Assembly (NCBI GenBank): GCA_002189035.1
Contig: NEEC01000008.1
Location: 2,542,001-2,606,000 of the forward strand
DNA length: 64,000 nucleotides
Source: Utricularia gibba
Taxonomy: Eukaryota > Plantae > Magnoliophyta
Direction: 5' to 3'
Part shown: positions 1 through 64,000 of the stretch, in pieces
Numbering within the stretch: the stretch's first letter is position 1
Layout of the letters: the number at the start of each line of letters is the position of its first letter
Position numbers and translations under genes: made by a program
The notes under the pieces: generated by a model
The model's database searches: none
What the model was told of the DNA's origin: nothing
Seen by the model: the letters and a program-made list of their open reading frames with translations, nothing else

Positions 1-1151
1 CTCTCTAAGTACAATATCCAGAATCTGAAGAGCATCTTTAGGTCCATCTACACGCTTTCCAGCGAGAAATTGGCCTAAATGATGTAAGTTTGTCCGAGCA
101 ACAAACTTGATTACTACTTTGTATTCTCTCTCTCTCCTGAAACATCGAGGAACCAACTTAAGTTTTAGACTCTCTTCGATGTAGTAACCACTAGATGCGT
201 CTACAATGCAACATCTTACTTAGGGCCATTCACATGGTCTTCATTTTCTATAAGCTTAACTTTGAACTCCTTCCAGGAAAAGGGAAGATCACCAGCAGTA
301 TACAGATTCTTACTTCCATCGTAAGCAGGCAATCTCGATCCCAAATCAGTTTCCTTATAATGTTTTACAAGTTCAGCCATTATTGCTCTATTTACAGCTT
401 TAGATTTCACTTCAGGTGTAACGGTTACCTGTTAGAAGAAGCAACAAACCATGCATCAAAGAACGAATCAAAGAAACAACCAGCAGTCAAGATCCATTAA
501 TGGTGGTGTGGAAAAGGACCACAATGGTTGTCAGTTTAACTCGATTACAATTGCCAAGGACCACAAAAAGAGGTTATAAACAAAACGAATATCAGCAAAA
601 GACCCCTGCCCCAGCAATTGATTGTTCTAACTAACCCAGCAGAAGCAATTACTTCAGAAGAATCATAACAAGGACTTGCTTACATCATAATGATTCAAAT
701 CCTTGTCAGGCAACTCTGCGAAGAAATGGTTAGCCTTCACAATGCACTTCGTCCCAAGATGCCCAAAACCAGGTCTCGACGGAAAGCTCAAATTCTTGCT
801 TGAATTACGAAAACCCAACTGCGATTCCCCATTAAATGCAACGATTCCATTAGCTGAAGCTGCTGAAACACAATTTGTTTCTTGTTCTCCACCAACCAGT
901 TGGTTTGAAGTGGCGCAAGGTCTCGAACTTGGGTCGATTTGTTCGGATTTTTTGGCACCCCTTCTTCTTCTACTTCCTCTAGATTTAGGCGAAGGCTGAT
1001 CAGAAAGTTTTGTACTCTGGGGCTCCTGGGCATCTCTGATTTTTCCATTTTGTACAGTTTTTGAGTTCTTTTGTATCCCATTACCTCCATTCTGTTGTAC
1101 CTGGGGCTTGATGGCAACCTGCGCCTCTGAATTTCCTATTACTTGCCTCAT
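1..1151 (-). CDS. AGO10: Argonaute 10 (PINHEAD/ZWILLE)-like, 5' part; gene continues beyond the left edge. Exons 1151-684, 428-220, 136-1
   Basis: Spliced translation gives [53 protein letters not shown] and [26 protein letters not shown]. The N-terminus (KTVQNGK, RRRRG.KKSEQ, RPSSRP) fits the AGO10 clade rather than the Gln/Gly-rich AGO1 type. GT-AG sites keep the frame. Confidence 0.88.
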
Positions 1152-3422
1152 GGTATAATATCCTCTTACCCGACTTGGTTCTTGCCTTCAAAGACAAAGG
1201 CTACATCTGCAGACAATTGAACAACGAACTTGAAGAACAGTTTTATTTTCTGTTTAAAAGTTCGCAAACTGCATGCGACTGTAGAAATTTTCTGAATATG
1301 GAAGCCGAGGCACGGAAAATGCAAGACGAGATCCTTTAATTAAATTACAGAGATGACACTCCACTCCACTCATATATTTCATCAAAAAGAACAGAAATAA
1401 GCTCCAACGAGCACACGAATAACACAATTAAGCATGAAGATGAACTTCCTTCAAAGAGAATGGTGATAAAAATAACAGCATCGTGTAAGAACTACTGAAA
1501 AGGAAAAAAAGTAAAAAGTTTGAGATCGAAAATTTACGAGAAGGGAGGAAGAAGCCATTTTAGCGAGGGAAAGAAAAATCCACTTTAGCAAGGCTTCATC
1601 GGGGTAGAGTGAAAAGCAACATTCACGCTTAGACAAAAGCTATCTACCAAAAATCCAAAGCTTTCTTCAAGACTTTCTGCTGGGGGAGCCCAGTATCCAG
1701 AATGTCACCAGGGAGAAGGATATAGATGCAGATGTGCTTGAAAATGGCGCACTTGAGAGCACATACAGATATATTACTAAAACCGTCTTATACGATGAAA
1801 TCTAATCAAATGGGAAGTATACCCACAAGACAAAAGAGTAGTTCATCTTGTCCCCTGACGAAAACCATGACCGATGCAGCAAAAAGAAGAAATTGTTTTC
1901 AAATAAACCACGGTGTCGAAGGAAGACAACACTTTGAGTCATAGTGTAGGCACACCAAAATAAATGTTTTTGTGATTAAACAAATAATAATTCGCTTGGC
2001 ATACATATCCTGCACGAGAATAAATAACTCTGAGGGAAAATAACACTGCTCAAGAAAGCAAGTAAAAACGCCTAGAAAGCAACAAAAGGCAGCAACGACA
2101 GAAGAGCTCAACTCAAAACAAAACTACTGGGTTTTGTTGTTTAAGCAACTCATAGAACAAATCACTGCAAAAGCAAGCCAAGCAAATCCCGTTGCTCAAA
2201 ACAACTCTGAAAGAGCCCCAAAGTTTGAAGCTTTATACGAACCAATGGAGACTGAAGGCAGAATCTTTTTTCCCTTGAATCCGAGCTTTTTGAAACAAAA
2301 ACATGATCTTATCTTTCCTACAAACAATAAAGAAGCTTTCAAAGTAAAAACAGCAAGTGGTGAGGTGAGAAAGAGATGGGAAAAAGGTGACTGTTCCCAC
2401 TATTGAGTAAAAAGAAAAGTGTTGTTAAAGTGGGGAGGCAAAGATGAGTGCCTCGGGGAGGTACGAAAGAAAGAGCAAATGACTTTGAATCCCCCACTTT
2501 CTTAATCATCACGCATGCAAGAATTGCTTTTGATGCTGTGTTCCCCTTTTTATTCATTTATCCATCACGTGAAGTGTGTAAATAGAGCTTTCTTTTATGA
2601 CTTCCCCTTTTCAAGCCTTTGCCTCCATCATCATTACCAACAGCAGCTCGGCTCGCACCACCTACGTAAGCCACACACATTTAGAGGAGGCCACCTTCTC
2701 TTTTCTTAGTCCTCCGGCTGCAGCTTTGGGTCTGCAACCATGGCATTTTCTGAGGACATTTATTTTCCCATTTTCCATCAAAAATTGGTTCGGAAAACAT
2801 TATTCCTAATAAGATCCCACCAAAAGTGAGTTCAACATTGATACTTTCAAAAAAAAGTAGATGTTTGCTTCCCCCAACACCCACTTCTCTTTTCCTGAAG
2901 CGCAGCAGACACTCGCTGGGATGTTGGGTTGTAATTATTAGTTGACCCAATGAACATGTGATGCATTATTAGACAGGGGAAGCGCTGTTGAAGAATAATT
3001 TTGAAGTTCTGCGTTCTGCCCACCTGCACTCTCCCCAAGCTGGCTCCTTTCTTTTAATTACCAGAGGAAAAAGAAGACATGATCCAAGTTTTGGCCGTGG
3101 CCGGTGGAAGGGACGATGAGGTTAACGGCGGGGTCCACCCTGGGATGGCTCAAGTCGTTTTTCTATGCTTTTACGCAGAGGCAGAGGGTCGTTTGGATTT
3201 TTCCCTTGGCGTGGCTTCTGATCGCTGAAGGAACAAAAGGGAAAGGGGGCTGGGGTTGTCCCTCTGCTCGCAATCCACCGTCTCTGCATTTCGTCGGCAT
3301 TTAATTAGCATCCAGCAGCAGCGCAGCCACCGCCACCACCACCCATCGGAACGACAATAAATAAAGATGGTCCCTATTCCCAAACTACCCTCCACCTTCC
3401 AAATTGGATTAATATATAGTAA

Positions 3423-3803
3423 AGGTCGTTTGGTTAGTAGAATAAGTTATTCAAGATAAAATTAAGTGGTATAGTGAATTAAGATTAGATGAGAATGTAT
3501 TTTGATGTGTTTAGTTTGTATTGTAATAATTGGAATAGAATAGTTGTTTGTATGTCTAAAATAACGAAAATATCTTTATTTTATTGAATTGATTTTTCTA
3601 CAAAAAAAAAAGCAAAAATCATTTACTGTATTGTTGTATAGAATTAAAAAATCTCACCTAATAAGACTGAATTATTTTATATTATTTTTGTGAGATAAAA
3701 AATCTATACAATAAATGATAATTAATACCTTATTTATAACTAAACACCATATAATAATATATTATTTAATTATTCTTTTTTATCCCACGAATCAAATACA
3801 TCC
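3423..3803. mobile_element. Degenerate Tourist/PIF-Harbinger-type MITE (~380 bp)
   Basis: Imperfect terminal inverted repeats: AGGTCGTTTGGTTAGTAGAATAA at left versus GGATGTATTTGATTCGTGGGATAA as reverse complement of the right end. TAA flanks both sides (3420-3422, 3804-3806). Interior is AT-rich and non-coding. Confidence 0.55.
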
Positions 3804-4342
3804 TAAAGTTTTATTTCAATCCAAAAACAATTATCCTTAAACAAAAAAATAGAAAAAGAAACATGAAAAATGGATCATGAAATATTAAACACGTGTGCCT
3901 ATTTCATAAAAAAACAAAATAAAATATAGTGATTTTATAATGGATATACATTACCTATTATTATTACTATTATAATATACATAGATAGGTTATATATAAA
4001 TACTTGTTATGTTAATTTTGTAGTGAATAAAACTAAAAATTTGCATGTGAAAAACGTTTAGAATAACAATGTAAGTGTAATAAATTATTTTTTTAGAAAT
4101 TGTTATTGTGGATTCTTGTACCGGATCATCTTTATTCTTTTCGAGCTCCGACAAAGGGATCTTGAGTCACACTGTAAGAAGAGAAGAGAGTAATGCGACT
4201 CAACCCAACTAACATCGTGCTTCCCTGGCTTCGTTCATCATCAGCTCCTGCAAATTCTACATGATTATTAATGAGTCATTTTCCCGGTTATTGATCTCCC
4301 CAGTTGTTCTAGAACGACATCCAGGCAAACTCCCTTTTCCAT

Positions 4343-6605
4343 CTACACCTCCGGCCATTCTGATGGGGGTTTCACTTCTCGGAGCTGAACGGAGTTGTCC
4401 ACGCAATGATGGAATCCGAAATGAGGGAACTTCTCGTACCAAGTTTCCTGCTGCGCATGAGTGTCCCAGTGCTCGCCGCTGCTGCTCCTGCCGTACTTGT
4501 GAACCCAACCGGATCCATTGTGACCTTCACCCCATGTCCTGTTCCATCGGTCACCGTGCTTGCCTTCCCACCAGCTCTCCCCTTGCTTCACTCCCTGCCC
4601 CTCCGGGTTGAAATGCTCGTCCCATTTGTCGCCCCATTTGGACCACCCCTCTCCTTCATTCCGCTCAGCCCATTTGTCTGTGTACTTTACGCTTCCTCCT
4701 TCCCCATCGTACTCCTCACCCCATCTGTTTTCGTCAGTCATGGTTGTTACTCAAGCTGATGAGGTCAGGAGTTCATTGTGCTCCAGCGTTGTGATAGTGT
4801 GCAGGCTTTCAATGTGTAATATGATGCTTCATACCTTTCGTGCCAGATGTGCGCGTGGCCTGGGTCAACAGGAGTGGTTGGATCAATGGAACACCATTTG
4901 TGAGCCCATTTGTTTGCTCGGCCAGAGGCATCATAGTGCTCAAACCACTTCTCCTGCCATTCTTCTCCTCGCGCATTCTTCCCCCACTTATCAGCTGTCT
5001 TCTCGATGTTACTGCATCCTTCACTCTGCAAATGCAAAACAAAAAGATTGATATTTAGCATTCAGGAAGAGTCAGCTTCAGAATGAACGGAATTTTGCCA
5101 AGTTTGAACAACCAGGGCCATTGATTCCCTCCAGTACTCGCGCCAGACATTCCCTGCAGCATCACGCCCTGATTTTTCAGATCCAAGTTCTTTGTAACCA
5201 AGCTCATTAGCAGCTTCCCAGTATTTATTTTCCCACTCGCGCGTCCCATCAGCAGTTACAGCTCTCGTTAGTGTCCATTTGCATAAGACCCCATCAGGTC
5301 TTTGCTCTACCCCTGTCTCCGTCCACCACCTTGTTCCATCTGGATTCACTCCGGTCATCGGCATTGCATCCACTTTACTTAGTGCATCAACAGCCTCAGC
5401 AGCTTTCATTGAAAACTCAACTTCGATTTCTTGTTGCGGTTGCAAATGTGGTGTTTGTTGAGTCAATTCGTCTACACTTACCTCCACAACTGACTCAATA
5501 GGAGGAAGCCTAAGGCTGCTGTTGCTCTCAATCGTTGATGTCTCAAATGGGATGGAGAGAAACTCAAGTTCACGTTCCTTCTCCATGAAGGGGATGCCTG
5601 GAACCAAAGATGAAGAAAGTTGCTGAACCGGCTGGACTTCAATATCTGAAATGTTTCTTTGGGCATCTGAAGGAGGAGGAGGCAACCATGACCAGAAACT
5701 TGGACCAGGTGTTGTCCCTGATTCTTCCTCAAAAAAGCTCCCGTTCCCATTTCCTGACCGAGCATGAAATATTAGGCTTCCAAGTAGCGAATCTCACAAC
5801 ACAGCAAAAACCAACACAAACCAGCATTTCATATTACTGAAAGGCAGCTTCTTTATAAACAGCATACTCCGAACACAGAAAAAGGGGGCACTCATCGTAT
5901 AGAATGGAAAATAGATGTATACACAGCGATCACCTCGAGTTAATATGGAGTTCATTGTTTCTTTATAGCCCATAAAAGAATCCTTAATGCAGATGTAGCA
6001 AAGTGAAGAAGAAATCCAAACAATTTCAATCCAATCACTATAGCAGCAAGGAGAAGTTGAGCGACGGATTTCATTTTACCTTTCTTGGTTTGATCCTCCA
6101 CCACCTCGTCGTTTTTCACTCCCTCATCGACGGATGATTTCTCAATAAGGGGCACATTCTCCTTCAGCAAAGCCCTTGCTGCCGATATCGCCGCAGCCGC
6201 TCGATCAATGACCTGCATTCTCTGGACCCTGTCTCTTTCTTCATCGGAAACGTACAGAAGTTTCTCGAACTCGGCATTCCTCTTCTTCTCCAACTCCTTG
6301 TCATTTTCCTCTCCAGCACTGCCTGCCCCCTCCTCCCTCTGAATCGCTTCCAAAGAATTTTCGGCCAATCGCTCAAAATCGACGGTCTTCCTTTCCCCGT
6401 CGACCGCCTTCATCCACATATCGAAGTAAGACTCCGGGGCGTCACCAGCCGCCTCAATTCTTGAAACACTAAACCGTTTCGCAGCCCTCCCATGGTGAAG
6501 CTTCGTCAAAATGAAAATGGGCTTCTTGAACTCCCGGAAACGAAACAATCGGGAGCCGTCATCCACAGTGGCGCGTGAGAGAATCAGGTCGAAACGGGTG
6601 GCCAT
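4343..6605 (-). CDS. LESV: LIKE EARLY STARVATION (LESV), plastid starch-granule Trp-rich protein. Exons 6605-6081, 5753-5115 (approx), 5025-4835, 4724-4343
   Basis: Trp-rich C-terminal half (YWEAANELGYKELGSEKSGRD, IEKTADKWG, WAHKWC, KYTDKWAER, WGEGHNGSGWVHKYG, WYEKFPHFGF) follows a long N-terminal extension with a transit-peptide-like start, as in LESV. No Pro-rich tail of the ESV1 type. Confidence 0.85.
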
Positions 6606-7330
6606 CGGCGGCGAGTTCGGAATCTTGGGTCGCTAGAAACCAGGGAAAAAAATACAGCTAACTGAGAATCGGCTTTTAGCTGACTGAACAGAAGTTTGTT
6701 ATCTTCCCAATGGAGTCGGAAGCCACATTTTTCGTGGAATCCAAGTCAAGTCCCGATGCCATCTCGAGGTCGATCGGAACAAGGGCTTGCATTTCCCACA
6801 TAAATAACCAAAATGCTGCAGGGGAAATGAGAAAATATCTAAAATTATTTCCCTTCCCCCTCTTTTTTAACAATTAAAAAATATCTTCTGTAATTAGATT
6901 TGGCAAGAAACTCTTTTTGGACGCTAAAATAATATTTATTCCAAGAAATATTTCAATCAAATATATTATTTAAAAATTAAGTGATAAATAAAAAATATTA
7001 ATTTTTATTTTAGTGTAACACTAATGATGGGTAACTAATTTCATAGACGATGCTAAAATCTATCTATATTAGAAAAGTGAACATCCTTAACTTACTATAT
7101 GATAAAAATAACCAACTTATGTATAATAAATTAATAGTAATGTATAATATACAATGAAATGATTGACCCATACAATTCAATTTTCTAAATGAACCAGAGA
7201 ATTCACATTACTATGATAAGTCTAGGTTGCAGTTTATTACAAGAATGTAGGATGTACGGAAGCCGTCGCACCCACGAATAAGATGGCGGCGCGGCGACCG
7301 GACACCACGCAATGAATGAAGAATGTTCGG

Positions 7331-9214
7331 CTAGGAGTGGCCACGGCGGGAAGCGGCGAGAGTGGAGACGGTGGGAACCTCCGCCGGAAAATCATTGATC
7401 TCATCAAGCCAGGGGTTGTTGTTCTTCTCCCCTGCCGGGTCGACGCATCGGAGGGCCTTCCAGACGGCGCTGTTGCATTTGAAACCTGAGCCGAAGGCGA
7501 TCTGCCATACCCGCTCGCCCTTCCGTATGCGCCCTTTTGCTTCTGTGTAGGCCAGCTCGTACCACAGGGAGCTACTCGAAGTGTTCCCGAATCGAAACAG
7601 GGTCATTCTGGAGGGCTCCATGTGCCACTTGGTGAGTTGAAGATTCTTCTCGAGCTCATCCAGCACCGCCCGCCCGCCGGCGTGGATGCAGAAGTGTTCG
7701 AAGGCAAGCTTGAAATCCGGAATGTACGGCTTTATCTTCTTCCTGTTGAACACTTTCTTCATCACTAAAGTGGCGAAGAAGAGAAGCTGTTCGGACATGG
7801 GGAGCACGAGAGGTCCGAGGGTGGTTATGTTTGTCTTCAACGCTTCTCCGGCTACCGCCATTAGGTCCTTAGAAAGCGAGACGCCGATCTCACCCTCGTC
7901 GTCTTCGTCTTGGAAAACACACGAGTAGCTTCGATCATCGGCGCCTTTGTTGGTTCTCACCGTGTGAACGAGTTGGTATTTTGCTCTCCGGCGATCTGAT
8001 GGTTTGTTCGACAGGAGAATGGCTGCTCCACCCATCCGGAATATACAGTTTGAGACAAGCTTCGAGCGCTGGTTACCGGAATACCAGTTCAGAGTTATAT
8101 TCTCCATGCTCACAACCAGAGCATATGACTTGGGGGTCACCTGTTTTTTTTTTTTTCAGCAGCAGCAGAAACCATAATCAGTCAAGGTTCCAACTACACA
8201 GAAATTGAGGTTTGAACAAGAAAACAACTCCCATTTGCCCAAGGAAGAATTCCATTATTATGACAAGAGACCAATCAGAAGAATATGGACCCAGGTATAT
8301 AAACAAATGATTGAGGAGCAGTTATTACATGGTGTCTATATCAGTGAGTCATTAGCATATTGAAACACGCATGTGTTCGCCCAACTGCCAACAAACTAAA
8401 ATCATTTCCAATGGAGAGGAGGAGTTGGAAGAGGAACCTGTAGCAGTCGATTGGCGAGGTCGATGGAGATGAGACCTGCGCTGCATCCCATTCCACCGAG
8501 GTTGTAGCTCAGTATGTTTCCCCTCAGCTTGTAATGGTTAACGATCATGGCAGAAAGGGATGGAGTTGGGTTGAACAAGCTGCAGTTCACCACCACAATC
8601 CCAATATCCCTCGCCTTAACTCCTGTTTTACTCAGCAGCGCATCTATGGCGCCAAACATAACTACCTCGGCCTCCTTCCTCGCCGCATCCATACTGGGGT
8701 TCGCCGGAACGCTCATTATAGCGTCTGGGAGGTATGTTTTTTCTCCCAAACCCGATCTCTCAGTTATTCTCCTCTGTAGCTCCAAATTCTCCGCGGTGTA
8801 GCACTTTTTCAAGTGGGATAACTCGATGAACCTCTCTCTGCTGCACATATTCTTCGATTCAGGCTTGTAACACGCGAAGTCGACTAGGAAAACTTTCCTG
8901 GGCCGGCTCATGAAATAAAGCGTTGCCAGGAATACCATCAGGGTTGAGCAAAGCACAACGGTGATGAGATTGAACCTCAGTTGGTCCCATAACAGAAGAA
9001 TATCCTGTGGCTTGACCGTCGAAAGATGAGCGGAGGAGATCGCTAGTGATGGTATAGCAAGTAAATACATCGCGTGGGAGATCAAATGGTGATACCCAAG
9101 TTTCACATATTTCAATCTAATCGACTGCTGGAAGTTGGGGAGCTTCCGTTTCCCTCCGTGCCCCTCCGCCTCGACGGCGATCTTCCCCACGGACTCATCT
9201 TCGCGGTTCCGCAT
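7331..9214 (-). CDS. KCS: 3-ketoacyl-CoA synthase (VLCFA elongase condensing enzyme), KCS2/KCS20-like. Exons 9214-8438, 8140-7331
   Basis: Motifs [19 protein letters not shown] (catalytic Cys), [21 protein letters not shown] and [11 protein letters not shown]. The ORF-track start at 9235 is GTG; the first in-frame ATG is 9214. Confidence 0.95.
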
Positions 9215-10831
9215 CCCTGAAACGGCAGCACCCACCGGAGCAAGAGTCGCCGTCTGTCTCCGATTGGTTGTGCGGTTGAGAACACGGATCTGGCAGAGCA
9301 GCCCCCAGCATTTAAAGCGGCTGTCACATGGCGGGCAGAAGGGTGAGGTGAGGGGCCGGTGAAAGATGGCGGGGGGAATTCAACCACCCCAGCGAATTCC
9401 TAATCAAAATTCGGCATTCGCATTTAAGTTTGGCATATAAGCCGGTGGCTGTCCCTGTGTGAAAACGACGAACTTGCCAGAACCACCCACCAAACCATGC
9501 AATCTTTTTTAAAGTTCTTTTACCCAAATTATCATATAATAATCTTCCTATTCTATTTTATTTTTTAAATTTCACATGTTCTGTTTTAGGACCTTAGTTA
9601 AAGGAGATCGATACTCAAATGCATTCTGGCTTTAAAAAAACCAGAAAAATTGTAACGAAAGTGGGAAAGACTGAATTCCTCAGATCATGGAACATCCATC
9701 AACTATAAAGTAAGTATCTTTGATCTTGAAAGCTGCTGTTAGTTATGACAATGAGGTGTTTGAGGCTGATTCGATACATGTTATGTTGATGAAGAGAAGC
9801 CCAGTAGGATGGAGGAGGAGGAGTGTGGAAAGACAGATATGAGAAAAAAAGATTGATTTACTTGTCTCATTTGGTTTCTTCTGCAGAAATTTATAGTGTG
9901 AACATCACATGTACTACAAAACCATTACTATCAAAGCAGCTGATGACAATCCTGAGCATCTTCCCAATGATCAGAAGCAGGAACTTGTCTATGTACTCCC
10001 TGTGTTTCTCTCGGAAGCTGATGGAAGAAAAGTCAAGTTTTTTGGGATCGGTTGCTGAACATCATGTGCGTTGTTGAGGCCATGTTTGCGTGCCGGCAGT
10101 TGGAACTTGGCAGACTCTATTTACTTCATCAAGTACATGTCTTTGTTTAGCAGCAGCAAGTCTCCAAGTAGTGCTTCCTTTCGTTTGTTTCCTTCGATTT
10201 AAGAATCACAAGTTACAACCACCTATTCTTATGTACAGGTAACTGTTCCGCATCCAACTAGATTCCAAGTTGTTATGCCCTCGTACAATCGAAGACGACA
10301 AGACAAAGAGGGCCTCATCTGGGTTGCATTTTTAAAGAGTATCCTACGCGACATGGAATGGCGAACGCAAGCAAATCTCACCTTCTCCTCAGTACAAACT
10401 TGTACTACCATTCATCACTCAACAAGTATAGCATTGGATCTTTCAACCGGAACCAAATTATGGTATCCACAGAAGCTCCTGGCGCAGACAGCACACATAA
10501 TAAACAACTAAACCAACAAAGAGGCGTAACGAAAAGGGAATGTCGCCATGAAGTGAATGCGGTGGAGTTGGGGTGACAGGCCATCTGCTGGATCCACGAG
10601 CATTAAAAGTGGAGAGTTTGCTGGGGGACAAATTTATGGGCAGGTTCTGCCAGATTGGACGATGATTAAAACTCATCAAGCCTCCCAGGAGAAAGGGCAA
10701 CAGTTACCTTTTTCAATTGTAACTTCTCCTTTCTCTTTTTCATCATCTTCTTCCTAACCTATAGTGCTTGTCTTACATGCCCTGTTTCCCTGTTCCAGAG
10801 CAAATTTAAAATTAAAATACAAGCATCTAAC

Positions 10832-12170
10832 CTATTGATTCCTTGAAGTCATCACTCCCTCAGTGTCCTCATCTCTTCCGTACACCACAGAAAAATAGTG
10901 CCTCAAGTCTTCCGGTGTCAGCCCAGGGAATCGGCAGACAGATTCTGGCCGGAGATCGATCTGCACAAATGGCCAGCTCATACTCTCTGCAGCTTCACAT
11001 TCCTCTGTGCCATCGCCCACAACACAAAACCGGTTTTCTGGCCCCGGAAACCGCTCCTTGATCCACTTGAAGCATTGGAGCTTCCCCGCATCTAGAGAAC
11101 TGTAGACTGCAACGAAAACAGAATTAGACAGCGTGGGACTACAGTTGCCCATCTGATTTATTCTCAAGAACTCAACAGTCGAGATGTATGCAAGTGAGAG
11201 TCGACAAACCGTTGCTACATGTAAAGATTCCATTAAGTTGATACAAGAGGCATTTCACCAGGCTGGGAACCAGCGGTCCGGATGTAACAAGAATATTGAC
11301 ATTCTTGAAATCTGCATCTTTTTGGCCATTGGAAAGTGAAAATGTTCCAGAATCATGCGTCCCTTGTTCACACTTCTCCAGACAGTTCCTAGCTAAATGT
11401 ATGGCATTGACAAACTTTGGTGTTAGGGAAAATATTGTATGCTAATAGATCACTCTTAAGGAATGGATTACCTGCGGAAAGCCACCCATCAGTGTACGTG
11501 TCAGTTAAATTATACAGACGAGTCCACATATCAACATTGATAATACCTTGTAACCCCTGCCAACGTACATAGTAATAACGGATGATAATAACATTTACAA
11601 AATCTTCTATGCGGTTGGAACAAGTTTTGAAGACACACATGCTACAAGAAATGATAAACAAACAACAAAACTGTTGATTTACTGAAGCAACAAGAAGAAT
11701 AGCGGGAACACCTGACAATATTTTTCAGCTATCATACGATATCGATATGCCAATTTACGCTTGTTGACATCATCCAACGGATGACCAAAACCATCCTGGT
11801 TAAACTGGTAATTCCTGAGGTCCACACCATCATCGAACTGGCTCAACGTGTGAAGATGGGGCTGGTTGAAATTCTCAATCTGCATGACCACACACATGAT
11901 ACAAGAAGGCATGCACAGATGAATGCACACCAAAACAAAGACAAGGGAGAAGGGGAACAAAAACATATAACTAGCACTTACTTGTTCATATAAGAAATCT
12001 TTGTCGCAAATTTGAAGAATATGACTCTCCCATAGTTTGCCTATCGTAATACCATGTTCCACATCCTTCAAACCATTAAACGCCCCAGCATATGAGCCAT
12101 TTAGTAAAGACCTTAGCAATATAAGGGTCTCATCCATATCCCAAATATAAATGTTCCTTCGCTTTGCCAT
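10832..12170 (-). CDS. EYA: Eyes absent homolog (HAD-family tyrosine phosphatase). Exons 12170-11982, 11879-11712, 11556-11472, 11392-11210, 11106-10832
   Basis: HAD motif I IWDMDETLIL, NKRKLAYR, ILVTSGPLVPSLVKC, VYSSLDAGKLQCFKWIKERF and VGDGTEEC. All junctions are GT-AG and in frame. Confidence 0.93.
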
Positions 12171-13289
12171 GGTAGATCAGAACACACTTCCTCGATTTCA
12201 CTTTTTTGATTTTCCTTTTCCCATATGGGCGCAATTTGATTTCCCTTTATGCGGCATCAGGAGTCACACGCCGCCTTACAACACAAGAAAAACAAGTGAT
12301 TCTGTAAGAAGCTCATCATGTTGAAAATGCAACTTACTTTATCTTACATCAAAACTCACAAAATGAATCAGGTATAAAATAGAAAACCACCATTTGAAGA
12401 AGGGGTAACTGTTAGAATACTAAAAATCCGGCTCTACAACGAGAAAACTCTCAGCTACATCCAAACCCAGATCCAAAATCACAGTTCAATCAAAAAAAAT
12501 TTCAAAGGAAATAAGAATTGCAAAAGTTGGAATAAAGCATAATATACAAGTTGAATCTCATATGAAAAATCACCCGCACGAAAAGCAATTCCGTAAATGA
12601 AGAAGAAAGTTGACTGGAAAAGCGAATGGAAACCGGAGCCATAAGATCACAAACCTTCTGCCTAAGATTAGATACCATGGAAATTTTCTTTACTTCGCCG
12701 TCGCTACAAGTTCTTGGCCTTCTTTTAAATCGATAGTATAAAATTCGGTGTTTTGCGGTACAAAAACGGTATAAAACTGGTCATTTATTACATAAATGTA
12801 ATGAATTTAACTTTAAAAAATATTATATTTTAACAATCAATAGATGTTAGGGATGATAAAATATAAAAACATTATAGGGATAAGAGGATCACAAAGATAG
12901 CCATGGGGAGCATAGGAGGACAAAGGCATAATATGATCACATAAGCCTCTCAAATTTTCTAAGAATGGATTCACTCGAAATTTCTAACCCACTAATGAGG
13001 GAAATTAAGTATTAACTCAAAGATAGGGCCATCGTTACACGAAAGGAAATTACTCCCCATTATAAGAGAAATGACACCCCAACTCCTAGGGCTTAGAAAA
13101 ATGCTATCCAACTAGTGAGTTACCTGGGCATGATTCATGCTCGAATATGAATTCATTTCTATTTTACTTGCGTGAATTTAAGAATTAAATCGAACTGCTA
13201 CTACCTCCCTCAGGTAGACTTATGCTCATTCGGACATTTGAAACGAAAACGAGACTGAAAAGTTAGGTAGTCAGGCCAATAATTGAGGC

Positions 13290-13370
13290 CAAATAATGTA
13301 GCAAATATTTTATAAGACTCCTCCGCCTGTTTTTTACCTCTCAGAACCGATGTGGGATACTGCCCATCAG
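13290..13370 (-). mobile_element. Probable LTR/TRIM terminal fragment carrying a USE-like motif and TATA box
   Basis: Minus strand reads TGATGGGCAGTATCCCACATCGGTTCTGAGAGG...CTTATAAAA, resembling the start of plant copia/TRIM LTRs as I recall them. No second LTR or TSD identified. Confidence 0.4.
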
Positions 13371-13698
13371 TCAAATTTTTGGCTATATTCAATGTGTAGG
13401 TCGCCATTAGGATGATTAAAAGGTTTAATTGTTAAGCTTTAACTGATCTTATTTAATATGCTGCTGTAATTAAGTGAAAATTAGTTGATCGTTGAGTTTA
13501 AGAGCGAGTTACCACGAGTCAGAAAGGCCGGCATCAACTCGGGTTCGGAGGGGATTTATGGCTAAGAATTAGAGATTCGAAGCATACCTAAAACCATATT
13601 ACTATTAATCTGTAATTTATTATATATTTAACTATTTTATTTTTAAATTTTGATGTGAAATTACTTTTTATAATATCATATTGTGTGATTGACTATTA

Positions 13699-13740
13699 CC
13701 CGTGCCCTGCCCGGTACGTGGGCTACCGTCCACAACTAGT
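13699..13740 (+). mobile_element. Candidate Helitron 3' terminus
   Basis: GC-rich imperfect hairpin (CCCGTGCC...GGTACGTGGG) followed ~14 nt later by CTAG then T, at the end of an AT-rich tract. Confidence 0.35.
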
Positions 13741-14048
13741 GGTCAGGATCCATAATTGTCCATGATCCCTAATACCTACGTTGTTACATTCTGGAAATGG
13801 CCCAGCTGCATTTCAAAACTATGTAATAAAATATATTTTTTGGGGTTGCCATGAAATGTGGTTTGGGAATTACGTAATTGTAGAACTCTTGATTAGGAGC
13901 ATTGAATATGAAAGTATTGGGGGGAGTTAAGGGGTGTGGGTCAAGGTGTCTCTTACCGACGCCGCCTCCCGGTCTTTACCTTCCTCCGGTAGACTAATAA
14001 CTCTGGGAATGGATTAGTATATATAAAGTAGAAGCGATCGAGGTGATA

Positions 14049-14720
14049 ATGGAAGCCATGAACGCCAAGAATGGTGACTTCCATGAAAAACCGCTGAGGA
14101 TGAAGACGGAACAGGAGGAGTACAAGTTTCTGGGTCGTCTTCTATCGAAAGAGAGTGCTGCCGCTGCTGCTGCTGCGGCGGCGGCGCCGTCTTTCAGGAT
14201 CTATTACGGTGGGGATGTTTCCTCCGGCGTGCCCTTTGTCTGGGAAACCCGTCCCGGGACACCTAAGCACCCATCTGCCGTGGATTACGATTTACGCCCA
14301 CTAGCGCCGCCTCCGGGATCCTCTTTCAACGTTAACCGACTGCCGGGCTACACCGCCACCAAATCCAGATCCAAAATGCTTTTCCAAACACTTGCTCGAA
14401 AAGTCTATCCCAGAAAAGGGAAAACCGCCCCCGGCGGCGGTGGTGCTGCGGTAATATCCTCCTCGCCTTCGTCACTCTCGACGATGTCGTGGTCCTCCTC
14501 GTCGCATTCCTTATTCTACGACCCCAAACGGCGGCGACGGCGGTTTCCCCGGTGGGGCTCCTACGCGGAGGAATGCGAGCAAGAAACTGGGACCAGCCGC
14601 ACCCGCGGCGGGGCGGTGCTCGTCGTTCAATTCAAGCGAGCTTGGTCCTCCATCCTCGGCCGCGGATCTACAGCCCCAGTCCCAGCCCCTGGTACAGTCC
14701 ACAGTGGTGGATACGAGTAA
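14049..14720 (+). CDS. Uncharacterised single-exon plant protein with VPF.WE..PGTPK motif (DUF688-like family)
   Basis: Motif SFRIYYGG...GVPFVWETRPGTPK...PLAPPP with Ser-rich tracts. TATA box (TATATATAA) at ~14018. First ATG is 14049 (track start is GTG). Confidence 0.75.
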   Translation: MEAMNAKNGDFHEKPLRMKTEQEEYKFLGRLLSKESAAAAAAAAAAPSFRIYYGGDVSSGVPFVWETRPGTPKHPSAVDYDLRPLAPPPGSSFNVNRLPGYTATKSRSKMLFQTLARKVYPRKGKTAPGGGGAAVISSSPSSLSTMSWSSSSHSLFYDPKRRRRRFPRWGSYAEECEQETGTSRTRGGAVLVVQFKRAWSSILGRGSTAPVPAPGTVHSGGYE

Positions 14721-14722
14721 TT

Positions 14723-14761
14723 CATCATCATCATCATCATCATCATCAACATCATCATCAA
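14723..14761. repeat. (CAT)n microsatellite just after the stop codon
   Basis: CAT x8, CAA, CAT x3 read directly from the sequence. Confidence 0.95.
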
Positions 14762-17042
14762 GTTCCATGGCGCTTGCCTTTCGATTTCAATCTGTAGATT
14801 CCAATAATTAATCACTGTGTCTGTGTTCCCCTTTCCCCGGTGGAAAACCCGAAACACTGTTCCGGTAATCCAACTCCGACGCCGTTAAGTCAACAGATTT
14901 GTCAAGCTCCATAAGGACAAGCACCTTCGAGCATTAATTTCTTTCCATTATTAACATCCGATTCGTAGTTTTTTTCCCATAAGAATTGAAACGTTTGTTC
15001 TTATGTTAAATTTTAATATAATAAATAAATCCATACCCACCACGGCACAATCTTCGAGTGGTGGGCCCGGCGTTAGACTAAGTCTCTACGTGAAATAACG
15101 ACATTAGTAATGAAAAAAAACCATCGTATTATATATAAAAAATGCCCTATAACATGTGCAATACACAAAATTATTGCATATTAATAATGAAATTTAGTTA
15201 TGTTCTTGGAATAATGATCAGTAATAAAAAAAATCAGAAATAGGAAAGAAGGCGTTACCCTAGTTTATTAAATAGTGCTTTGAGTTCCATTTAATTACAA
15301 TAGGGACATAGGCCTAAATGCCTATGTCACACACTTTTGGTAACTTTTTCGGCATCCATGTTGCCATCACATATTGAACAAACCACATCATTAGTGATAA
15401 CCGAACAGAGGTCTATTGAAAAATACACGTCAATGGTTTACAGATGGAATAAACAAATATTTCAATTCAATTATAATTTGGATTAAAAAATACAAAAATA
15501 TTATTTAAATATATTGAATAAAAATTGAGTTGATGTGTTACTCAATCAGTAATATTTTAAACATATACATATATTATCTATCAAACATAATTTAAATTAT
15601 AATTATATAATACATATTTAAAAGTAAACTATTCTACCAAATGCATTATGAGATAAAAAAAATATTTTTTTCAAATTGTTTTATTTTATTTCTGATGATG
15701 TGTGATTGGGTTGATTCAAGTAATTGGTATCTCGATTACAATGAGTCGAAGGTAGTTGTCGTGAGGGTAACCCCTGTCCACTACATATTTCTTTCACATT
15801 TAATCCCATTTTCTCGAACGATGGAGACAAGCAAGCAGTTATGTAATAAATATTTACCACATTATTAAAAAAAAATCCACCGACACAACGAATGACGCAT
15901 CATTTTTATTTATTCCAATGAGTTGGATAAGCACAATCGGTTTGTTTACAATGGTATGTTTTTGAATTATTTGTATTTAAGTAAATAAATAATGTTTTAT
16001 TATAATTAAAAATATATTTGGTTGATTAGAAATATATTGTTGATTAAAATAAGGTATTAAAATGCCACGCGTTATTTGTGTGTGTGGAATGGGAAGGGTC
16101 CATGGGAGTTAGTGAGCCAGCCATGGAGACGGGACGGGGGTGCGCTGGGGGAAATAAATGTGTCGGTTGCGGGTTCCTGTCAATTGGCGTCATTAATGCT
16201 CAACGCTGGTGAGGTGAAAGCCCCCACCCTAAAATGGTGCACCACGCCCCCCCCTTTCCACCTCTACGCTGCCCTGGCCTCGCCAGCAGTATCATCCATC
16301 ATTCACATCCAAATCTGAATCATTCATTTTCTATAAAACCATTCTAAAACTATGTTCCAAAATCAATATAATGTTCTAAAAACATTGTTCAAAAAATGAT
16401 TTCATAAAAGATGGAAAAGATGAGTAAAATCTAAAGAGGTCAGGTCTGCCAAGGTCCGTAACTGAAATGAGGCAAATATTCCAGAAATATGTATACTAAA
16501 GATAGATAGTGTTAAATGTTATTAGAATATAGATATATTGGTTATTCCGTACAACGCAAATTGAAGATGCCGTCCGTACCGGATGGGTTTAGGGCTTCTG
16601 GAATCCGTGTTGCGGACTCCGTTTTAGGTTTCTGATCGAGATGCGATAGCCTGTGCTTTGTTGATCGGGAGTGGGTTGTTGAACGGAAAGCATCGGTGCT
16701 CCCGGCGGCGCCCGCAAGATCGCTCTGTTCTTCTAGACGGTGCCGTATGGATTCTCATTTGAATTCATGACTCACTATATTGGGCCTGTATAATTGGGCT
16801 TACACATGACTCTATTTACTGAGGCCCATCACTCACACTGCACCCTCTCCACCGTATTTAATACATATATGATTTGTTTCTAATTTTGTCAGGGGAAACG
16901 GTTATGGCAGCAGCCGACCTTCACCGGGAAATCCGTGTGAAAGTGGAAGGTAAAAATCCGGCCGTTACTTTTCTGAATCTCTTCTTCTACGGCGGTAGTT
17001 AACATTTTACGGTGTGGAAACCTCAACGTTCGTAAAGAGAGA

Positions 17043-18466
17043 ATGATGGTGGTCCTCAAAACAAGGGAGACCCTTGTGAAGTTTCATCTACTCATCGCCT
17101 TCTTCATTCTTCTTTGCACGGTTGGTGTTTACATAGCCGACGATTTCAACTGCTGTAATGCTGCTGTCCGTACTCCCGTGGAAAATAGCCGGGACGATGA
17201 GGCGGCTCCAGGGTGCGATTTGTTCTCTGGGAGATGGGTTTACAGCGACGAGTTCCGTCCTCTTTACGAGGAGAGGGAGTGCTCTTTCATGGAGGCCAGT
17301 TTTGCCTGTGAAACGTACGGGAGGAAGGACATGAAGTATAAGCATTGGAGATGGCAACCCGATTCGTGTGATCTTCCGAGGTCTCTGTAACTGTGTTACG
17401 AAGTCTCTGCTGCAATGAAGTAATTCTGAGTTCCTATTCTTGTGTTCATAATCAGCAGGTTCGATGGCGGCGCACTTGTGGACAAACTAAGAGGGAAGAA
17501 GCTTGTTTTCGTTGGCGATTCACTGAACAGAAATCAATGGGTCTCCCTGCTCTGCATGATCGAGTCCTCTCTTCCCATCACATCGGAAAAGAAGACACAT
17601 TCAAAGGGGAACCTGTTATCCTACCACAACAGTGTAAACGAACCCAGCTTTTTTCTTGTTACCATCAGCATCGTTGAAGCTTGTTGTTGATTTTCCCGAT
17701 TGAATGAAGGAATACAACCTGACGATCGGCATGTACTGGTCGCCGTTCCTTGTCGAATCCAACTGCGACGACGTGCTGAAGCATCGTGTTTCTGGGCGGG
17801 TGGTGAGGATTGAGTCCATTCAAAAGCATGCGAGGCATTGGATTGACGCCGATTTTCTCATCTTTGACACCTACACCTGGTGGCTGAATCCCACTCTCAC
17901 ACTCATGTAACACGACAAACTCCTCTGCTAATCTCCACCGTGTCATTTATCATCTGCATTGTGCTGATGTTGGCTCAGTATCCTTCAGATGGGGTTCATT
18001 CGAAAGCGAAGAAGCGACATACCGAACCGTGGCGATGAAGCGGCGGCGCTACGAGATGGCGCTGATGACTTGGTCGAACTGGGTGGAGATGAACGTCAAC
18101 ACGACGAAAACCAAGCTCTTTTTCATGAGTGCTTCACCTTATACCTATAAAGGGGATGCAGTGAGACACTGCGACAACAAAAGCGAGCCTATTTTTTCTG
18201 AGAGCAATTGGAGTAACCAGAGCATGATGGCCACAGCAGAGTCAGTGATACATCAGCTGAACCAGAGGGGAGTGAAAGTCGAGTTTCTGAGGATAACCGA
18301 GATGTCTGACCAAAGGGTGGATGCGCACCCGTCCATTTTTAGGTACTTTTACACTCCGGTTGATCGGAATGATCCGAAATCGTATTCCGACTGCCTCCAT
18401 TGGTGCCTCCCAGGAGTCCCAGATGTTTGGAACCAAATCCTGTATGCATACATTATGAACGCATGA
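17043..18466 (+). CDS. TBL: Trichome birefringence-like O-acetyltransferase, copy 1. Exons 17043-17380, 17459-17633, 17710-17906, 17989-18466
   Basis: N-terminal TM anchor, [20 protein letters not shown] (GDS), [17 protein letters not shown] and [12 protein letters not shown] (DxxH). These motifs resemble the TBL3/ESK1/TBL34 xylan-acetylating group. Confidence 0.92.
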
Positions 18467-18959
18467 TCATCAGTACCACTTCAAATTTCATTTTCTTTTG
18501 TGTTGAGAGAGAGCCTATAAACGCTTGATTCAAAAGAGAAGACAATCATATGAGTTCTATTCCGTATTACTGTAACATTCACCGGCAAGCTTATACACCT
18601 GAAGGAACGATAATGGAAAAAACCAAGGTATAAGAAGATTGCGATAACATCCTTCTCGGTTGTAGTTTATGAAATACATGATTTTGAGTAACTTTCTTTC
18701 AGACACCATGGAATGAAGATGTTTTCCTAGCAAACCCCTGACATCAGGTAACACGTTTCATTTCATGATGGTTCACACTCAGACACCATGGAATGTTTTG
18801 TTCGAATCTGGTAATGTAATAACACCTTGGATGGATGATTCACTCAGAGATACGTTATGGGAAAGAATTCGGACTAGTTGGCTAGAAACAATGAAAAAGG
18901 TAAGAAATACACGAGTTTATTATATCAATGACGCCAGAATCAGTATCCCAAAACCCATA

Positions 18960-20663
18960 ATGAGATACAGAGAATCGAAAACGGCGTCTGCTCACCTGTT
19001 AGTCCTTCTGATGTTCCTCGTTCTCATTTCCGTTTTGTTTGTAATACGAAGCAGAAGCAGCAATGGATACAACATTTTCCAAGAAGAAAATTTGGTGAAA
19101 AAGGATGAGAAACGGTGCGATTTCTTTTCTGGGAGATGGGTTTTCGATGATGTTTTATACCCTGTTTACAAGGAGAACAAGTGTTCTTTCCTGGAGTTCG
19201 ACACTTCGTTTTCTTGTCAAAGAAACGGGAGGAGGGACTTGAAGTATCAGTCTTGGAAATGGCAGCCCTTCGATTGCGATCTTCCAAGGTCCCCTTCTTT
19301 CATGTAGTCTTGGCCAAACCCAGTAGTTTTGAATCTAAACCAGTCGTACGTAATGTTCTGGTTAGAAAACATAACGGGTGTCTTCTGTAAACCCCAACTT
19401 CGAAATGCAGGTTCAATGGGACTCTGTTGCTGGAGAAACTCAAGGGGAAAAAGCTGGTTTTTGTTGGGGATTCCTTAAACAGAAACCAATGGATGTCGAT
19501 GCTCTGTCTGACTGAATCTTATCTCCCACCATCATCCAACAAGATCATCACCACAACAAAAAGCCTCTTCACCTTCCATTCCAAGGTAATCAATTTTCTG
19601 TTCTTTTTTCTTCTCCACTGGTGTGACTGAAGCTTATCATCTCGCAATGTGTTGGAAGCCGTGTTGATGATTAGGGCAGTAACGCGATCATGATTCTGTA
19701 GAACTAGTAACAATTTGGTTAAAATGAATTGCGGTTAGCTTTCTGATGATTGATTCATTGAATCGCTTTTCCATGATTGATCACTTGGAACCGGAAATGT
19801 TGAAGGAATACAACGCGACACTCGGGTTCTACTGGTCGCCGCTGCTTGTAGAATCGAACTCCGATGACCCAGAAGATCACCGTGTGAAAGATCGCGTGAT
19901 CCGAATAAACTCGATCTACAACCATGCTCGAAATTGGGGTGATGCGGATATACTCATCTTTGATTCATTTGCTTGGTGGTTAGAACCAACCATGACAATC
20001 TTGTAAGTCTCACTCACTCGCACTGCTCTGTGTGGTATTTTTTCTCAATCCTGCTGCTGCAATGCAGATGGGGCTCATTTGAAGATCCCCCAGCGGAGGC
20101 GATAAAAGTGCGCGTGGGGATGAAGCGCCGCCGCTACGAAATGGCGCTGAATACTTGGTCTGAATGGCTTGAAATCAACATTAACACATCACGAACCAGA
20201 CTCTTCTTCATAGGCTTCTCCCCCTTCCATTTTTAGTTCCGTACACCATGCCTGTTCCTCCTTGGCCTCTTCAACAATGGTATAGCAGTAATAACACAGT
20301 TTGTTGCATCTGCATCGCAGTGGGGAGAGTCTGGGGGATCGCAGGAACTGCTACAACGAGACGGAGCCCATAACGAAGAGGGATTACTGGGGAATTGCAA
20401 CAGATGTTGAGATGATGAAGACTTTGGAAATTCTTCTCAAGAAACTGGAGAAGCGAGGGATTCAAGTTACATACTTGAACATCTCACAGCTGTCTGATTA
20501 TCGAATAGATGGGCATCCTTCGGTTTACAGAAAAACTCGACCCAACATGCAGCAGCTTGCGGATCCAATCCCCTTCTCAGACTGCGCCCATTGGTGTCTC
20601 CCCGGAGTTCCCGATGCCTGGAACCAGATTCTGTATCACTATATCGTTGATCACAGTCATTAG
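18960..20663 (+). CDS. TBL: Trichome birefringence-like O-acetyltransferase, copy 2. Exons 18960-19288, 19411-19585, 19806-20002, 20068-20235, 20321-20663
   Basis: TM anchor, [51 protein letters not shown] and [12 protein letters not shown]. Confidence 0.92.
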
Positions 20664-21646
20664 AATGTCCATGTCTTTTTTCTAGATTCAATTATTGGAA
20701 AATCAGATGCTTACAAAGGCTCTGCCTTGAATTCTAGTTCTTCTGAAACTCTTTCCTTGGATCCTTTCCGGCGGGTCGGGTGGCGGGGTGGAGTTTAGAT
20801 GCAGCTTGGGATCATGGCTGGAATCGCAATAATTCCCACTATTTCTCTCAAACTAAGGCTGCCCTGCCCATGGTTTAGTTCGGCATTCAAAACATGGAAG
20901 CCCCGCCTCCGTCTGGTATCAAAAACGACAAATCTGGTGAAGCATCGGTGTTGGCGAAAGTGGTGTGGAATGCAACAGCTTAGTGGTCTTGTTCTCCAGC
21001 TTTAAGCGACTGAGTGAATTGGATTTTATGAACACATGTTCTCCAGCTATTCGCCTCCCTCCGATCTCGTTCCTGAAACGCAGACGAATAAAGGAGTGTC
21101 AGGCCTGTCAACGGTGCAATTCCCAACGCCTCCTTCGATTCAGTGAAATGGCGGGCCTCCTCCTCCACTCTTCTTCCTCATGTGACCAAGGAAATATCTG
21201 CGACCCCACAAAAATCTGAAACACTGTTGGATCTATAGCTCATTTATGGAGGAATGATGAATATACACTTTAAGAAGGATAGCCTAATTCAGAACATCAA
21301 GGAACAGTATCTTAAGGCAAATTCCACCGCCATCTCAGATCCCAGAATTCAAGATCTTCCAAGGTCATCTGAGAAAACATCATATAGATCTCTTGACTAC
21401 TTTCTTCACCTTGATTTGAATCAGAGTTTTCCTTTAAAGGTTCTGGGTTGAAGAGGGCCTACAGTTCTGATGCATAAAATGACAAGAGCTAGGATCTTCC
21501 AATGGCTGTAAAAGTGAAGAATGAATGAATGCCTTTCGATGGTAGCAGAGCCGAAGAAATAAAACTCATTGAATCGTGCTGCACTTTCTGGTGATATTCA
21601 TTAAATTCCATGAGGAAGCCCTTCCTCCTCCTCCCTCTTCTCCTTG

Positions 21647-21654
21647 TATAAATA
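21647..21654 (+). promoter_or_regulatory. TATA box of the MIR390 locus
   Basis: TATAAATA after a CT-rich tract, ~32 nt before the base of the hairpin. Confidence 0.65.
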
Positions 21655-21685
21655 CGCCTCTTCATCCCACTTCCTTCCCTGTCTG

Positions 21686-21785
21686 AGTATGGAGAAACCG
21701 TGAAGCTCAAGAGGGATAGCGCCAAGTGGGGGCTATGAATCCATGCAGCGCTATCCATCTTGAGTTTCATGGATTTCTTCCTTAC
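21686..21785 (+). ncRNA. MIR390: MIR390 precursor hairpin, variant. Mature 21703-21723, star 21749-21769
   Basis: Mature AAGCTCAAGAGGGATAGCGCC matches canonical miR390 (AAGCUCAGGAGGGAUAGCGCC) at 20/21. Star CGCTATCCATCTTGAGTTTCA matches miR390* at 20/21. The duplex has 2-nt 3' offsets, and the lower stem AGTATGGAGAAACCGTG pairs with CATGGATTTCTTCCTTACT. Confidence 0.93.
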
Positions 21786-22726
21786 TTAAAAACCAGAGCA
21801 ATGCCACGCTTCTCAACTGGCTCCCACCGGAGTCCTCCCCTTCGTTCTCTTCCATTTGTTTTATGAACATATTTGCAGGCTGTTGCGCGGCAGTGGCATT
21901 TGCATGCTCTGAGTGTCTTTCTTTGCCTCAAGACGGAAAGGCATACAAAAGGAAAGCCAGAAGACGAAAAGGTTGCACAGGGAGGAGGAGCTTGCGGTCT
22001 GCGGAGGGTGAATCCCTTCGCGACAAGGGCCGAAGTCTCGTCCTTGTCTGAACGTCTCTGCCAATGGATATTACAAAAATTTTCATCAATTTTCTGGAAA
22101 AAAAACATCAGAATGTTGTTGATGTCTCCAAACAAAGAAACATAGGGAGTATTAATGGAGATCATCTTATTTTGCGAATTTACGGATTAAATATTTGTTT
22201 GGAATAATTTATATTTTTTAAAAATATTAATAATCTATTCTATTATCAAATAAAATTTAAAAAACGTGAATCTAAAAGTAATAAAACGTAGAAATATTTT
22301 TCGAAAATCATTTTTTGAAAATTAAAATCAAAGAAAGTTTACCCTTTTTTTATTTTCATTAAATCATTGTGAAATTTAGATTGAATTATATTTTAAAAAG
22401 CGTTATGGGAACATGATAAAAAATAACAAAAAAAAATATGAAAATAGTTCAAAATTCGATTAGAAAATGTAAAAAACTTGGCTACACAAAATGTAACAAA
22501 AAATGATTATTTTATTTTATTTTTTAAATATTGAAACTAATTTAAAACACCTAATCTTTTTAAAAAACAATAAAAAGAAAGAAAGAAAGCGCAGACAAGG
22601 CGTTTTTGCTTGTAAAAAAACAGTTGAAATTCGATAGAGCTGTGAAATTCCTCGGAATTAGGGTTTATTAAGGCGTCCAAATCGATTCTGGTGTATGCCC
22701 AAATTGCTTCAAAGATCCACGGAACT

Positions 22727-24733
22727 ATGAGTGGGTACTTCACAAGTCCGCCTTCAGTGGCCTCACTTGTGCTACTTTTTCTGAGTTCGGTAATCCCATG
22801 CTCATTCGGCTACCGGCCAGGGGACATTGTTCCCATGAGTCGAATGGGCCAATATCACTCAGTAAGCGCCTCTTCCTAGTTCCTCAAAATCGTATTGGAT
22901 TACAATTTATCATCAGATAACTCTTCTATGTGTGCTTTTATGTAAATCTCGCAGACGAGAACCGTTTGGCATGATATGATCGGTCGCCATTGCCCAATAT
23001 TCGCTGTTAATCGTGAGGTTATTATCAGTACTATTTTGCCTTGTGAAATTCGTCTCCTCGAACTGATTTTTAGTGCTTTTTGTTCCTTTTTTTTTGCCGC
23101 GCAGACTTTAATTCCGATTCCAAGACCCACTGGTTATACAGGAGCTGACCCTTATAAAGTGTATATTTTTATTTGGATACATGTAGTTAAATTTATCCTG
23201 CTAAGTGAATAAGTCATTAAATTTTGGAATGAGCTGCTGAGATTTAAATGTACTTGTTTGCTTATCCACATTCTGGAATATGGGAGGGGAGTTGTTTGAG
23301 TAGAAGAGCTTAATATGTTCATTCTATTGAATGTGAAAAATGTACGTGCTTTGAACCATGGCTGTGGTGCAGATCATTTCAAGTTGGTCGTGAAAAATTT
23401 TTTGTTCCATGGCTATTTGTGATAAACCGTAAGAGTTCTGAGCTACCAATGATTGAGATAAATCTGGTAAGGACTTTATGTTGTGCTGATACTGTTTTTT
23501 TTTTTGTAGTTGGTAGAATAATGCGAACCCTCATGTGGTTGAATAAGAATTTCTCAATGATTGTTATTATAGCTCATGAATACTTTAGTCTTACAGCTTT
23601 GATAAGCATAATGTACATATCAAAAATTGATAATGTGGCAATGATGTTATTTCTGTTGATCGTGCGTGGTTCCTCAATGCAGAGATACTCGGGAGCTGAT
23701 TTACTTGGTGTTACCGCAAAAGTTATTGACATGCCTCAAAAATGTATTTTCTGATGACCGCTATGGCTCTCTAGTTCCGCAACTCTATTATAATTTTTTT
23801 TGATTTAACTCTCATTCTTTATTTTCTTGACAAAAAACGAACTGTTATCTTTATCTTATTAGCAACATTATGGCTGTCGACTGCTATTCTTTTTTCCATC
23901 TAGATGCACCTTTAAGCACTGTGATGGGATGAAATGTATTAAGAAAAATCTACGTTTTGGTTTCTGTTTATTTTAGTTCATCTTAATTCCTTTGTGACAC
24001 TGGTAGTTTTTTGAATGCATTGAATTTGGTTATGAAGACTTTTTATTTCGGGAGGTTATGCATGGTGAGATTTTCATCATGTATTTTTTCGTTGAACAGA
24101 TGTAGAACTTCATGTTGATATTCGTCAACATTTTTGGGATCAGGAAAAATGGCCAAAACATATTCTAGTGAGATACACATGGTGAGTACAACTCTCGTAG
24201 TTTCATTTTCTATCGTTTACATATCTCATTGGAAACTTCTGATGTGAGCCTTTCTTACCGTGTCTGCATACCCACGTGTTGTGTAGACTTGTGCTTTCTT
24301 GTATGTTAATCTTTTTAAAATGTTGGTATTGCGTTTTTAAACGTATTCCAGGGAGGAGCAGTCTACAGTAGACGCAGTTTCTGGATTTTACGTTCTGCTT
24401 GGATCTGGTAATCCATATACTTTTCCACTGTTAGAGTACCACCCGTATTGTTTTGTTGTCTGCGACTTGAGCTTTCCAGATTGTTTTATCATGAGCAGGA
24501 CTTTTGCTTTCTTTCATCATGGCAATCTATGTTCTACAATCATCTCGAGACAAGTTGTCAAGGTATCCATCCTGTTCCCTTGAGTCAATGAGTGACATTT
24601 TATCCAGTTTATACCATATCCTCTGGATTCTTAACGTTTCCACCTCCTTCCTCGGGAATTTCTCTTTAGATTTGTGAAGGAGACGATGGTTGACAGTAGC
24701 ATGCCCGCTGGAGGCGTTGCTAAAATTGAGTAA
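22727..24733 (+). CDS. NPU: NO PRIMEXINE AND PLASMA MEMBRANE UNDULATION (NPU)-like membrane protein. Exons 22727-22861, 22955-23017, 23105-23160, 23373-23466, 23683-23743, 24100-24181, 24352-24407, 24499-24562, 24670-24733
   Basis: Spliced product has a signal peptide, then YRPGDIVPMSRMGQYHS, WHDMIGRHCPIFAVNRE, PTGYTGADPYK, INRKSSELPMI, RYSGADLLGVTAKV, FWDQEKWPKHILVRYTW, a TM segment and a GGVAKIE end. Confidence 0.8.
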
Positions 24734-26010
24734 CCTTCTCTTTAGAGGTTTGTTGCTGCAGAGTTCACCATGTCTTTTTTCACGTACCCTTGAGTTCAGA
24801 ATTGTATTTCATTACTGATTCTGAGCAAAGACATGGGGTGCATAGGCAGATATGTAAAAATAGCAATTTTATTAAATTTGAATCGTTTTAAAATAGAAAA
24901 GATGAATCACAGTTGGTTTGAGCATAGTTCAATTACATTTTCATGAACTGTGATTCATTGTATGTGCTGCTACTCTCCCACTTGACATCACGGACCGGGA
25001 TCCACGTGATGTGGAGATGAAAACAGGCATCCGGCGTGGCTGGATGTGCGCCGCAGGATGGATGCGTTGATCAAGATCCAGGATGCAGACCAGCAAGCCA
25101 ATCTGATGGACGCAATAAATTGTAATAACACGTTATGGATGAACTTGGTCCGAAACAACTGGACTTCGACCCCCATCCTGCCGACTCCCCTCCCTTACTT
25201 TTCATTTATTATTTTGGAATAGCTACATTTTTCACAATAATAATACATTTTCATCCCAACATTATTTTACAAACAAGCTAAATATAGCCTATTTTCTTTC
25301 TGAAAACATATATAAACAGAAATTACCCGCGATACACAGTGCTTTGGATATTATACAATATTGTTCGATTTGAATATTTAATTTTTATGATTTTACTTTT
25401 TTTATTTCATAAGTATTTGGCATTATACTGTGGTCCTTATTGAAGACTTTGTTCCTATTCTAAGTTGATTATGATGTCAAATATTCTGACTAATATTCTT
25501 TATATATGATATTATCTATTTTAAGTACTCAATACTCGTTATTTTACGTTTTTTAATTTTGGAGAAAAAATATCACATGAGATTAATAGGATTATTGCAA
25601 TATCAGTATCTAATGTGGCATATCTAGAAGTTAAAGTTAAGGTTATATAATTTATCAAAAACTAAAATGAATTATAAATTTTAAATATTTTTGGAAATAA
25701 AATTGGTCCTAAGATAATAATTATTTGAAAGTAGGAAAGTGTAACACCTGACAACTGGCGGATTTTTGCTTTTGCTTTCCATCCACCGGCGGGGCGGGGG
25801 CGAGCGATTATGGCGGATGGATTCTCCCCCCCACCCCCACCCCTACGCCTCAATTTCAACGTAGCCTGTGACTAATCAACAAGTCACATGAGGGACTGTG
25901 GACCCCACGCCCCCCGCCTCGCTCTCACCAATTTATTATCATCTTTTTAAGCCAAGCACGAGATCTATATATAACACTAGCCCACGCACACCCACACCCA
26001 CACACCGGAG

Positions 26011-26459
26011 ATGGCAACGGGTGGCGCGTTCAGAACTTTCCTCGTGGCGCTTATTCTGACAGCCGTCGTGCTGGCCTTCGCGCCCGGCGCGGCGGAGGCT
26101 CAGGTGAGCTGCGGCACCGTCCTGTCCAAACTGGCGCCATGCATCTCCTACGCTTCCGACCCCAACATCCGCCAGCCGTCGGCGCAATGCTGCAGCGGCG
26201 TGAGAGATCTGAACGGGTTCTCGAGGACGCCCCTAATCCGTCGCGGCGTCTGCGCCTGCCTCAAAAACCTTGCTTCCCACTTCAACGGGGGAGCTGTTCG
26301 GAAGGCCGGAACCCTTCCCTACTTGTGCCGTGTTCCTGTTCCCTACGCCATCAGCCCTACCACCGACTGCGCCAGGTACCCTCCCGGCTGTACATCTATT
26401 TGGTTTATGTTGAAGTGGTTCCGGTTGACATGGCGGCATCACTTTGCAGGTTGGGTTAA
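26011..26459 (+). CDS. LTP: Type 1 non-specific lipid transfer protein. Exons 26011-26375, 26450-26459
   Basis: Signal peptide plus 8-Cys pattern C-X9-C-X15-CC-X19-CXC-X22-C-X13-C, PYAIS motif, and the typical intron just before the stop codon. Confidence 0.93.
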
Positions 26460-27071
26460 CCGGAGACGGCGGCGGCGCACGGTGGCCCACTTTCTTCAAT
26501 GTGTCTAGTTATGTGCGAATAAAAGGAGTGTGAACAGGCAGGGTGGGTATCTTTGAATTGGGGCACTTCTTTAGTCGATACATCCTTTGTATTGTGTTGG
26601 TGAACCGAGTTGCTGTACGTCCCATAGTAAAATATGGTATAATAAAATTTACCATAGATTATGTGTTACATTAGTCACATGTTATTAATTATTATTAAAA
26701 ATTGAAAAAATAGAATTTCGTTACAAATATGAGGCCCATCATACCATCCTTGAGTGGACATGTAAATGGGCCATCGACCCATGGAAGGCGGGTGTAGAAT
26801 GTCTTTTCCGGGCCCAAGCGGAGCCCTTTAATGAGAAAAATGGAAACCAAGGTGAGGGTATTTTTGTAATTTTAAGAAATCAAGTTATAAGGAGTTGTTT
26901 AATTTCATCCTAAATTATATTAATTACTTAATATGAATTATATATACTAAAATTCAAAAAAGTAATTTTTCATTCTCTTCAAAACCTTAATAAAATAAAG
27001 AAATAAATGATATTATAGTATTTTTCAAAAAAAAAAAAACAAGCAAAACTCATGGGTAATTGCAATTTCGT

Positions 27072-27395
27072 TTATTCAAAACCTTTTAAAGATCTGGCGA
27101 AGAGTTTCAGATGCGGCGGGGCACCTCCGCCGTCTTTCATCTTCGGTAGAAGCGGCCACAGCAACTTCTTGACCGCCTTCTGGAGTCCTGCGCCGCGGCG
27201 GCGCTTCTCCATGACCACCGCAGACAGGCTACGGGAGAGTATAGCGTTGTTGAGGTGCACCTCAAAGGAGCGGCGCTCGTACTGATCCAGCAAACTGCTC
27301 TCCTCGTCGCCGAATCTCTTCAAAGTAAACACCGCCATTTCTCCTACTCTTCTCTCCTCCATCTCCATGATCAGCTTCTCCAAATCCCCTGGCAT
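27072..27395 (-). CDS. Small uncharacterised plant protein (107 aa)
   Basis: ATG-initiated GC-rich ORF within AT-rich flanks. SLLDQYERRSFEVHLNNAILSRSLS and a basic KKLL..FARSL tail look like a small conserved plant family that I cannot name. Confidence 0.6.
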   Translation of the reverse strand: MPGDLEKLIMEMEERRVGEMAVFTLKRFGDEESSLLDQYERRSFEVHLNNAILSRSLSAVVMEKRRRGAGLQKAVKKLLWPLLPKMKDGGGAPPHLKLFARSLKGFE

Positions 27396-28688
27396 TTCCG
27401 CTTCCCGGCGCCACAGCCTGTTTCGAGCTTTCGCGAATGGTCTGAGTATTTCTGTTGTCTTCCTTTTATGACGCCTGGAGGCAACACGGAGGAAATATTT
27501 AATTCCTGCAATAATTTATTTCTATAAATGAATATTTATTTCCATACTCGTTATATTATCAAAATATGGGAAAAAAATGGACCTAAAAGATGAATCTTGT
27601 ATTCTCAATATGTTTCCATGCCATTTCAGAAATCCGTTCACAATCAGTTTTGTTATAAAACACGAATAATTTCAACTTCAAACACAAATAATAGAAATTC
27701 ATATGTATTTCTCGAAAAAACAATTGAAAATTTCTAATTTTCAAGTTTTTTAAAACATAAATTACTCGTATTTGATAGTATAGCAGTGTTTTGGAAAATT
27801 TTTGAAACCTATTTTTTCTTTTAATTTTGAAAAGCAGAAATAAAAAATAAAAAAAACAATTATTTACTTTTCCAAAAATAACTTTTATAGTTATAATTTT
27901 AAAAATATTTTTGATAAAATTAATTTTACAATTAAAAATGTTCTGAAACAAAATTATTTTTACTTCTGAAAAATAGAAACAGGTTTTAAAAATTTTCTAG
28001 AACACTTTTTAAAACTATTTGTGAACCATTTTTTCGTAAATAAGAGGCACAGATACCATTTCTATTTTATTTTATTTTATTTTTCTAATAAAGAGTCTTG
28101 ATTTTAGTTTTTTTCTCCCCATTCAACTCTATTTAATAAAACAATTTTAAATTGGATTCAAATAAAAGAAATAAATGTAAGCTTTGAATATTTGAAGTTG
28201 GAGGGGAGGACAGGGCAGGCCGTCGGCAATATTTGCAGTGTCGTGTAATAAATTAATACACAAATAAATGAATTCGGAAAGTAGAAATGTGATTGAAGGC
28301 TGTGGGGTGTAAAATTTACTACGAGGCTTTCGGTGCATATTAAATTTCAATTCAAATATTTTATTTTTAAAAATGTAAGGATTTTATTCTATTGAATATA
28401 AAATTGATGTAATTTTAAATTCATTATTTTTACGTAAAATAATTCTGTTTACTTGCTTATCATTTATCAACGGCAGCGGAGACAACATGTTGTTGGGCCG
28501 TCGGCCCGATGGTGACTCGCGTGGCTTGGAGCCCATTTAGGATTTGGTTCCTTTCTTCTGATGTGCCAACTTGAGGAAGTTCGAAACGTACTTCGTAGGT
28601 TGTTGCTTACAGCGATTGCCCGCTTTGTGCTTAGTCGTCTCCGCCGCTGCCCCGTAGCGGTTTTTTGGAACGATATTGGGTAATCGGA

Positions 28689-30475
28689 ATGATGTTCAAG
28701 TTGGCTTCGATGGGATATAGAAACCCTACTCTCAGCATTAGCGGGGTTGCTTCTTCCAAGCTGCCTGGGTTGGAGGGGTCAAACTCTTCCGTAGGAGCCG
28801 ATGCCGGGTGTAATCTTCCGATGCAGGGGTTTTCGAGGGCTTTTAGCCTTCAATTACGGCATAGGAACGTGCGCAGCCGCTCAGTCTTTTCTCGTGCTGC
28901 GTTCCCGATGATTCGGTTAGTTTTATTAACTGTAATGCGGGAAATGCCAATTCGTTGTCGCATTTTTGGGCCATAATGCTTCTTTTTTTGTTTCGAATTG
29001 TTTATTTTAAATTTTAACACGAAGATTCGGATGTTGTGTTGAAGGAGAGGAAGGTGGATGTGGATAATGAAGCTCAAGGATCAGAAGAAGCTTGGGCGCA
29101 GGCTCTCGCGAATTTTAAGTATCAGACCTTGAAAATGCAGGCTGTGTCAAGGGAAGCTTATGATGTGTATTCCAAGAAAGCTCTCGTCATTTTGAAGGAT
29201 GCTGCTGAAAATTTTAAGACACAAGCTGAAAGGGCAAGGAATGATTTGAGTGTTGCTGCAAAGGATATTGCTGAAGAGAGTAAAGGATACTTCGATTCAG
29301 CTGCAGAGAACTACCCTGAACCACTAAAAGAAATTATTGAAGCATTTACGTCTTCAAGGGCCGAGTTTTCAAATGTTTCTGAAGTCCGGGACTTCTATGT
29401 TGGAATACCTTATGGTTCGCATTTCAACTTTTTAGTTTATTGGGTATGTTTGTTGATGACTTACACTGAACTCATTGGCTTTGGTTTTCCAGGCGCTTTT
29501 CTCTCTGTGGTAGGCTTTCTTTCGTTTATGCTCACTGGAAGCCTCAGTGCCATCAGATTCGGAGTTATACTTGGTGGTACTATTTTAGCGTTGAGCATCT
29601 TGAGCTTCAGAGCATGGAAAGTTGGGAAACAATCATTCTCAGCTTTAGTTGGTCAGACAGGTTTGTACATTACAACGATGATTTTACTGTTATAATTGAA
29701 GGTGTTGGTGATCAAGAAATTAATTGTCTAATTTAGGCGCTTGTCATGTTCAGTAAAGCATACTGTGTTTTTGCTTTAGCTTAAGGAATATACAGCTATG
29801 CCTTGTTCACCTGAAGCTTGTCCATATTCCTTTTCCTTCGCCCAAGCTATATTTAAAGCATAAAATAACGTGTGACAGAATGCTGTTTATCAATAGAAAA
29901 CATGCATCTTGATACTATAAAAATCTAAGCATGTCACTCAGCAAGATCATTGGTTTGCTGTTGTAGTGGCTGTTGATAATACATTTGGTAGTGTTACATT
30001 TTTGTTCATCTTCAAGTCATATTTGTGAAATACTTGTAAAATTGTGCTGATGACCATTTAATATTGTCACATGCATAATTAGTGTGTCTCATATATTTTC
30101 TACTGCCTCCAGTTATTTCCACCATCCTATTTCTGAGAGAGCTGCAGTTGAGGTCTGCGGTAAGATTTCCATACTATATCCATGGTTGAGAAAAGCACCC
30201 GGGAAATCATTTTCATCTGACGTTTCTTGTTTCTATTCTTTGCAGAGACCTTTTGCCGTGAAGGCCATTGCACCCTTCATCAGGTTCAAACCTGTGTTAC
30301 ATCTTCTGCATTTTCCTTCATCTCCTCCCTCCACAATCTCAAAAATCAGACTCATTTTGCAAAGCATCACCGGTACATGAACTTAATCCATATGCCTTTA
30401 CCATGCAGTGGCGCAGTGGTTGCATTCTATGTTTACAGGATCATCCTAGATAGGCAGACACCTCGAACGAGTTGA
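28689..30475 (+). CDS. FAX3: Fatty acid export protein FAX3-like (TMEM14, plastid). First intron ambiguous; later exons ~29025-29414, 29493-29660, 30113-30159, 30246-30283, 30409-30475
   Basis: Transit peptide, helical region (EAWAQALANFK..MQAVSREAY..YSKKA), DFYVGIPYG, FMLTGSLSAIRFGVILGG, ILFLREL and SGAVVAFYVYR. Confidence 0.8.
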
Positions 30476-31323
30476 ACCTCTACAGTAAGTGCGCATTTCA
30501 AACCTCTCTCTGCTGCATAAATTCTCACTTCCAGCTCCCTTGCCGTGTATTCCAGGGGTAGAGTGCTGTCATGGAAACACCTGCTGCTGGACTGAAAACC
30601 AAGTTTCTTGTGAATCCGAGTATGGGTGTTTTAGGGAGATTGCTTCTTCATTAATTTCATGTACTCCGATAAACAAACAAAAGAGTGAGGGCAAGAAAAT
30701 TCAGAATAAGTAATGGGAAAAATGACCACTATTTAGATATGAAAAAACAAAACTATAGAAAGGAAAAAATGCTTACTTAAATATAAAGATTAATTATGAG
30801 GTTAGGTTTGATTCGATTTTTTTTTTGAAAACTTTTTAAAGTTAGAAATACTAAATTTATGATTATAATTAATTTAATATTATTCTAACAATTATATTTC
30901 ATATTATATTTAACATTATTTTAACAATTATATTTCATATTTAGTCCAAAAAATGAAATTTAAAAAATTGGTAGAGATCGGACATGAAGCTATTCCAAGA
31001 CCTAAATAAATTAAGGATAATTTACGAATAATTTAATGAATAATATATTAAAACGATTTATATTTAGATAGACGCAAATAATATTATTAAAAATAAAAAT
31101 ATATTTAATATATATTTAAAAGAATATTGCGGTTGTCTTTTAAAAAAATTCAAATATTAGGAAAAATTAAAATGGAAAAACAAATTTGAAATGATCATAT
31201 ACTTATTTTATAAATTATACGTATGTTAAGGAATATATTTTTGAAACAAATGCATTTATCAACTGGTTTAAAAACATTATCAGCGCTATCTTAGAAGTTG
31301 AAATCGCTACCACTCACTTTCAA

Positions 31324-31947
31324 CTACAAACTGTTCGTGTAGCGGCATTGCTGGTCGGAAATCGCCCGATTCCCGACGAGGATCTTGAAATCACACGTAG
31401 ATGTGGTGAACACGGGAATGACGAACGCAATCCTAACCGTTCCCCTCAATGGAAGGTACGTTTCCATCGGTATCGCTCCGTCGAGAAGATCAGAGTACAA
31501 ACTCGAATCTGAAATCAACCGATCTGCCATCAATGTAAGTGTCAGATTCATCGTCTCCGTGCTGCGGGCGCCGATGCTACCGGCGGGGATCGGTACTAAT
31601 CCGACTTCTCTTCCTCTGTACCGGAGGACGACGGCGCTGTCCGCGTAACTGAACCCTACGCGATTCGGATTGTAGACGGAGATCCCCGTCGCGATCGAGA
31701 GATTTAAGTTGAAATTGGGAGGGATGAAATGGAAACCAACGTTGAGACTCCGCAGTGCGACGGAGTTGACGATGGTGACAGGGTACCGGGCCTTAAATAC
31801 GGTTAGCGCTAGAATGAGTATCAGAAGGACAACAGCAGCGACGGCGACAATCGTCCAGAGACAGATCCACCGGTGCAGGGGCTTTCGGCGGCTGTCAGCG
31901 CCGGCTCCAGTTTCCTCAACCTGAAGCTTCTTGAACTCGGTCTCCAT
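31324..31947 (-). CDS. LEA_2 / NDR1-HIN1-like single-pass membrane protein
   Basis: Single exon with an N-terminal TM helix (LILALTVFKARYP), SVYNPNRVGFSY, YRGREVG and a C-terminal Cys pair (STCD...QQCRY). Confidence 0.85.
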   Translation of the reverse strand: METEFKKLQVEETGAGADSRRKPLHRWICLWTIVAVAAVVLLILILALTVFKARYPVTIVNSVALRSLNVGFHFIPPNFNLNLSIATGISVYNPNRVGFSYADSAVVLRYRGREVGLVPIPAGSIGARSTETMNLTLTLMADRLISDSSLYSDLLDGAIPMETYLPLRGTVRIAFVIPVFTTSTCDFKILVGNRAISDQQCRYTNSL

Positions 31948-33037
31948 TGGGAGAAATGGTGCGGCAGGGCACGCCTGAGTCGGTAGGCATTTATGGGGCT
32001 ACAAATGCTACCGACAACGGAGAAGGTTAGGGTTATTTTTTGACCATTTGCTCTTTCATTAATTGAGACCGCCACCCGTCTCCCTCCCCTCCTCCTCTCA
32101 CCTTTTATTTTTATATTTTAATAATATATATATATATATATATTATTTTACTGATGATTTATGGTGTTAATATTACTATTTATTCAGTATATTGGAATTT
32201 CAAAACTTAGGTAGTTACTTTGATGAAAAATGATTAATTCGATGTTTTGGTATCAATTTTACATTTTGATGTATATTTGATAATGACTCCAATGAATTAT
32301 CTTTAAGTGGCATGTGATAAATGTGGGTGTACGGATTATTAGAAAAAAGGTGGTCAAAACAGGGATATGCATGTGGGCCCACCCTTCTCATCTCTTTCTT
32401 TTATATTTATTACTAATAAAAGCAAAAGATGCATTTATTTGTTGTTATAAATATATTTCTTAATTGTCTTTCATGTTATGACGCAAATAAATGTGTACGC
32501 ATATATGTTGAATATTATAATTACGGTGATTAAGATGTTTAGGGTTTCTTAATTGCCCATCTTTTTTTTTAGAGTTCTATGTTTAACTGTTGTTCCAACG
32601 GCTTATTAGTCTGTTTGTTTGGCTCCTGGTAACACAGCTGAGTTTCTGCACATTGAAGAAGGTGCTGATGTATGATCTTCAGCTGAGAGGATTTCTGCTT
32701 CATAAATCTCAGGTTTGGGCTACACAAAACCCTTCAACTTCTTGATGATCATCTTCTTAATTGAATTTATGATTCTGAAATATTGTCAAAGAATCATAAA
32801 AATATAATTTTAAAAGTGTAATTTAGTTGATTATGTATTTATTTATGTACTAAATGAAGGCACTATTTACAAATCAAGGAACGAATGGGACGAGAGTATG
32901 ACCGATGGATCAAATATGAATAAATAGGAGATGAATACCTTGGACTTGGTATAGGACACGCATCGAGCTCCATTTGTTTTAGTGTACATATCTTTGGAAG
33001 AAATGAAAGAGGAAGAGGAGCCTCACAGCTCCTAGTC

Positions 33038-35929
33038 CTAAGAGGAGCCAGTCCACAGCCGGGGATCATCTCGGTGCTTCAGATATTGATGGCGTTCCAG
33101 AGCCTTCTCTGTGATTCGCCTGTCTTCATGGATCTTTGCAATCAAGCTTTCAAGGGATGGGAAGTTGGCCTGCATCAGTTGAAGCAAGCTCACCATTTTT
33201 AGAACTCACTAATGATGAACATGAAACCAAACCAGCCCCGCAAGTAACTATGCAAAAACACAGACAAATAGATGTATTTGTGCATTGCATAGGTATTCCA
33301 TGGAATGATCTTGTTGAAAAAAGGTTGGAAAACGAAGTGTCCTTTCAGTGGTAGGGTCTATCTACCTCTGGCCTTATATACCCAACAATGACGAGATGTA
33401 GATCCTCCCCATAGAAATCCTCGTTGAAATCATGGAGCAACCATGGCTCCTGGTCAAGATTTTAAGAGTAAACTTAGGGGCAGTGATTCAAGAAAAGCAC
33501 GGCAGGTAAAAGGTAAATAGGCATGAGCATGGCTCACGATGGTCTTCACTGAGTTGTTGAAGTAAGGATTCCAACCTACGCTCATCACCATCTTATAGAC
33601 CCCACGTGTTGATAATCGTGCCCATCCGAAGTAGACCCCGGATGGGTGTTCCGAGAGGATTTCTGAATAGTCATCAGTCGATAAATTAGCTGGAAGAGGA
33701 GAAAACGGAAGAGCCATTAGATAACCAGTCATGATCAGCAAATGGAAACAGAAGGAATGGATTTAGCCAAGCTTCAATACGTTCCAACTTAGGATTCAGG
33801 TCTACAATTTTGGATTGAATTTATCAGTTAAGGAATCAAAAAGTTTACCAGACAAACAAAGATCAGCACAAAAATTATGCGGAATTGAATGGAAAAGTTG
33901 AATAACTAATGAATAATGTCATGATGTGCATTGAAACACCAACATTGTGGTTCTATTATCAGAGGTTACTAAAAGGGGAGAACCTGTCGGAATTCCAAGA
34001 ACCTTTGAGCCACGGCCAAAGCCTTTGATGACCGGACCACCCAAATACCAAGGTTCTATTGGTAATGTACCCTCTATCCCTGCATCAACAGTGAAGTAGT
34101 AAGTTAACAGTTTACACCAGGCTTGTTTTGTGATACGCAATTGAACAGCGATACTATAAGGGATTTTGTATATTCCATGAATCCATAAAGGTAAAGTTTT
34201 TGAGAAGAGTAGCACTAATAACAAGGTAAGTTAAAGAAACTAACAATCTTCGAATTCAGGTAGACCCCATTTTCCAAGATGCAGATCTAGTAGGGAGTTA
34301 ATAACTTCATCAGCATCTGAGAAAAGATGAGACTGTTTGGGAAAGGATGGCACAGCAACCACTTCCATTCCAGCTGCCTTACCAGCTGCCACACCTGTCC
34401 TAGCATGCATTAAGCAATCCTCGTATCAGAGAACACATGAATGAGATCACGGATAGTTTGGCTAATATCAAAATCCTTCATGATAAATCTGAAAGGAAGA
34501 AAAATGAACGCGAATAACAAGTCAATATGATACCCACGTTGAATCTTCAACTACAAGGCAGCTTGAAGGATCCATATTTAGCATTTTGGCAGCTTCAAGG
34601 TATCTCCAGAGAAGAAAAAGCCAAAATAAGTGAGAGCAGAAAAACACCGACCACAACAATTTAAACTCGATTTTGTATCACATTTATAAAATTATATGCA
34701 ATGGACGACTTACATTTCTGGACATGGCTTTGGATTGGCGACTTCATCTCCACCAATGATAACCGAGAATGACTCTTTCCACCCTAAATATTAATGCTGA
34801 AGTAAAATTTTGAAAGGAATACAACCATGATGGGATAAGAAACATGCGGATATGGTGTGACTTTATTCCCTACATCATACATTCAGTGTATAATTACCTT
34901 GTTGAAAAAATATCTTGGTCAAGATATTTTCTTTTGAGGAATTTGAAACCAGTCCCATCGGGATATGGTGATTCCTCAGGTGGTTAATTAACCTAGTAGC
35001 ACCAGGTTTTGCTTTGATTTTGCACCATCTAACGTGGAAAGTAAAAAAATAAAAATCAGTAGGATAAAAGGAAATGTGATACCAACATTGAACCCAAGGA
35101 GACAACTCAGAAAGCAACCCTATATCTTGAAATGATCGCATAACCAAAAAGCTAGTAGAGGTAATTTGAAGGATCTTGTCAGAACCTTATTTGCTTTTGT
35201 TTGTGTGTGTCAAAGTTGATAAAACTTTTTTCTCATGAATAAGCTGATTTAGATATCAATGTGATCGATCAGTAGCGAGCTAATACAACAATAAATTTAA
35301 TGAAAAGCATATAATAGAGTGGTAGTATGCAATATGTTACCTTTCGGAGAAAAGCGGCTTTACTTCGGTCAAAAGCTCATGCACAGATGTTGGGAGTCCA
35401 TAGTCTTCCACAACCGCAACAGCTGCTTCATATGGTGTCTTTCCTGCAGTTCTTTGGCTGTTTTGTATATCCCACTTCTTCCCAAACTTGGACAAGTAAA
35501 CTCTCAGAACATCACCGACAATCGAATCTGTCATGCATACAACATCAACAAAAAAAAAAAAAAAGAATCTATATAAAACACACTACACAAATAAGTATCC
35601 ATATTATAAACTGATCAAATCTGTATACCCATGAGAGACCCGGTTGTACAAATTCATGCCTGGAAACATCAGAAATAAAAAGAGAGCATGAAACCAAAAA
35701 CATATATAAATAGAACATGTTATCCGATGAAGTTTTGGGTTTGTCCCATATTCAACACCAGATGTCCACATATGAACAAATTCGAGGAAGCGCAAGCCCA
35801 TAACTTCGGTTAAGCATTGCAGCAAAGAGGAGAAATTAGATAGTAACGAGGGAACCCCATCACACCTGTATTAAGAAGCGTTCCATCCAAATCAAGGAGA
35901 ACACATGAGACTGGAATGCTGCCGGCCAT
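33038..35929 (-). CDS. FHY: Bifunctional riboflavin kinase / FMN phosphatase (FHY/RFK), 10 exons
   Basis: HAD motif LDLDGTLLNT, PKPCPE, CLVVEDS, GKAAGMEV, GPVIKGFGRGSKVLGIPTAN, MVMSVGWNPYF, EPWLLHDFNEDFYG and ANFPSLESLIAKIHED. Confidence 0.95.
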
Positions 35930-36236
35930 TTCCACTTAATCACAAAGCGATACCAAATCTCCGCAACTCCAACGACACAGACGCTCGTGCGCGGAGATGA
36001 GGAAGCAAAAACAGTTGTGATTGGGCTCCAACCCCCCACGTTTTGACTATTTTCTCATTGATTTGCAAATTTCCAATCCTACCCCTTTGTTGAATTTTGG
36101 CGTCTCAAAAATCTTTTGATCAAATTTTTATCCAATTTTTTTCATGAATATTTGACTAATTCATTAATCATTAATCAACAATATTAATTTTCTCAATTAA
36201 TCAGTAATTGATTTTATTGGTTTCAATTTGTGCCCC

Positions 36237-36326
36237 GAATCAAGTTTTCGGAATCGAATTATGTTCGAATCAAGTTTTCGGAATCGAATTATCTTCGAAT
36301 CAAGTTTTCGGAATCGAATTATGTTC
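36237..36326. repeat. 30-bp minisatellite, 3 copies
   Basis: Unit GAATCAAGTTTTCGGAATCGAATTATGTTC at 36237, 36267 (one G>C) and 36297. Confidence 0.95.
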
Positions 36327-36862
36327 GACTAGATTTGAAGAAGTAACATGTAATAAAATTGAAATGGTTGTTTCACTTAATTTGTACATGCCTTGTATTA
36401 GATTAGTGTGCCTAGGCATGGACTTGGATAGCACCCCAAATTCACTCGGATTCGGGTGGCAGTTATTGAAGGCAATAGAGGAGCAGAAAAATTCCGTTCT
36501 ATTTTTGGAAACGCCACCACCCTCAAAAATAAATATCTGGTTTCTGATATTTCTGAATTTTATTTCTTTTTTTTGTGGGGAGAAAATAAAAATTAAAAAA
36601 TTAGTATTTTTTAAAAATATAATTTGAAAAAATAGACCATATTAGATATTTACGTCGTACGGTCGACGGTGGGGGATAGCACCGGACACGTAGGCAGGTG
36701 GAGCACGCAATGGCAAGAAAAAGAGGAAGCGTGAAGATGAGGTTTTACGCTAACGTGTGGTCTACTCACTCCTTTCCTACATCTGTTGGATATACGCTGC
36801 CGGCCGGCTTTCTGCCTCCGCCTTCCCCGGGATTGCAGTTGCTCTGGGGTTCCTTTCTCGTG

Positions 36863-39800
36863 ATGACTACATTGGCTTACCTGCATCTTTCGCCCTTTAA
36901 TTTCCGTCACAGCACCGGCGGGCGCCCGCCACCGCGGCTTCTGCTTCGGCGTTGGAGTGACCCCTTGTGTGCTGATGGTCGCCGGAGGATGGGGGTTCGT
37001 CCCTGTAGGTCTTTCAAGGATGGCGAGGATCATGGGTTGCTTGAAAAAGAGAATGGGGAGGAAGGGGATTCAGGGGGGATAGGGGAAGGTAGCAGTTTTA
37101 GGTCGAGTAGGGATGTAAATAAATTAGTGGGTTTGATTAGAGACGCTGTTTGGAGTGTCTCCAAGCCTAGTTTGCGATCAGCATGGGTGTTCAGGGAGGC
37201 TATAGAGAAGTTGGAAGAGACATTGTTTTCCGTAAGTTCCTGTTTTGATGGAGAAGCCCTGAATATTATTCACCATCAGTTCTTTTTTGAAAAAAAAATG
37301 AATCGATACAGTGGGAAGGGGTGAGAGCCGAGGGCTTCTCGAAAACACGTAATTGGTTTTCCAGAATTATGCAAGGGATTAGATATTTTTTTCTGAATAA
37401 TTATCCACTGCCGATTTATCCAGGAAATTTGTTTGAATGGTATTCTCAGTTACGTCTGCTGTTACATTTGTTTTTGTTACCTTCCTGTTCTTCTTCACTT
37501 TTCATAGCAAATCTTGAGATTTGATAAAGTGATTTGATCAAGGAAACAGATTTCTATGGTGTAAAATGCGTCTAAGTGTTTTGGTATTGGGGAATATCTC
37601 CTCTAGTTATTTGTGACTTCAGATACACGAGTATTACGCCTGCCCATATTTTGACACTGCTGCTTCCCATTGACAGCTTTCTATTCACGTTGGGAGATAC
37701 ATTGTGACAATGCTAAGCACTGGAGTTATACTGCTCATCGGGTTTCAGTTGTCAGGCTAGTGTCCAAAACAAATGCATTTTTAAACCTCATGAGCTTTTA
37801 CTCATTGTAATTTCCTTTTTCTTTAAAAATTCAGGTGGGGAGGAACAAATGAACACACTGATTTGGTATAGTTGGCTTGGAGGAATCATTATTGGAACGA
37901 TGATAGGTTCCAACATGGTCTTGGATGAAGTCAGTAGATCAGGTCCTCGCAACGTCGTCATAACTGGAAGGTAGTGATTTAAATGGGAAACGCATCACGA
38001 ACTTAAAGACACTTAGAAAATTGGATGAGTAGCAGTTATGATGACGAAACAGCATTTAGTCCAATATTTCTACTAGGATATCCATGAAGGAATTTGTCTC
38101 ATCTTTCCACTTGAATGACTCGCTTGTGGAATTCCAAGTGGCTGTTAATGTATAGTTCATTTTAAGTTAACTTTGTTTTCCCGTCAATCAATGAGCCTAC
38201 AGCAGGGATTTTTCTTCTTTTGTTTTAGGTCAGTTTTTGCTGCATTTTATGTTATAACGCGGGGTTTTTGTTTCTTTGCAGCACACGAGGGCTGGGTAAA
38301 GCATTGGCCCGTGAGTTCTTGCTTTCAGGTGACAGGGTTGTTGTTACTTCTCGGAGGTAATTTGCAATTCTATGAGGCATCTTGTTTTTTATGTAATCCC
38401 TTTGAATTCTTACCTCTTGTCTATATGAACTTTTGGCTACAGCCCCGAATCTGTTGACATGACTATCAAGGAGCTTTCTGAAAACTTGCGGCAACTCAAG
38501 GTTGCAGGTGGTTCATCAGCTAAACAGTTACGCCACGCAAAAGTTGTGGGTGTTTCATGTGATGTTTCTAAACCTGGTGATGTAAACAAGTTGGCAAAGT
38601 TCGCTGTTGACGAACTTGGGACAATTGACATCTGGGTATGCAATCATCCATCACTTATATTGTCAATGATCTAATCAGTTATTTTTGGTGAGAAAAAAAA
38701 ATTCCAAGTGTGAACACCCTCTGTTTTCATGTAGTCAGTTTGATCTCCCTTTCAGCGCATGGTTACCTCTAGCTGCCATCAGTGCCAGTTGCTGACCATG
38801 CTTTCCTGATTTAGAGTCAGAAAATATTGGGATATATATTTTTTAGGAGTTAGAATTTCGTGGGATTTATTTAAAAGGTGGCCATTGGGTGAATGGATCA
38901 GCTATCCATGCTTTCCATTGCAGTGTTATGCAAACGCAAGCAGCATCTCCTTCTCGTTTATGATGTTATTGTACAGCTTGAATGATAGCAATCCTTGTCA
39001 AAAAAAAAAAAAAAAAAAGACTTGTCTATTTGATTCAAGAATTTAGTCATTGCACCTCCTTTGGTTTTGAGTGTTTATATTTTGTATAGGTTAACAATGC
39101 GGGTATCAACAAGGGATTTAGGCCATTGCTGCAATTTGGTGATGACGACATCCAGCAGGTGTGGCAATATGGTTGTTATTTCCAATCCCAAAAACTTCAG
39201 TATTTAGTCTGCCCAACTAGTGATTACTTTAGTAATTCCTATAAACCATTGCTCGTCAACTCCTTTATTTGATGGTTCTTCATAATTGAACATAAGCATG
39301 ATATATCCTGATTTTTCTATGGTTGTGTGTTTCTGTTCAAGCCTGTTCTTTAGAGAGTGTGAGAAGAGGGGATTAAAAAGTTTAAGATAGAAGAGAATAA
39401 AAAGAAAAATAAGAAAGTCTTGTAGTAGGTTTTTCTCATACTGTCTAATTCAACTATAGATTGTATCTACAAATTTGGTTGGGTCCATACTCTGCACACG
39501 TGAAGCATTGCGCATAATGGAGAACCAGAGAAGTGGTGGTAATATATTCAACATGGATGGTGCAGGATCTGGAGGATCCAGCACACCACTCACGGCTGTG
39601 TGAGTTTCGTTCTGGAATCTACAACAAATGCTTTCAATCCCTTTTCCTGCATGTTTTGACTAATGTTTTCATATTCTTTGGAATAGATATGGTTCAACAA
39701 AATGTGGTCTTCGACAGCTTCATTCATCACTCCTTACAGAATGCAGAAGGTCGAAAGTGGGAGTTCATACTGCCTCGCCAGGCATGGTTTTGACAGACTT

Positions 39801-40554
39801 GCTATTGAGGTGCATCATAATCTCTGGTTCCATGGCTCGATTAACTTCTTTGATGTGGCAGTATTCCTTTCTGTAGCTGAAGAGCAGCTTTACAATTTCC
39901 ACCTTGCACGAGGAAGCTCCTTGTTCTTGTCAACAAGGACTTGCTTTGCATTTGAAACCTCCTGTTCTTTCACAATCTGGCCTTTGGATACATGCATAAG
40001 ATCCATCACAATATTTGGAGAGATAATTTGCTCTGATGGTACTCTTCTTTACTAACAATTTCATACTCTACATGTTTGCAGTGGGGCGAGTGTTAAAAAC
40101 AAGCAGATGTTCAACATCGTATGTGAGCTTCCTGAGACGGTTGCCAGAACGTTGGTTCCAAGAATGAGAGTTGTCAAGGGAAGTGGGAAGGCAATAAACT
40201 ATTTGACTCCTCCAAGGATTCTACTTGCTCTAGTTACTGCCTGGCTAAGACGAGGCCGCTGGTTTGATGATCAGGTATATTCCTACTTACACTGAACCTC
40301 TCAGAGCGAAAAAAAAAAAAAAGCTGATTTGGTATTCCCTCATTTCCTTCTGTGTGCATTACTTTCAGGGACGAGCACTTTACGCTGCCGAGGCTGATAG
40401 ACTCCGCAATTGGGCTGAAAGCCGCACACGCTTTTCATTCACAGAGGCGATGGAAATGTACACAGAGAACACATGGGTTTCAGTGTTCTCCATCTCAGTA
40501 GTGTGCGCCTTCATCATCCTGTCGAGTACGTCTATTTCGACGCCTGGTACCTGA
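36863..40554 (+). CDS. NYC1: Chlorophyll(ide) b reductase NYC1 (SDR), 10 exons; intron 2 is GC-AG
   Basis: MTTLAYLHL start, GRYIVTMLSTG, WYSWLGG, cofactor motif TGSTRGLG, NNAG, catalytic YGSTK, and C-terminus ALYAAEADRLRNWAESRTRFSFTEAMEMYTENTWVS...PGT. Confidence 0.95.
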
Positions 40555-41394
40555 TTTCCAACTGGCTTTTGGTTGTAGCATTCTTATTCTTTTCTCTCTG
40601 GTGGAAATACCATTGGGTTCTTGGTGCTTGTTCGAGTGTGTGAATTCTAGATGTAGAGGGGTATATCATTTTATTCTTCTTTTTCTTACTGCTGTTTAGA
40701 TTCTGCTATCTGAACACTGAAAGAATTCATCCTGTAAGTCTGTGATGGCTGGCTTGACTCTTTTCCTCACAAATGAAGATAAATCTTGCTGAAGTTCCAC
40801 TTGAATGTCGTGACCCCCTGTTTAAGGGAGCACCATCTGGGAGTCTTTCTGGTGTGATCATATTAAAATCTGGATTTCTACTTGAACCAGTAAAAGATGT
40901 CTGGGAAATTTAGTACGATCATATTAGAGTTCCACATTATCTCAATTGCAGCATGCATCAGCCAGGGAGGGTTGGCAATGAACCTCATTCTTCCTTTAGT
41001 GAGTTATCAAGTAGCTGCTGCTGTTTGTTGGTGGATAAAATGGTGTGATGTGAGATGGAAAAGGAAACCATTAGCCTTACAGTAAGCATTCCATCAGATT
41101 TAGTAGCTCCAAAGATCAGCTTTTCAGTGTCTGCTGCTGCTCCAGTGCTGTAGTTCTGGTTTCTTCACCAACAATTATCCCTTCTCCAAGAGATGGGCAG
41201 ACTTTGGCTTATCTGTTTGGAAATTACCGCTGGATAATTGAAACATTTAATTGATTACATTCATCAAACAAATGAATATTCTCACATGTATTACCATGCA
41301 AGAAAAAAGAAATAATATCGACTGTGAACTTCGTATGGTGGTGGTGATTAGTTCATGTGCTCCAAACAGAGGATTGCGGAGTTCCCCTTGGCCT

Positions 41395-45044
<3,650 letters not shown>

Positions 45045-45428
45045 TTAACCCTACTTTTTCCCGGAAACAAAGAAGCGAATGTATATCCTGCCTATACAGA
45101 GGGAGGCTGCTGCAACCCCAAATTCAAACTCAGATGTAAAGCAGGCGGCGGCGACGGCACGCCCGCGGCAGAGAAACCTCAAACGAAGTTTAATCGGCAA
45201 AAATTCAGGGCTTCTTTTACTCGAATAAAGCTTTTTTTTAATTATAATAAAATAGAAATAAAAAATTAAGGAATTATTTGCAATGGAGACATATATGGAC
45301 GGCTGAGATCAAAGAGAGGCCAAAATAATAAATAAATTCCATCAAATTAAAAAGGAAGAGAGAAAAAACATCCCACCGTGTGTTTGTGATCGGAACAAGC
45401 AGCGGAGCTCTGCAATCGACCAGCCAAG

Positions 45429-45638
45429 ATGCACTGCGCCTCTGGCCTTTCTTCTTCTTATCTCACCGTCGGCTCCACCGCCTTCTCTTCGTCTCGTTCA
45501 TTAGATCTCAGGCCCTTTGCCTTCGGAAGAAGGATTTGTTCAGATGGCTACCGGAGCAAGCTTCTAGAAAGGCTTTCAAGTGGCAATTCTTCCTGTTCAT
45601 CAACAAGGATTTCTGTGGTTAGTGTTGGCCCGCGATAG
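45429..45638 (+). other. Orphan Ser/Arg-rich transit-peptide-like ORF divergent from CDC48C; possible truncated gene or pseudogene
   Basis: ATG-initiated 69-codon ORF that is Ser-rich and acid-poor, with a donor GTTAGT at 45618. No recognisable mature domain follows. Confidence 0.35.
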
Positions 45639-46619
45639 GCGGCAGCAGCATTTTTTCTACCTTCTCCAAGTCGAAAATTTTTTGGTTGTGTCGTTCATCT
45701 TTGTCTAACAGCTTGGGAGGAAAACGAAGGGCAGCGACACTGTCGTCATTCCCGACCCTGATTTCCGAATCCCGATTACACTTCTAGGTGACGCTTGACT
45801 TTTGAACTCTCAAATTTTTAATCGTCATCTGCTTTTTGAGCTATCGATTCCCAATAGCTTGAATTTGATGAATTAGTTTGAAGGTGAAACAATTTAATGA
45901 TGTCCATAATCTCGCTCCACAACCGGGACTTGTTTTCTGCAGGAGTGGCAGGTAGCCTGGTTTATGTCAATAACGTAGCCGCAGCGGTACCTGTCGGCCT
46001 TCTGGGTTTGCTTCTCTTAGTTCAGGTCATCAACCATAACCCACATTTCCTTATGAAACTTCTCAGAAGGAAGAATGCGGTCTGGATTTTCTCACCATTC
46101 TTCTTGCTTTCAGGCAAATAGAGTGAGATTCGTGTTTGATGACCAAGCCCTGGTTTGTTTCTAACTTCAGAACGGCATATCATATTTGTTCTGAACGCAT
46201 CAATGTTTACGCGTAATGACTAAATGTATCATCAAGCAGGAAGTTAAAGTTGGGGAAGAGCTCGAGGAATCGGGGAAAATGTTTTTGTGGGTGGAAAAAA
46301 CCGATGGAAGTAAGTGAATACAGCTCCAGTTGTTCTTCCACAGGAAATTGAATAGCTGCTAACATAAAGTTACATTAGATACTCGTCATTTGTGAACTGG
46401 GAGCTATGGTGGCCTTCTTTTCCAATACTGGTTTACTTCAAGGAAACACAGACAAAAGAAGATGGACAGATTCACTTCTTCCCTGTCATATTTGTAAGTT
46501 TGTCATATGGCTGATGAGATGGCGCAACCATAAGCTTCATCCTTTGACTTCATTTTTTCGTGGTGGCAAACAGAATGGGAAGCAGCTTTACGACGTTATG
46601 GTGGAAAGATGCGGTCCTT

Positions 46620-47346
46620 CTAAAACCAGCGGACCAAAATAGCTGAATCTGCATCAAAACGAGTGTCTTGAACCAGATGTGTAGATTCTATGGGAGAGAA
46701 AGTACATAAAGAAAGATGTAAAGGTGAACCTAGTGACTTCGGCTGTGATTTGAAAGGAAAATAAGATTTATAATATCGAACATGTCTGGATACAAGATGA
46801 ATTTTCCTGAAGATCAAAAAGCTTGCATCCCTTTTGACCTGGTGACAATAAAGACGCTTCCTCTTGGAGCCAATTCTGCCAGGTGTTTATAAGGACAGGA
46901 GGTATGCCTAGTCCATTGCAAAGAGTATCAGAATCATGGTTTCTGAATTCCCCTCCATTATTAGAGGGAAGACGAACCACCTGAGCATCACAGATTTTTT
47001 CTGCGATGGTAATGAATGCAGCAAATAGGGATGAAAAATTCTGTTCACTAGCCAAAAGGAATGTCTATGTGGATCTGGAGTATTCATCCACAATGGTGGG
47101 GAAATAATCTAGGGTCCCCAAAGGTCTATGCAATTTATGAAACTTTGCAAGCTGACAAACATCTCATGGCATTGAATGCACGCAATGAAGAGGAAAATGT
47201 TTGGCTTTTGAATCAGAAATATGGCCACCTCTACAATGCCACAGTAAATTGGAATCCTTAGCAGTGATGGATCGGACAAAATCTGAATTAAAAACATCTG
47301 CGGAATCAAAAACAAAGTCTTTTATCAGAGAGGTCAGAGCTTCCAC
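46620..47346 (-). mobile_element. Degenerate Ty1/copia internal fragment (GAG-pre-integrase plus integrase)
   Basis: Frameshifted pieces in the expected order: LLWHCRGGH (LWHxRLGH), CIDLWGP (HxDLWGP), RLPSNNGGEF (RSDNGGEF), QKGCKLFDL (QKGYKCYD) and LVSRHVRYYKSYFPF (ISRHVxFxExxFPF). Confidence 0.85.
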
Positions 47347-49764
47347 CTTGGAACAAGTTGAGCAGATTTGGCAGAAAGGATTTGTGGTCGAGTATGTAAG
47401 TTTGGTTAGCCTCAGACCAATGGCAATGAGGCAACATCAAGCCCTGAATAATGCATTTTCGCTATAACATGTTTTCCAACAGAACAAAGGTTGTACTTGC
47501 AACAAGGAACATAAAGCACTTGAGGAATGATGAGGGTTGGATGAATCCTAGCACCACCCTGGTGACTGATCAATTTGAAACCCACAAACTCTCTCTGATA
47601 CTACATCAAAATATGAGGTTCAATGAGCAAGGGATCACGAGCACCAGGGGCAAAGAGAAAAGTGGCTATCAACCCTATAAACTCTTTATACAGAAATTGG
47701 AAACCTTGAATTTTGGTATTGGCATGGACTTGAATTCATTCCAATTTTTCAAATACTTGTATCGTTCTAATATGACTTTCTCTCATATCAAGATTGATGT
47801 TAATATTATACGATATTATTTACTTTTAACATTTAACTTTCACGATTATACATTTTTTTTTATTTTGATTTACTAGATTTTTGGGACTTACGTTGATTGG
47901 GCCGGCCTATGAACCCGTGGCAGACCAATCGCCATAGGGTTTCCTCAAGGCTCGAACTTTCAGGCACGGGCCGTCTTCCCCGACACCTCATTATTTTGTA
48001 CAGTGAATTGAATCGTATAGTGATTCGGATAAAAAAAGAATACTTGGAATGAATTTACTTTTTTTGTTGTCGGTAAGGGTAATAATGATTTGCAATCCCC
48101 ACAGTAATTTTTCAAATTGATTCATTTGGTGAATTGAAATGGGGCATTGAAAGCAGCACCAAATGCACCTCAAATCAATTTGAAAGCTCCTCAAATTCCA
48201 ATTACACTCAAGACACCGATGTCCGCACGTCCATTTGCATTTCAATCAGACCACGACCACAATCAATATCTATTTCAAAAATCCTATTTTTTAATATATC
48301 CATTATTCATAAAAAAACCTACATAATTTATTTAATAATGTATTTTTTTTTTCAAAACCCTTTTCTAATATTAAAGAAAAACATTTAATCATATATTTAT
48401 AAAATTTGTATACCATATACTTAATTTCAATTTTAATTGGAGAATATATTTATTTAAAATATAATCGACATGCACGGAAACCAATCACATGATCCATTCG
48501 TGCCAATGGAAAACGATGCCCCGGATTTGAAGCTACTTACACTCGAAAAAGAAATGAGATTTGGGCGGTGTTTTGTGGAGCTGCTCTTAACGGCTATGAT
48601 TCTAATGTTGGATAGAAACTAATATTCGAATTTCGCATTTGATTCGAAAGGAAAAATTTCGAAAAAATTTCACTGAAATTTGAAATATAACCCAATGTTT
48701 TAAATTCCGAAATTTAGAATCATTTACAAATCTGGTCATTCATACATTCAACTCGCACTAAAATAACGCATCAGACAAACTTCCTCCTCAATGCTAAACT
48801 TAAGAAGCTGGCTGTAAATTCACAGAACACAGAGCACGTGCAGAGCCGCGAAGGCATGCATCAACTAACCTTTTCAATTCATTCTTTCTCCTTCCGCTCA
48901 CGTGACTGTTTTTTCTTAATGCAATGTGTCTATAGGTTTTTTTTTCTACGAAAAAAAAAAGTTTGGAAGAAATTTATTGTACAAGACATCTCGAATTGTG
49001 TAACAAGTTATAGAAACGTGGGTAGAAATATCCCACTTAATGGCAAACTTATTCCAAAACCTACCTAAAATCACGTACAAAACTAACCTAAAATGAGATG
49101 AGATCATGATGGAAAAAATGTATTTAAATTAGATCGATATTAAATCATGATATAAAAAACATAAACTATGAAGATTGAATGTACGAACATACGGCAAACT
49201 TATAAGTTTAAAATGAATGGTTTATGTAACGATACATGTTCGTCCTACACGATATTATCCGTTTTAAATACTCAATTTTTATAATTTTATGTTTTTTATT
49301 TTCAATCAAAATGTCTACTACAAGATTAGAGAAGATCTTTATATAAATCATTTTTTTATCTTTTTGTAATCGATATAGTATTCGTCTAAGGTCTTTACAT
49401 ACTTCCTTGGACCTGATATTTCCATCCTCCTTGGAAACTCAATGCCCTTGGTGAGATTTACACCACCATTAGTTACAAGTTGGGGTTTGGTTTTAATACC
49501 AAATTTTAGGATTCATCATCATTTTACATAATATTATCTGTTTTAGATATTCAATACTTCTTATATTAACAAATAAAGACTACTCAAATACGGCACCACT
49601 TTCCTTGGTCATTAAGTCTAATGGGATGCACCTTTTATTTTGTAATAAAATTGAAAAGGAACGGACATCATGATTCATGAGAGCTATAAATGCCCCATTC
49701 GTGTGGTGAAAAGTTTATCACATAACTACCAGTAACGAACAAAACTTCCGCATTCCTCTTCACG

Positions 49765-51416
49765 ATGTGGGTTCAGACACCAAGCCTCCTCCTCTTCACC
49801 CCATCATTGCTAAACTCGCTTCCACTCTCATGCTTCCTGTTGGTTGTGGCGGTTTTCGCCTTCTGGGTCTCTCCCGGTGGGCTTGCATGGGCACTTGCAC
49901 ACACCGCAAAGGCCAGTAAGAGTAGTGATAGTGTTAGTATTGGGATTCCGGGGCCCTTTGGCTTCCCTCTCCTGGGCTCGGCGCTTATTTTCGTCACCTC
50001 CACCCCATATCGGATCCTGTCGGAGGCTTCTAGAAGGCTGAAAGCTACTCGTTTGATGGCCTTCTCGGTCGGGTTTACTCGAATGGTCATTTCGAGTCAC
50101 CCGGCTACTGCAAAGGAGATTCTCGGTAGCTCTGCTTTCGCTGACAGGCCGGTGAAGGAGTCTGCTTATGGACTGCTGTTCGATAGAGCCATGGGTTTCG
50201 CTCCGTATGGGGAGTACTGGCGAAATTTGAGGAGGATCGCAGCTACTCATCTGTTTAGCCCGAAAAGAGTTGCTGGTTTTGGGGATTTCAGGAGAGAAAT
50301 CGGAGAGAAAATGGCTGAGGAAATAACGTTGAAAATGGAGAAAAACTGCAGGGTTCAGCCGAGGGAAGTGCTCCACTATGGGTCTTTGAACAATGTGATG
50401 ATGTGTGTATTTGGGAAAAACTATGATTTCGGTGATGAACATGGAGATGCAGTTGAGTTGGAGGAGATGGTGAGAGAAGGGTATCAACTGCTAGGAATTT
50501 TCAACTGGAGCGATCACTTTCCCTTTCTGGGGTGGCTTGATTTGCAGGGAGTGAGAAAAAGGAGCAAACTTTTGGTTCAAAAAGTTAATCGCTTTGTTGG
50601 GAAGATCATAATGGAGCATAGAAACAGAAGAGTTAACCAGAAAGAGCAGCATTCTCATGATTTTGTTGATGTTTTGCTTGATTTGGAGGACGAACACTTG
50701 CTTTCTGACTCTGATCTCATTGCTGTCCTTTGGGTAACTTTAACTTCAAAAGTAGTAATCTTAGTCATCTCTTTTTCTTACCCTAAACAAGTGTCTTTTT
50801 TCTCCATGATCAGGAAATGATTTTCAGAGGGACAGATACAGTAGCCATTCTATTAGAATGGATCTTAGCAAGAATGGTGCTTCATCCTGAACTCCAAGCC
50901 AAGGCTCAAGAGGAAATCGACAGGGTCACTGGGAAGAATAGACCAGTGAACGATTCCGACTTGCCAAATCTCCACTACCTCCAAGCCATAGTGAAGGAAA
51001 CTCTTAGAGTCCACCCTCCTGGTCCTCTCCTTTCATGGGCTCGTCTTGCTGTCCACAACACTCACGTCGACGGTCGCTTCGTCCCGGCTGGGACAACCGC
51101 CATGGTTAACATGTGGGCCATCACACACGACCCAGAGGTGTGGCCGGAGCCCGAAAAGTTTCAGCCTGAGAGATTCTTGCATCAAGATGTGGCCATCATG
51201 GGGTCTGATCTAAGGCTTGCACCATTCGGCTCGGGGCGAAGAGTGTGCCCTGGTAAGGCCATGGGGCTTGCGACGGTTCAGCTGTGGCTCGCTCAGCTGC
51301 TTCAGAGGTTCGAGTGGTTAGCCACAGATGAATGTGGAGTGGACTTGAGTGAATCGTTAAAGCTCTCCATGGAGATGAAGCAGCCTCTCATTTGCAAAGC
51401 AATTCCCAGGACTTGA
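49765..51416 (+). CDS. CYP78A: Cytochrome P450 CYP78A (KLUH/CYP78A5-like). Exons 49765-50733, 50814-51416
   Basis: [69 protein letters not shown] and heme motif [10 protein letters not shown]. Confidence 0.95.
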
Positions 51417-53110
51417 TGACCGGCGAGAGAGTTTTCACTGGCTGCCTGGGGTGTTTTAGTATACAAAAAACATGATAATCTAGATGAATGTTGACAGTGT
51501 TGGATACGAGCCTTGCTTCTGTAAGTATGCAGTGGAAGTATCTTTCTAAATACTTTACTGTGTACATATGATGCTAATCGCTTGCATCAACTTCTGTAAC
51601 AATGTGGAAGCTCCTAGTTTATGCTCATGCATCCTAGATTTTATACTTCAAACTCGAATTCATTGTTCAAAACATGCAATATCTTTAATGCTTTTACAGA
51701 ATCTAACTTTTTTGAAAGGAAACAGTAGTCTCTACCACCTCAAACATGAGTATGAAATGAATCAGAAAGCTGCTTAGCATCCACTATATGCTCGCACAGC
51801 AAAAGAGCACGCAAGAGAAACTAGTGAATCGTGTGTTGCATGATTAAGCAAAGTGAGTGCACAGATTGTGACCAATCATTCGAGCCCTACTGTGCCCTGT
51901 AAAGAAGGAACTAGTGGAGTGCAGGTTGGTTCCCTCCATCCACTTTCCCACTAGTGGAGTGGCGAAGAGCAGCAATCCTTTACTCAAGCGTAATACAACG
52001 TCCTAACCCTCACATCTGGATTCTTTTCACATGTTCATCTTCTTCATTTTTCGACCTTCTTTGTATCAGCAACCAAATGTTGCTTTGCCTCATTGAACCT
52101 GTAGCCAATCCACAAGATGATTCTTCTTTATTACAAAAGGCAAATCCACTTTTAATGTCTGATCGCCCAAGATCACTTCTGAGTAAAGCTAACAGAGGGG
52201 AGGATGATGACGCAATGCAACACCCAGGCCCTTCAATCATTGAAAAAGAAGATGTCGATGCCAAACCTGCATTGGGCCTTTCCCCAACTATCACTTTCAC
52301 TCCAAAAACAACTAGCAGAAGATGAAAAAGCAGAAGTCCCACCTTTATTCTCAAGCGCTGTTCTCATGGCTCCGAGTTCATTTTCAAGGCGCGCAGAATC
52401 ATTTTGCTTATCTGATGACTGTCTTCCTGTTGGCGAAACAACACGTCTCCTGCTACTGGGTTTTAGCAAGTCTTGAAAGCTGTGGAGCACATCGCTTGAG
52501 ACATCTGAATCATCTCCAAGTTGCAACCTTGTGTTCCTTCGCAGAGCTGCAAAGATCCCATGATTATCTTCTTGAATTGACTTCCATTCGAATAAAGGTG
52601 GCAACCCAAATAAAGCCAAGCCGATGGAGAAAACAAAACCAAAAATATTAAATTTTATTCAATATTTAGCTAAAACAAAATTTATACAATTATTTAAAAT
52701 ATTGAATAAATAAACTGTTCAATCTTATTGATACGTTAAAATTTGAAGATTAAATATATTAACAGAGATTAATTATATTATTTTCATGGAATATTAAAAA
52801 TTAGTATTTATTTCACCATTCCCCGAAATAAATATTTTTAATTTATTAATCATGCTTCTCTAAAAATATTTAATAAAATAAATTTTAAATTTCTATATAT
52901 TCTTAAGAAAATTCACAATAATTTTTTTTGGGCTGGGCTTATATCACAAGAATGAAAGAGGAGAAGAAAAGCCTTAGGCGGCATTCGGGCGGACACGTGT
53001 CAGCTGAGTCAGCAGGAGGCCAGCTGCGTGTCTACCTACGTGTGAATTCTCCACCGTCCCTTCACAAAGAAATTCGATTCGGAAGAACAGATTCTGCGCG
53101 CTCGAATTTG

Positions 53111-54799
53111 ATGAAACTGAAGGGTTTCCTTTTTCTTCCTGCTGCTGCTCCAGTTTTTCTCTTGTTGCTGCTGCAATTTCCTTGTTTTTCAAGTTCCCTA
53201 ACGTGTCATCCAGACAAGGGCTTGGAATTTTGCAGCCAAGGGACCAGTGGCGATCACCCCATGGCGAATACTCCTGGGGGCCTCCGTGATTCCGAAACTG
53301 ATCAAGATCACTCCCTCGCCCAGTTCGCTGTTGATCAGCACAATAACAAAGAGGTTTGTTGTATCTAGGCCCTTTTCTTACTTTACCCCTGATGACTATT
53401 TATGTGGCTCCTGATTCAGGGCTAGACAGTTGTTATGATCGACATAATCCTCTTTTGATTCGGCGTTCATATTGATTGGATTTACGGATCCATGTTTTTT
53501 ACTTCTTGTTGTTTATCTTTATTGGTTTTTGTTGTCTCTCTTTTTTTTCCAGAATGCATTGCTGCAGCTAGTCAGGGTTACCAAGTCGCAAGAGCAGGTC
53601 GTGGCAGGGAAGATTCATCATCTTACACTCGAAGTTGATGATGCAGGACAAAAGAAACTGTATGAGGCAAAAATCTGGGTCAAACCATGGATGAACTTTA
53701 AGGAACTTCAAGAGTTTAAGCATATCGAAGATATCCCTTCTTCAGTTTCCACAGAACATGATGCTAATAAAGGTAGTTTCTGATTGAAATAGCATAGTTT
53801 TCTCCTATTTCCGTGGACAAGTAGCATTGTTGAGGAGGGTGACGGAAAAATTATAGTTCTTGATCTGTCACTTGGTGTGCCAAATCGTACCTCCATTTGC
53901 TGATGTGGTTGCTGCTTTTGTTTCCATATCGGAGGATGTTGATCTTCTTTGATTCAAATTTAGGATCCAGCTACACCGTTGCTAGGGCTTAGGTTCATTG
54001 TAGACTGAGTGCTTGATGTTTATCTAGAATAGATTTGGACAAAGTTGTACTACTCAATTATCTGTTTCAGATGAGGAGTTAAGTGAATGGCGATCAGTGC
54101 CGGTTAAAGATCCAATTGTTCAAGAAGCAGCTCATCATGCTATCAAATCGATTCAGCAGAGATCTAATTCGCTGCTGCCTTATGAACTTCGCGAGATCCT
54201 CCATGCAAATGCGCAGGTTGGTGTTTGTGGAAATTTGGCTTGCTTGTTATTCAACATATGCCGTCATACAATTTATGTCTGTTGGAGATACCGCCTGCCA
54301 AATATGTGATGGTGGTGTAGTGTCACTCTTCTTTTACTAAAAAATAATTTCTTGTTATATGGCACTGATGTTCCCCCCAGACTATGCTGTTATTGGTATT
54401 AGAATAGGATTGTCTTTGCATTCATTCATCCAATAGGCGCATTCAAAAAGACTTCGATCCTTCTATTAATCTCAAGGGTCAAGTTTTAGTAGTTGCATTG
54501 GGTATGAGGAAAATAGCTGACTCTGCACATTAGGTGCGAAGAACAACTCTTTTTTTTTTGTGCAGGTGCACTTCAGTATAGGTCCCATATGTTTGTTTGT
54601 TTGTTTCCTGCAAGCGAAGATGAGTATCGACTAACACCTGATGGGGTTTGTTGAATAGGTTGTAGACTCCTCTACCAAGTTTGACATACTTCTCAGATTG
54701 AAAAGGGGAGACAAAGAAGAGAAGTTCAAGGTTGAGGTGCACCACAGTGGTGAAGGTAACTTCCTGTTGAGGAGGATGGATGCCCATCACTCAGCATAA
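53111..54799 (+). CDS. CYS: Two-domain phytocystatin (CYS6/7-like). Exons 53111-53353, 53553-53772, 54071-54216, 54659-54799
   Basis: Signal peptide, N-terminal GG, LAQFAV (LARFAV), QVVAG, KPW, and a second domain with SNSL (legumain-inhibitory motif). Confidence 0.93.
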
Positions 54800-55453
54800 C
54801 TAAACCAAGGCCATGGTAACGATGATCTGCTTAGAGTAAATGTGTGATGCCTTGTAAGACTACTTTCACAGTGTCCTGCCTCCCCTGGCAACTATGCATT
54901 GTGTCATATGAATAAGATTCAGACTTTGTATCTTTTACCTTGCGGTTGCAATGGATGGATATATGAAATGAAGGGTGCCCTTACCTGGTTCTACTTCTGT
55001 GAATCCTTCCATGATCCCCCATTTCTGGCCCTAAGTCAGAAAGACAAGAAAACGCTCACGAGATCTGGCGGGGGGTTCATTTATGAAGGCTGCCCGTCTC
55101 TTCTCCAAGTTAGCTCCCTTCTTTAATATCATTTTCTTTTGAAGAGATACAACAGAATCATTTATTATATGAAGCAACGTTCGTTTCAGGATTCCAGTAT
55201 ACTGAACGGAAAACGTGCCATGTGTTTCATTTTTTATTTTTACTTCCAATAAAGTGAAATCATATTATGTTATTATTAATGTCAATGGTACTTGCTTGGG
55301 GTTTTTTTGAAAATAAATTTGAAATTGTGTTGTATAGGCCACGTCCATAAGTGCATGGCCTCCCCCATTTTAATTGCCTTTTTCAATCGTCGCTTTTCAA
55401 ATTTTCAACTCCACTGTAACTCACACTCCGCCGTTCCATCGCCGGGGAACTCA

Positions 55454-56361
55454 ATGAGCGCGAGGATGAAAATGAAGGACCTGGCGTCGTGCTTCTACGC
55501 ATGCCGCTTGCAGATGGGTAATCGAATCTGTATTTCTTTTTTTGTTTTCTCGGCATCCAGTTTATGATAATGTGAATGTTACGCTGTCTCTTTCATTTGA
55601 TTCCAGAAGATGAACCTGGGATCTTGAAAGAATCGCCGCAGTCTCCGGCTGGAGAAGGCGGCCGTAGAAAGAGAGCAGCGAAAATCAGGAAGCGCAGCTG
55701 TAGTGAGCCGGGCTTCGGTGAGGAGGATTACATCGTCTTCTGTTTCCGCGACGACGGTGCCATCTACGTCCTAAATGAGCGCGGTGGCGGCTCATCTGAA
55801 GAATACGGTGACGGTTGTGAAGCCTCAGCCGCCGTCCCTCCATCCAAAGCTGAAATAAAAGTAAGTGATCATCGCTTATGTTTTCGCAGTTTGCACTACT
55901 CTGATTCTAGACTTTCGCTTGGCTCTGTAAACTTCACTGCGATGAATGCCTCCGGCCACCATCGGATTCCAACGCCGTTCACCCAACCCAACCACCCCAG
56001 ATCAAGGTAAAGACAATAACTTCAAACAGCAATCAACTTCCACAAAAGTTTCAGATATTCAAAAAGCACAATCTCAGGATGAGAAGCAGAGGCTCCCCAA
56101 AACGGCAGATCATGGAAATGGGAGCAAAGTTGAGTCTCTGGAGTCGTGTGATTCAAACCCATCGGAGACCAGCACCACCAGCTCCTTTGCCTTCCCAGTG
56201 TGAGTAGCAAAAAACACCCAATTCGTTTGATTCTTGCTATACACACACAAAATAAGCTTGTGCTGGTTTGGTGTGTTCCTAGTTTGGGGCCGGAGTGGAT
56301 GGGGAGTCCCGATCACATGCCCACCGCGAGACGAGCCGATCGCAGCGACGTAGTTGTATAG
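55454..56361 (+). CDS. BASL: BASL-like polarity protein. Exons 55454-55517, 55607-55860, middle uncertain, ~56078-56199, 56283-56361
   Basis: CFYACR N-terminus, EEDYIVFCFRDDGA, and SSFAFPV|LGPEWMGSPDHMP after splicing are characteristic BASL-family blocks. Confidence 0.8.
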
Positions 56362-57307
56362 TGTACAACAAATTTGACTCTCTGTATTTTGATTATAAAT
56401 AAAACGGTTATCGAGACCCTATTTCGAATAAATATTAAAATTAGTAGTTTTGTTATTAAATACGAACAATTTATATTTTTATAAATTTTAAGTTTTTATA
56501 GAAAAGTAATGTCAAACATAATTTTTGTTCAAAAAGTTTCCTTTTTTTTTCTTGAATCTACTTCATGCTTGCTTCTATTTTTTGGGGAAGTATTTTTAAT
56601 ATATAAATTTGATTCATACTAATCAAAGTATATTGTTTCAAAATTCATTTTGAATTGATTTTGTTAAGTAATAAAAGTCTATTTTTGAAATAAACTAAAC
56701 CCATGACAAATCAGCTTCACTCGAACGAACAAGAACAATCGTTTTCATAGGAAGCATCAAGTTATGTCTTAATTTTAATATTTATATTAAAATAATATCT
56801 TGAATTCAAGTACTTTTTCCATACAATTTTTGCTCTTAAAACATTAAACATTAAAACCTGAAAATAGCAACCTGCTTGATCTTATCAAAACATACCCCTC
56901 ATAAGTTCATCCCTATGTGCATAAATTTTTTTATTGATTTTATTGTTCAATATAATTGATCAAAGGAGATCATAAATTTAGAAATAATTCTTATTTTTAC
57001 AGAAATATAATTCATATTTATTATAAATAAATTTTGGAAAAGCAAAGCTTCTTCCAAGCAGCACCTGTATGCGTCATGGATGATGCATGTCATGACTCGA
57101 TGGAATCGTCCATAGCATCTCGTTTTCTTTAACCGCACGCAACTTCTTTAATAATTATTAAAATGATTTTTTTTGTGGCTGGGAGAATTAATTGAATTTT
57201 CTCAATATGGTGTTTAATTGACTACATGTCATGACAAACAGCGGTTGAAAAGTTGTTACAACGTGCAAGGAAAGCGAAAGTCAACTATACACTTCAGTGG
57301 TTTCTAT

Positions 57308-58261
57308 CTACCGTTCGATGTCCATTGCACCCAATCTTGATTTCCCGATCTGAAGAAAGCTCCCCGCCTCGCCGGAACTGCCGACATGGAGGTGCTTTTG
57401 CTCCTCGGCTCCGCCGTGGGGATAGTGATCGGAATCGAATTCGGATAGCGTCCGGTAGCGAATTTCGTCATGCCGCAATAGTTTGTCCATCGCGAGATAA
57501 AGGGTCATGGAGAAAACCGTCACTCCGGCGACATACCAGCCGAACTGGATGTTGACGAGGGATTTGGCCCTGGCGAGGGCGGCGGCGGCGCTGCAGCGGA
57601 CGACCTTGTGGCCGTCTTCTAGGTTGAGGAAGCAGCCCTTGGGGATGAAGGCGGGTGTCCAAAGCATGAACCCCATGACAGCAAGCCACACGCCTTGAAA
57701 CAACACGCTGACAGATCTCAGGAACCCGATCAGGAAGTTCTCAGGAGTGTATGCGCCCAAAAGGGTAGTCATCAGAGACACAAAGATTACAATTTGGAGC
57801 AGCCAGTGATACTGGCCTTCGACGCCCATGTGGTCCGCCGAGTGAAGGTGGAAGAGGAGGAGCATCTGAGCGAAGGCCATGGATGCAAGCAAGTAGGTCA
57901 AACTGCGCTTCCCGGGAGAGGAGAGCTTGTCAAGGAGGATGGAAAACAGCGCGTAGATGAAGAAAGTTAAGGATATATTGGAATGCTCGAAGTTGTGTAA
58001 ATGGTTGGAGGGGATTGTTCCGTCGGCGTCGAGGGGCTGGTGGCGGTGGGGGCCGATGAACAGCTCCATGGAGATGGACGTGACGGTCCCAACGACGATG
58101 AGATAGAGCTCCAAGTACCGGCACCCCGCCACCGGAAACCATGGCGAGGAAACAAACGATTTAGGGTTCAGAGCATAGCGCCGAATGTTGCTGAAGAGAT
58201 GCCATAACCCGATAACCAGGAACCCGAATCCAGGGCCAACATGGCCAATCAAGGTGCCCAT
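57308..58261 (-). CDS. DUF716 / TMEM45-family membrane protein, single exon
   Basis: MGTLIGHVGPGFGFLVIGLWHL, NHLHNFEHS, LLFHLHSADHMGVEGQYH, FQGVW and GFMLWTP. Confidence 0.9.
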   Translation of the reverse strand: MGTLIGHVGPGFGFLVIGLWHLFSNIRRYALNPKSFVSSPWFPVAGCRYLELYLIVVGTVTSISMELFIGPHRHQPLDADGTIPSNHLHNFEHSNISLTFFIYALFSILLDKLSSPGKRSLTYLLASMAFAQMLLLFHLHSADHMGVEGQYHWLLQIVIFVSLMTTLLGAYTPENFLIGFLRSVSVLFQGVWLAVMGFMLWTPAFIPKGCFLNLEDGHKVVRCSAAAALARAKSLVNIQFGWYVAGVTVFSMTLYLAMDKLLRHDEIRYRTLSEFDSDHYPHGGAEEQKHLHVGSSGEAGSFLQIGKSRLGAMDIER

Positions 58262-59552
58262 TCTCCGCTTTTGTGAGGAAGATAAGATGTGGATAAGCAG
58301 AGGGGGTTTTTATCGATGTGGGATGTGGACTTTGGACTTTTACTAGGAAATGTGCACGACAACACAAGACAAGACCGTTTGGAAAGTCTAGAGGGTTCTT
58401 ATTAAAATGGAGCCTTGAAGCATAACCTTATTATTAAACTTGGCACAATTGGAATGGGGGCACGCGGATGAGGTTCGGTCAACCAAGTACCTTGTACCAA
58501 ATGCAAACGTGGCATGGGGGTTGTTAGCTTCTAAGTAAGCCGTAATCTTATCGTTTGGTAGGTTTTAGAGACTATTATGTAATTCGAAGTTGTGATTTAG
58601 ATTATATAGAATAAAATTAATTTTAAAATTATAAAATTGTTTTGTAACATAATAATAAATTATATATTAAATTTAATTTTATGATATAAATGTATTTTTA
58701 TATTAGACGAAAAATGAATATTATAATTTTTTAATTACTATACTATTTAATCGATAATACATAAATTTAAGAAATTTAATAATTTCTAAAATTAATGACA
58801 AAATCTTAATTTTTAATTTCATTATATAACAGAATGATGAAAGATTAAAATCTTTAAAAATTAAATAAAATTACTCAATAAAATTGTGTTTATAGAATAA
58901 CCCTTAATCTTAGAAATACGTGTATTAATAATTTTTACTTCCAAAGACGTGTATATTAAAAATTACATATGCTTATTAAATAATTTTTCAAATAATTAAT
59001 TGAATCATATTTTTTGAAACTCTTCATTAGTAATTTTTCTTAGTCAATCAAATTTAATATATATTAAATATAATGATCTTTTAAATATACATTTATTAAC
59101 GGAATATACCCAAGAAAAATAGGTATACCCCTTTTATTAATATTATTGACGAACTATACCGCTATGGGGAGGCTCTACGAGTTGAGTCTTCCCCCAGGCT
59201 CCATCTGCAACCATTTTCTTCATTTGATGGTTACAGTTTATTCGGCTATGTGGGAATCTTGAACAAGAATCAGAGAACATTGTGGGCAGTCTGATGAGCG
59301 TGGATACAAATTTGTGAACGCTCTGATGAGCCTTGATGTTTTTTTTCTCTGAATGCAGGGCAGTTGTTCGATGATATTCTGCTAAAGGGCATTCTAGAGA
59401 TGAGTGGATTGTAAGGTAGGTTCGGTGTCTACTAGTATGAGGGCGGACAAAAGAAGATAAAAACTTGTGAGTTTGGTTTGGAATATGGTTATTCGTTTTG
59501 GTTCCCGGTTTGTTTCAGGGGGTTTTCTCTTGGATTGATTGGGGAGAATACT

Positions 59553-62500
59553 ATGTTGGGGGTTTTCCTTCGTCACTTCCGGAGCCCCTGTTCTCTGTCA
59601 TACGTGCATTTTGCCACTGCTAGGAAGAGCATCTTTTGTTCTTCCCTCCACCCTCTTGGAGCACTTTCCACAGGCGTCAGTGGAAATAACATGGACGAGA
59701 CGGCCATCGATGTAGGGGCCGGAGGCGGGTATGATGACGGAAAGTTCCCGCAGGGTGGGTTTGTTTGGAAGCGGCCAACTGTGTGGAAAAGCTTTATGTT
59801 GAGAACCAGGCTTTTCTTTGCTATGCCGTGGGCGCGGTTTGAAAAGGGCAGTGTTCTGAAGATGACACTTCGGGGAGAGGTGTTTTTGAGATTTCTCTCT
59901 CAGTCCAAAATCCGAAATATTTTAAGTAATATGTTGAAGTATTCATGATTTGGTACAGATAACTGATCAGTTGAAAACCTTCTCCAGAGTTCTGTCGTTA
60001 CCGCAGATTTGTGAGAATTTTGAGAAAGCAGCTTATGACCCCCGTATAGCTGGAATCTATCTTCATATTGATGAACTGCAATGTGGATGGGGAAAGTTGG
60101 AAGAGATACGCAGGCATGTATTGGATTTTAAGAGATCAGGTCTCTCTCCTCAAGTCCTTAATGGTTGTTGGTAAATTATATAGATGCCGCTGCATGTTTA
60201 CATATTTATAGGTAATATGGAGTTCTTTTTCAAAACATGTTGCATAACATCTCATGAAGTTATGGAATTGATTGAGTAGCCTTTGGCTTTGCTTTTTTGT
60301 TGTTTGTTGTCTGCTGCTTTTCCCAGTATGCGTTTTTTCTTCTGAATGCTGCAATAAATTCCTCCTCATTTATTGTCATGTTTCTCTTGTTTTATTTATG
60401 AGATTTGAATTGGAACTTTTAATCTGCGGACTCTTGTTCTATGCGCAAAGGAAACTTCTGAGAATATGGATGGTTTATGTCAAAATGATCTTCAGGTTAG
60501 TTACATTACTTATGAAGTACAATTTGCAGGTAAGTTTATCATAGGGTATGCCCAGTCTTGTGGGGTTAAGGAATACTACATTGGCAGTGCTTGTGAGGAG
60601 CTTTATGCTCCTCCAAGTGCATATATTGGATTATATGGCATGCACGCTCAGGGATCCTTTCTTGGAGGTCAGATTAAATGCACTATTTTATCATAACTGA
60701 TTACACAGAGACTTATGCTGTAGAGTTTACTTTATAATGATTAAATTGATGGTTCATGATATCCATAGTTAGAGTGGCTGAAACGAACATTTTGTAGGCA
60801 TGCTTGAGAAAATTGGTGTTGAAGCAGAGGTGCAGAGAATAGGTAGATTCAAAACTGCAGCAGATTCATTCACTCGAAAAACAATGTCTGATGAAGGGCG
60901 TGAAACGCTCAGTGTGCTTCTTGATAATATCTACAAAAACTGGATCGACCAAATTTCTTTTGCAAAAGTTATTTTGTTTGCAGCTAGATTTCTAGTATAA
61001 TGACTTCTGGCGAGGCACTTATTGAGTAACGTTCACTTTGTTTTATAGGAAAGAAGAAGACAGAAATCGAGAATTTTCTCAATGAAGGTGCACACCAAGT
61101 TGAGAGAATGAAAGAAGAAGGCTTAATAACTGATATTATATATGATGACGAGGTTTACATTCACTTCCTTTTTGGATAGCATCATAAAATAAGTAAACCT
61201 TCAATCTCCTAGCCTACTGAACCGTCTATGTATAAGGCAATACTACTTTGACTTTCTTTTATTTTTATCCACTCCACATTTCTAATTTATTGGTTTTGAC
61301 GTGAATGAATTTCAGGTAATATCTCTGTTAAAAAAACGATTGGGACGTCCTGAAAGCAAAGGAATTCCTACTGTTGACTACAGGTATTGTGAGTCCAAAT
61401 CAAAGTGATGATTAGTAGAGTGGCAGTCCGCTTTGATGATTAAGTCTCATGCTTTTTTCTGTTCTGTATTGCCTATGATAGCGTTTCGTTTAAAGTTCAT
61501 ATTGTTGACTGCAGATATTGTTCGGATCACGCAGAATTGAAAGTAGTGGCATGTTAGTGCACTTTGATGAACTTGGGAAAAGTCATCATGCTTTTTCTAC
61601 TTCTTTTTCTTTTTTTTTTCTTTGTATGATTTATGCTAGCATTTCATTTCAAAAGAACTTACATAGCATGTTCATGTCATACATAAATTGATAAATGCTC
61701 TGATTTGGTATTGTGGTTGGCAAAAATAATGAAAATGGTTCACTTGGGAAATACGTAGCATGTTCATGTCATACATAAATTGATAATGCTTGTTTTGTGT
61801 ATCATGTGCAGCAAGTACTGCAATGTCAGCCGACGGATGCTAGGCCTGAGTAGCAATGAGCACCAGATAGCTATAATTAGAGCTTCGGGAGGCATTAGGA
61901 GGACACAAGGTCAACTCAGGACCTCCAGCACAGGAATTTTTGCTGATCGTTTCATCGAAAAGATTCGCCATTTAAGAGGTAATATCAGGATTTGTTGATT
62001 AAATGTGAGATAGATTGTGCAACTAGGTGTGTAGGTTGCTGTCTCCAGGATGCCTATTTATTGCTCACTATGTTATGAATCATTTGATCATTGGAATAAA
62101 GAGTTTTTGCAGTGTCAAAAAAGTATAAAGCTGTTATTATACGAATAGATAGCCCTGGAGGAGATGCACTTGCTTCTGATTTGTGAGTGCTACTGATCTT
62201 CTATTGCTTCTTCGTTTTCACATGCTAGTTTGTATGAGGCAAAGAGTTAAAAGAGCGGAAAAAATGCTAAATTCTGTTGCTGTTTCATTAACCAGAGATC
62301 CTTGTGAAGATATACGTATAAACCTCCAGTCACTTACTACGCATGCCAGCATCTCCTAATCCATGCTCTAATTTTCATTCGCCTTGTGATTGTGTTAGTT
62401 TCTATCCTTTTCTAGTGTGTAATCATTTTATTATCACAGAATCTGGAGGGAAATCAAACTTCTGGCTGCCTCTAAGCCAGTAATTGCGTCAATGTCCGAT

Positions 62501-63607
62501 ATAGCAGCCAGTGGGGGCTACTACATTGCAATGGCTGCAGGTGCAATTGTTGCGGAGAAGCTTACTTTAACGGGTTCAATCGGAGTTGTAACAGGTGAAA
62601 CCATGTATGCGTGTGTTGGTTGAAATACTTAGAGCTAATCCATTTCAGAAGCTGTTATTCATCAAGCTTTTATGTCGACACAAGTTCAAAGTTCAGAAAT
62701 TTCTACTGCAGGGAAACTTAACTTGCAGAAGCTTTATGAGTACATCGGCTTCAATAAGGAGATCATCTCAAGGGGGAGATATGCCGAGTTTGCTACATCA
62801 GAGCATCGACCACTGAGGTTTGTAAGTAATTTGCTGATGCTAGATTCATTAAAAAAAATGCACATTTACTTAATAGAATATCTGCTGCTCTGCAATAACG
62901 GCCCTTTTTCTGTTTTTCATTAGATATATACTAATATCATCTCCCAAACTAAAGTAGATTTCATCCAATGTAACTTGGCTTGGGCAGAGCGGATGAAGCT
63001 GAGCTTTTCGCAAAAAAGGCACAGGATATTTATAATCAGTTTCGAAACAAAGCAGCTTTGTCGAGATCAATGACAGTAATGCTATGAAACGTTATACTCA
63101 TCCTTATTGAGGTGGTTGTTTATTTTTCTGTAACTAACAAATGACCCTTGAAGGTGGAAAATATGGAAAAAGTTGCACAAGGCAGGGTTTGGAGTGGTTG
63201 TGATGCTGCTTCACTCGGCCTTGTTGACGCAATTGGTGGGATTTCTCGAGCGGTGGCAATAGCCAAGCAAATGGCCAATATTCCCCAAGATAAACAGGTG
63301 CCTTTTTTATGCATTGAGCTGATCTCTTGCTCCATGAAAAAACTGGTTTTCAAACCATTTTCATATTGAAAACGTTGATCATCAGGTGACGCTAGTTGAA
63401 CTCTCGAGATCGCCCCCAAATCCATTCGATATATTGAGGGCCATTGGAAACACATTGGCGGAAGCAGATGAGATGGTTGGTGAGTTGTTGACACAGGATG
63501 ATGAAATTCAAGCCAGAATAGATGATACTCTGTATCAAAATGTTGATGGTGCTTCAAATACCAAGCCTGCCTTGTCCCTAATAAAAGATTGCCTCAGATG
63601 GCTTTGA
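59553..63607 (+). CDS. SPPA: Serine protease SPPA (signal peptide peptidase A, plastid), ~14 exons
   Basis: Transit peptide, [63 protein letters not shown] (catalytic Ser), TLTGSIGVV and AQGRVWSG..A...GLVD. Confidence 0.93.
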
Positions 63608-63911
63608 TCAGTAACTGTACCCAGCCTCGTATATTTGCTGAACCCGTTTGGAATTTCATTGAACTTTCGCAGACTGCAATGTGCATAAACATTGCTAAAC
63701 GATCATGAGTTCGGATTAAATCGGATTCCTGTATTTAAAGACACTGCACTACACTGCAGAAACATTGCTGTCATTTAGAAATGATGAGCATTACTTGGAA
63801 CTCCTTTGAGATTGAATCTTTGAAGAGCCTGGAGAAATGACTAGGAGTGCTTTAAACAGTTAGAAAATGCAGTGATGTATGGTTGGTATACAGGAAATGT
63901 TGGATATGTGT

Positions 63912-64000
63912 TCACTGAAGCACACAAGACTGGCTACCACCATTTTGGTGGTTGCCACCGCCGCTGAGGAGTTGTGTGAATTCTTGATCGGTAGTCGTGA
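63912..64000 (-). CDS. Probable C-terminal end of a neighbouring gene, ending in a CaaX motif (...GGSQSCVLQ*)
   Basis: Open frame from the right edge reads TTTDQEFTQLLSGGGNHQNGGSQSCVLQ then TGA. Only 29 codons are visible. Confidence 0.4.
   Translation of the reverse strand, partial: TTTDQEFTQLLSGGGNHQNGGSQSCVLQ

Follow-up and report, generated by a model that had tools for sequence, protein, structure and literature searches.

Few plant miRNAs are as invariant as miR390. The seed that is used by AGO7 for binding to TAS3 is closed by position 8 of the miR390 guide. In a 64-kb stretch of the Utricularia gibba genome (hereafter the window, to which all coordinates refer) a hairpin is found that carries a miR390-like guide with A instead of G at this position. 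The locus raises the question whether it is a genuine MIR390 gene and, if so, whether its changed guide still acts in the AGO7-TAS3 pathway, has acquired targets of its own or is drifting beside another copy. The best explanation of the data described below is that the locus is a working MIR390 paralogue in a compact Lamiales genome.

The Window Contains a MIR390 Hairpin With a Compensated Substitution

The sequence AAGCTCAAGAGGGATAGCGCC at 21703-21723 (plus strand) is the only one in the 64-kb window with three or fewer mismatches to canonical miR390, where 0 are expected. A previous reading of this DNA, made from the letters alone (the sequence-only reading), had described a MIR390 variant here and proposed folding of the region. 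Folding of 21680-21795 gave a hairpin at 21684-21788 on the plus strand (Table 1) with a minimum free energy (MFE) of -60.2 kcal/mol and a z-score of -9.1, and 0 of 200 shuffled sequences were equally stable. The pair table of the MFE structure agrees with the details of that reading: A8 of the guide is paired with U12 of the star (A21710-T21760), which preserves the duplex, and the 5' A, the G11/A mismatch and the 2-nt 3' overhangs at both ends are all present. The G11/A mismatch is the sole unpaired position of the guide/star duplex, which lies within the stem-loop limits of at most four mismatches and a bulge of at most 1 nt in the duplex.

TABLE 1. Features of the MIR390 variant locus (positions in the window).
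Feature	Position	Strand	Basis
TATAAATA box, putative pri-miRNA promoter	21647..21654	+	about 30-37 nt 5' of the hairpin base; read from sequence, role inferred
5' arm, lower stem	21684..21702	+	paired in MFE structure; GAGTATGGAGAAACCGTG resembles lower stem of Rfam consensus and of 31 natural MIR390 hairpins
Guide, miR390 variant AAGCUCAAGAGGGAUAGCGCC, 5' A, 21 nt	21703..21723	+	one mismatch to canonical miR390
Guide position 8 = A (canonical G)	21710	+	paired with T21760; independent DNA run X2 agrees
Guide G11, unpaired opposite A21757, conserved G/A mismatch	21713	+	pair table
Terminal stem-loop region, 25 nt from guide to star	21724..21748	+	MFE fold
Star CGCTATCCATCTTGAGTTTCA / CGCUAUCCAUCUUGAGUUUCA	21749..21769	+	position 12 alone differs from commonest natural star
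Star position 12 = U (canonical C), compensating change	21760	+	paired with A21710; DNA run X2 agrees
3' arm, lower stem	21770..21788	+	paired in MFE structure; TGGATTTCTTCCTTACT resembles conserved TGGnTTCTTCTTACT of natural hairpins

Membership of MIR390 was defined by Xia et al. as a guide on the 5' arm with at most two mismatches to miR390; in the hairpin described here the guide is on the 5' arm and has one mismatch. In a permissive scan with the Rfam model of MIR390 (RF00689) the hairpin was aligned over the full length of the model (1-121) with 72.7 bits (E 2e-16), and guide position 8 and star position 12 were displayed as a compatible pair. At the gathering threshold the same model gave no match in the window, because the score of the hairpin lies slightly below the curated cut-off of 77. 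This deficit goes together with a short loop insert (18 nt versus 46 nt in the model), which in turn is due to the short spacing between guide and star. The lower-stem sequence agrees on both arms with the Rfam consensus and with 31 natural hairpins. With canonical MIR390 (RF00689; Arabidopsis MIR390a and MIR390b) the locus therefore shares a 21-nt guide on the 5' arm that starts with A, a duplex with the G11/A mismatch and 2-nt overhangs, and the conserved lower stem; it departs from it in guide G8A, star C12U, the 25-nt spacing from guide to star and an Rfam score below the cut-off. The hairpin is a genuine MIR390, and its G8A/C12*U pair, in which the asterisk denotes the star, is compensated. 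A MIR390 on the minus strand was also considered and rejected: it scored 58.6 bits in Rfam versus 72.7, its fold was weaker (-48.6 kcal/mol), and the published 21-mer (see below) is the plus-strand guide with a 5' A.

Both Substitutions Are Present in Independent DNA Data

The sequence-only reading would have failed if the two substitutions were assembly errors. In DNA run X2, which stems from another study and another year, a single contig of 8185 nt with a depth of 41.6 spans 21500-22000 and matches the whole hairpin, by which errors at G8A and C12*U are excluded. The sole difference to the window in these 501 bases lies beyond the hairpin, at 21656 (G>A). In run X1, 98% of the words sampled from 21400-22400 are present.

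Two further observations concern the region upstream of the hairpin. The G>A difference in X2 sits 2 bases 3' of the TATAAATA box, the putative MIR390 promoter. Run X8 differs from the window at 21501-21618 exclusively by C>T (13 differences listed), a bisulfite-like pattern that is uninformative for the hairpin; as the differences are of this type only, cytosines just 5' of the putative MIR390 promoter appear unmethylated in the X8 sample.

The Variant Is Rare Among Plant MIR390 Genes

The pattern AAGCTCANGAGGGATAGCGCC was searched in metagenome contigs with plant DNA, which gave 73 matches in 68 contigs. Guide position 8 is G in all of them, and the exact A8 variant had zero matches in this plant DNA. 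Star position 12 is C in 54 of the 54 matches with a recognisable star, among which are 31 distinct full hairpins. Natural variation of the star falls elsewhere, for instance at star position 8, where either C or T faces guide G12, and at the 3' end. The spacing between guide and star ranges from 28 to 134 nt in the 54 natural hairpins, which makes the 25 nt of the variant the shortest of those compared. Xia et al. identified 374 MIR390 genes from 163 species and described guide and star as 'extremely conserved'. In the literature searched, the canonical string was found in 123 papers and the variant string in the main text of none. The possibility that the variant is common in other plants, which would have removed its novelty, thus found no match in either source, and the A8 variant is rare among plants.

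The same search retrieved two repeats of the canonical guide. On one metagenome contig (L012:3088-3612, minus strand) the canonical miR390 guide occurs in four exact copies, accompanied by degenerate ones, which form a tandem repeat with spacings of 72 and 216 nt; neither a star arm nor a hairpin was found near this array, which looks like a satellite-like array derived from the 5' arm of MIR390. On another contig (L026:2240-2915, plus strand) the exact guide occurs three times, about 327 nt apart, and the first unit folds as a hairpin with the star ...CGCTATCCATTCTGTGCTT, suggestive of MIR390 hairpins clustered in tandem.

The Genomic Neighborhood Points to a Compact Lamiales Genome

Two tandem trichome-birefringence-like genes (TBL, PF13839) are located directly 5' of the hairpin on the plus strand (17043-18466 and 18765-20663), and the second ends about 1 kb before the hairpin. 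Gene density in the window is approximately 1 gene per 3 kb. A two-exon CYP78A5/KLUH-like P450 gene is present at 49765-51416 (plus strand). The closest sequences to the CYP78A exon are from Paulownia, Sesamum and Rehmannia (Lamiales), with 67-69% identity, and the LEA_2 protein encoded in the window is closest to a Lamiaceae protein (53%). A query for the orthologous locus in relatives, made with the final exon of the neighboring TBL gene, retrieved nothing above 57% identity, and in Phlomoides no miR390 was found within 10 kb of the locus of the LEA_2 neighbor. An open reading frame at 663-1151 on the minus strand was recognised by eye as what we take to be the N-terminal exon of an AGO1/AGO10-type Argonaute.

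The Variant Is Expressed Beside a Canonical MIR390 Locus

Table S2 of PMC8333044 (Cervantes-Perez et al. 2021) lists U. gibba miRNAs called by ShortStack, and contains AAGCUCAAGAGGGAUAGCGCC as a 21-nt miRNA at unitig_749:2563622-2563769 on the plus strand. The locus in the window was tied to unitig_749 by the identical rare 21-mer, the Lamiales affinity and the gene density, and not by matched coordinates; provided that the two are the same locus, the ShortStack list identifies the exact variant 21-mer as a precise 21-nt guide. The search of small-RNA data for the exact 21-mer, as proposed in the sequence-only reading, was thereby answered positively from a published table. Whether the variant had already been catalogued was also asked there; Table S2 of PMC8333044 does contain it, but without comment. 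The authors of PMC8333044 placed it, by a search at 90% identity, among loci 'already annotated in miRBase', and the change at position 8 was left unremarked. The locus has thus been published already, and the novelty lies in recognising that it encodes a seed variant, with compensation in the star, of a miRNA that does not vary otherwise.

The search for other MIR390 loci was likewise productive, as the same publication reports a canonical G8 locus in U. gibba. This locus [AAGCUCAGGAGGGAUAGCGCC, unitig_0:1071117-1071283, Cluster_110] has 1425 reads, 1154 of which are the major RNA, with a Dicer call of 21 and MIRNA 'Y' (PMC8333044). It is like the variant in being a ShortStack-called 21-nt miRNA, probably of the same genome, with 20 of 21 guide bases identical, and unlike it in having G at position 8 and in that no precursor alignable to the variant at 80% likeness was found in the DNA run. 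The variant locus is thus an expressed second MIR390 copy beside the canonical one. Table S2 of PMC8333044 also lists a 23-nt sequence [UUCGCAGGAGAGACGGCACGCCG, unitig_746:126348-126537] which looks like a divergent form of miR391, itself related to miR390. If this miR391-like 23-mer is counted, the miR390 family in U. gibba would number at least three expressed loci.

Since a canonical and well-expressed G8 copy coexists, the TAS3 pathway does not depend on the variant copy, and relaxed constraint is a live alternative to a functional role. According to this alternative, which we regard as possible although it is not the reading that we prefer, the variant is a redundant copy that is transcribed and diced, its guide change is neutral or slightly harmful, it has no function of its own, and the star change arose by a G:U route, a template switch or gene conversion between the arms. 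The coexisting canonical locus argues for it, as does the fact that the primary transcript was seen in none of the RNA runs checked, two of which gave no coverage of the hairpin region; the ShortStack miRNA call that the variant locus passed argues against it.

The Double Change Could Have Arisen Without a Disrupted Stem

In the sequence-only reading the double compensatory change was taken as a sign of selection on a functional miRNA. Hairpin energies calculated after swapping the bases at positions 8 and 12* were -62.6 kcal/mol for G:C, -59.9 kcal/mol for G:U, -60.2 kcal/mol for A:U and -56.0 kcal/mol for A/C. If the star changed first (C12* to U), giving G:U, and the guide followed (G8 to A), the stem was always paired and the guide change therefore needed no rescue. 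From the sequence, both substitutions can be read as C-to-T type transitions that share a CTG/CAG context, each on its own strand, and one template switch from arm to arm could likewise have produced the two at once. With a structurally neutral G:U intermediate and a possible template switch, the double change by itself does not demonstrate selection; the nearly free intermediate and the shared CTG context of the two transitions on their respective strands would fit a redundant copy under relaxed constraint.

The remainder of the hairpin points in the other direction. Outside the 8/12* pair the guide is identical to canonical miR390 and the star is identical to its commonest natural form. The lower stem is preserved as well, as is the G11/A mismatch, whereas the loop resembles none of those compared. 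Such exact conservation despite a fully diverged loop would be a better argument for constraint than the double change, and speaks against mere drift. In the whole-genome DNA run, from which some contigs had been filtered out by the tool, no second contig with a likeness of 80% or more to the variant hairpin was found; because none reached this value, the MIR390 duplication is probably not recent, although the point is weak.

Processing and AGO7 Loading of the Variant Are Expected to Be Retained

The conserved lower stem of MIR390 has been linked to base-to-loop processing by DCL1 (Xia et al.), and MIR390 precursors engineered with compensatory changes give functional modified guides that silence matching sensors (PMC4756824). 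As the variant has this lower stem, and as the engineered precursors are functional, normal processing of the variant hairpin is expected, with which the published miRNA call agrees. Its transcript would be cut base-to-loop by DCL1. The C to U change in the star keeps the pairing and thus the stem intact, so that processing should be unaffected.

The 5' A and the duplex's central region determine loading into AGO7, according to the portion of PMC5902766 that summarises Endo 2013. Judged from the predicted duplex, both known determinants appear to be retained in the variant, and as the 5' A and the central G11/A mismatch are kept, the variant guide probably continues to be loaded into AGO7. Position 8 lies next to the central region checked by AGO7, and loading could be affected.

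The Substitution Narrows the Range of Target Sites

Pairing at seed positions 2-8 is critical for binding of the AGO7-RISC to TAS3, and the 5' site is needed for recruitment of RDR6 (PMC8346886). Pairing energies were computed for the core site that pairs with guide positions 2-17, with either C or U opposite position 8 (C-type and U-type sites). On the standard C-type core site the canonical G8 guide has -31.6 kcal/mol and the A8 guide -25.0 kcal/mol with an internal mismatch, a loss of 6.6 kcal/mol for the variant. The mismatch of A8 with the canonical TAS3 site that the sequence-only reading had predicted is thus borne out by calculation as an A/C mismatch. On the U-type core site the A8 guide has -29.2 kcal/mol and the G8 guide -28.9 kcal/mol. 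The same reading had proposed a co-evolved U-type site as belonging to the variant, but such a site is not private, as the canonical guide pairs with it by G:U; either guide would be able to use any such site. As G pairs with both C and U and A with U alone, the variant narrows, and does not shift, the range of targets. At standard TAS3 sites the A/C mismatch at the last seed position would lead to poorer binding and cutting by the variant, whereas TAS3 sites with U opposite position 8 would be fully paired by the variant and also recognized by the canonical guide. The loss on standard sites is compatible with relaxed constraint as well.

No site complementary to the variant guide was found in the 64-kb window besides the star of the hairpin itself, and neither a tasiARF-like sequence nor a TAS3 miR390 site was found there. 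A Utricularia TAS3 has a bulge in the seed region at the 3' miR390 site (Xia, Xu and Meyers), and U. gibba has been reported with two AGO7 copies and no AGO2/3. These two features, together with the invariance elsewhere of G8 (73/73) and C12* (54/54), argue for a retargeted or co-evolved trigger. In this reading A8 would fit certain TAS3 sites (those with U across from position 8, or the bulged 3' sites that have been remodelled) or else a new target outside TAS3, and would form a second, partly separate channel, possibly with one of the AGO7 copies. We consider this unlikely, as no target was seen, no site in the window besides the own star is complementary, and a U-type site would be shared with the canonical guide.

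Comparison With Other Changed MIR390 Guides

Guides derived from MIR390 and altered in sequence exist in other systems. Work of Xia and colleagues from 2013 is said to have described miR391 and the miR390-derived superfamilies miR4376/miR7122 as MIR390 descendants with a changed guide and other targets. The variant is like these families in that the guide is changed from MIR390. Unlike the variant, which has one changed base and is still 21 nt long, they have diverged from miR390 in many places of the guide and frequently have another length or register. With one substitution, a length of 21 nt and no new target in the 64-kb window searched, the variant does not qualify as such a retargeted descendant. 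Engineered MIR390 precursors (PMC4756824; amiRNA vectors, PMC4464980) are similar in that guide and opposite arm are altered and the fold is kept, and their modified guides are functional in silencing assays; they are laboratory constructs, whereas the variant is a natural allele that is fixed in the genome.

A Second miR390 Guide in U. gibba

On balance we lean towards the view that the variant has kept a function in the AGO7-TAS3 pathway, as a partly redundant duplicate that is weaker or biased towards certain sites, and has not been retargeted. Together with canonical miR390 from the second locus, it probably continues to act on the TAS3 family. A more specific proposal, which we hold to be quite doubtful, is that U. 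gibba runs two miR390 guides, with A8 as the co-evolved trigger of a remodelled subset of TAS3 (sites with U facing position 8, or bulged 3' sites in which pairing takes a new register around position 8), maybe with one of the two AGO7 copies. An assembly or sequencing artefact, or a read-level isomiR from the canonical locus, can be dismissed as the independent run X2 refutes it by showing no difference inside the hairpin at a depth of 41.6, 98% of the sampled words are contained in run X1, and the variant 21-mer is reported at a genomic locus separate from the canonical one.

If the copy is merely drifting, it represents ordinary relaxed constraint after duplication. If U. gibba does run two guides, the most conserved plant miRNA-tasiRNA module would be naturally split into two channels. 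A fixed and expressed seed variant that coexists with a canonical copy, in a lineage with bulged TAS3 3' sites and a duplicated AGO7, constitutes a natural test of the need for seed pairing, and the same setting also tests whether duplicated miRNA genes split their targets.
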